This document shows positions 1 to 33,625 of a DNA stretch of 33,625 bases, one piece after another (within the stretch, counting starts at the first letter, position 1; every line of letters begins with the position of its first letter). The notes beneath the pieces are model-generated. The model did no database searches and was not told the DNA's origin. It was given only the letters and a program-made list of their open reading frames with translations. The position numbers and the translations under genes were made by a program. Origin of the DNA: a virus (Duplodnaviria > Caudoviricetes); the IMG/VR virus record IMGVR_UViG_3300020388_000036, positions 1-33,625 of that record; one strand, written 5' to 3'.

Positions 1-275
1 TTTCGTACTACTATTATACTATTAATATTCTACTATGCAACTAGTTCTTGCCATTGTTTTGAACCTAGTGCTTTAGCTACTTCATCTTCTCTACGCTTAC
101 GAATAGCGTGTCCACGCTCTCCGTCAGTATGAGTAGACCAATAAGTCATAGCATTGTATAACGCCCATTTTGTATTACCAAGTGTGCGACTCTCACGCTC
201 AAAACCTTCAAGTAATGTTTCTGTTCTCGTTACATTGAATGGTATTGAGTTAGATGAACGCTTGAATGTTTTAGC
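1..275 (+). repeat. Terminal direct repeat, copy 1 (imperfect match to 33351-33625)
   Basis: Colinear with 33351-33625 without gaps; I count 12 substitutions (positions 42, 68, 93, 105, 147, 149, 168, 175, 183, 186, 192, 198). Confidence 0.97.
13..40 (-). promoter_or_regulatory. Candidate sigma70-type promoter reading leftward (second copy at 33363-33390)
   Basis: Minus strand reads TTGCAT (40-35), 16 nt spacer, TATAAT (18-13). In the circular map it lies just upstream of the gene starting at 33340. Confidence 0.5.
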
Positions 276-893
276 TACAGTTTGTTCTAAGAATCTTTGA
301 ACAGAATGACCACTTAATCGTATGGTTGCCCATTCAGAATACTCTTGACCACTGTCTTTGAAGAAATGAAACCCTGTCAAAACACGCTCTTTGATACTTT
401 GAATATTAACTTTTGTTGTATGTTTAAAGCGTAATGTAGAAGCATTGACAGGTGTTGTGCAACCATTCATACACCACAAGCGTAAGCCATCACAGATTGT
501 AGCGAATGCCCACGATTGGTCATATGAATTGAAGAAGTTGATACGAAACTTAATGATGTCATCTTTCTGTGGTTCAATGACAAGGTTGTCAAATGTTACA
601 GATCCTCGCATTTTTGCACCACCTTCAAATATTTTGATATCTGTTTTGTAATCTGTAATGCCTGTTTTATCAACACCTTGCATTACATTATCAACAACAT
701 CTCTGTGTGCTATAGGTTTGTATTTACTGCCGTGAATACCAAGAACTTGTCCGGTATCAGTACGAACACACGCTCTTGCCATATCACGAGGTACAGAATA
801 GTTTTGATTACCAAAATTATCTGTCCTGTTTAGTGCTTCAAGTTCCACCATTTCTGTTGGAAACTCGTAGTCTTGTTTAATATCATCTAACAT
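33..893 (-). CDS. DUF932/DUF945-like phage/plasmid protein
   Basis: Motifs VRTDTGQVLG..GSKYKPI, NSYDQS, RLWCMNG, FKHT and TKWALYNAMT match my recollection of DUF932. Start moved to ATG 893 because AAAGGAG lies just upstream. Confidence 0.75.
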   Translation of the reverse strand: MLDDIKQDYEFPTEMVELEALNRTDNFGNQNYSVPRDMARACVRTDTGQVLGIHGSKYKPIAHRDVVDNVMQGVDKTGITDYKTDIKIFEGGAKMRGSVTFDNLVIEPQKDDIIKFRINFFNSYDQSWAFATICDGLRLWCMNGCTTPVNASTLRFKHTTKVNIQSIKERVLTGFHFFKDSGQEYSEWATIRLSGHSVQRFLEQTVAKTFKRSSNSIPFNVTRTETLLEGFERESRTLGNTKWALYNAMTYWSTHTDGERGHAIRKRREDEVAKALGSKQWQELVA

Positions 894-927
894 ATTTACT
901 CCTTTGTTTTTATTTAGATTTATATTA

Positions 928-1191
928 TTATAGTATATCATACTTTTCCTTTCGTAAGAGATCAGCTAATCCCTTTGCTTGTTCTTTAAGTATGACTAGA
1001 GAAGTGGTGATGTGTTCAAAATTACTTTGCGAAAGCTGTTTACTTTCGCACGAATCCAACGCCACTTCTATTGCACCTATACATTTTGTGATTACCTTCA
1101 TTTCATACTCACATTTGATTAGGTACTGCAATGAGTAGAGTTCCATATTCTGTTCCCACTCATAGCGTTCTTCAAGTGCTTCTATTGCCAA
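928..1191 (-). CDS. Hypothetical protein (87 aa, TTG start)
   Basis: Strong RBS GGAGGTGA upstream; lies within the run of - strand genes. Confidence 0.7.
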   Translation of the reverse strand: MAIEALEERYEWEQNMELYSLQYLIKCEYEMKVITKCIGAIEVALDSCESKQLSQSNFEHITTSLVILKEQAKGLADLLRKEKYDIL

Positions 1192-1221
1192 TATATATCA
1201 CCTCCTTTTTGCTTTGTATTG

Positions 1222-1542
1222 TTACTTAGCAATCTTTTCTAATTCATCTACAGCGTGTGCAATTTCTTTCATACGCTCATCATATTCTGGTGCATACAAT
1301 TTGTTTTCTATTTCTAGTAGCGATAGATTTGTAAGATGTTCCATAACACCATAGTAATGTTGTGCTAAACCAAACTTACTGTGAGATATTAAATCATCAG
1401 CATATTTTGTCTGTATGACATCTTGATACTCGTTTGACATTGTTCTGAATGTATTGACACGATTGATCTCGTGCATAGTTTTTTGATGAACTTCCGTTTC
1501 ATAATGATGTTTCTCTTCATCAGCTTTAAGATATTTAGACAT
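1222..1542 (-). CDS. Hypothetical helical protein (106 aa)
   Basis: RBS AAAGGAG upstream of the ATG; plausible composition. Confidence 0.8.
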   Translation of the reverse strand: MSKYLKADEEKHHYETEVHQKTMHEINRVNTFRTMSNEYQDVIQTKYADDLISHSKFGLAQHYYGVMEHLTNLSLLEIENKLYAPEYDERMKEIAHAVDELEKIAK

Positions 1543-1601
1543 TCTATACTCCTTTGTTTAAAGTCTAATATAAGTGTAACTTGTTTGTTAGTCGTCAAGT
1601 A

Positions 1602-1918
1602 GGTACAAGCTACAAAACCTTAGTCCGTAATTTGTTTGTCCACTTTTCCGGTGGTAGCTTATATGTGGCATATGTTTACAGCTGACACACAAGCGTATAG
1701 TTGTAAATTGGTACAAACTACAAAACCGTTAGCCAAGCATAGGACTCAAACCTATTTAGTCTTGACCTGATTGCCGTGGAATCTTATTACCTAGAACCAC
1801 GCTATGCAATCATAGTGCAGGACTAATATGGGGAAGGATTTGTGAGTCCTGCATTACGAGTGCATATGTTGGGAGTGTGGTGATGATAGTGAAAAGGTTG
1901 CCACTTGTCCCACACTCC
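1602..1918. other. Non-coding region with tandem stem-loops and an 18-nt direct repeat (candidate structured RNA or ssDNA element)
   Basis: Stems at 1607-1613/1654-1660, 1675-1683/1699-1707, 1769-1779/1797-1811, 1813-1824/1845-1856 and 1872-1880/1910-1918. GGTACAARCTACAAAACC occurs at 1602-1619 and 1710-1727. Confidence 0.6.
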
Positions 1919-1923
1919 GTTAC

Positions 1924-2091
1924 TTATCTAGTATTATCAGCTAACCACCAGATTAACTGCTGTATCATTTTCATTCCGTAGTATAAACCAAACCCTGAAG
2001 CAAACAATGATATACCATTGAATACAGGATTTAGATATACAATAGCTACTAGAATGAAAATGACTACGAGTTTATCAACAATTAAAGACAT
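1924..2091 (-). CDS. Small membrane protein, 55 aa (not in ORF track)
   Basis: Hand translation MSLIVDKLVVIFILVAIVYLNPVFNGISLFASGFGLYYGMKMIQQLIWWLADNTR*; GGAGA RBS upstream; one or two hydrophobic segments. Confidence 0.75.
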   Translation of the reverse strand: MSLIVDKLVVIFILVAIVYLNPVFNGISLFASGFGLYYGMKMIQQLIWWLADNTR

Positions 2092-2105
2092 ATTATTATC
2101 TCCAT

Positions 2106-2135
2106 AAAAAAAGGGTAGCCATTTCTGACTACCCT
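2106..2135 (-). terminator. Intrinsic terminator downstream of the 164-aa gene
   Basis: Minus strand AGGGTAGTC-AGAAAT-GGCTACCCT followed by a T run, just after stop codon 2143. Confidence 0.8.
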
Positions 2136-2142
2136 ATAATTA

Positions 2143-2637
2143 TTATTTTTTTAGTGAATCAAGATACTTCTCAGCAGATTCTAACCTTTTGTTCTGCGAT
2201 TCAGTATTCTCTTGACTTGAGGACTTCGGTTCATATGGAAGAGACTCACCTGTGATATCTTTAAAGATGCCTTCCATCTCTTTCTGAAGTGCCTTGTATC
2301 GTTCAATCCAAACCTCGCTGTTTTCAACTTGGTCTAGCAGATAGCTGAATGGCTCAGATTTGGATTTCCTATCGTGGATTTGCTCAATCTTTCTTGCGAT
2401 TGAACCTTGATGGGAATAGATAACACTTGTCGGAAATTTACATAGTGCTCGTAGAATCCTCATCTGCTCAATGTGTGAGGAAGTAACCTTGACATTGCCT
2501 GGATTAACTGGCTTGGTCAAATCATCATCATCATTGGTGAATGGCTCTAAAACAGATGCAATCCCCTCAACACACGAACTAAGTGATTTAAAGTTAATAT
2601 CTTTTGAATGTATTTTTTGTGTATTTGATTTAGACAT
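2143..2637 (-). CDS. Orphan 164-aa protein encoded in the left arm of the inverted repeat
   Basis: Intact ORF with AAAAGGAG RBS and its own terminator; charged, helical-looking C-terminal half; no family recognised. Confidence 0.85.
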   Translation of the reverse strand: MSKSNTQKIHSKDINFKSLSSCVEGIASVLEPFTNDDDDLTKPVNPGNVKVTSSHIEQMRILRALCKFPTSVIYSHQGSIARKIEQIHDRKSKSEPFSYLLDQVENSEVWIERYKALQKEMEGIFKDITGESLPYEPKSSSQENTESQNKRLESAEKYLDSLKK

Positions 2638-2827
2638 ATTTACTCCTTTTTGTTAGTTAATATCAAAATCGCCACCCTTATAGGATATGTCTACACCTAC
2701 AACAACAATACACCATCCCAAGGAAGTATGACGACGATGGCCTGTCTAAAAAAATATATGCAACAAACCAAGGAGTAGGGGAATTTCCCCAGAAATTCAT
2801 ATTTTTATGCATCCCCAGATGCCTTAA

Positions 2828-3459
2828 AAATTGTCCTACGACTATGGGATTGTTAGTATATATTTATTTAGATGTATTCGTTGTTGTAGGTGTAGCACAT
2901 ATCCTATGGTGGCATAATGATTTTGATATTAACTAACTAAAAGGAACAGTAAATTGTCTAAATCAGATGCCAAAAAAACATTCATAAAGATATTAACTTT
3001 AATGAACGCCCCCCAACACACATACTCCATATATGGGGATTGCATCTGATTTAGAGTCATTCAACTGATGTTCTTTGATGATTTGCCGTTAATCCAAGCA
3101 ATGGAATGTTACAGCCGAACTGAGCAGATGAGGATTCAAGAGTACAAATTTCCGTCAGTTTATCAATTCCCGAATGTTCAATCGCAATAAAGTTGTTATA
3201 CAAATCCACGAATCCAAATCTGAGCAGTTTAGCTATCTGCGACCTTTTATGTTGTAAACAGGGAGTTTGCGATACAAGGCCGTAAGAAAGAATGGAAGGA
3301 AGATTTATCGCAGGGGAGGTCGCACCATATGAACCAAGTCCGACAAGAGAATCTGAATCACCAGAACAAAAGTATCTGCGAAGTTCTTGATTCACTACAA
3401 AAATTAATTATACATAGGTAGTCGGACTTGGCGTTTTTTAATGGGAGTAATCATATGTC
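2828..3459. repeat. Right arm of the inverted repeat: non-coding degenerate mirror of 2087-2786
   Basis: The + strand here follows the sense sequence of the 164-aa gene and its flanks in short blocks separated by indels. The RBS is interrupted (AAGGAACAGT), the ATG is lost and the frame is broken. Confidence 0.93.
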
Positions 3460-3510
3460 ATAACACAACGCCTTTCGGAGTATGTTGACTTTTTCAACGA
3501 TACTTGATAT

Positions 3511-3900
3511 ATGAAGAGTATGTCCGTTGCTAAACAAAAAGCAAACACGATTACTCCGAAAGCCCGAAAACTTGTTGATACGCTCGTAGCCTCTGGTTGT
3601 ACTATAACCGAAGCATCCAAAGTAGCAGGTTACAAGGGAAACAGTTCAAGAGTAAGTGCCTCCCGTATGCTACGAAAACCAGAGGTACAGCAGTATATGT
3701 TTGAGCAGATTCAGAAGAACCTTGGTATGTCCGCCGTCAAAGCACAACATAGACTACTTGACCTATGCAGTTCAGCTAAGTCGGAGTATGTACAGTTGGA
3801 AGCATCTAAGGACATATTAGACAGGGCAGGATTCAAAGCACCAGATAAACATCAGCACTTGGTCAAAGGAGATTTCAGTATTAACATAGACTTGAAGTAA
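3511..3900 (+). CDS. terS: Terminase small subunit
   Basis: HTH-like TITEASKVAGY...ASRMLRKPEVQQY followed by SEYVQLEASKDILDRAG, typical of TerS; first gene of the + strand block. The start may be ATG 3520. Confidence 0.8.
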   Translation: MKSMSVAKQKANTITPKARKLVDTLVASGCTITEASKVAGYKGNSSRVSASRMLRKPEVQQYMFEQIQKNLGMSAVKAQHRLLDLCSSAKSEYVQLEASKDILDRAGFKAPDKHQHLVKGDFSINIDLK

Positions 3901-4062
3901 CCCTGCCCTTGTCGTCAAAAGGTTTTCTGTATCTGTGCACATATGATTACTCAGCCAGATGGTGTTTTCTTGTCCTCCCTATTTCACCATAGGGGGGTTC
4001 AGAAAACAGATAGCTTGGCTGTATATATGTCCTACTCACTCATTAGAGTCTTTCAAGGTTCG

Positions 4063-4090
4063 TTGCATTTTTTTTTATTTCTGTTAAGGT
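4063..4090 (+). promoter_or_regulatory. Candidate sigma70-type promoter
   Basis: TTGCAT (4063-4068), 16 nt spacer, TAAGGT (4085-4090) preceded by TG-n; an ATG follows at 4097. Confidence 0.4.
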
Positions 4091-4096
4091 TCGGTT

Positions 4097-4144
4097 ATGA
4101 CTACATACATAATAATTAACATTTTGATCTGGGTGATATTCTAA
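4097..4144 (+). CDS. Putative 15-aa hydrophobic peptide (MTTYIIINILIWVIF)
   Basis: Its stop overlaps the next start (TAATG at 4142-4146); it has no RBS, so it may be leaderless. Confidence 0.4.
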   Translation: MTTYIIINILIWVIF

Positions 4145-4464
4145 TGCCTTCACCCGCTTGGACACGGAAAGCAGGTAAGAATCCTAAAGGAGGATTAAAT
4201 GCAAAAGGTCGTGCATCTTACAAGGCACAAACGGGTGGCACATTAAAAGCACCTGTTAAGTCAGGAGATAATCCAAGACGAGCATCTTTCTTAGCTAGAA
4301 TGGGAAATATGCCCGGCCCCGAAAAAGATAGCAAAGGTAGACCAACTCGTTTACTTTTGTCATTAAGAGCGTGGGGTGCATCAAGTAAAGAAGATGCACG
4401 GCGTAAAGCTAAAGCAATGTCAATACGATTGAAAAACAAAAAGAAAAGGAGCAAAAATGCCTAA
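4144..4464 (+). CDS. Basic phage protein (DUF6321-like)
   Basis: AWTRKAGKNPKGGLNAKGRASY...RRASFLARM...SLRAWG is a family I recognise from marine phages; the DUF number is from memory. Confidence 0.75.
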   Translation: MPSPAWTRKAGKNPKGGLNAKGRASYKAQTGGTLKAPVKSGDNPRRASFLARMGNMPGPEKDSKGRPTRLLLSLRAWGASSKEDARRKAKAMSIRLKNKKKRSKNA

Positions 4465-4516
4465 TAAAAAAATGCCTATAAAGAAAAAAAAGAAACCTAT
4501 GAAAAAGGGTTACTAA
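4457..4516 (+). CDS. 19-aa Lys-rich peptide (MPNKKMPIKKKKKPMKKGY)
   Basis: AGGAG RBS at 4447-4451; TAATG overlap with the next gene; exactly fills the gap between genes. Confidence 0.65.
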   Translation: MPNKKMPIKKKKKPMKKGY

Positions 4517-4704
4517 TGAAAGGCGTAAAACATTATACTAAAGCAGGAAAAGTTCACTCAGGAGGTTCTCATAAGATGCCGAATGGTGAACTCCATTCAG
4601 GAAAAACGCATAGTGCGTCTAGCAAAAAATTATTTCATTTTAAGGATCTCCCTAAAAACATACAAAGGAAGATACTTATCTTAGCTAAAAAAAGTAAAAG
4701 CTAA
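4516..4704 (+). CDS. Small basic His/Lys-rich protein
   Basis: HKMPNGELHSGKTH motif; TAATG coupling at both ends. Confidence 0.75.
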   Translation: MKGVKHYTKAGKVHSGGSHKMPNGELHSGKTHSASSKKLFHFKDLPKNIQRKILILAKKSKS

Positions 4705-5036
4705 TGGCTAACCTCGTAAAAAGATTGTTAGATAATAGTCTTAGTGGATTAAAATACGCTTTAGATAGAAAGCCACGAAATCAAAAAGAACACGATAGAT
4801 TATCACAAGAGTATCATACTATGTTTGGTTTAGGTAAATCATTACTTAGATTTACACCAAAGTACGGGTTTAACTCTGATGGAAGTGGCCCTGTAACTGA
4901 TAGACAATATAAACAAATGCAAAAAGTAAAAGCACGCCCTCCTGTTTCCAAAAAAAGATTAGGTATAAATAGACCAAGATCCCGAACAAGTTTAATGGGA
5001 GTAAACAATTTTTTACCAAGAAGAATATTGCGATAG
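4704..5036 (+). CDS. Hypothetical basic protein (110 aa)
   Basis: Translationally coupled to the previous gene; Arg/Lys-rich. Confidence 0.7.
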   Translation: MANLVKRLLDNSLSGLKYALDRKPRNQKEHDRLSQEYHTMFGLGKSLLRFTPKYGFNSDGSGPVTDRQYKQMQKVKARPPVSKKRLGINRPRSRTSLMGVNNFLPRRILR

Positions 5037-5070
5037 TTGACAAACTACAAAAAAAAGAAATAATAACATT

Positions 5071-5643
5071 ATGAAAGAATTTAGAAATATGACATATAGT
5101 CAAGCACTTCGCAAATACCCTACAAACTATAAACTTAGAGCAATGGGTAGGAAGTCTTTTGATAAAGAGTTTGGACAGACAGAGCAAAAAGGTAATAAAA
5201 CTGTTACTAAACTTAAAAATAATAAATTTCCAATGGCACCAAAAGGTAGAGTATTTCTTATTGCTAACAATCCTAAAGGTGGTACAGCAGGTGATTTTAG
5301 ATCAAAAGAAGGTCGTAGAATAGAAAAAGATAATAAACGATCTACATCAGATAAAGAAAGACGAATAGAAAAAGATAATAAACCATCTATAAAAAAGAAG
5401 GCAGACAAACCTGAAGCTAAAGCAAGACCAAACACACCAAAAAAAGAATTTGATAAACTTTCTTTTAATGAAAAAATAGATGCTTTAAATAGAAGTAAAT
5501 CAGAAAAAGATAATGAACGAGCAAGAAAAATGCGAGAGCAAATGAAAAAAGTTAAAGCACGACTCAAAGCTCGTAGAGATTTAAAAAACAAAAAGAAAGC
5601 AACGGTATCTGGTGCCAAAGGTAGAAAAGAAAGAAGAAACTAA
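5071..5643 (+). CDS. Hypothetical Lys/Arg-rich protein (190 aa) with internal RRIEKDNK duplication
   Basis: Long ORF in operon orientation; highly basic. Confidence 0.75.
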   Translation: MKEFRNMTYSQALRKYPTNYKLRAMGRKSFDKEFGQTEQKGNKTVTKLKNNKFPMAPKGRVFLIANNPKGGTAGDFRSKEGRRIEKDNKRSTSDKERRIEKDNKPSIKKKADKPEAKARPNTPKKEFDKLSFNEKIDALNRSKSEKDNERARKMREQMKKVKARLKARRDLKNKKKATVSGAKGRKERRN

Positions 5644-5827
5644 AGCACAAAGAAGAAGTGCAAAATTAGCAGAAGCAATGGTTCGCACAGAAAAAGCAGA
5701 CCTTGAATTGCACAGAATGAAACAAATCAAAGACTACGCTGAATACAAAATGATGAAAGGTCATTCAAAAGAAACGGCCTACCAAATGGCAAAGGCACAC
5801 ATTTTGAACAGTAATGACAAAGCGTAA
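5612..5827 (+). CDS. Hypothetical protein (71 aa)
   Basis: GTG start; overlaps both neighbours. Confidence 0.6.
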   Translation: MPKVEKKEETKAQRRSAKLAEAMVRTEKADLELHRMKQIKDYAEYKMMKGHSKETAYQMAKAHILNSNDKA

Positions 5828-6038
5828 TTACCGAAAAGAATACGACAAGTTCCAATCCTCATCTTCGTCAAAAAAAGATCGTGCTAATAGAAACAAAGTA
5901 CGAAGGTTAGCACTACGATTGAAAAAAGTTAAAAAAAATGATAATAAAGATATAGACCACAAGGATGGAAATCCTCGTAATAATAAAAAAAGTAACCTAC
6001 GAGTTGTTAGTCGTAGCACAAACAGGAGAAAAAAGTAA
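5814..6038 (+). CDS. Small HNH-motif protein
   Basis: DIDHKDGNPRNNKKSNLRVVSRSTNR is an HNH beta-beta-alpha signature; located in the packaging module. Confidence 0.8.
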   Translation: MTKRNYRKEYDKFQSSSSSKKDRANRNKVRRLALRLKKVKKNDNKDIDHKDGNPRNNKKSNLRVVSRSTNRRKK

Positions 6039-6409
6039 TGGCTAGGGAGTACAAAAAGGTTTATGACGAAATTCGTAGAGATACAGAAGCCGGTAAAATT
6101 GAAAAACAATTAGACAAAGTTAGTCCAAAGTATAGAGAACAATTAAAAAAAGAACTTGAAGAAGAAGCAAAAAAAAAGAAACAACAGAAATTAAAGTCAA
6201 AAATAAAAAGATTACGAAAAAAAAGACAAGTAAAAAAAGAGTTTAGAGCAAAAGAAAACTTTCCGGGATTTACTAATAAAGAAGTAGCGGATGCTAAAAT
6301 GAAAGAATTACACGAAAATAAAAGAAAAAGAAAAGGTAGTGGTGGCAGAGGTGGTGTACCATTATCTAATACAATATTAAAAGGTGGCTTTGGTAAAAAA
6401 ATATATTAG
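6038..6409 (+). CDS. Hypothetical Lys-rich coiled-coil protein (123 aa)
   Basis: TAATG coupling to the HNH gene; highly charged. Confidence 0.7.
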   Translation: MAREYKKVYDEIRRDTEAGKIEKQLDKVSPKYREQLKKELEEEAKKKKQQKLKSKIKRLRKKRQVKKEFRAKENFPGFTNKEVADAKMKELHENKRKRKGSGGRGGVPLSNTILKGGFGKKIY

Positions 6410-6411
6410 TT

Positions 6412-6810
6412 ATGAGTTCAGCTACAAAATCAAATCCTTCTCTATGGAAAAGAATTGTTGCTCGTGTAAAAGCACAAGCATCTCACGGAACGGCCGCAGG
6501 TCAATGGTCTGGCAGAAAAGCACAAGCGGCTGTCAAAGCATACAAAAAAGCAGGTGGTGGCTATAAGGGTGGCAAAAAATCTAGCAACTCGTTATCCAAA
6601 TGGTCTAAACAAAAATGGCGTACAAAATCAGGTAAAAAATCTTCAGATACAGGTGAAAGGTATTTACCCGAAAAAGCTATTAAAAATTTATCATCAAAAG
6701 AATATGCGAAAACCTCGGCAAAGAAAAGACAAGACAAAGCTAGTGGAAAACAGTTTAGTAAACAACCTAAGTCAATCGCAAGAAAAGTAAGGAGATTTAG
6801 AAAGGTATGA
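6412..6810 (+). CDS. Basic phage protein (DUF5872-like)
   Basis: GQWSGRKAQ..KAYKKAGGGY, LSKWSKQKWRTKSGK and ERYLPEKAI motifs; the family name is from memory. Confidence 0.75.
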   Translation: MSSATKSNPSLWKRIVARVKAQASHGTAAGQWSGRKAQAAVKAYKKAGGGYKGGKKSSNSLSKWSKQKWRTKSGKKSSDTGERYLPEKAIKNLSSKEYAKTSAKKRQDKASGKQFSKQPKSIARKVRRFRKV

Positions 6811-7001
6811 CAATATTTACTAAATATTCTATAAGAGAAATAGAAACACTTCGTACTGTTGTTAAATCACAACATATGAAACATTACCCAAAAGACTTTG
6901 TGAATAATCACGAAGCTGATAGAATCATAGAATCTCTATCGGAAGAAGCTAGAGAAAAACTATATGAACTAGCAGTTAATTATGGCATCACTAAGTTATA
7001 A
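6807..7001 (+). CDS. Hypothetical protein (64 aa)
   Basis: ATGA overlap with the previous gene; overlaps the terL start. Confidence 0.75.
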   Translation: MTIFTKYSIREIETLRTVVKSQHMKHYPKDFVNNHEADRIIESLSEEAREKLYELAVNYGITKL

Positions 7002-8487
7002 GCCAGACGGCGATACAATAAAACACTTTTTAAAAGACGATACTTTCTTTAGAGGAATACGAGGGCCTGTTGGCTCTGGTAAATCTGTAGCTTGTTGTAT
7101 TGAAATAATAAAACGAGCTATATCACAAAAGCCGAATGATGAAGGGATTCGCAAAACTAGATGGGCGGTCATTCGTAATACTAACCCTCAACTTAAAACT
7201 ACTACAATAAAAACTTGGCTAGATTGGTTTCCTGAAGAAGATTGGGGAAACTTTACTTGGAGTGTACCTTATACACACAGACTAAAAAAAGGGGATATTG
7301 ATTGTGAGGTAATCTTTCTAGCGTTAGATAGACCTGAAGATGTTAAGAAATTACTGTCTTTGGAACTTACAGGAGTATGGATCAATGAGGCACGAGAGAT
7401 TCCTAAAAGTATTGTTGATGCTTGTTCTATGCGTGTTGGTCGTTTTCCATCTATGCGTGATGGTGGCCCAACTTGGTATGGAGTCGTTTGCGATACCAAT
7501 CCACCTGATACCGATCATTGGTGGGCAATTATGGCAGGTGAAACTGTTATACCTGATTATATAAGTAAACAAGAAGCTAAGATGTTGATTAAGCCAGATA
7601 ATTGGAAATTTTTTAATCAACCACCTGCTATGTTAGAAATAAAAAATAAAAACAATGAGATACAAGAATATAAAAAATCTGAAGTATCTGAGAATAGAAA
7701 GAATCTTACAGAGAATTATTATAGTAATATTATCCGTGGTAAAACAAAATCGTGGATAGATGTATATGTTCTTAATAAACTTGGTACTGTTGAAGATGGT
7801 AAACCCGTATATGAATCATATAGACAAGATGTACATATGGCTAAAGGTGAACTTGCACTTGCAGAACATCTTCCTGTTTATATGGGGATTGATTTTGGTC
7901 TTACACCTGCTTGTGTTTTTGCACAAAAGATAAGAACCAGATGGATAGTATTTGAAGAACTTGTAGCAGAAGATATGGGTATTGTTAAATTTTCTGATTT
8001 AATGAAACAATCTATGGCACGATATCATCCTAGAACTTTTTATATATTTGGAGATCCTGCAGGAGATCATAGAGTACAAACAGATGAAAGCACACCATTT
8101 CAAATACTAAGAGGTAAAGGTATTACTGCCCGACCTGCTCCAAGTAATGATGTTACATTGCGAATAGAGTCTGTAGCTACTTGTCTTAATAGAATGGTAG
8201 ATGGTGAATCAGGTATTCTTATTGATAAAAGTTGTATTAATTTACTTAGAGGATTTGCAGGTGGATATCATTATAGACGACTTCAAGTATCTGGTGAACG
8301 CTATGATGATCGACCAAATAAAAATAGATTTTCGCATGTACACGACGCTTTACAATATTTATTACTTGGTGCAGGTGAAGGTAGGTCTTTGACAATCGGT
8401 ACTAAATATAGTAAACCTATAATAGCTAAAAAAAATTTTAATGTTTTTGATGTAAAACCCAAGAGCATTTATGAAAGAAGGAGATAG
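6982..8487 (+). CDS. terL: Terminase large subunit
   Basis: Walker A GPVGSGKS, Walker B-like VWINEARE, coupling motif DTNPP, nuclease domain GIDFGLTPA...GDPAG...SHVHDALQY. Confidence 0.95.
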   Translation: MASLSYKPDGDTIKHFLKDDTFFRGIRGPVGSGKSVACCIEIIKRAISQKPNDEGIRKTRWAVIRNTNPQLKTTTIKTWLDWFPEEDWGNFTWSVPYTHRLKKGDIDCEVIFLALDRPEDVKKLLSLELTGVWINEAREIPKSIVDACSMRVGRFPSMRDGGPTWYGVVCDTNPPDTDHWWAIMAGETVIPDYISKQEAKMLIKPDNWKFFNQPPAMLEIKNKNNEIQEYKKSEVSENRKNLTENYYSNIIRGKTKSWIDVYVLNKLGTVEDGKPVYESYRQDVHMAKGELALAEHLPVYMGIDFGLTPACVFAQKIRTRWIVFEELVAEDMGIVKFSDLMKQSMARYHPRTFYIFGDPAGDHRVQTDESTPFQILRGKGITARPAPSNDVTLRIESVATCLNRMVDGESGILIDKSCINLLRGFAGGYHYRRLQVSGERYDDRPNKNRFSHVHDALQYLLLGAGEGRSLTIGTKYSKPIIAKKNFNVFDVKPKSIYERRR

Positions 8488-8490
8488 CTT

Positions 8491-8751
8491 ATGTGTGGTG
8501 GTGGCGGTGGCTCAAGACCTGCTCCTCCTCCTCCTCCTCCTCCAATCTCTGCATCCCAAAGGGCACAGAGAGCGGCAGATAGGAGGAAGCAGTTGAGAGA
8601 GAAGTCTGAGTTGAAAGAAGAAAGATATCAAGATACACTTGCAGAAGTTTCTGGTAGAAGAGGCAGAAGGTCGCTTATGTCAGGAAGAAGAAGTGGATCG
8701 GGTTATTTAGCAGTACAAGGCACAGTTAGTCGTGGCACTCTTGGAGTGTAA
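8491..8751 (+). CDS. Small Gly/Pro-rich virion-associated protein preceding portal
   Basis: MCGGGGG-PPPPPPP N-terminus; AGGAG RBS; position typical of podoviruses. Confidence 0.75.
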   Translation: MCGGGGGSRPAPPPPPPPISASQRAQRAADRRKQLREKSELKEERYQDTLAEVSGRRGRRSLMSGRRSGSGYLAVQGTVSRGTLGV

Positions 8752-10356
8752 ATGGTTGTAGATGTCATACCTCAAGCACCTGTTGATTTTTCGGAATCAA
8801 AGGTCAAACAACTTCTTGCTAAATATAGACGAGCACAAGCAATAAAAGATCAATGGATTCCTATCTTTGAAGATTGCTATGAATATGCTTTACCTCAAAG
8901 GGAATCATTCTATTCAGAAAGTATAGCAAAAAGAAGAAGTGAAAGAATCTTTGATGAAACTGCTGTTGTAGGAGTTCAAGAGTTTGCATCTCGTTTACAA
9001 TCAGGCATTGTACCAAACTATGCAAGATGGGCAGAGTTTACAAGTGGTACTGAAATTCCAAAAGATGAACAAAAAGAAGTAAACGAAATGTTAGATACTG
9101 TTACTGAATATGTATTTGAAATTTTACAAAACTCAAATTTTTCACAAGAAGTTCACGAAACCTTTTTAGATTGCGCAGTAGGTACAGGATGTCTACTTGT
9201 TGAAGAGGGTGATGCTGTACACCCAATAAAATTTAAAGCAATCCCTTTACCTCATTTATTATTAGATGCAGGACACGACGAAAAGATAGATCATATATTT
9301 AGAGAAAGAAGAATTAAATTTAGACAAATATTAAATGCTTATCCTAATGCAAAATTACCTGCACGGATGATGGAAGAAATGGGCAAGAATCCAGATGCAG
9401 AATGTAAACTTATTGAAATAGTTTATCGTAATTATAACAATACAAAAGAAGAAGAATATCAATTCTGTGTTATTTCAGAAACATATGAAGCAGAATTATT
9501 TTCACAAACATTTAAAGGAATGGGATCAAATCCATATTTAATATATAGATGGAGTAAATGTGCAGGTGAAGTATATGGAAGAGGGCCACTACAACTTGCT
9601 CTACCTGCAATTAAAACTTCTAATCTTGTTATTGAATTGATATTAGAAAATGCACAAATGGCAATATCTGGTATGTATCAAGTAGAAGATGATGGTGTAA
9701 TTAATGTTGATAATATTCAATTAATTCCCGGAACAATCATACCAAAAGCTGTTGGCAGTAGTGGACTTACACCTGTTCAACCTGCAGGAAACTTTCAGGT
9801 TTCAGATTTAGTATTACGAGATATGCGACAAAATATAAAGAAGGCACTATATAATGATATGTTAGGTACGCCAAACGAAAAGACACCTATGTCAGCAACA
9901 GAAGTAGCAGAACGAATGGCTGACCTTTCTCGTCAAATAGGTGCGGCATTCGGAAGATTACAAGCAGAACTTGTTAATCCTGTATTACAACGAGTAGTTT
10001 ATATATTAAAGAAACAAGGGCGAATACAAATTCCAACTGTTAATGGTAGAGAAATAAAAATAAGATCCTCTTCGCCACTTGCACAAGCACAACAACAACA
10101 AGATGTTGCTACTTTAGATAGATTTATAGGAATGTTACAAGCCAGACTTGGCCCACAATTAACTAATATTCTTGTTAAGCAAAACGAAACGGCTAAGTTT
10201 TTAGCTAAAAAACTAGGTGTTCCAGAAGAGTTAATTCGTTCTGATAAAGAAATGGGACAAGCGGCGGGTCAAATAGGAGAAATGGTTCAAGGGTTACAGC
10301 AAACAGGTATGCAACCAAGGGATTCCATTAACGCTTTACAAAACATTACAAAGTAG
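8752..10356 (+). CDS. Portal (head-tail connector) protein
   Basis: 534 aa with RWSKCAGEVYGRGP and MSATEVAER motifs of T7 gp8/BPP-1-type connectors. Confidence 0.93.
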   Translation: MVVDVIPQAPVDFSESKVKQLLAKYRRAQAIKDQWIPIFEDCYEYALPQRESFYSESIAKRRSERIFDETAVVGVQEFASRLQSGIVPNYARWAEFTSGTEIPKDEQKEVNEMLDTVTEYVFEILQNSNFSQEVHETFLDCAVGTGCLLVEEGDAVHPIKFKAIPLPHLLLDAGHDEKIDHIFRERRIKFRQILNAYPNAKLPARMMEEMGKNPDAECKLIEIVYRNYNNTKEEEYQFCVISETYEAELFSQTFKGMGSNPYLIYRWSKCAGEVYGRGPLQLALPAIKTSNLVIELILENAQMAISGMYQVEDDGVINVDNIQLIPGTIIPKAVGSSGLTPVQPAGNFQVSDLVLRDMRQNIKKALYNDMLGTPNEKTPMSATEVAERMADLSRQIGAAFGRLQAELVNPVLQRVVYILKKQGRIQIPTVNGREIKIRSSSPLAQAQQQQDVATLDRFIGMLQARLGPQLTNILVKQNETAKFLAKKLGVPEELIRSDKEMGQAAGQIGEMVQGLQQTGMQPRDSINALQNITK

Positions 10357-10368
10357 TATAAATAGAGT

Positions 10369-10656
10369 ATGAAAGCAAAACCTAATCGTATAGTAGGATT
10401 AGATAATTTTGAACGAAGTCCTGACGAAGAAACCCGTCTTAATTTTATCTTTGAAAGTGTATTTAAAACTGATGCAGGTGCAGAAGTATTAAAATATCTA
10501 CGAATGATTACAATAGAAGCTGTTGCAGGTTCAGAAATAAGCGATCAGCAACTAAGACATATTGAAGGTCAACGCTATATAGTAGGTTTAATACAACGCC
10601 GACTAAATAAAGGAAGAAGTCAAAACATCATAAAGGAGAAACAAGATGTCAGATAA
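10369..10656 (+). CDS. Bbp19-like protein downstream of portal
   Basis: VFKTDAGAEVLKYL...EGQRYIVGLI pattern and conserved position. Confidence 0.7.
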   Translation: MKAKPNRIVGLDNFERSPDEETRLNFIFESVFKTDAGAEVLKYLRMITIEAVAGSEISDQQLRHIEGQRYIVGLIQRRLNKGRSQNIIKEKQDVR

Positions 10657-11431
10657 TACAGAACAAGCAGAAGAAAATACTGCAGAAGTAACAGAATCTA
10701 CTGAACAAACGGCTGAACAACAGCCACAAGAACCACAAAATTTATCTGAAAGACCAAATGATACTTTGGTTCAACCAACAGCAGATGACTTAATTCTTGG
10801 TAAATTTAAATCACAAGAAGATTTAGAACAAGGATATAAAGAATTAGAAAAATATGTTGGTGGTAACAAAGATGAACTTAGAGATCAAATTATAGATGAA
10901 CTTTCACAAGAAGCTGATTCTGAAGTTCCAGAAAATTATGAATTACCTGCATTACCAGAACATATAACAGAAGATGATGTTATGGAAAATCCTATGACAG
11001 AATGGTGGCGAGGTCATTGCGCAGAAAATGCATATGATCAAGAAATGTTTGAAAATGGTATTAATGCATATATTGATATGATGGGAGAGTACGCTCCTAA
11101 TGCAGATGCAGAAATACAAAAATTAGGAGAAAATGCTCAGGCAAGAATACAAGCTGTAGATAGTTTTTCACAAGCATACTTTTCTCCAGATGAACACGAA
11201 TACCTTAGTTCAACTATAGGTACAACTGCAGAAGGTATTGAAATACTAGAAAAAATTATGCAAATGAGAAATGAAAATATATCTTCTTATCAACAACAAG
11301 AACCTCTAAATAAACTTACCCTAGAAGATGTAAGAGGGATGATGAAAGACCCTCGCTACTTTGACCCAAAAGAAAGAGATGAATCTTTTGTAAGAAAAGT
11401 AGATGATGCATTTGCTAGACTCTATAGATGA
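10646..11431 (+). CDS. Capsid assembly/scaffolding protein
   Basis: Very acidic; GKFKSQEDLEQGYKELEK and C-terminal MMKDPRY motifs; located between portal and capsid genes. Confidence 0.85.
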   Translation: MSDNTEQAEENTAEVTESTEQTAEQQPQEPQNLSERPNDTLVQPTADDLILGKFKSQEDLEQGYKELEKYVGGNKDELRDQIIDELSQEADSEVPENYELPALPEHITEDDVMENPMTEWWRGHCAENAYDQEMFENGINAYIDMMGEYAPNADAEIQKLGENAQARIQAVDSFSQAYFSPDEHEYLSSTIGTTAEGIEILEKIMQMRNENISSYQQQEPLNKLTLEDVRGMMKDPRYFDPKERDESFVRKVDDAFARLYR

Positions 11432-11967
11432 TATATCAAGACCTTGCTACGCCTGATGATGCTTTTGAATTAGCATTGCATATGAAGAGTAAAGATAGGT
11501 TTGAGATAGCATTATTTGGTCTTGATCCACTTATGGCACTATTATATCCATTTAGAGCAAACCGACCAAATACAATAACTTGGACAATTTTTGATGACAA
11601 GAAACCTATTGCAATGTGGGGGTGTGTTCCTATTAAAGGTCATAAAACAAAAGCTACTTGTTGGTTTCTTAGTGGTGAAGATGTAATGAAGAATATGCGA
11701 TTCCTACGCCAGACAAAACGGGCATTTAATTGGACAATTTCTCATTACCAACACTTGCATAACTTCGTTACAGAAGAACAAACACAAACTATAAGATGGC
11801 TTAAATGGTTAGGATTTAAATTCCAAAATGAACCACTACTTGTCAAAAATGTAAAAGTAAGATATTTTTACTATGAGTCTTGCGAAAAGACTCAAGTGGA
11901 ACCCATTGATGATTTATGTGGCCCTATATGGAAAACCCGAATGAATCAAACTATGGACAATTCTTGA
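11428..11967 (+). CDS. GNAT-fold acetyltransferase-like protein (T7 gp13/DUF2833-like)
   Basis: PIAMWG, CWFL and LHNFV....TIRWLKWLGF motifs. Confidence 0.75.
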   Translation: MIYQDLATPDDAFELALHMKSKDRFEIALFGLDPLMALLYPFRANRPNTITWTIFDDKKPIAMWGCVPIKGHKTKATCWFLSGEDVMKNMRFLRQTKRAFNWTISHYQHLHNFVTEEQTQTIRWLKWLGFKFQNEPLLVKNVKVRYFYYESCEKTQVEPIDDLCGPIWKTRMNQTMDNS

Positions 11968-11998
11968 ACTGTAATATTAACTTTATTAGGAGATAGTT

Positions 11999-12823
11999 AT
12001 GGCAACTTCCATTACTACTGCCTTTATTAAGCAGTTTGAATCAGAAGTCCATATGGCGTATCAGCGTATGGGTTCTAAACTGAGGAATACAGTAAGACAG
12101 CTTAATAATGTAAAAGGCAATCAAGCGAGATTCCAAAAGGTGGGCAAAGGTAGTGCAACTGAGAAATCAAGACACGCTAATGTTCCAACTATGGAAATAA
12201 CTCACAATACAGTTGATGTAACTCTATCTGATTTCTATGCGGCGGATTATGTTGATAGATTAGATGAGTTGAAAACTAACATAGATGAAAGACAAGTTCT
12301 TTCACAATCGGCGGCTTCTGCTCTAGGTAGAAAAACAGATCAACTTATTGTTGATGTGTTAGATGCAGGGTCTAATAGTAACAATGTCGTACACGGCTCT
12401 GCAGGTCTTACACTTGCAAAGGCGTTAACAGTTTACGAAAATTTCGGCGAAGCTGATGTTCCTGATGATGGACAAAGATATTTTGTTGTATCTTCAGCAG
12501 GTTGGGCAGATTTATTACAAATTGACCAATTCTCAAGAGCAGAGTATATCGGTGAAAAAGAACTACCATATTCAGGTGGTATGACGGCTAAGAGATGGTT
12601 AGGGTTCTTATGGTTCTCTTTCTCTGGTCTGTCGCTTTCTAGTACAACTAGAGATTGCCACGCTTACCACAGATCATCTGTTGGTTTAGCTATGGGTTCT
12701 GATATCAGAACTGAAGTAAACTATATACCTGAAAAGGTCAGTAATCTAATCACTTCATATATGTCTATGGGTGCTGTGATGATTGACAATGATGGTGCGA
12801 TAGAATGTCAAATAACAGAATAG
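11999..12823 (+). CDS. Major capsid protein
   Basis: AGGAG RBS; QFESEVHMAYQ...SALGRKTDQLI...ADVPDDGQRYFVV pattern of podoviral capsids; follows the scaffold. Confidence 0.9.
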   Translation: MATSITTAFIKQFESEVHMAYQRMGSKLRNTVRQLNNVKGNQARFQKVGKGSATEKSRHANVPTMEITHNTVDVTLSDFYAADYVDRLDELKTNIDERQVLSQSAASALGRKTDQLIVDVLDAGSNSNNVVHGSAGLTLAKALTVYENFGEADVPDDGQRYFVVSSAGWADLLQIDQFSRAEYIGEKELPYSGGMTAKRWLGFLWFSFSGLSLSSTTRDCHAYHRSSVGLAMGSDIRTEVNYIPEKVSNLITSYMSMGAVMIDNDGAIECQITE

Positions 12824-12833
12824 GAGAAAACTA

Positions 12834-13082
12834 ATGGCTTTTACTCAAGCAAACTTAAAAAAGATTGCAGGTGGTGGAGATCAAAATGTTTATCTCTACA
12901 ACTCTGCTGATGCTGTTGCAACCATTGCAGGATCAGGTTATTTTAATAATGCTACCAATCAACTTCATCAGAATGATGTAATCATTACTGTTGGGTCAAC
13001 GGGTGGCACAAGAACAGTAGATGTCCTTGTTGTATCAAGTGCAACGGCGGCGGCTACTGTAACAACTATTAATGGTACATAG
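12834..13082 (+). CDS. Small virion protein (probable capsid decoration)
   Basis: 82 aa, Ala/Thr/Gly-rich; AGGAG RBS; lies between the capsid gene and a terminator. Confidence 0.7.
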   Translation: MAFTQANLKKIAGGGDQNVYLYNSADAVATIAGSGYFNNATNQLHQNDVIITVGSTGGTRTVDVLVVSSATAAATVTTINGT

Positions 13083-13088
13083 GGTATT

Positions 13089-13113
13089 GGGGGAGGCAAC
13101 TCCCCCGATATTT
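13089..13113 (+). terminator. Hairpin terminator after capsid genes
   Basis: GGGGGAG-GCAA-CTCCCCC stem with GNRA loop; weak U tract. Confidence 0.7.
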
Positions 13114-13118
13114 AAATT

Positions 13119-13733
13119 ATGGCAAGTAAAATAGATATATGTAATCAAGCACTTGTATTAGTAGGAGCGAATGTAATATCTGCTCTTACAGAAAACAATA
13201 CAGAAGCACGAGTGTCTAATCAATTATATGAATCAACATTAAAAAATTTATTAACAAAAGCAAGATGGAGATTTGCTAGTAAACAACAGCAAATGTCTAA
13301 AAGTTCTACCGATCCTTTAGACAAATGGGATTCTGCATATCAGATACCGAATGATGCATTATTAGTGCATACAATTACAGTATCAGATAATGTAATTCCT
13401 TTTGATAGATATGGTGAATTTTTATACACCAATAGTGGTGCTAACGATACTGTAATACTACATTATACTTATCAACCACACGAAGATCAGTTTCCAGAAT
13501 ATTTTGTTCAAATATTAGTATTTGAGTTAGCAAGTTTATTTGCAGGTGCTATAGCTAGAAATGATAATCTTTCTGTACTATATCAAAAAAGAGCAAATAT
13601 TCAGCTTACACAAGCTAGGGGTATGGAATCACAAACACAAACTACAAGAAAACTTAATACAAGTTTACTGATTGAAGTAAGGAACAGAGGTACAGCAGAT
13701 GGAGTGAGAGCAGTTGTACCAAGTAGCAGTTAA
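13119..13733 (+). CDS. Tail tubular protein A / adaptor (T7 gp11-like)
   Basis: IDICNQALVLVG and WRFA motifs; size and position fit. Confidence 0.85.
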   Translation: MASKIDICNQALVLVGANVISALTENNTEARVSNQLYESTLKNLLTKARWRFASKQQQMSKSSTDPLDKWDSAYQIPNDALLVHTITVSDNVIPFDRYGEFLYTNSGANDTVILHYTYQPHEDQFPEYFVQILVFELASLFAGAIARNDNLSVLYQKRANIQLTQARGMESQTQTTRKLNTSLLIEVRNRGTADGVRAVVPSSS

Positions 13734-13738
13734 ATGAT

Positions 13739-16183
13739 ATGGCAATACAAAGAGTGCATCAAAATAGTTTTACCCGTGGAGAGGTTGACGAAACTGTTGT
13801 AAGTCGTACAGATGTACAGGCATTTCAACAAGCACTTAGAAGAGGAAGAAATATCTTTTGTCTAAATCAAGGTGCAATGGAAAGACGCCAAGGTACTTTG
13901 TATAGAGCAGATTTAAATGAAGAAACTAGGTTAGAAGCATTTATATTTAATGAGAATCAAGAATATATACTAGCTTTTCAAAATACTAAATTACTTATAT
14001 TTTCTACAAACGGCACACTATTAGGCACATTAACAGGTTGTCCTTGGACTACTTCTAATTTATTTGAATTTACATTTACACAATCTGCAGACACAATGAT
14101 TGTTGCACATACAGCATTCAGACCACAGTTAATTGTAAGAACAGGAGCAACAACATTTACTAAAGCAGATTTTCAATTCGCAACAAACTTTAATGATACA
14201 GAAATATTTCAACCATATTTTAAATTTGCAGATTCTAATATTACTTTAGATATAGATCAAACAACAGCACAAACAAATGTAAACTTAGTAACAAGTGTTG
14301 CTTATTGGGACTCAACTATGGTTGGTAATATTTTACGATATCACAAATCAGAGATAGAAGTTACAGCAGTAACAGATAGTACAAATGCTGTAGGTACTTT
14401 ACGAAAAGATGTACGAATAGAACTTGATGATGATCCAATGAAATCTGAACAAGGAACAGCTAAAATAATTGTTTTGCATCCACAACACGGATTTTCTACA
14501 GGTGCATCAATTACTATAGAAGGTGCAGAAAGTATTTTAAATGATTCTGGTTCAGGTCTTACAGCAACAAATATAAATGGTACATTTACAATAACTGTTC
14601 TTGATGATGATCGTTATGAATATACAGCTACAAGTGGTACAGCAGGAGATTCTCAAGATGGTGGTGGTACAAATGTTAGAATTATAGGACACCCACCAAC
14701 AAAACAATGGGATGAAGAAGTATATAATACACATAATGGCTTTCCAACAGCAGTTAGGTTTCATCAGCAAAGACTTTTTTTTGCAGGTGGATCTATAAGT
14801 GATTTTATTTGTGGTAGTCAAACAGCAGACTTTTTTCACTTTGGTTTAGGGGATGGTGATGATACAGACGCTATTCAAATAAATATTGCATCAGACCAAG
14901 TAAATAGAATTCAACATTTAATTTCTGGTAAACATTTAGAAATCTTTACAACAACAGGTGAATTTTATTTAAAACCTCAAGTAGGTAAACCACTTACACC
15001 GACAGATTTACAAGTATTAAAACAAAGTGATCTTGGTTCGCAACTTAAATGTATGCCAAGATTATTTGATGGTGCGGCAATCTTTATTCAACCGAATGGT
15101 AAAACAGTAAGAGAATATTTTTATAATACTGCTAATGAAGAATATACACCTACAGCATTATCTATACTTTCACCACAAGCTGTAAGTAGTCCTACTGACT
15201 CTGCAATAATAAAATCATCCGGAATAAGAACAGAAATGTTTATGTTGTTTGTAAATGACAATGGAACAATAGGAGTGTTTTCTGCAAATAGACAAGAAAA
15301 ATTATCAGGTTGGGTAATATGGGAAACAGATGGTGATTATATATCTGTAGGTGCAACAACACAATTTATGTATGCTGTAGTTAAACGAACTGTAAATGGT
15401 GCTACTAAATATTATTTAGAGCAATTTTCTAACTCACAATATGAGATACCAACAGATGCTTCTGTATCTAAAGTCTTATCTTCGTCATATCAACCACACG
15501 GAACGCCTTTAATAAAAGGTGCAGTTACTAGTGCTAATACTGTTATAATAGATGGCTTGACACAAGTACCCAAAGCAGGGGAGCAATTTACCTGCAATTC
15601 AATAAGTTGTACGATACAGAATGTAGCAACAACAAGTACATCAGGTGAATATATAGTTACAGTTGTACCTGCTCTAACAGCATCTGATAATGCACCAATA
15701 GAATTTACTACCTCTTATACATTTACAGGGTTAAATACTTCACCAGATTTACGAGGTAAAGTAGTACACGCTACATCAGGTACAGGAGAAAATGATACAA
15801 TAGTTTATTATGGCAGTAGTACAGTTGATTCTAATGGTGTTGCTATATTTCAAAAACCTGCATCAGGTATTGATATAGGTATTGATTATACAGTAGATGT
15901 TTCCACATTATCTATAGATGCAACTTCACCTGTAAGAGGATTAGGTTCAACATACGGATTACCTAGAAAAATAGGAAAAACTATATTAGAATTATCTAAA
16001 ACACATAATTTACAAGTAAACAGTAATGATGTAATTGTAAGCAATGGATTTGAAATGACAGGATATACAGGTAAAAAAGATGTACATAGTTTAGGTTATA
16101 GCCAAGAACCTTTTATTACGATTACACAATCTGTGCCATTACCTTTCAGAATATTATCTATAACAAGTGAGTATTATTTCTAA
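13739..16183 (+). CDS. Tail tubular protein B / nozzle (T7 gp12-like)
   Basis: 814 aa beta-rich; NSFTRGE N-terminus, GFPTAVRFHQQRLFFAG, C-terminal PLPFRILSI. Confidence 0.88.
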   Translation: MAIQRVHQNSFTRGEVDETVVSRTDVQAFQQALRRGRNIFCLNQGAMERRQGTLYRADLNEETRLEAFIFNENQEYILAFQNTKLLIFSTNGTLLGTLTGCPWTTSNLFEFTFTQSADTMIVAHTAFRPQLIVRTGATTFTKADFQFATNFNDTEIFQPYFKFADSNITLDIDQTTAQTNVNLVTSVAYWDSTMVGNILRYHKSEIEVTAVTDSTNAVGTLRKDVRIELDDDPMKSEQGTAKIIVLHPQHGFSTGASITIEGAESILNDSGSGLTATNINGTFTITVLDDDRYEYTATSGTAGDSQDGGGTNVRIIGHPPTKQWDEEVYNTHNGFPTAVRFHQQRLFFAGGSISDFICGSQTADFFHFGLGDGDDTDAIQINIASDQVNRIQHLISGKHLEIFTTTGEFYLKPQVGKPLTPTDLQVLKQSDLGSQLKCMPRLFDGAAIFIQPNGKTVREYFYNTANEEYTPTALSILSPQAVSSPTDSAIIKSSGIRTEMFMLFVNDNGTIGVFSANRQEKLSGWVIWETDGDYISVGATTQFMYAVVKRTVNGATKYYLEQFSNSQYEIPTDASVSKVLSSSYQPHGTPLIKGAVTSANTVIIDGLTQVPKAGEQFTCNSISCTIQNVATTSTSGEYIVTVVPALTASDNAPIEFTTSYTFTGLNTSPDLRGKVVHATSGTGENDTIVYYGSSTVDSNGVAIFQKPASGIDIGIDYTVDVSTLSIDATSPVRGLGSTYGLPRKIGKTILELSKTHNLQVNSNDVIVSNGFEMTGYTGKKDVHSLGYSQEPFITITQSVPLPFRILSITSEYYF

Positions 16184-16740
16184 TGTGTCCTCCAGCCGCC
16201 GCCATTCCATATATTAGTCTAGCTTTCACAGTTATAAGTGGTGGCTTTCAAGTATATTCTATGATGCAACAAATGAATGCTGATGATACATCAAATTCAT
16301 ATGAACAACAAATGTTAGAAGAAAGGCGTAGGCAACAAGAAGAAGAAGCCAAAGCTAGAGAATTGCAAATGCAAAAAGACTTAAATGATAGAAAAAGAGA
16401 AGCACTTAAACTACACAAATCAAACAGAGCAAGTTTGGCCGCTTCCGGCGCTGAGATAGGTTCACCAAGTTTTACTAACTTTCTTTCAGCTAATAGAGAA
16501 GCTGAAGGACGAGATCAATCTAATATTACTTTAATGGGTAGAGAGGCACAAGCACAAGCACTTATGGATGCAAGACAAACAGGTATTGCAAAAGACGCTT
16601 CGTTATCAGCTTACAAATCAAGAAGAAAAGCAAGTATATATAGTGGTGTAGCAGGATTAGTTGGTATGGGTGCTAATGTTAATTGGTCAGCGTTTGCACA
16701 AGAGGATGATGCACCACCACCGAAGAAGGAAGATACATAA
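16183..16740 (+). CDS. Internal virion/ejection protein (gp14-like)
   Basis: MC start with hydrophobic N-terminus, coiled coil and AASGAEIGS motif; follows the nozzle gene. Confidence 0.7.
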   Translation: MCPPAAAIPYISLAFTVISGGFQVYSMMQQMNADDTSNSYEQQMLEERRRQQEEEAKARELQMQKDLNDRKREALKLHKSNRASLAASGAEIGSPSFTNFLSANREAEGRDQSNITLMGREAQAQALMDARQTGIAKDASLSAYKSRRKASIYSGVAGLVGMGANVNWSAFAQEDDAPPPKKEDT

Positions 16741-19100
16741 TGGTTAAACGATCCAAGGATATGGTTTCTTATAGAGAACAAATAGGAGTAACTGCTCCTA
16801 TTGGATATCAAACAGCAATACAAAAAACACAAGAATCTGCAGTAGCTTGGGATAAAACCTTTGAAAAAATATCAGATACTTTTACAGCATTACAGAAAAA
16901 AACAGATCAAATAAGAATGAAAAACGCTGTGCAAAATGCAAAATTTGAAATGGATGAAAAACAAATAACTGATGAAAAGACAGGTGAAGTAAGAACAGTT
17001 AAAACAATGAAGCCATTTAAAGCAGATAGATTTTTTTGGCAAACAGATCAAGATGATTATGATAAAATGATTGTTGCTAAAATGAAAATGGATCTTGGTT
17101 TACAGTTTGAAAAAGAAAGTATGGCACAATTAGAACAATCGTTTAATGCCAATGAAGATGCTAATGGATATGTAAATAGAATGGCTCCAATATTTGAGTC
17201 ATATAAACAAAATTTACCTTCAAAATTCTATGATGTAATACGACCTACTCTTGAAGCACAAATGCTACAAGATCAAAAGAAAGCACAAACTAAATTTAGA
17301 CAACAAAGAGAAGAAGAAACAAGTGCTTTTGCAGAACAGTATTTTAGTAAAGCAGAACAACAATTTAAGAGAGATGTGCTAATTGATCCTAGTAGTGCTA
17401 AAGACATAGCTAATGCATCAATAGCTGAAATACCTGAAAATCTTGTTGGTAGAAGTATTACGGAAAGAGTTAAGTTTCAATCAATGATTAATGGGTTACA
17501 TAAATTCTATTCGTCAGAAGTTAGTGGTGTAAACTTACAACAGCTACTTGATCCAACTACACCAAGAAGTCAAACTAGTTTTGGCAGAAAAGAACAAGAA
17601 AGCAATTTAGTAGCTATTCGTGATTTGATTGATGGTAAAGGAGCACAGCAAATAGCATTTGGTGGTAAAGTATCAACTCTTAAACAAGAGGATTTTAATA
17701 AAGTATTAGATGGTCTTACTGAAGATGAAGTAGATGCTATTGATTCTAATCTTACCGAGCGATTAGCCAATACATCTGGCTCTAGCGAACTAAGTGAAGC
17801 TATAGCAGGTTTTTCTAATTATACTCAACAAAGACAAGCATCTACAAACTATACTGATCCATTTGTACAAAAAAAAATGACACAGGTAGCTAAAGATAGT
17901 CCTGCAGAATATTTTCAAATACTTGCACAAAGCTCAAGCAATCCATCTCGTTTAGCTAATTTAACTACATATGACCAAGCTATGAGAACACCAGAGTTTT
18001 ATGAAGCACACGGCAGACTTGGAGCAATGCCTACTGTAATAAAAGATTCTATAGAACAACTTATATTATCAGGTGATGCTGATGTAATACAAGCAATGCT
18101 TAATCCTATGGTTGCATCAGCAACACGATTATCAGGAACTATGTATAAAGGTAAGTTTATAAGAACAGATAGTTATGAAAAAATGTTTCCTAGTTTATCT
18201 GATAAAGCACATAATATTTTAGAAGGTGTAAGAGTACGATCATTAGTTAATGATAGAATAGACTTTACTACAGTAGCTACTGAATTATCTACAGCATTTG
18301 ATAAAAACATTGATGAAAGAAGTGGTAATGCTTCTGTTGTTAATAAAGCAGTTGATGATGCAATTAAGCATGTAATTGATAAAACAGGTATTATGTTTGG
18401 TGAAGATAATTTAGCAACACCATTAAGAAATACTTTAAGAATGTATTTACGAAGTTCTACCATATATGATCCAAATGTTACAACTGAACCAACTAAAGGT
18501 TTTAAACAAATGGGTATGAAGTTTTATAATACTCTTACTGAAAAAGGTATAATAGGCAAAAGTAATTTTAATTATATGGCAGGAGGTGATGCAGGAGAAA
18601 GTGGCGTTGTATTATATCCATTAGAGCGACATAAGGTAACCGATCCTAATAATCCGAATAGAATGATAAATGATCATCACGAAGCGTATATTATGAATCA
18701 AATTAGTAAATTTGAAAGATATAAAAATGTTGATAGAAATAAAATGAAACTTGGTAGAGATTTTAGAGTATATCCTGTTAATACTAAAAATATGAATTTA
18801 ACAGATGATACTGCAAATATTTCTTATTATTTATTAGAAATAAATAAAGGCACAGGTGATGCTACACCTGTATTAGAAGATGATGGCACATTTTATTTTT
18901 ACACACCAAATGATGTAAAAGAAAAACTAGATAAAGCTAGAGATCAGGATATAGAAATTGGTATGGTACTTAGTAAAGATATTACACATTATGACGCACT
19001 TAATGAAGCTAATAAACAAAGGATAAGAGAAGCAGAAAACTTTGCAGACAATTATCCAACAACATTTAATGCACTAATTCCTAATTATGGCAAGAATTAA
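16740..19100 (+). CDS. Internal virion/ejection protein (gp15-like position)
   Basis: 786 aa, helical; assigned by synteny only. Confidence 0.65.
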   Translation: MVKRSKDMVSYREQIGVTAPIGYQTAIQKTQESAVAWDKTFEKISDTFTALQKKTDQIRMKNAVQNAKFEMDEKQITDEKTGEVRTVKTMKPFKADRFFWQTDQDDYDKMIVAKMKMDLGLQFEKESMAQLEQSFNANEDANGYVNRMAPIFESYKQNLPSKFYDVIRPTLEAQMLQDQKKAQTKFRQQREEETSAFAEQYFSKAEQQFKRDVLIDPSSAKDIANASIAEIPENLVGRSITERVKFQSMINGLHKFYSSEVSGVNLQQLLDPTTPRSQTSFGRKEQESNLVAIRDLIDGKGAQQIAFGGKVSTLKQEDFNKVLDGLTEDEVDAIDSNLTERLANTSGSSELSEAIAGFSNYTQQRQASTNYTDPFVQKKMTQVAKDSPAEYFQILAQSSSNPSRLANLTTYDQAMRTPEFYEAHGRLGAMPTVIKDSIEQLILSGDADVIQAMLNPMVASATRLSGTMYKGKFIRTDSYEKMFPSLSDKAHNILEGVRVRSLVNDRIDFTTVATELSTAFDKNIDERSGNASVVNKAVDDAIKHVIDKTGIMFGEDNLATPLRNTLRMYLRSSTIYDPNVTTEPTKGFKQMGMKFYNTLTEKGIIGKSNFNYMAGGDAGESGVVLYPLERHKVTDPNNPNRMINDHHEAYIMNQISKFERYKNVDRNKMKLGRDFRVYPVNTKNMNLTDDTANISYYLLEINKGTGDATPVLEDDGTFYFYTPNDVKEKLDKARDQDIEIGMVLSKDITHYDALNEANKQRIREAENFADNYPTTFNALIPNYGKN

Positions 19101-22100
19101 TACTACATCAGTAGATAGTCTAAGTAATAATCAACAAGATTTTTTACGAGCATATAACTATGCACAGCTTAGACGAGTGCCTGTTATGGCTAAAGAAAAT
19201 AAGTATGTTCCTAACAATTCTTTCTTTGATGATGTTATGGATCATTATAGTTTGTCTTGGCTTAATCAATGGGCAGAAAGTACATCACCTATAGACCAAC
19301 AAGTAAGTGATGAATACGATCCTAATTATGATGTATTTGCTGACAACTTTGAGCCTTACCTACCTTATATGAAAGAATTTATTGGTATTAAAAATAAAGA
19401 ACAAGCTGATTTTTTAAAACAAAAAATAGATAGAAACAATGCTAGACGAGATAGATTAGAGCAAGCAGGCAGAATACTACCGGGATTTGCGGCGGCGTTT
19501 CTTGATCCAACTACATACATACCTATACCTATGGTAGGAGGATTAGGATTTGTTAAAGGTGCAGTACGAGGTGGTGTAGGTGTTGGTGGTATAACAGCAT
19601 TAACAGAACCTATACGACACAATTTAGATCCAACTTCTACATTTGAAGAAACAACAGCAATGATTGGATTGAGTGCACTTGCAGGTGGTTTTATCGGAGG
19701 AGTAGCAGGCTCACTTACAGCTAACTTAGGTAGCAAAACTTTAAAGAGTGCATTGCCTAAAGGTACAAAAAAAACATTAGATGACTACGACAAAGAGTTA
19801 TCTGAAAACGAAGGTATCAAAGATTATAATCAAGAAGAATTTTATATAAATCCAAAAAAAAATTTTGAAGATGTAACTATAAAATCAAAGCGAGGTAAAG
19901 AAGCTAGAGAGCCAGAACCTATTAAAGATGCAATAGATGCAATAGAATATCTTGATCCTAAAGGTTATAAGAGTCTTAGAATTATTGATGGTTATACAGG
20001 TAGGCACGATAAAAATGGTAAATATAAGAAAGCATTTTATCAAAGAAAAAATAATACAATACGAATAGATAGAGAAGCTATAAAACGAACATTCATAGAT
20101 TTGCCGTGGACTAAACCTACAGTAAAAGGTGTTGAAGCATTACCAAGAGATACATTTAATAATGCAGACGAATGGGCAGATTTTGTTATGTTGCACGAAT
20201 ATTCACATAGTAAAATAAAACAAAAACCCGGACAGAGCATAGCAGATTATGAAAATGCAATTAATCGTAATGCTATGGAAATACTTGGTAAAATTAAAAA
20301 ATTTAATAAAGGTGATGCTATTCGCATAAAATCAGTAAGTGGTATGAAAAGATTTAAAGCACTACCGGGAGAGTCTGTACCACAGCTAAGAGGAAGAATG
20401 CAACAACAACGAGAAATAGTAGATCAAACATTTACACAAACAGGTGTACAACAAGCTATAGAAGAAACAGAAACAGCAGGTGTTCGTAGTAATGTAGATG
20501 ATGTTGTGGCTAGATATAATAATCTTACTAATGAAGTAGAATTAGATATAGTAAAAGCAAAAGCACAGTTTGAACAAAAAAAACATTTAGAACAACTAAG
20601 ACAGGTTGGAGTAACACCACCTGCAAATTTATTTAGAACAGCAGATGATTGGGTAAATTACACAGTAAGACGAGCAATATTTGCAAGTGAAATTATGCCT
20701 AAGACACTTAAAGAATTTAAAGATATGCCTGTAAGTGAATATCTAAGCACTCTTAACAAAAGAGTAATTGATGACATTGTAAAAGACAATGTGTCTAAAG
20801 GTGCAGAAACTAGTGGTATTAAATATTTAAGAATATTAGAAGAAGTACAAAACCTTGGAGGCGTAGTTAATGCTGTAGGTAGAAATGTTAAAAACAAAAA
20901 ATTAAGAGAAAGGGTAGCACGAGATATGCTTGAACTATTAGGCGATCACGGAGTTATGACTAAAATGAATAGGGAAGGTTATTCTGCTACACCTGATTCT
21001 GTATTATTGCGAACATTTACTCAATACCAACCAAAACTTAGAGATGCTATATTTGAAATGGAAGATGCTTATTTTGGATATCACGGAATTGCTTCTGATA
21101 AAACAGGTGGACAAAGAACTATTGCTAGAGGTGTATTAGCTACACAACAATTTGGCTCAAAGGTTAAAAATGCTTTTAATAAAACAAAACAAGGTGAAGT
21201 ACCACCAGATGTAACGCTTAGAGATTATTATAGTATGGTTGGTAGATACATAATGGATGAAGATGTATTACAAGAAACACAAGATATTGCATTGCAGGAA
21301 GCTATAAAAAAAGGATCAATACCATTTAATAGATTAATGAAAGAATTTAATGATGTAGCAAGTAGTTTGCAAATGTTTAAATCTCAAAAGAGTTTTCAAA
21401 TAATGACAAAAAGGGCAGAACTTACTTTAGCTAAAGCATTAGATATGCAAAGAACAGGTAAGTTTACGGGTGAACAAGCAGAAGCACTTGCTAAAAAAAT
21501 ACAAAGCAAAAGAGAATTTTTAAAATTACAACAAGCTGAAATAGATGTTGTAGCTAACGACTCCTTAACAGCAGGAAAAGAAAAATATTTTACTAGATAT
21601 TTTAGACACGACAAATTAGTAGAAAATGCAGATGAGTTTAAAGCAATATTAAGACGACATTTTGAAACAACATTACCACAAAAAATAACTGATCCTAAAT
21701 ATCTAAAGCGTAGAAAACTAGCAGAAAAAAGAAATAAACTTACGGCTAAAGAAAAAATACCTGACGATCTAACAAATAGAGAAAAAATATTAGATGCAGA
21801 AGTAGAATATCATTACAACCAAATCTTAGAAGGACATTCAAGATGGGGTGATATAGAAGGAATACACGGATATGGTATTGATGTTGATGGTCAATACAAA
21901 GTAGGAGCAAGACAATTACTACAAAGAGAACTTGATATTCCTAACAAAGAACTAAAAGATTTTATAGAACAAGATGCAGAAATTGTTATGCGACAATATG
22001 TACAAAGAATGGCACCTGCTTTAGAATTGCATAAAAAATTTGGTGATGTACATTTAACAGAATATTTAGATAATCTTGAATTAGATTTAATAGCAGATAA

Positions 22101-23523
22101 TGTACCACAAACAGCAAGACAAAAAATAATTAATGGCTTTAGAGATGGAAAAGATAATTTATTAGGTACGCTTTATTCTGATGATCCAACAACATTAAGC
22201 GTACAAATAGCTAATAGTATTCGTAATCTTGCAAGTTTAGCATTTATGGGAAAAGTTACAATAAGTGCCTTGCCTGAGATAGCTAGACCATTAATGGTAA
22301 ATGGTTTTCATAGAACATATAAAGATGTAATTGGTGCTTATGTAGGAGGTTTAGAAACTATTGGTAAACATTCTAATATTAATGAGTTAGACCAACTTGT
22401 ACCTATACTTGAAGGTGAACTCTCTAGTGCTTCTTCTCGTTTTGTCTTTGACTCTACAGCGCAACAATCAAAAAATTTTGGTGGATATTTTAATAAAGCT
22501 GTTGGTCAATGGCTTGAACGCCCACAACAAGCATTTTATCAAGCTAACATTCTTACTCCATATACAAGAGGAATTAAAAGAATTGTACGCCGTATGAGTA
22601 TGCATAGATTTGTAGAAGATAGTGCAAAACTTGTAGCAGGTAAACTAGATGAAACAGGCATTGCCCGTCTTGCATCATATGGTATTGATAAAAATGTAGC
22701 TGAAGTATTTAGTCGTATGCCAATAGAAAAAAGTAAAGGAACATACTATTTAAATTCTATGGCGTGGGATGCATTGCCCGGTGGTAAAATGGCAAGACGA
22801 AAATTACAAAGTGCAATATATGCAGATATGAATAGAACTATTGTAACGCCTAGTGCCGCTGATCAAGTGAATATGATGCACGGAGTAATCAGAATTAATG
22901 ATGAAGGAATTGCTGAACTGATGGACAATCCATTATTCAAAGCAATGGGATTCCAAAAAACAGATATGGGTGGTAAAATAAATAATGCTTGGCTTGGTTT
23001 ATTATTACAGTTTTATTCTTGGGGAATAAGTGCAAATCGTAAAGTGTTAATAGGTTTAGCACAAGGAAGAGATGGCAAAATGGGACAAGCTATGGCAGGT
23101 GTATCTAGTGCTATAGCATTAGGTATGATGGCAGATTGGGCAAAAAATCCTAGATATTATGAAAACAAAGATTTAGGAGAAAAGATTATAAGAGGTGTAG
23201 AATTGTCTGGTACAACAGCATTATTAGGTGATGCTAACTTTATGTTAGAAACTACAAGTGGTGGATTTTTTGGAGAATCAATAGGTGCAAGACCATTGTT
23301 AGGATTAGATCAACGCTTTGGAGATGCTGATGGAGATGATGCAGTTAAAGAAATAATAGGTAGTGGCCCAAGTATGCTATTTGATGTAATAAGTGCATTT
23401 TCTAACGACACCTTGTCAGATGTTGAAAAAAAGACTATGTTAAGAAAGTTGATACCTTTAAATAATTTTTGGTTATGGGATCAAGCATTTAGAGATTTAT
23501 ATAATGATGTGGTAATAGAATGA
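19087..23523 (+). CDS. Large internal virion/ejection protein (gp16-like position) with HExxH-containing insert
   Basis: 1478 aa; Gly-rich hydrophobic N-terminal segments (DPTTYIP...GGFIGGVAG); internal MLHEYSH motif. Confidence 0.75.
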   Translation: MARINTTSVDSLSNNQQDFLRAYNYAQLRRVPVMAKENKYVPNNSFFDDVMDHYSLSWLNQWAESTSPIDQQVSDEYDPNYDVFADNFEPYLPYMKEFIGIKNKEQADFLKQKIDRNNARRDRLEQAGRILPGFAAAFLDPTTYIPIPMVGGLGFVKGAVRGGVGVGGITALTEPIRHNLDPTSTFEETTAMIGLSALAGGFIGGVAGSLTANLGSKTLKSALPKGTKKTLDDYDKELSENEGIKDYNQEEFYINPKKNFEDVTIKSKRGKEAREPEPIKDAIDAIEYLDPKGYKSLRIIDGYTGRHDKNGKYKKAFYQRKNNTIRIDREAIKRTFIDLPWTKPTVKGVEALPRDTFNNADEWADFVMLHEYSHSKIKQKPGQSIADYENAINRNAMEILGKIKKFNKGDAIRIKSVSGMKRFKALPGESVPQLRGRMQQQREIVDQTFTQTGVQQAIEETETAGVRSNVDDVVARYNNLTNEVELDIVKAKAQFEQKKHLEQLRQVGVTPPANLFRTADDWVNYTVRRAIFASEIMPKTLKEFKDMPVSEYLSTLNKRVIDDIVKDNVSKGAETSGIKYLRILEEVQNLGGVVNAVGRNVKNKKLRERVARDMLELLGDHGVMTKMNREGYSATPDSVLLRTFTQYQPKLRDAIFEMEDAYFGYHGIASDKTGGQRTIARGVLATQQFGSKVKNAFNKTKQGEVPPDVTLRDYYSMVGRYIMDEDVLQETQDIALQEAIKKGSIPFNRLMKEFNDVASSLQMFKSQKSFQIMTKRAELTLAKALDMQRTGKFTGEQAEALAKKIQSKREFLKLQQAEIDVVANDSLTAGKEKYFTRYFRHDKLVENADEFKAILRRHFETTLPQKITDPKYLKRRKLAEKRNKLTAKEKIPDDLTNREKILDAEVEYHYNQILEGHSRWGDIEGIHGYGIDVDGQYKVGARQLLQRELDIPNKELKDFIEQDAEIVMRQYVQRMAPALELHKKFGDVHLTEYLDNLELDLIADNVPQTARQKIINGFRDGKDNLLGTLYSDDPTTLSVQIANSIRNLASLAFMGKVTISALPEIARPLMVNGFHRTYKDVIGAYVGGLETIGKHSNINELDQLVPILEGELSSASSRFVFDSTAQQSKNFGGYFNKAVGQWLERPQQAFYQANILTPYTRGIKRIVRRMSMHRFVEDSAKLVAGKLDETGIARLASYGIDKNVAEVFSRMPIEKSKGTYYLNSMAWDALPGGKMARRKLQSAIYADMNRTIVTPSAADQVNMMHGVIRINDEGIAELMDNPLFKAMGFQKTDMGGKINNAWLGLLLQFYSWGISANRKVLIGLAQGRDGKMGQAMAGVSSAIALGMMADWAKNPRYYENKDLGEKIIRGVELSGTTALLGDANFMLETTSGGFFGESIGARPLLGLDQRFGDADGDDAVKEIIGSGPSMLFDVISAFSNDTLSDVEKKTMLRKLIPLNNFWLWDQAFRDLYNDVVIE

Positions 23524-24497
23524 CAATATCAAGTGCAAATAATACTCCAAGAGTAATTTACACAGCTACGGCAAGTCAAACAGTTTTTACAATACCATTT
23601 GAGTTTTTTGCTGTAACTGATGTTAAAGTATATGTTGGTTCTACTTTAGCTACATACAGTACAAACCCGACAACAACTACTCAATTCAGTATTCAAGCAA
23701 CAACATCTGCATCAGATAGTGCTTATGAATATGGTTCAGGTGGTACACTTACATTTGGATCTGGACAAACTGCAGGTACAGTAATTACTGTATTAAGAAG
23801 AATAACAATAGAAAGAACAGTAGATTTTCCTACAAGTTCTAGTTTAGATATAACAAGTCTTAATACTGAACAAGATCAAGGTATTGCTATCTTTGGTGAT
23901 CTTAATGATAAAATATCAAGAAGCATTACACAAAATGATTATGATGAAAGTGCAACACTTACATTACCTGCTAAAACAGATAGAGCAAGTAAAACTCTAG
24001 CGTTTGATTCAAGTGGTAATGTTATTGCTCAATCTGCTCAAGGGGTACAAACAGTAAATGTGGCTACAGGTGATGCAGGTACAAGTGCAACTTCAACATA
24101 TGATGCTACTACAGGAGTTCTAGATTTAACAATACCTAGAGGTTCTGATGGTACACAAGGCCCTGCAGGTGCAGACGGATCAGATGGTATTTTCTTATCT
24201 ATAGCTAGTCAATCTGAAGCACAAACAGGTACAGAAAACACGAAAGGTATGACACCTCTTCGTACAAAAGAAGCAATTAATGCACAGGTTGGTGCAATTT
24301 CTACTATAGCTAGTAAGTTTTTTGGTCTTAAAAAAACAGTAGATGGCACAGGTAGAACTATAGCAACACAAGAGCATACATTAGTGGGAGGATCAGAGAA
24401 TCTAACACTTTCTGATTATGATACATATTTCTTCGCAACAGGCTCAATTTTTATGAGTATTGACACTAGTGGACATTTGCTAATAAATATGCCATAA
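23520..24497 (+). CDS. Tail fibre/adaptor protein with T7 gp17-like N-terminal domain
   Basis: YTATASQTVFTIPFEF...DVKVY N-terminus, short G-X-Y stretch, IASQSEAQTG...MTPLR fibre motif. Confidence 0.85.
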   Translation: MTISSANNTPRVIYTATASQTVFTIPFEFFAVTDVKVYVGSTLATYSTNPTTTTQFSIQATTSASDSAYEYGSGGTLTFGSGQTAGTVITVLRRITIERTVDFPTSSSLDITSLNTEQDQGIAIFGDLNDKISRSITQNDYDESATLTLPAKTDRASKTLAFDSSGNVIAQSAQGVQTVNVATGDAGTSATSTYDATTGVLDLTIPRGSDGTQGPAGADGSDGIFLSIASQSEAQTGTENTKGMTPLRTKEAINAQVGAISTIASKFFGLKKTVDGTGRTIATQEHTLVGGSENLTLSDYDTYFFATGSIFMSIDTSGHLLINMP

Positions 24498-24510
24498 AGG
24501 AGGTAGAAAA

Positions 24511-26583
24511 ATGGCAACAGTTGATTTAGGAAAAATAAAGTTTACTTGGAGAGGTGCATTCTCTACGAGTAATACATACGAAGCAGATGATGTAGTGTCG
24601 CATTCTGGCTCCTCTTGGGTGTATGTAAATACTACATCTAAGACAGGAACAAATGCAGGAGCACCTTCCTCAACTAATACTACACATTGGAATGTAATGG
24701 CACAGGGTACAGGTACATTAACTACATCTGGTGATTTGCTTACACATAACGGATCGGTTGAACAACGAGTACCTATAGGTTCAACAGGACAGATTTTAAA
24801 AGCTAGTGGAACATCAATTACTTGGTCAAACTCTGATGCTTTTTATCAAGTAGATGTTTTAGGCAGTAATGTTCCTTTATATGCTAATACATTTAAAGCT
24901 ACTACTGATACAGGCACAGATGGTAAAAGACCTTGGTTAGCAGAATACAATGGTAAATCAGGTGCAAGTGCAGATTGGATTCCTTATGATGGTATGCCAA
25001 ACCCTGAATGTGGCCCTGTAAAAAGAGCAAGAGACGATATGCATAATGTCTATGCTTCACTATGTTATCTAAATGGTAATTATGAACCTGTTATGAGAGG
25101 GTATAACTATTTAAGTGCCGCACCTTTACCCAATGTGGCGGCTGATAATGTTGTACTAAAAAGTAAAATGTCTATGGAATTTGGTGGATTGAAGAGTGGA
25201 GAATACTTTGTTCGTCTGTGGAACAAAGGTGGTTCTTCTTGGGCATTAACAAACAAAGGTAATATGTTTGTTACAGGAGAGAATGGTAGTGGTGAATTAG
25301 GATTAGGAGATACAGTAGATAGATACCAATGGGTTAAGAATCCATATTTTGGGCCAGATGCAACTAACAATAGTGTTACTTGTGAAATTGCTTGTATAGT
25401 ACCAAATTGGTTCGGAGGTTATCAATGGACTACAAATATAAGAGTATTTGTTATTTTACACGATGGCAGAGTTATGGCTTTTGGTCATAATGCTCAAGGA
25501 CAATTAGGAGATGGTACAACTAATGCAAGGTCTGTACCTACTGTAATCACAGGTATATCAAATGTTAAAATGATATCTGCAGGAATGTATTGTACTTGGG
25601 TTGTAGATAATAGTGGTAATTTATTTCATTGTGGTAGTGATACTAATGGTGTAGGTGGTGGTACTGCTCGTCAATCTTTTGCACAACTTTCAGGAGTAAG
25701 CAATGTTGAACAAGCTGAATTGCATTGTATGGGATATTATTCTTCTGCTGTATCAGCACAAGGCTATGTTATACAAGCAAATGGTGATTTATTTTCCATT
25801 GGTTATAATACTAATGGTCAATTAGGTATTGGTAATACAACTGATCAATCAGCGTTTCAACAAGTTGGAGGATCTGAAAACTTTAGTGCTGTAAATATTA
25901 CAGGTAATCCATCAACATCTTCTGCTGTGCTTTGGTTAGGTAATTCAGATGCAAGCAATGCAAATACAACAGATGGGCCGGGTGATATGTATCAACTTAC
26001 TATTGCTACAAATACAGGTAATGGATTTAGAATGGTTGGATATAACGGCAACGGTGCTCAATTACAAGGAAATACAACAGCTACTACAGGTGTTAATATA
26101 CCTTCTACTGCTACATTTAATACTTATCAACACTATACAGTTAACTCAAGTGCTGATGGTACAATTAGTAAAACTGCATTAGTATTCCCATCAACAACAA
26201 TGAAGGCTTGTTTTCCAATGAGAACAAGTGGTTATAATTCACCGGGGTGGTATGGTTTAGATACACAAGGTCGTTTATGGTTATGGGGATATCATTCTAC
26301 TGCACACCCATATCAAGCTACAACAAGTGCTACAAGTTATTATGGTGCATTTTTATATCCTTCGCCTTGGAATCATACAGAATCATCAGGTTCTAGCTAT
26401 ATAGGTAATACAGATATTGCAATAGAAGATTTTATATCAATGGGACATTATTATAGTGGTTATTGGTCGCATTATATTCGTGCATCTGATGGAACAATAT
26501 ATGGCTATGGTAATAACTATTATTACAATTTAGGATCAACTGTTAATACTAATTATTATGGTTGGCATAGACTTAGACCATAG
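24511..26583 (+). CDS. Tail spike / receptor-binding protein with RCC1-like repeats
   Basis: Repeats GENGSGELGLG, GHNAQGQLGDG, GYNTNGQLGIG; N-terminal DLGKIKFTWRGAF...YEADDVV module; AGGAGG RBS. Confidence 0.85.
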   Translation: MATVDLGKIKFTWRGAFSTSNTYEADDVVSHSGSSWVYVNTTSKTGTNAGAPSSTNTTHWNVMAQGTGTLTTSGDLLTHNGSVEQRVPIGSTGQILKASGTSITWSNSDAFYQVDVLGSNVPLYANTFKATTDTGTDGKRPWLAEYNGKSGASADWIPYDGMPNPECGPVKRARDDMHNVYASLCYLNGNYEPVMRGYNYLSAAPLPNVAADNVVLKSKMSMEFGGLKSGEYFVRLWNKGGSSWALTNKGNMFVTGENGSGELGLGDTVDRYQWVKNPYFGPDATNNSVTCEIACIVPNWFGGYQWTTNIRVFVILHDGRVMAFGHNAQGQLGDGTTNARSVPTVITGISNVKMISAGMYCTWVVDNSGNLFHCGSDTNGVGGGTARQSFAQLSGVSNVEQAELHCMGYYSSAVSAQGYVIQANGDLFSIGYNTNGQLGIGNTTDQSAFQQVGGSENFSAVNITGNPSTSSAVLWLGNSDASNANTTDGPGDMYQLTIATNTGNGFRMVGYNGNGAQLQGNTTATTGVNIPSTATFNTYQHYTVNSSADGTISKTALVFPSTTMKACFPMRTSGYNSPGWYGLDTQGRLWLWGYHSTAHPYQATTSATSYYGAFLYPSPWNHTESSGSSYIGNTDIAIEDFISMGHYYSGYWSHYIRASDGTIYGYGNNYYYNLGSTVNTNYYGWHRLRP

Positions 26584-26592
26584 GAGAATGTT

Positions 26593-26892
26593 ATGAAATT
26601 ATATCACACAACAGAAAAAATGACTGATGTCAAACACCCTGAATCAATGAAAGCATCTGAAGATTGGACAGATAAACAAACAGATAATTCTTGGCATCAA
26701 AAACAAATTTGGTGGTGGGGCGAAATAGATGGAAAGACTTATGTATCTTTGTCAGATGGATATAAAACTAGCTACAATGATGTTAATGAAACTGACTTTA
26801 CCAAGTCCAATGCTACCGGAGTCAAAGCTGTAAAAGCAAAATGGACTAACATTACTGAAGATCAACAAGCATATTTTCTGGACATCTCATAA
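26593..26892 (+). CDS. Hypothetical protein (possible spike-associated factor)
   Basis: AGGAG RBS; immediately follows the spike gene. Confidence 0.7.
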   Translation: MKLYHTTEKMTDVKHPESMKASEDWTDKQTDNSWHQKQIWWWGEIDGKTYVSLSDGYKTSYNDVNETDFTKSNATGVKAVKAKWTNITEDQQAYFLDIS

Positions 26893-27099
26893 ATGGACAC
26901 TCGTTCTCTCAAAGCAATAGCTTCTGAAATGGAAGCTCACGAGCGTGAATGTGTTGTGTATAGAGATATGACAAAGAGTGCAATTAAAGGATTAGAATAT
27001 CGTATTAAAAGGCTTGAACTATTGATCTGGGGTTCATCAGCTACTATTATAGGAGTAATGGTAACTGTTATAGTGAGTCTACTACAATGGAAGATATAA
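26893..27099 (+). CDS. Coiled-coil protein with C-terminal transmembrane helix
   Basis: HERECVVY...IKRLELLIW followed by a hydrophobic tail. Confidence 0.75.
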   Translation: MDTRSLKAIASEMEAHERECVVYRDMTKSAIKGLEYRIKRLELLIWGSSATIIGVMVTVIVSLLQWKI

Positions 27100-27248
27100 A
27101 ATTAACTTACAAAGTTATTCGTAATAAAAAGAAATCCTTTACTGTTCTTATTATAGCTAATTATTTTGAATCAAAGGAAGATGCTATTGAGTTTATAGAA
27201 GCGTCGTGCTTTGAGAATGATGACTTTGTTTATCAAAGGTTGCATTAA
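27087..27248 (+). CDS. Hypothetical protein, 53 aa (not in ORF track)
   Basis: MEDIKLTYKVIRNKKKSFTVLIIANYFESKEDAIEFIEASCFENDDFVYQRLH*; fills the gap; TAATG coupling to 27248. Confidence 0.65.
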   Translation: MEDIKLTYKVIRNKKKSFTVLIIANYFESKEDAIEFIEASCFENDDFVYQRLH

Positions 27249-27706
27249 TGATTGATCCAATCTCAGCATTTGCCGCAGTTAAGACAGCACACTCAGTAAT
27301 TATGCAAGGTATTAAAGTAGGTAAAGATTTATCTACTATGTCAGGATATATATCTAAATGGGCAATAGGTGAAGCAAACCTTGATGTTAAAGCAGAGAAA
27401 AAAGGTAGTAGTATATTCGGCAAGTTTAGTAATGTGGAAGCTGAAGCTATAGAAGCACATCTTCGTAAAGAAGAACTTAGAAATATGCGAAATGAATTGC
27501 GAGAAATCTTCTTGCTTTATGGATCAGCAGGTCAATGGGAAAGGTTACAAGCAGAAATTGCATCTGTCCGTGCCAAGAAAAAGAAACAATTAAGAGATAT
27601 GAGAGATGCACAAGAGAAAAGAAAAACTTTAATAATAAGTGTAGTAGCTATTGCAGGTCTATTAGTTTTCATTTATTATGAGTTAAAGATACTAGGTATT
27701 ATATGA
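27248..27706 (+). CDS. Hypothetical coiled-coil membrane-anchored protein
   Basis: MIDPISAFAA start, coiled coil and C-terminal TM helix; next to the lysis genes. Confidence 0.75.
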   Translation: MIDPISAFAAVKTAHSVIMQGIKVGKDLSTMSGYISKWAIGEANLDVKAEKKGSSIFGKFSNVEAEAIEAHLRKEELRNMRNELREIFLLYGSAGQWERLQAEIASVRAKKKKQLRDMRDAQEKRKTLIISVVAIAGLLVFIYYELKILGII

Positions 27707-28113
27707 TTGAAGTTAACTTTGAAGATTTAGATACAATGGCTAGAACAATGTGGGGAGAATGTCGTGGCTGTGATACTGATGGTCAGATTGGTGTAGCTAA
27801 TGTTATTAATAATAGAGTTAATGCTCGTAGATGGTATGGCAATACTCATCAAGAAGTTTGTTTAAAAGATTGGCAGTTTAGTTGTTGGAACGAAGGTGAT
27901 CCTAATAAAGATAAAATGAAAGAGTTAAGTATGGTTGATCCTATATATATAAAAATGCTTGGCATAGCGTTTCTTGTCGTGTCTGGTAAGATTGCAGACA
28001 ATACACAAAACTCTACTCATTATCACACTAAAGCAGTTAAACCTAAATGGTCTTATGATGTACAGCCTGTTTGCGAATATGGTGAACATCTATTTTATAA
28101 TAATGTTATATAG
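27703..28113 (+). CDS. Cell wall hydrolase (SleB/Hydrolase_2 family), probable endolysin
   Basis: ARTMWGECRG, VANVINNRV, QFSCWN, STHYH and GEHLFY motifs. Confidence 0.92.
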   Translation: MIEVNFEDLDTMARTMWGECRGCDTDGQIGVANVINNRVNARRWYGNTHQEVCLKDWQFSCWNEGDPNKDKMKELSMVDPIYIKMLGIAFLVVSGKIADNTQNSTHYHTKAVKPKWSYDVQPVCEYGEHLFYNNVI

Positions 28114-28121
28114 GAGATAGA

Positions 28122-28508
28122 ATGTTACCATTACTTGCACCCATAGCTAAATCAATATTCTCTACTGTAGATAAAGTAATTACATCTAAAGCAGAAAAAG
28201 AAAAAATTAAAGCTGAGTTACAACATAAAATTATTACAGGCGATCTAAAAGAAATAGAGGCCGCCGCTACTGTAATACAATTAGAAGCACAAGGCACTTG
28301 GTTGCAAAGAAGTTGGCGTCCTATAATGATGTTACTCTTTGCAGGATTAATGGTAGCACATTGGTTTGGATTTACAGCACCAAACATTCCTGAGTCCGTG
28401 CAAAATTCACTACTAGATATTATAATGATTGGTGTTGGTGGTTATACTGTTGGGCGTAGTGCTGAGAAAATTGGACAACAATGGCAAAACAAAAACAAAA
28501 AACAATAA
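28122..28508 (+). CDS. Holin (GTA-type 3TM family)
   Basis: EAQGTWLQRSWRP and GVGGYTVGRSAEK motifs with TM segments; adjacent to the endolysin. Confidence 0.85.
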   Translation: MLPLLAPIAKSIFSTVDKVITSKAEKEKIKAELQHKIITGDLKEIEAAATVIQLEAQGTWLQRSWRPIMMLLFAGLMVAHWFGFTAPNIPESVQNSLLDIIMIGVGGYTVGRSAEKIGQQWQNKNKKQ

Positions 28509-28528
28509 TAGATTACTTGGAGGCAAAA

Positions 28529-28660
28529 ATGACAGGCATAGAGAAGGCTAGAAAGGTATGTGGCAAGGTTTGGGGTAAGATTATACTTCAAATTGCAAAG
28601 TACCCTCTGTACTCAGCTATAGGCGTTGTAGGACTAATTTTACTTTTATTCTACCTATAA
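28529..28660 (+). CDS. Small membrane protein, 43 aa (not in ORF track)
   Basis: MTGIEKARKVCGKVWGKIILQIAKYPLYSAIGVVGLILLLFYL*; GGAGG RBS at 28519-28523. Confidence 0.75.
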   Translation: MTGIEKARKVCGKVWGKIILQIAKYPLYSAIGVVGLILLLFYL

Positions 28661-28661
28661 G

Positions 28662-28796
28662 CTAATCATCTTCTAAATAATGTCGGTAATGATACTGATA
28701 TTCTAATGGTACAACTATAATTTTTCCTTTGTGATCTAAGATTGGTACTCCATCTTTGTCAACTATTTCACCTTCATCATTAATCTTGTGTTTCAT
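28662..28796 (-). CDS. Hypothetical protein, 44 aa (not in ORF track)
   Basis: MKHKINDEGEIVDKDGVPILDHKGKIIVVPLEYQYHYRHYLEDD*; overlaps the upstream gene end and fills the gap to the convergence point. Confidence 0.65.
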   Translation of the reverse strand: MKHKINDEGEIVDKDGVPILDHKGKIIVVPLEYQYHYRHYLEDD

Positions 28797-29115
28797 TATC
28801 TGCTTGTTTTAATATATCTATAAATAAAGGCAAGTCTAAACATACCATTGTTGTGCCGTGATCTTTGTGTAGGCACAGCAAGTCAGCACCAGACTTCCAT
28901 CTTTCTAATGTTTTAAATCCTGCGCCGTCTTTTCTTGCTTTTACTTCTACGCTTAGTTTGTGCCAAGGTTCTTGTCTTATTTCTATATCGTAAGGGAAAT
29001 CTGGTATTGCTCCGCTCATTGGTTGTCGTCTTGCTTTGATTCCATTTTTAACAAACTCCTTAACAAGTTTAGCTTCTACTCTATACCCTTTGCTCTTACT
29101 AAATTTACCCATCAT
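28780..29115 (-). CDS. Holliday junction resolvase-like PD-(D/E)XK nuclease
   Basis: SKSKGYRVE...SGA....DI.....VEVKARK pattern; start moved to 29115 (or 29112) behind a GGAGA RBS. Confidence 0.8.
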   Translation of the reverse strand: MMGKFSKSKGYRVEAKLVKEFVKNGIKARRQPMSGAIPDFPYDIEIRQEPWHKLSVEVKARKDGAGFKTLERWKSGADLLCLHKDHGTTMVCLDLPLFIDILKQADNETQD

Positions 29116-29323
29116 TTCTCTCCGTGTCTGATGGCAAATCATCAATGTGCGAATCTGCTCCCACCATATCTTCTTCTGTAGGTACACCCCATATCCTTGC
29201 TAACTTGTCTATTGTTTCTCTACCACCTTGAGATAATCTGTCGTGATCCCAATACAACTCTGCAATTAACTGTTGAGTTCTTTCTTGTTTTAATTTTGTT
29301 ATTGGTTCTATTTTGCTAATCAT
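29105..29323 (-). CDS. Hypothetical protein (72 aa)
   Basis: Overlaps both neighbours; acidic tail. Confidence 0.7.
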   Translation of the reverse strand: MISKIEPITKLKQERTQQLIAELYWDHDRLSQGGRETIDKLARIWGVPTEEDMVGADSHIDDLPSDTERNDG

Positions 29324-29517
29324 TTTATCTCCAAGTTTCTGGCACCAACACCTTTAATTAATTTGTCTTTCTTTACCAACTGCATACAAATTTTGTGTGC
29401 TTGTGAAGGTGAGGCAAAGGTAAGCTGTTCAGCAATCTCTTTATACGAAGGACTAAATCCATACATCATCAAAAAATCTTCTACAAACTTTAAGACTCGT
29501 GCTTCATTTCTTGTCAT
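29320..29517 (-). CDS. LexA-type winged-helix DNA-binding protein (no peptidase domain)
   Basis: VLKFVEDF...GFSPSYKEIA...L.K...ARNLEI. Confidence 0.8.
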   Translation of the reverse strand: MTRNEARVLKFVEDFLMMYGFSPSYKEIAEQLTFASPSQAHKICMQLVKKDKLIKGVGARNLEIK

Positions 29518-29719
29518 AATTATATATCCTTTTATTTATTCTAAAGTCTTTAACTCTAGTACATTTCATTGCTACAATATCCAATGGAGTGTGTAGGTAC
29601 TGCTCCTGCACACTCCACCAAGTAAAGATATCGCACTTGTGTTGCAATGGCAGAGCATACTTAACATATAGTTGTCCGTCAAATGCAATCCACAAAGTTA
29701 CAATAATGTTTTTAAACAT
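29504..29719 (-). CDS. Hypothetical protein (71 aa)
   Basis: TAATG coupling to the ssb stop codon. Confidence 0.6.
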   Translation of the reverse strand: MFKNIIVTLWIAFDGQLYVKYALPLQHKCDIFTWWSVQEQYLHTPLDIVAMKCTRVKDFRINKRIYNYDKK

Positions 29720-30132
29720 TACAATGGAATGTCGTCATCAATGATTTCACCTATGTCAGCCATTGGTTTTGGCTGTTCTATAGGTGCAGACATTGGCACA
29801 CCATCAGACTTAGAATCCATCAACTTCATTTCTGAGTTGAATCTATCTAAATGAATCTCGGCTTTTATTCTCTCTTCACCAGATTCGGTCTGCCATTTTC
29901 TGTATGTAAGTCTACCCTCCAATAAAACTCTGCTACCCTTCTTAGTATATTTAGCTAAGATGTCTGCAATTTTATCGTCCCAAACGACACACTTGTGCCA
30001 TTCGGTTTCTTTCTCGCCTTTCACTACTCTGTTTGTAGCTACTGACAATAAGGCATAGTTAGTACCTGCACCCGTTTGTTTAATTTCGGGATCAGCACCA
30101 AGGTTGCCAATGATTTGAATCTTATTATACAC
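29719..30132 (-). CDS. ssb: Single-stranded DNA-binding protein
   Basis: NKIQIIGNLGADPE, TEWH, KGSRVLLEGRL and C-terminal DDDIPL; probable GTG start at 30132. Confidence 0.95.
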   Translation of the reverse strand: MYNKIQIIGNLGADPEIKQTGAGTNYALLSVATNRVVKGEKETEWHKCVVWDDKIADILAKYTKKGSRVLLEGRLTYRKWQTESGEERIKAEIHLDRFNSEMKLMDSKSDGVPMSAPIEQPKPMADIGEIIDDDIPL

Positions 30133-30715
30133 TTTGTAGTTCCTTTCGTTTAGATTCATATTTAGCTACTGCCATTTGGTACAATCCCGGATTGGACTTC
30201 TTGGCTTTAGCTATGTTTACTTTAGCCATTTCATAATATCCTGTAGCTTGTTTTACTGTTTTGCTACCTTCAATATTAGTAAGAAATGTTTTGATAGCGT
30301 CATCATCTGCAGATCCGATCTTCTGGTCTGTAGTATCAAACTCATCTTCTGAATACACAAAGCCGTGTAATCCAACAAGTTTAAGTATGGCTCTATCTAC
30401 TGCTCTCTTTTCAGCCATTGCATATGGATAAGCAACCTTACTATTTTTAGGACTAGCTTCTCCGTAGGTAATGACTTTCATTTTGTCATTGTGAGCATAG
30501 CATTTAACTACTGCTATACCTTGTGCAGAATTAGTTTCTACTTCTACAATGTCATCAATAACAATACCTGCTTTAGCTCCAACAAGTTCGCAGTATTTAT
30601 GCAACATAATTAGTGTTGCTTTGCCACCTCGTTTGAGTTCCCACAAAGCGTGTTCGGGTTTAAGATCATACTCTGCAAGTATCTTCTTTACCCTTGGTTC
30701 TATATTAGCCATCAT
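30125..30715 (-). CDS. Putative single-strand annealing protein (recombinase)
   Basis: AMAEKRAVDRAILKLVGLHGFVYSEDE motif; lies between the exonuclease and ssb, the usual annealase position. Family not certain. Confidence 0.6.
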   Translation of the reverse strand: MMANIEPRVKKILAEYDLKPEHALWELKRGGKATLIMLHKYCELVGAKAGIVIDDIVEVETNSAQGIAVVKCYAHNDKMKVITYGEASPKNSKVAYPYAMAEKRAVDRAILKLVGLHGFVYSEDEFDTTDQKIGSADDDAIKTFLTNIEGSKTVKQATGYYEMAKVNIAKAKKSNPGLYQMAVAKYESKRKELQSV

Positions 30716-30716
30716 A

Positions 30717-31526
30717 TTAACCTCCTTTGTTTTCTTTGATGGTTAGGTGTCCTGCTTTTGTTCTTGATATCTTGATACCACCACCTTCAGCAAGACGACA
30801 GTTGGCAGGTATTAGTTCTTTCAATACCTTACCAACTGCTCGGTGTTGATCGTATGGAATTTTTGTTTCACGCCAAGTATGTGCATTAGCTACAAACTCA
30901 TTGTTCTTCTCCATATCTATACGAATCATTTCGTTTACTTTTATGTTGTCTGTATAATCGTGTACTATTTTTTCTGCTTTTATATTCTCTGGTTCTTTGT
31001 CTGTCAGTATGTGTTGCTTCCAAAAGGTATCTTCCATTTCGTAAAGCATCTTTATGTATTCATTATCGTATTGTATTTCACACCATTCGTATCTCATATT
31101 ACCAAAAATTACTGAGAGGTACGCTCTATTCATCATTGCAACTTGCATATAATGTTGTAGTTGTGGCATATATTTTCGTATAACATTTTCTAAAGTGTTG
31201 TTGGCATTGGTATGCTTACACTCTAGGACACAAAATTTGTCACTAACATTTGCTATACCATCAAGACTAGCGTGTCGGAATCCATCTGTGAAATCGTGTT
31301 GCACTCTATGTGATAATAGTTTATGTCCTGTTTCCTGCCAAAACCAATGCTTGTTTAATTTCTCTGTAACAATGCCGATCTGAACAGGTAACACCCGATC
31401 CAAGTTAGCAGGTTCTTGACGCCCTGTTTTTTCTAGCCAGAGTGTGTGCCAATCACCTTCCATAATGCGAATTGCATCTGAACCACCAAGTGTTTTAGGT
31501 CGTTCTACTTTTTTCTTTGGTTGCAT
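30717..31526 (-). CDS. YqaJ-like (lambda-exonuclease family) 5'-3' exonuclease
   Basis: LGGSDA, LWLEKTG, ASLDG, LECKHT and YMPQLQHYM motifs. Confidence 0.92.
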   Translation of the reverse strand: MQPKKKVERPKTLGGSDAIRIMEGDWHTLWLEKTGRQEPANLDRVLPVQIGIVTEKLNKHWFWQETGHKLLSHRVQHDFTDGFRHASLDGIANVSDKFCVLECKHTNANNTLENVIRKYMPQLQHYMQVAMMNRAYLSVIFGNMRYEWCEIQYDNEYIKMLYEMEDTFWKQHILTDKEPENIKAEKIVHDYTDNIKVNEMIRIDMEKNNEFVANAHTWRETKIPYDQHRAVGKVLKELIPANCRLAEGGGIKISRTKAGHLTIKENKGG

Positions 31527-31527
31527 A

Positions 31528-31968
31528 TTATACTCCTTTCGTATTTAGTTTATAGCACTTTTGTACTATGTTTGCAAACTTTTTTGTCTTTAAATATGTA
31601 TTTTCTATGAACAACATTCCGTGATCAAATGGTGGTTCATAGATTGCAAGAAAGTCTGCAGGTACAGGCAACCTCCTGTACTTGTAAGTCTTAATTAGTT
31701 CTATTGTATATTGTTCTATAATGCACCTTGGATATTTAGCTAATATATCTTTGTATATTTTTAAACCAAGTTCATTAGGTACATCACACCCAAATGTAGA
31801 GGCACACATTTCTATTGCCGTGCCTATATATTTAGGGTCAGCAGGTTTCATATAATCTTTACAATCTAATAATGCATTGTTTAGTCTATGTAAATTTAAT
31901 AGTGCCGCTTTCTCTGTAGCTACATACTCTTCAACCTTGTCGTTTTTTATCGCCAATAGCAAAGACAT
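31528..31968 (-). CDS. Putative replication accessory protein (helicase-loader-like position)
   Basis: YKDILAKYP...YKYRRLPVPADF pattern; follows the initiator-like gene. Start moved to ATG 31968 to avoid a long overlap. Confidence 0.55.
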   Translation of the reverse strand: MSLLLAIKNDKVEEYVATEKAALLNLHRLNNALLDCKDYMKPADPKYIGTAIEMCASTFGCDVPNELGLKIYKDILAKYPRCIIEQYTIELIKTYKYRRLPVPADFLAIYEPPFDHGMLFIENTYLKTKKFANIVQKCYKLNTKGV

Positions 31969-32410
31969 TATGTATTCGTTCACGGCGTTCTTCAGTACCT
32001 GCGGCGGTCTGAGTTGTATTGGTCGTGAATTTTTTGGCACGGAGTAACCAAGATCGGAAAGCATAGTGCCAATCTGATTTAGTTGTTCCACTTGCCCGAT
32101 AATGGTTGTTAAAGATTTTAAGTTCGTTGTCATAATTATACCTTTCACCAAACTCTTTTACAATCCATTGCTTAGTATCAAAGCTAGGTGTAAATCCCTT
32201 TGGTATTTGTGTTAAGTGAACATTGAGAATGATATTAAAACCAAGTACCTGACACCAATTAAAAAAATTTATAGTGCTTGGTTGTTTCTTACCACATTCC
32301 CATAGTGATACAAGACTATCCGATACACCTAGCTTCTCTGATACTTCTTGAGAAGATAAACCTAAATGTTGTCGGCGTTCTTGCAAATCTTTGATTGCAT
32401 ATTTATACAT
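31931..32410 (-). CDS. XRE-type HTH protein fused to a replication-initiator/DnaT-like C-terminal domain
   Basis: LGLSSQEVSEKLGVSDSLVSLWECGKKQP (HTH_3), then ELKIFNNHY...KSDWHYAFRSWL. Confidence 0.75.
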   Translation of the reverse strand: MYKYAIKDLQERRQHLGLSSQEVSEKLGVSDSLVSLWECGKKQPSTINFFNWCQVLGFNIILNVHLTQIPKGFTPSFDTKQWIVKEFGERYNYDNELKIFNNHYRASGTTKSDWHYAFRSWLLRAKKFTTNTTQTAAGTEERRERIHNVFAIGDKKRQG

Positions 32411-32795
32411 AAGGACTTATCAGAATTTCACATTCGGAATATGATAAATCATCTGCACAACTTTGTCTAACTTCAAGGAACTTTGTGTTCTTAAACTTAG
32501 GTAAAGACAGCAATAGTCTTGCATAAAAAGGTTTGTGATTGTTATTTATTTTAAATTTCTTATCAGTAGTATCTACCATTGTTTCCCAACGAACACGATT
32601 GATAAGCATTTCACTTGATAATCTTTTATGTCCAAGATGAACCATATCTGTAGCAAACGATAGGTACAGATCCCATACTCTTGGGTTGTCTAAATGGAAA
32701 TCAATGAACTCGCAAGTGTTTGGCGACTTACCAAACTTTAAAGTCTTGCGATCAAACTTTAAGTTAACATTATATTTATTCATTTTGTTCTCCAT
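32403..32795 (-). CDS. Conserved phage hypothetical protein
   Basis: FHLDNPRVW...RVRWET...FKINNNHKPFYARL pattern, which I recall from other phages. Confidence 0.75.
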   Translation of the reverse strand: MENKMNKYNVNLKFDRKTLKFGKSPNTCEFIDFHLDNPRVWDLYLSFATDMVHLGHKRLSSEMLINRVRWETMVDTTDKKFKINNNHKPFYARLLLSLPKFKNTKFLEVRQSCADDLSYSECEILISPYV

Positions 32796-32995
32796 ACTCG
32801 CATAGTATTATTATCTTGTTTTCTAAAAGCACATTTCATTTGTCGTATTGAAAATGCTTGGCGAAGTGATTGTTGTACACTTGCTGAGTAGGGTAAAGCA
32901 AATGATTCACCTACTTTCATATTATCTAAACATTCATATTTAGATTTATCTCTTTTATCTGGTATAGGTATACCACTTTCAAATTTAATATCCAT
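32780..32995 (-). CDS. Small putative DNA-binding protein
   Basis: ESGIPIP...KY...MKVGESF...MRVWR pattern; AAAGGAG RBS. Confidence 0.75.
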   Translation of the reverse strand: MDIKFESGIPIPDKRDKSKYECLDNMKVGESFALPYSASVQQSLRQAFSIRQMKCAFRKQDNNTMRVWRTK

Positions 32996-33112
32996 AATAT
33001 ACTCCTTTGTTTTAATGGATTAATTGTGGGCGTTTGCTCATAATTAGGTACGCCCAAACCTAACCAAAACAGGGGACACAAAATTTAGTAAAAATTAACC
33101 CTGTATTTGATA

Positions 33113-33340
33113 CTATAAATATTCAGACCAAAATTCATTCCACATTTCTAATGTTATGGCATTAAATTCTTCGTTGTGTTTAAGTGATGGCTCAATAGAA
33201 CCTTCTGCTCTTGCATTCGGAAAAAGTGGTGATGACATTATAGTTGGTTTGAATGGTCGTACTGCATACCGGAACTCCTGAATAGTTTCAGACTCTCCAA
33301 GTCTTGCAACGACTTCATCAAAGATTTGATCTTCTCGCAT
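33113..33340 (-). CDS. Hypothetical protein (75 aa)
   Basis: AAAGGGA upstream; follows the candidate promoter at 33363-33390. Confidence 0.7.
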   Translation of the reverse strand: MREDQIFDEVVARLGESETIQEFRYAVRPFKPTIMSSPLFPNARAEGSIEPSLKHNEEFNAITLEMWNEFWSEYL

Positions 33341-33350
33341 AATATATCCC

Positions 33351-33625
33351 TTTCGTACTACTATTATACTATTAATATTCTACTATGCAACAAGTTCTTG
33401 CCATTGTTTTGAACCTAATGCTTTAGCTACTTCATCTTCTCTGCGCTTACGAATGGCGTGTCCACGCTCTCCGTCAGTATGAGTAGACCAATAAGTAAGA
33501 GCATTGTATAACGCCCACTTTGTACTACCAAGCGTACGACTTTCACGATCAAAACCTTCAAGTAATGTTTCTGTTCTCGTTACATTGAATGGTATTGAGT
33601 TAGATGAACGCTTGAATGTTTTAGC
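33351..33625 (+). repeat. Terminal direct repeat, copy 2 (contains the 3' end of a variant DUF932-like allele)
   Basis: Matches 1-275 with 12 substitutions. Confidence 0.97.

Follow-up and report, generated by a model that had tools for sequence, protein, structure and literature searches.

Single-stranded DNA (ssDNA) promoters are known from the leading regions of the plasmids F, ColIb-P9 and pESBL, where they are referred to as Frpo1/Frpo2 (ssp1), ssp2, ssp3 and ssi (passages in PMC9849209, PMC11541004, PMC12672017, PMC13478746 and bioRxiv 10.64898/2026.01.09.698686, in which Masai and Arai 1997 is cited as an earlier source). According to the portions of PMC9849209, PMC12672017 and PMC11541004 that deal with their activity, they are active on incoming ssDNA and off in double-stranded DNA (dsDNA). 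Likewise, a part of bioRxiv 10.64898/2026.01.09.698686 describes ssp2 of F as a replication roadblock and Frpo transcripts as able to prime synthesis. Such promoters have so far been known as short hairpins on conjugative plasmids, and the DNA that tailed phages present is assumed to be double-stranded. The promoters of phage N4 are hairpins of a few base pairs that need the virion's own polymerase, the single-strand origins of M13 and of rolling-circle elements make primers in ssDNA replicons, and 6S RNA, HDV and the obelisks are rod-like RNAs used by polymerases. The fold-back described here differs from the already known Frpo/ssp promoters in that it belongs to a tailed phage and in that its stem spans an open reading frame (ORF) together with its terminator. 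In the literature searched, subscription papers excepted, we found no description of hairpins of this kind in tailed phages or of gene-length mirrors; the supplementary tables of PMC11541004 and PMC12672017 may list long candidates.

The analysed stretch of 33,625 nt, referred to as the window in the following, comprises the whole 33.35-kb genome of a marine podophage plus an end overlap of 275 nt. The two copies of this overlap (1-275 and 33351-33625) are 96% identical. They differ by 12 substitutions and no indels, with 9 of the substitutions at positions divisible by three, and are probably two strain variants that the assembler joined, not a true terminal repeat. TerL, portal, capsid and a T7-like core mark the genome as that of a tailed phage. 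A SAR11 host is likely, because TerL (81% identity) and the terminase small subunit terS (70%) match those of Pelagibacter phage Hodr, the only Pelagibacter phage matched among the records searched. As regards the Ubiqueviridae (HTVC010P-type pelagiphages, PMC10504331), these two matches to Hodr are all that was observed. The near-identical phage contigs L176-L181 were sorted into MAGs of unrelated archaeal and bacterial taxa, which is probably mis-binning and no evidence on the host. The encoded proteins include a YqaJ exonuclease, SSB, RusA and DUF932, and among the 22 and 27 window proteins scanned there was no match to a DNA polymerase, an RNA polymerase or a relaxase. A virion (ejection) protein of 1478 residues (19087-23523) has a conserved HExxH motif at residues 370-374 and no family match, and no structure match points to a nuclease either.

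Late genes are encoded on the + strand from terS (3511) onwards and early genes on the - strand, and the fold-back lies at the point of divergence. terS itself (3511-3900, +; PF03592, PHROG 51) starts at 3511 or 3520 and is preceded by a candidate promoter, TTGACT-17-TATATG (3485-3513, +), which was recognized from the sequence, is absent from the list of the strict scan and lies outside the fold-back. It is followed by a hairpin (3935-4030, +), which sequence comparison shows to carry a family-conserved motif of a G-run and then an A-run (3991-4006 in the window), present at 201 of 230 loci compared with 27 of 214 controls; judging from phage patterns, we presume this motif to be a candidate packaging site, which is a guess. 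In addition, a perfect 14-nt inverted pair (3445-3458/3939-3952), kept in variant L006 only, flanks terS; since its first copy is also the outer end of one arm of the fold-back, an alternative pairing with 3939-3952 is possible. The early block also contains a DUF932 gene (33-893, -; family match), of which the F leading region has one too. In Hodr (L085:4574-5458), a protein with ArdC-N and MPTase domains occupies its place, and we take both ArdC, by its role, and DUF932 to be of plasmid leading-region type.

Self-blastn aligns 2087-2712 with 3459-2873 at 72.7% identity over 666 columns (42 gap openings, E 1e-81). The matched fraction along the stem is 0.63-0.88, and the longest perfect block is 19 bp, just as had been read from the sequence at first. 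The left arm (2087-2712, +; self-blastn and folding) provides the template strand for the transcription unit that comes first in the early block. This unit consists of a weak conventional promoter candidate without the -7T on the gene's own strand (TTGTTG-17-TATAAG, 2677-2705, -), a ribosome-binding site (RBS) recognized from the sequence (AGGAG, 2643-2647, -), a 164-aa ORF from the ORF list (2143-2637, -), which is the one nearest terS in the early block and by inference the first early gene, and an intrinsic terminator with a 10-bp stem and a T tract (2106-2135, -). The right arm (2873-3459, +) is a degenerate sense copy, or mirror, of promoter, RBS, ORF and terminator and is predicted to serve as the non-template strand; its copy of the terminator pairs with the original and forms no terminator stem. 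The arms are joined by a branched apex (2713-2872, +), composed of a small side hairpin, an inner stem (2745-2786/2828-2872) with a Y-shaped tip and two tip hairpins (2781-2798, 2809-2822). The original prediction of one stem between 2087-2786 and 2828-3459 thus had the right outer bounds, but not the branching. Both tip hairpins share a CCCA loop (2788-2791, 2814-2817) and have covarying stems; they are possible protein-binding sites.

Folding against shuffled sequences gave z-scores of -25 to -38 for 2080-3470 (only 8 dinucleotide shuffles each) and -20.5 for 2560-3030 (100 shuffles). This is the sole long fold-back in the genome; a smaller one (1951-1983/2047-2076, score 35) lies within a 55-aa ORF to its left. 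An indel-rich second arm is also what long-read fold-back errors look like, and the element could be a chimera of reading or amplification. However, 20 of 24 listed seawater runs (18 studies) contain 90-97% of the words of 1500-4500. Furthermore, 1500-4200 is covered by a single contig with 3 differences in three of four runs and 1737-4070 by one piece in the fourth, although the contigs of any of these four runs may be the window's own source. The same letters recur in contigs of four runs from different studies and in independent assemblies, and diverged variants as well as a cultured phage carry the element, so that an artefact is refuted. No RNA run contained the window stretch in the word search of sequencing runs.

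The mirror arm is non-coding, as had been supposed: it has no + strand ORF of at least 45 aa, and all 18 and all 20 indels that separate it from two orthologous mirror arms shift the frame, for which reason a coding mirror arm was rejected. Its frame and start codon are indeed lost (ATG has become TTG), whereas its RBS, which had been thought absent, persists in degraded form (AGGAAC). The two arms nevertheless evolve together. Variant L006 has the same terS protein as the window, and its arms are only 84-86% (about 85%) identical to those of the window. Within the 436 register-consistent columns of 624 (188 were dropped as bulged or inconsistent), the left side changed in 27, the right in 35 and both in 21, of which 18 are still Watson-Crick (Fisher p 2e-21). 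These compensatory changes affect synonymous and non-synonymous sites alike, and 70 unpaired bases (55 bulged and 15 mismatched) are shared. Covariation is significant in all six pairings of four variants and extends to promoter and apex, where 11 of 119 pairs are compensatory, including both tip hairpins and pairs upstream of any start site.

Judged by these substitutions, the fold-back is under selection and not decaying, as the original prediction had it, and the whole element folds in cis on one continuous strand, because promoter and apex covary as well as the stem. That a non-coding arm follows a fast-evolving gene base by base is an uncommon form of coevolution inside one molecule. The further suggestion that the bulges serve to avoid long perfect palindromes fares less well: blocks of at least 15 bp are somewhat rarer than expected (16 vs 25), which supports it weakly, but blocks of up to 28 bp occur.

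The element is not peculiar to this phage but family-wide. We scored the 1.5 kb upstream of terS with a threshold of 45. In a first set, made up of loci with at least 900 nt upstream, 46 of 66 terS-linked loci reached the threshold compared with none of 58 downstream controls, which scored 22-36. In a second set from two further terS scans and six genome contigs, which overlaps partly with the first and repeats some contigs, it was 96 of 138 loci compared with none of 120 controls. Relatives therefore carry an equivalent repeat at the place where it had been foreseen, including the cultured pelagiphage Hodr with a partial version that reaches 146 nt into the gene. The 20 of 66 and 42 of 138 loci below threshold count against the Frpo-like reading proposed below. 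No fold-back was found at 66 DUF6321 loci, which were fetched by the next gene and lack this terS, nor in MEP301 (TerL 43%).

Removal of redundancy left 63 elements, 58 of them with a located start codon. Among these 58, the stem covers the promoter region only in 12, part of the gene in 38 and the whole gene in 8, which makes the promoter region the constant part. All eight whole-gene elements end 8-64 nt past the stop codon, and seven cover the terminator hairpin. The mirror arms of different whole-gene lineages have no DNA similarity to each other, and blastp with the window's ORF matched none of the other seven whole-gene ORFs. In a quick terS tree, the eight are spread apart, and at least five changes are required by its strongly supported branches. 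Independent origins of the whole-gene versions are suggested by this pattern, and only suggested, because the tree is quick and cassettes may recombine.

Which strand folds can be read from the mismatches. On the + strand, the 591 isolated mismatches of the 63 elements include 209 G.T vs 29 A.C and 44 G.G vs 3 C.C, along with 78 T.T vs 43 A.A and 81 G.A vs 104 C.T; for complementary arms, G.T and A.C are expected to be about equal (21 vs 19 of 126). By lineage, 46 favour the + strand, 5 favour the - strand and 12 tie. A strand mutation bias was rejected as the cause, since the skews at four-fold sites (T/A 0.92 and 1.04, G/C 0.98 and 1.66, hence no T/A skew) are too small for a 7:1 ratio. The + strand also has the lower fold energy. 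It thus appears that the + strand, the gene's template, is the one that folds and is under selection, because G.T far exceeds A.C on it. This part of the original prediction, that the + strand is the one that folds, is supported; its DNA part fared less well, as detailed below.

The same evidence bears on a recurrent inverted duplication without function, in which template switching or gene conversion would keep the arms similar. In its favour, a change in one arm can be carried to the other by template switching, some of the compensatory sites adjoin each other, and the whole-gene versions are scattered over the terS tree. Gene conversion is strand-symmetric, though, and cannot yield the excess of G.T; 16 of the 18 compensatory sites have a shared bulge still in place 2-14 nt away; gap runs number 46 against 59 substitutions between arms, compared with 18 against 75 between orthologous mirror arms; and position and end point recur in unrelated sequences. 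We consider this explanation highly improbable. A hok-type sequestration of the RBS in the leader of the - strand mRNA was likewise rejected, as the wobble bias is on the + strand and 12 of 58 elements miss the ATG.

Less clear-cut is the nature of the polymer. The mismatch spectrum is fitted better by RNA energies (log-likelihood -311) than by DNA energies (-335; null -410), because G.A shows no preference over C.T. The parameter sets of 1999 and 2004 returned the same values, which makes this a single test per polymer. In a plasmid control of 134 mismatches, from 18 non-redundant of 21 hairpins found at 56 gene starts, the RNA and DNA models tie (-87.0 vs -88.2), G.A and C.T number 26 and 23, and the G.T bias is weaker than in the phages (34:14 vs 209:29, p 0.006). 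The folding molecule might consequently be a continuous + RNA through gene, apex and mirror, either a rod that hides its antisense part or a 6S- or HDV-like decoy or template for RNA polymerase. Such a molecule would resemble the HDV/obelisk-type rods in being long, about 70% paired and bulged, with one ORF-bearing arm. RNA energies are ahead by 23 log units, the G.T bias exceeds that of the plasmid hairpins and is greatest in the transcribed part (190:23, compared with 15:5 at 45 nt or more upstream of the ATG), the tetraloops at both tips are identical, and the + strand folds best as RNA (-650 vs -618).

Several observations speak against such an RNA. G.T makes up only about 2% of pairs, and 38 of 58 elements have their outer end within the ORF. 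At the outer ends of the 63 elements, + strand promoters are not enriched (p 0.43), despite a 9/12 candidate at 2072-2099 in the window. The covariance models of Rfam 15 gave one chance match in 1400-4200 (E 0.67, far below the gathering score). Moreover, the homologous elements of plasmids have leading-type genes as neighbours, a setting in which ssDNA is known to occur. The element also differs from the rod RNAs in that no ribozyme was seen, in its location inside a DNA phage and in having a DNA promoter region as its constant part. DNA is favoured by this context and not by the mismatch energies, and a + strand RNA rod seems unlikely to us. Cruciform extrusion from dsDNA was rejected by reasoning, as imperfect hairpins (-394 and -376 kcal/mol) cannot beat a perfect duplex.

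If the + strand folds as DNA, it might do so as a promoter. In the predicted fold, the mirror arm presents an extended -10 candidate, TG-G-CATAAT (2910-2918, +). Its ATAAT (2914-2918, -11 to -7) is left unpaired as a bulge, 34 nt before the ATG, and just upstream three bases of the template (2677-2679) bulge out. Such a fork is what sigma-70 binds in the open complex. The window's mirror arm has this bulged extended -10 but no clear -35. The same motif sits at a bulge or mismatch in L017 and L077, and mirror-side boxes occur in L011, L043, L046, L048, L055, L068 and L071; in variant L176, the gene-strand TATAAG is lost and a bulged TATGAT is kept in the mirror.

The comparison of boxes relied on a -10/-35 matrix of E. 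coli-type weights. With the strict matrix, the mirror beats the gene strand in 20 of 28 cases (p 0.023; box tests p 0.01-0.02), but with the -7T relaxed in only 15 of 28 (p 0.29), and in a larger set of 46 a good -10 is present in 11 mirror arms and 8 gene strands. Many alphaproteobacterial promoters lack the -7T (PMC7703639), and the gene may thus simply use TTGTTG-17-TATAAG on its own strand. The idea of an Frpo-like promoter, with which this analysis began, is supported in its overall design, whereas the effect of its boxes across the family is modest to null and depends on how the matrix is set.

A mirror -10 would also fire rightwards in dsDNA, which counts against an Frpo-like promoter and would allow the mirror arm to be transcribed from it and to act in trans, as an antisense or guide decoy or in an R-loop, or to form the leader of a late transcript. 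The mirror -10 is intact in dsDNA, Hodr-type elements have a terS promoter-like TTGACA-17-TATACT inside the mirror arm, and an RNA pairing with the template strand would give a G.T bias too. We still regard this as very unlikely, given that compensatory changes occur in the apex and ahead of both start sites, where neither transcript would reach, and that 12 of the 58 elements stop short of the ATG.

The closest parallels are the Frpo/ssp promoters themselves. When scored with the same method as the phage elements, Frpo1, Frpo2 and the klcA hairpin of F reach 49-67 and fold better on the template strand. Like them, the phage element is an imperfect, bulged fold-back on the template strand over an early-gene promoter, with more G.T than A.C on that strand (16 vs 7 in F) and a branched or looped apex; as in the klcA hairpin, a -10 candidate lies in a bubble on the mirror arm, and the neighbours are of the leading-region type (DUF932, ArdC, SSB, DUF2493 domain). 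In contrast, each arm of the F stems measures about 55-160 bp, and these stems end 36-46 nt short of the ATG, whereas the phage stem has about 625 nt and covers ORF and terminator. Furthermore, the carrier is a tailed phage without relaxase or oriT among the proteins scanned, and the likeness is one of fold anatomy. There is also only one such element per genome, which counts against an Frpo-like reading. We would therefore say that the phage element works like Frpo/ssp, and not that it is one, because the window is a tailed phage and not a conjugative leading region that enters as ssDNA. With the N4 promoters and single-strand origins, it would share being a phage DNA hairpin read by RNA polymerase on one strand; it differs from N4 in that the scanned window proteins had no RNA polymerase match.

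We propose, with a probability of roughly 60%, that the element is an Frpo/ssp-like ssDNA promoter whose extension forms a pseudo-duplex template covering the entire first early gene. Once single-stranded, the + strand would fold into a 1.37-kb rod, in which the mirror arm supplies the non-template strand and the extended -10 is held open in its bulge. Host sigma-70 RNA polymerase could then start on the folded + strand without a complementary strand, and, with the pairing continued across ORF and terminator, the transcript could be displaced and terminated, where it might otherwise be left as an RNA-DNA hybrid or primer. That pairing through ORF and terminator frees the RNA may be why the long versions end 8-64 nt after the stop codon. 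In double-stranded DNA, the hairpin could no longer form.

The weakest step is the exposure of the + strand, which might occur early in infection by 5'-to-3' resection of the genome end near terS, through a host nuclease or the phage YqaJ exonuclease. If the motif after terS is the packaging site, the fold-back would lie near the right genome end, the 3' strand there would be the + strand, and resection would expose it. No genome ends were located from contig ends; there is a mild excess of contig starts at terS, equally explained by assembly breaks, and no spike downstream.

Alternatively, the + strand may fold as DNA for another job, namely to block or prime the synthesis of the complementary strand or to shield or self-prime a resected 3' end, while the gene uses an ordinary promoter. 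The ssp2 roadblock and the priming by Frpo transcripts set precedents (in the part of bioRxiv 10.64898/2026.01.09.698686 cited above), the promoter-box results are weak, and the scanned proteins include a YqaJ exonuclease and SSB and no DNA polymerase. This leaves unexplained, however, why the promoter region is the constant part and why whole-gene elements end past stop and terminator, and pairing downstream of the start would hinder an annealed primer. We find such a role doubtful as the sole explanation, the most credible of the alternatives all the same, and it can coexist with an Frpo-like promoter.

The gene under the element points towards plasmids as well. The 164-aa ORF belongs to no Pfam or PHROG family and has no useful Atlas match. 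A profile of 27 first-gene proteins led to 107 representatives, four of which are longer and have PF10686 behind the shared helical domain; the group of the window's ORF matches the family profile in hhalign (97.1%, E 6e-11). By these profile comparisons, the ORF is distantly homologous to the N-terminal domain found in DUF2493/YAcAr proteins of alphaproteobacterial plasmids. Only this helical part is common, as the SLOG/YAcAr domain (PF10686) has no match in the ORF. The predicted model of a family member other than the window protein (L031, pLDDT 89.7) is a helical hairpin, which had no PDB match at E 0.001 and matched uncharacterised viral structures only. One PF10686-bearing protein matches 694 plasmids, mostly alphaproteobacterial and 439 of them typed as conjugative, with ssb, DUF736, toprim, DUF932 and relaxase as gene neighbours; this context suggests that the ORF family may have an anti-defence role.

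These plasmid genes are preceded by fold-backs, too, of which we found no published description in the literature searched. Seven of 11 DUF2493-type genes lie behind a fold-back scoring at least 40, one of which reaches the stop codon; among 12 plasmid genes that were rescanned, 3 were mirrored past the stop. They resemble the phage element in that the DUF2493-type gene has a domain homologous to the phage ORF and in that the stem extends from 40-100 nt upstream into the gene, but they are weaker (63-67% matched columns), their DUF2493 mirror can lie within an annotated toprim gene, and an ssDNA stage is known for plasmids. Fold-backs through most or all of the gene also occur at ssb, DUF736 and a 207-nt gene of alphaproteobacterial plasmids (L347:12162, L350:9328, L170:10215, L175:6505). 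The DUF2493 mirror lies largely inside the annotated upstream toprim gene at L172:4787-5732, at L347:6779-7670 and in L175 (NZ_CP043619.1, NZ_CP121117.1, NZ_OZ012601.1), so that two neighbouring coding genes are sense-antisense mirrors of each other. In three of six plasmids, such mirrors score above codon-shuffled controls (50, 91 and 47 vs maxima of 38, 34 and 40).

A selected, strand-specific fold-back at a fixed place in more than 100 marine phage contigs implies an undescribed single-stranded, or long antisense RNA, stage. In its widest and clearly tentative form, which we think rather less probable than not, our reading would be that a marine tailed-phage family passes through a strand-specific single-stranded stage at entry, as conjugative plasmids do, and has repeatedly built gene-length self-folding templates from which host RNA polymerase could make and release a complete first mRNA before the complementary strand is made, with a device that is shared with alphaproteobacterial plasmids, general and overlooked. 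The whole-gene versions raise the question whether a 70%-matched mirror can act as non-template strand for elongation, RNA release and termination, and the cultured member Hodr, on HTCC1062, makes the hypothesis testable. Next to the main element, a 380-nt structured intergenic region (1543-1925) precedes the second early operon. It can form alternative hairpins on either strand, is partly conserved in the terS relatives L009-L016 and L042, and is possibly a second promoter hairpin or an RNA.

Follow-up and report, generated by a model that had tools for sequence, protein, structure and literature searches.

The window, by which we mean the whole 33,625-nt stretch of DNA analyzed, contains one long imperfect inverted repeat (1.37 kb, positions 2087–3459), the only one in the 33.6-kb record, and sequence comparisons support the + strand, which is the template strand of the gene it contains, as the strand selected to fold. 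The repeat runs from the promoter region of a leftward gene of 164 amino acids to its terminator, its arms have changed in a compensatory way, and the same design is found in many relatives. The explanation we favour, to which we would give a probability of roughly 60%, is a single-stranded DNA (ssDNA) promoter similar to the Frpo elements of plasmids that has been extended into a fold-back duplex gene and is read by the host sigma70 RNA polymerase.

The window represents a near-complete circular marine podophage that is pelagiphage-like. T7-like head-tail genes read rightward starting at terS (3511), the largest ORF (1,478 aa) encodes an internal virion protein, and the leftward recombination and replication genes include a YqaJ exonuclease, SSB, RusA, an HTH-DnaT-like initiator and DUF932, with no match to an RNA polymerase, DNA polymerase, helicase, primase or reverse transcriptase among the 36 proteins scanned. 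The inverted repeat sits in the divergent gap separating the leftward and rightward operons. Since the closest isolate is Pelagibacter phage EXVC031P Hodr (OQ414635; TerS 70%, TerL 81%, capsid 84%), SAR11 is the likely host. Matches to metagenome-assembled genomes (MAGs) were set aside as host evidence, being probably binned phage contigs; near-identical terS copies were seen in contigs assigned to MAGs of archaea and of Rhodobiaceae (L317 and L318), which are likely mis-binned phage. The features of the locus are as follows.

1924–2091, − strand: 55-aa ORF, next in the leftward operon, with its RBS and ATG within the outermost hairpin pairs
2087–2775, + strand: left (5′) arm, serving the leftward unit as template; pairing is good as far as ~2708, then come a bulge of ~32 nt and the inner helix
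2104–2135, − strand: terminator-like stem (2112–2135) plus T tract, of the intrinsic type, within the paired region
2143–2637, − strand: ORF of 164 aa with a predicted helical product, first in the leftward operon (early type)
2643–2648, − strand: RBS of the 164-aa gene, AAGGAG
2690–2885, + strand: apex module, with the inner helix, a bulge and two small hairpins at 2776–2825
2826–3459, + strand: right (3′) arm, shadow of the non-template strand, ~74% identical to the gene sense
3485–3513, + strand: terS promoter of ordinary sigma70 type, TTGACT-17-TG-A-TATATG, kept in close relatives
3511–3900, + strand: terminase small subunit (terS), first gene of the rightward late operon and anchor for collecting relatives

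The 164-aa protein had no match in PHROGs, Pfam, PADLOC, ESM Atlas, BFVD or PDB at an E value of 0.001. On the other side of the gap, the predicted start of the terS transcript coincides with the ATG at 3520, and its mRNA is likely leaderless. Read as template, the left arm holds a complete transcription unit, with promoter region, RBS, 164-aa ORF and terminator, and the repeat was assembled in one piece in four of four independent DNA runs. The arms aligned in 722 columns, of which 520 are matches and 129 contain gaps; the mismatches are 51 transversions and 22 transitions. In the right-arm shadow the RBS is altered, the ATG is lost near 2941–2957, 12 nt are inserted near 3003–3014, the copy of the terminator (3415–3441) is broken, and 42 of the 51 indels break the frame in that they are not multiples of 3. 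The apex module is common to the window and locus L300 (890–1200), whose first gene and shadow are unrelated. A co-occurring contig in run X8 has it as well.

Comparison with genome L006, which has 90% DNA and 78% protein identity to the window, showed compensatory change between the arms. The left base has changed in 53 Watson-Crick pairs, and in 31 of these the right base has changed as well, restoring pairing in 25; where the left base is unchanged, the right base differs in only 19 of 427 pairs. Both genomes share ~200 arm-specific columns, so the bulges are kept even as point changes are compensated. On this comparison, the repeat is maintained by selection and the shadow co-evolves with the gene, and because of the compensation a dead duplicate is excluded. 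The sequence-only reading had held that neither a dead duplicate nor a double-stranded DNA (dsDNA) cruciform would predict a strand bias; for the cruciform this is not strictly true, as only one of its arm pairs might be functional.

It had also been proposed, from a hand alignment, that about 9–10 transition-type differences give G·T pairs if the + strand folds, against about 2 favouring the − strand. All six examples named are + strand G·T pairs (2622/2969, 2625/2966, 2544/3057, 2447/3143, 2253/3310 and 2126/3424). The totals did not hold over the whole computed alignment (13 vs. 9, p 0.52), but did at sites flanked by two matches (8 vs. 1, p 0.04). Requiring one flanking match gave 9 for + and 7 for −, and seven further parameter sets with two flanking matches gave 6–8 versus 1 (p 0.04–0.13). 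The count depends on the alignment, and the bias in the window by itself is borderline and only suggests that the + strand folds.

Repeating the count in homologous genomes, which had been suggested as a check, made the + bias decisive. In an energy-free alignment of 76 non-redundant helices, G·T appositions outnumbered A·C by 109 to 8 and G·G outnumbered C·C by 31 to 2, with G·A versus C·T at 71 to 47 and A·A versus T·T at 35 to 37. Strand-neutral folds, in which G·T pairs were forbidden while folding and flanked 1 × 1 mismatches were then counted, placed G·T on the + strand by 40:2 in discovery (35 helices) and 61:3 in replication (41 helices). The result was much the same for helices taken from the minus-strand fold (40:3 and 64:3), and chance helices in late genes, used as the control, gave 47:26. 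A count of wobbles in 21 hairpins from relatives, after 4 of 25 hairpins were dropped as redundant, favoured + by 34:7. The skew at four-fold sites was small, and because of the G·G excess, deamination is not the sole cause of the bias. We take these counts to support the + (template) strand as the one selected to fold, in agreement with the earlier claim that the fold is not simply that of the gene's mRNA. Three other measures were discarded: the whole-strand minimum free energy (MFE) asymmetry (45/56 and 41/49), since late-gene controls behaved alike (40/46); an unfiltered wobble count of 520:178, which relied on + fold spans and was replaced by the strand-neutral counts; and one hairpin score whose background was too high.

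The relatives were found using terS as the anchor. The discovery set of 56 loci was reduced to 36–37 non-redundant loci, and the replication set of 226 loci to the 178 possessing a leftward gene and then to 49 non-redundant; related loci such as L023, L031 and L032 passed the 12-mer redundancy filter, and since the loci are not fully independent the p values given here are optimistic. Three loci (L016, L054 and L067) had few pairs in one fold analysis. Upstream of the first leftward gene, 65 of 79 loci have a helix of 40 bp or more, compared to 4 of 79 late-gene controls, and the slot left of terS is occupied by many unrelated first genes. At least 30 nt of the ORF is covered in 43 of 76 helices and the ORF is not reached in 26, and six helices cover the whole gene, starting 68–114 nt before the ATG and reaching 35–64 nt downstream of the stop codon, slightly past the terminator. 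These six hairpins belong to three unrelated protein families, one of which has four members that are 35–50% identical, each with its own matching shadow.

The cultured phage Hodr has the same divergent layout, with a hairpin (z −13.4) over the start of its first gene and partial coverage of the ORF; the hairpin carries no annotation in the record (OQ414635). Its first gene is a different one, of 147 aa, with ArdC downstream. ArdC comes after the cassette in the L023/Hodr clade, where a full gene (ArdcN and MPTase) is found in the early operon at 1580–2464 of L085 (Hodr) and 295–1176 of L023, and ArdC is described in the text available from PMC6222260 as an ssDNA-binding anti-restriction domain. 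In the window, DUF932 (33–941) has a place analogous to that of ArdC in these two phages. The gene layout at terS differs in MEP301.

The sequence-only reading had concluded that the structure implies either + strand ssDNA or a long + sense RNA, which our results support, and of the two the family-level evidence leans to DNA because GNA triloops are enriched without enrichment of RNA tetraloops and because TTGAC boxes face the gene. C-GNA-G triloop hairpins (stem of at least 4) were counted in 85 regions: there were 19 on the + strand compared to 1.2 in shuffles, and the − strand was enriched also (8 vs. 1.8 shuffled). In the same regions cUUCGg was found 0 times on the + strand and GNRA was at background; the GNA triloop is absent from the window's own hairpin. 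Mini-hairpins of the GCGNAGC type have far greater stability in DNA than in RNA and are known from N4 promoters and from ssDNA origins, according to the text available from PMC13037366. With Rfam covariance models, no locus of the 14 scanned, among them a copy of this phage (L005), reached the gathering score. The RNA-labelled sequencing runs covered (four of six) were contigs only; the one spanning the arms resembled DNA carry-over and the others had no arm coverage, so they are silent on strand and start site.

Three promoter-like sites in the window bear on transcription of the gene.

2890–2918, + strand: predicted fold-borne promoter on the right arm, GTGTAG (2890–2895), 17 nt, extended −10 TG-G-CATAAT (2910–2918)
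2881–2886 and 2905–2910, + strand: alternative register on the right arm, TTGTTG and TATGGT
2677–2705, − strand: putative weak promoter of ordinary type on the duplex of the gene itself, TTGTTG-17-TATAAG, of which 2677–2679 is a 3-nt template bulge in the fold

The ATAAT at 2914–2918 is an unpaired bulge that is missing from the left arm, and we infer that a fold-borne transcript would start near 2664 on the − strand. In L300, GTGAAA-17-TAGAAT is found in the same register as the right-arm promoter of the window. Promoter scores of the window's two arms are comparable (5.3 left, 5.4 right).

Across the relatives, TTGAC in the paired stem points from loop to base, toward the gene, on the right arm (11 vs. 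1 of 36 in discovery and 11 vs. 0 of 43 in replication). In the discovery set the right arm carries TAnnnT 16–18 nt past TTGA[CT] in 10 of the 12 anchored loci and the left arm in 0, and TA...T was the top right-enriched pattern among 415 (18:1), though it was also right-enriched in reverse orientation (18:2) and came to 10:8 in replication. Arm-specific −10s numbered 23:10 in discovery and 21:18 in replication, and the preset anchored −10 test failed in the replication set, with 0 right-only and 1 left-only among 16 anchored loci. The right-arm-only −10 signal is thus significant only in the SAR11-like discovery set; the phages of the replication set are GC-richer and more distantly related, and could conceivably follow different promoter rules. 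A naive best-promoter test in the discovery set was null (21:14, p 0.31), and with side loops removed the best promoter fell on the right versus left arm by 20:13 (sign test p 0.3, Wilcoxon 0.007). The dip in pairing at predicted −10s was weak (p 0.06), and bulges found only on the right frequently read ATAAT, ATATAAT, TAA or GAT. In four loci (L011, L020, L023 and L031) the −35 is complete only once a side hairpin loops out, and in four others (L012, L013, L015 and L016) the spacing of TTGAYM-TATGAT is 12 nt on the left arm versus ~35 nt on the right, where a looped-out side hairpin would set the promoter spacing only in the fold. The right-arm promoters of L048, L053 and L068 would work in dsDNA too.

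In the mechanism we propose, the + strand would fold back whenever it is single-stranded, with the mirror copy as a stand-in for the non-template strand, and the host sigma70 RNA polymerase would transcribe the gene from one folded DNA strand. The right arm would supply the −10 (in the window, the bulged TGG-CATAAT) as a pre-opened promoter. From what is generally understood of transcription mechanics, pairing over the RBS, ORF and terminator would displace the nascent RNA, so that ribosomes could load and the terminator could work. The frequent bulges may hold the palindrome under nuclease and recombination thresholds and stop the shadow from being a gene, and the shadow itself may have originated by snap-back copying primed at the apex. 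As a source of + ssDNA we favour 5′-to-3′ resection, at entry, of a genome end to the right of the hairpin near terS, for which we point to the phage's YqaJ exonuclease and SSB; alternatively, the strand could be displaced or serve as the lagging template in replication, in which case the same RNA could prime the − strand.

Other explanations have to be weighed against this one. The foremost of them, though improbable, is that the + ssDNA fold is mainly a priming, end-protection or packaging signal (an sso/ssi-like origin beside pac) with transcription secondary. Strand bias and DNA-type loops fit this equally well, terS adjoins the repeat, the proteins scanned include no match to a primase, helicase or polymerase, and Frpo-type promoters have been suggested to prime DNA synthesis in the available text of PMC12672017; it leaves unexplained why six hairpins end past the terminator and why the shadow tracks the coding sequence base by base. 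Next in order, and also unlikely, is a self-folded rod of long + sense RNA, antisense to the gene, that would serve as an RNA template, as a caged antisense RNA or, in the manner of 6S RNA, as a decoy for polymerase. The G·U and G·G preferences suit RNA as well as DNA, and the RNA MFE of the folded region is −648 for the + strand versus −617 for the − strand, but the loops are of the DNA type, Rfam gave no match, only a single weak rightward promoter-like site (2072–2099, 9/12) is found at the left end, and terS has a promoter of its own.

Less likely again is a right-arm promoter that fires rightward on dsDNA, its shadow RNA then invading the left-arm template (an R-loop, as a ColE1-like primer or roadblock) or serving as an mRNA decoy. 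Such a hybrid of + RNA and + DNA would have the same wobble sign, and several right-arm promoters are intact in linear form; against it, pairing reaches well upstream of the predicted start, the helices that stop short of the ORF are numerous, and some promoters exist only after loop-out. We consider it very improbable that the repeat is a functionless inverted duplication kept alike by gene conversion with strand-biased deamination, or a supercoil-driven cruciform. By reasoning, C>T and A>G changes on an exposed + strand would all give G·T, and hairpins can self-template; G·G is not a deamination product, however, the skew at four-fold sites is small, and the arm-specific columns persist between the window and L006 alongside compensated point changes. 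The cruciform is energetically unlikely because its cost of ~970 kcal/mol exceeds the relief of 186–668 kcal/mol.

Host-polymerase ssDNA promoters are established for conjugative plasmids, whose DNA arrives single-stranded. Those of IncF and IncI1 plasmids comprise Frpo1/2, ssi1-3 and classes 2/3, as set out in the available text of PMC9849209, PMC11541004 and PMC12672017. The phage element resembles them in being a long imperfect template-strand stem-loop just upstream of early establishment-type genes, with putative −35- and −10-like boxes and, in some relatives, an ArdC-type anti-restriction gene nearby. It differs in that the fold extends across the RBS and into the ORF, taking in the entire gene and its terminator in six cases, and evolves in concert with the coding sequence. 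The phage has a complete head-tail gene set, with no relaxase or transfer match among its 36 proteins and no oriT seen, and blastn of 2640–2960 against 72,556 plasmids gave no match. By analogy the element would work like Frpo, yet because it has no conjugative context and no sequence similarity we do not regard it as a member of that group. The likeness to coliphage N4 is that of a dsDNA podophage with a template-strand hairpin that is read and GNA mini-hairpin loops; in N4 the stem has 5 bp and the polymerase is the phage's own virion enzyme of 3,500 aa (available text of PMC13037366), whereas here the stems are 100–650 bp with host-type boxes, and an N4-type virion RNA polymerase had no match in the phage proteins.

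A retron or diversity-generating retroelement (DGR) template is not indicated, with no reverse transcriptase among the 36 proteins in PHROGs and with arm differences that are indels and transversions. Long bulged rods holding a gene or promoter mimic are known from 6S RNA, HDV- and Obelisk-type rods and the hok/sok fold-back mRNA; the present fold differs from these in that the folded strand is antisense to the mRNA, has DNA-type loops and has no Rfam match. We found no report of such phage hairpins in the literature searched (main texts only, with few subscription papers), nor any description there of a whole-gene shadow strand, that is, of a self-supplied non-template strand.

At the first early gene of these tailed marine phages the design is both widespread and under selection, and this would imply that their entry or replication includes an ssDNA stage that has gone unrecognised. 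It is possible, and we put this forward tentatively, that a large and abundant group of tailed marine "dsDNA" phages has a single-stranded phase at the first early gene and a full fold-back duplex gene, the shadow being rebuilt with each gene swap behind a portable apex module. Since Hodr, a cultured relative grown on HTCC1062, carries the hairpin, the idea is directly testable, and the variable first genes under the hairpin are candidate first-strike anti-defence or takeover proteins against SAR11.

Some further observations were made on the record. Its ends (1–275 and 33351–33625) overlap by 275 nt with 12 substitutions and 0 gaps, which is probably a strain-mixed circular join and not a mapped terminus. 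In 197 records, 16 contig ends fall within 100 nt of terS, compared to 4–11 per other bin; this was rejected as a sign of a terminus, as an assembly break fits equally. A 690-aa tail-fibre-like protein with RCC1-like repeats is encoded at 24511–26583. Lastly, a small hairpin at 1803–1866, in the intergenic region 1543–1923 upstream of a 106-aa gene, is conserved in L009, L010, L011 and L042 and could be a second fold-borne element.
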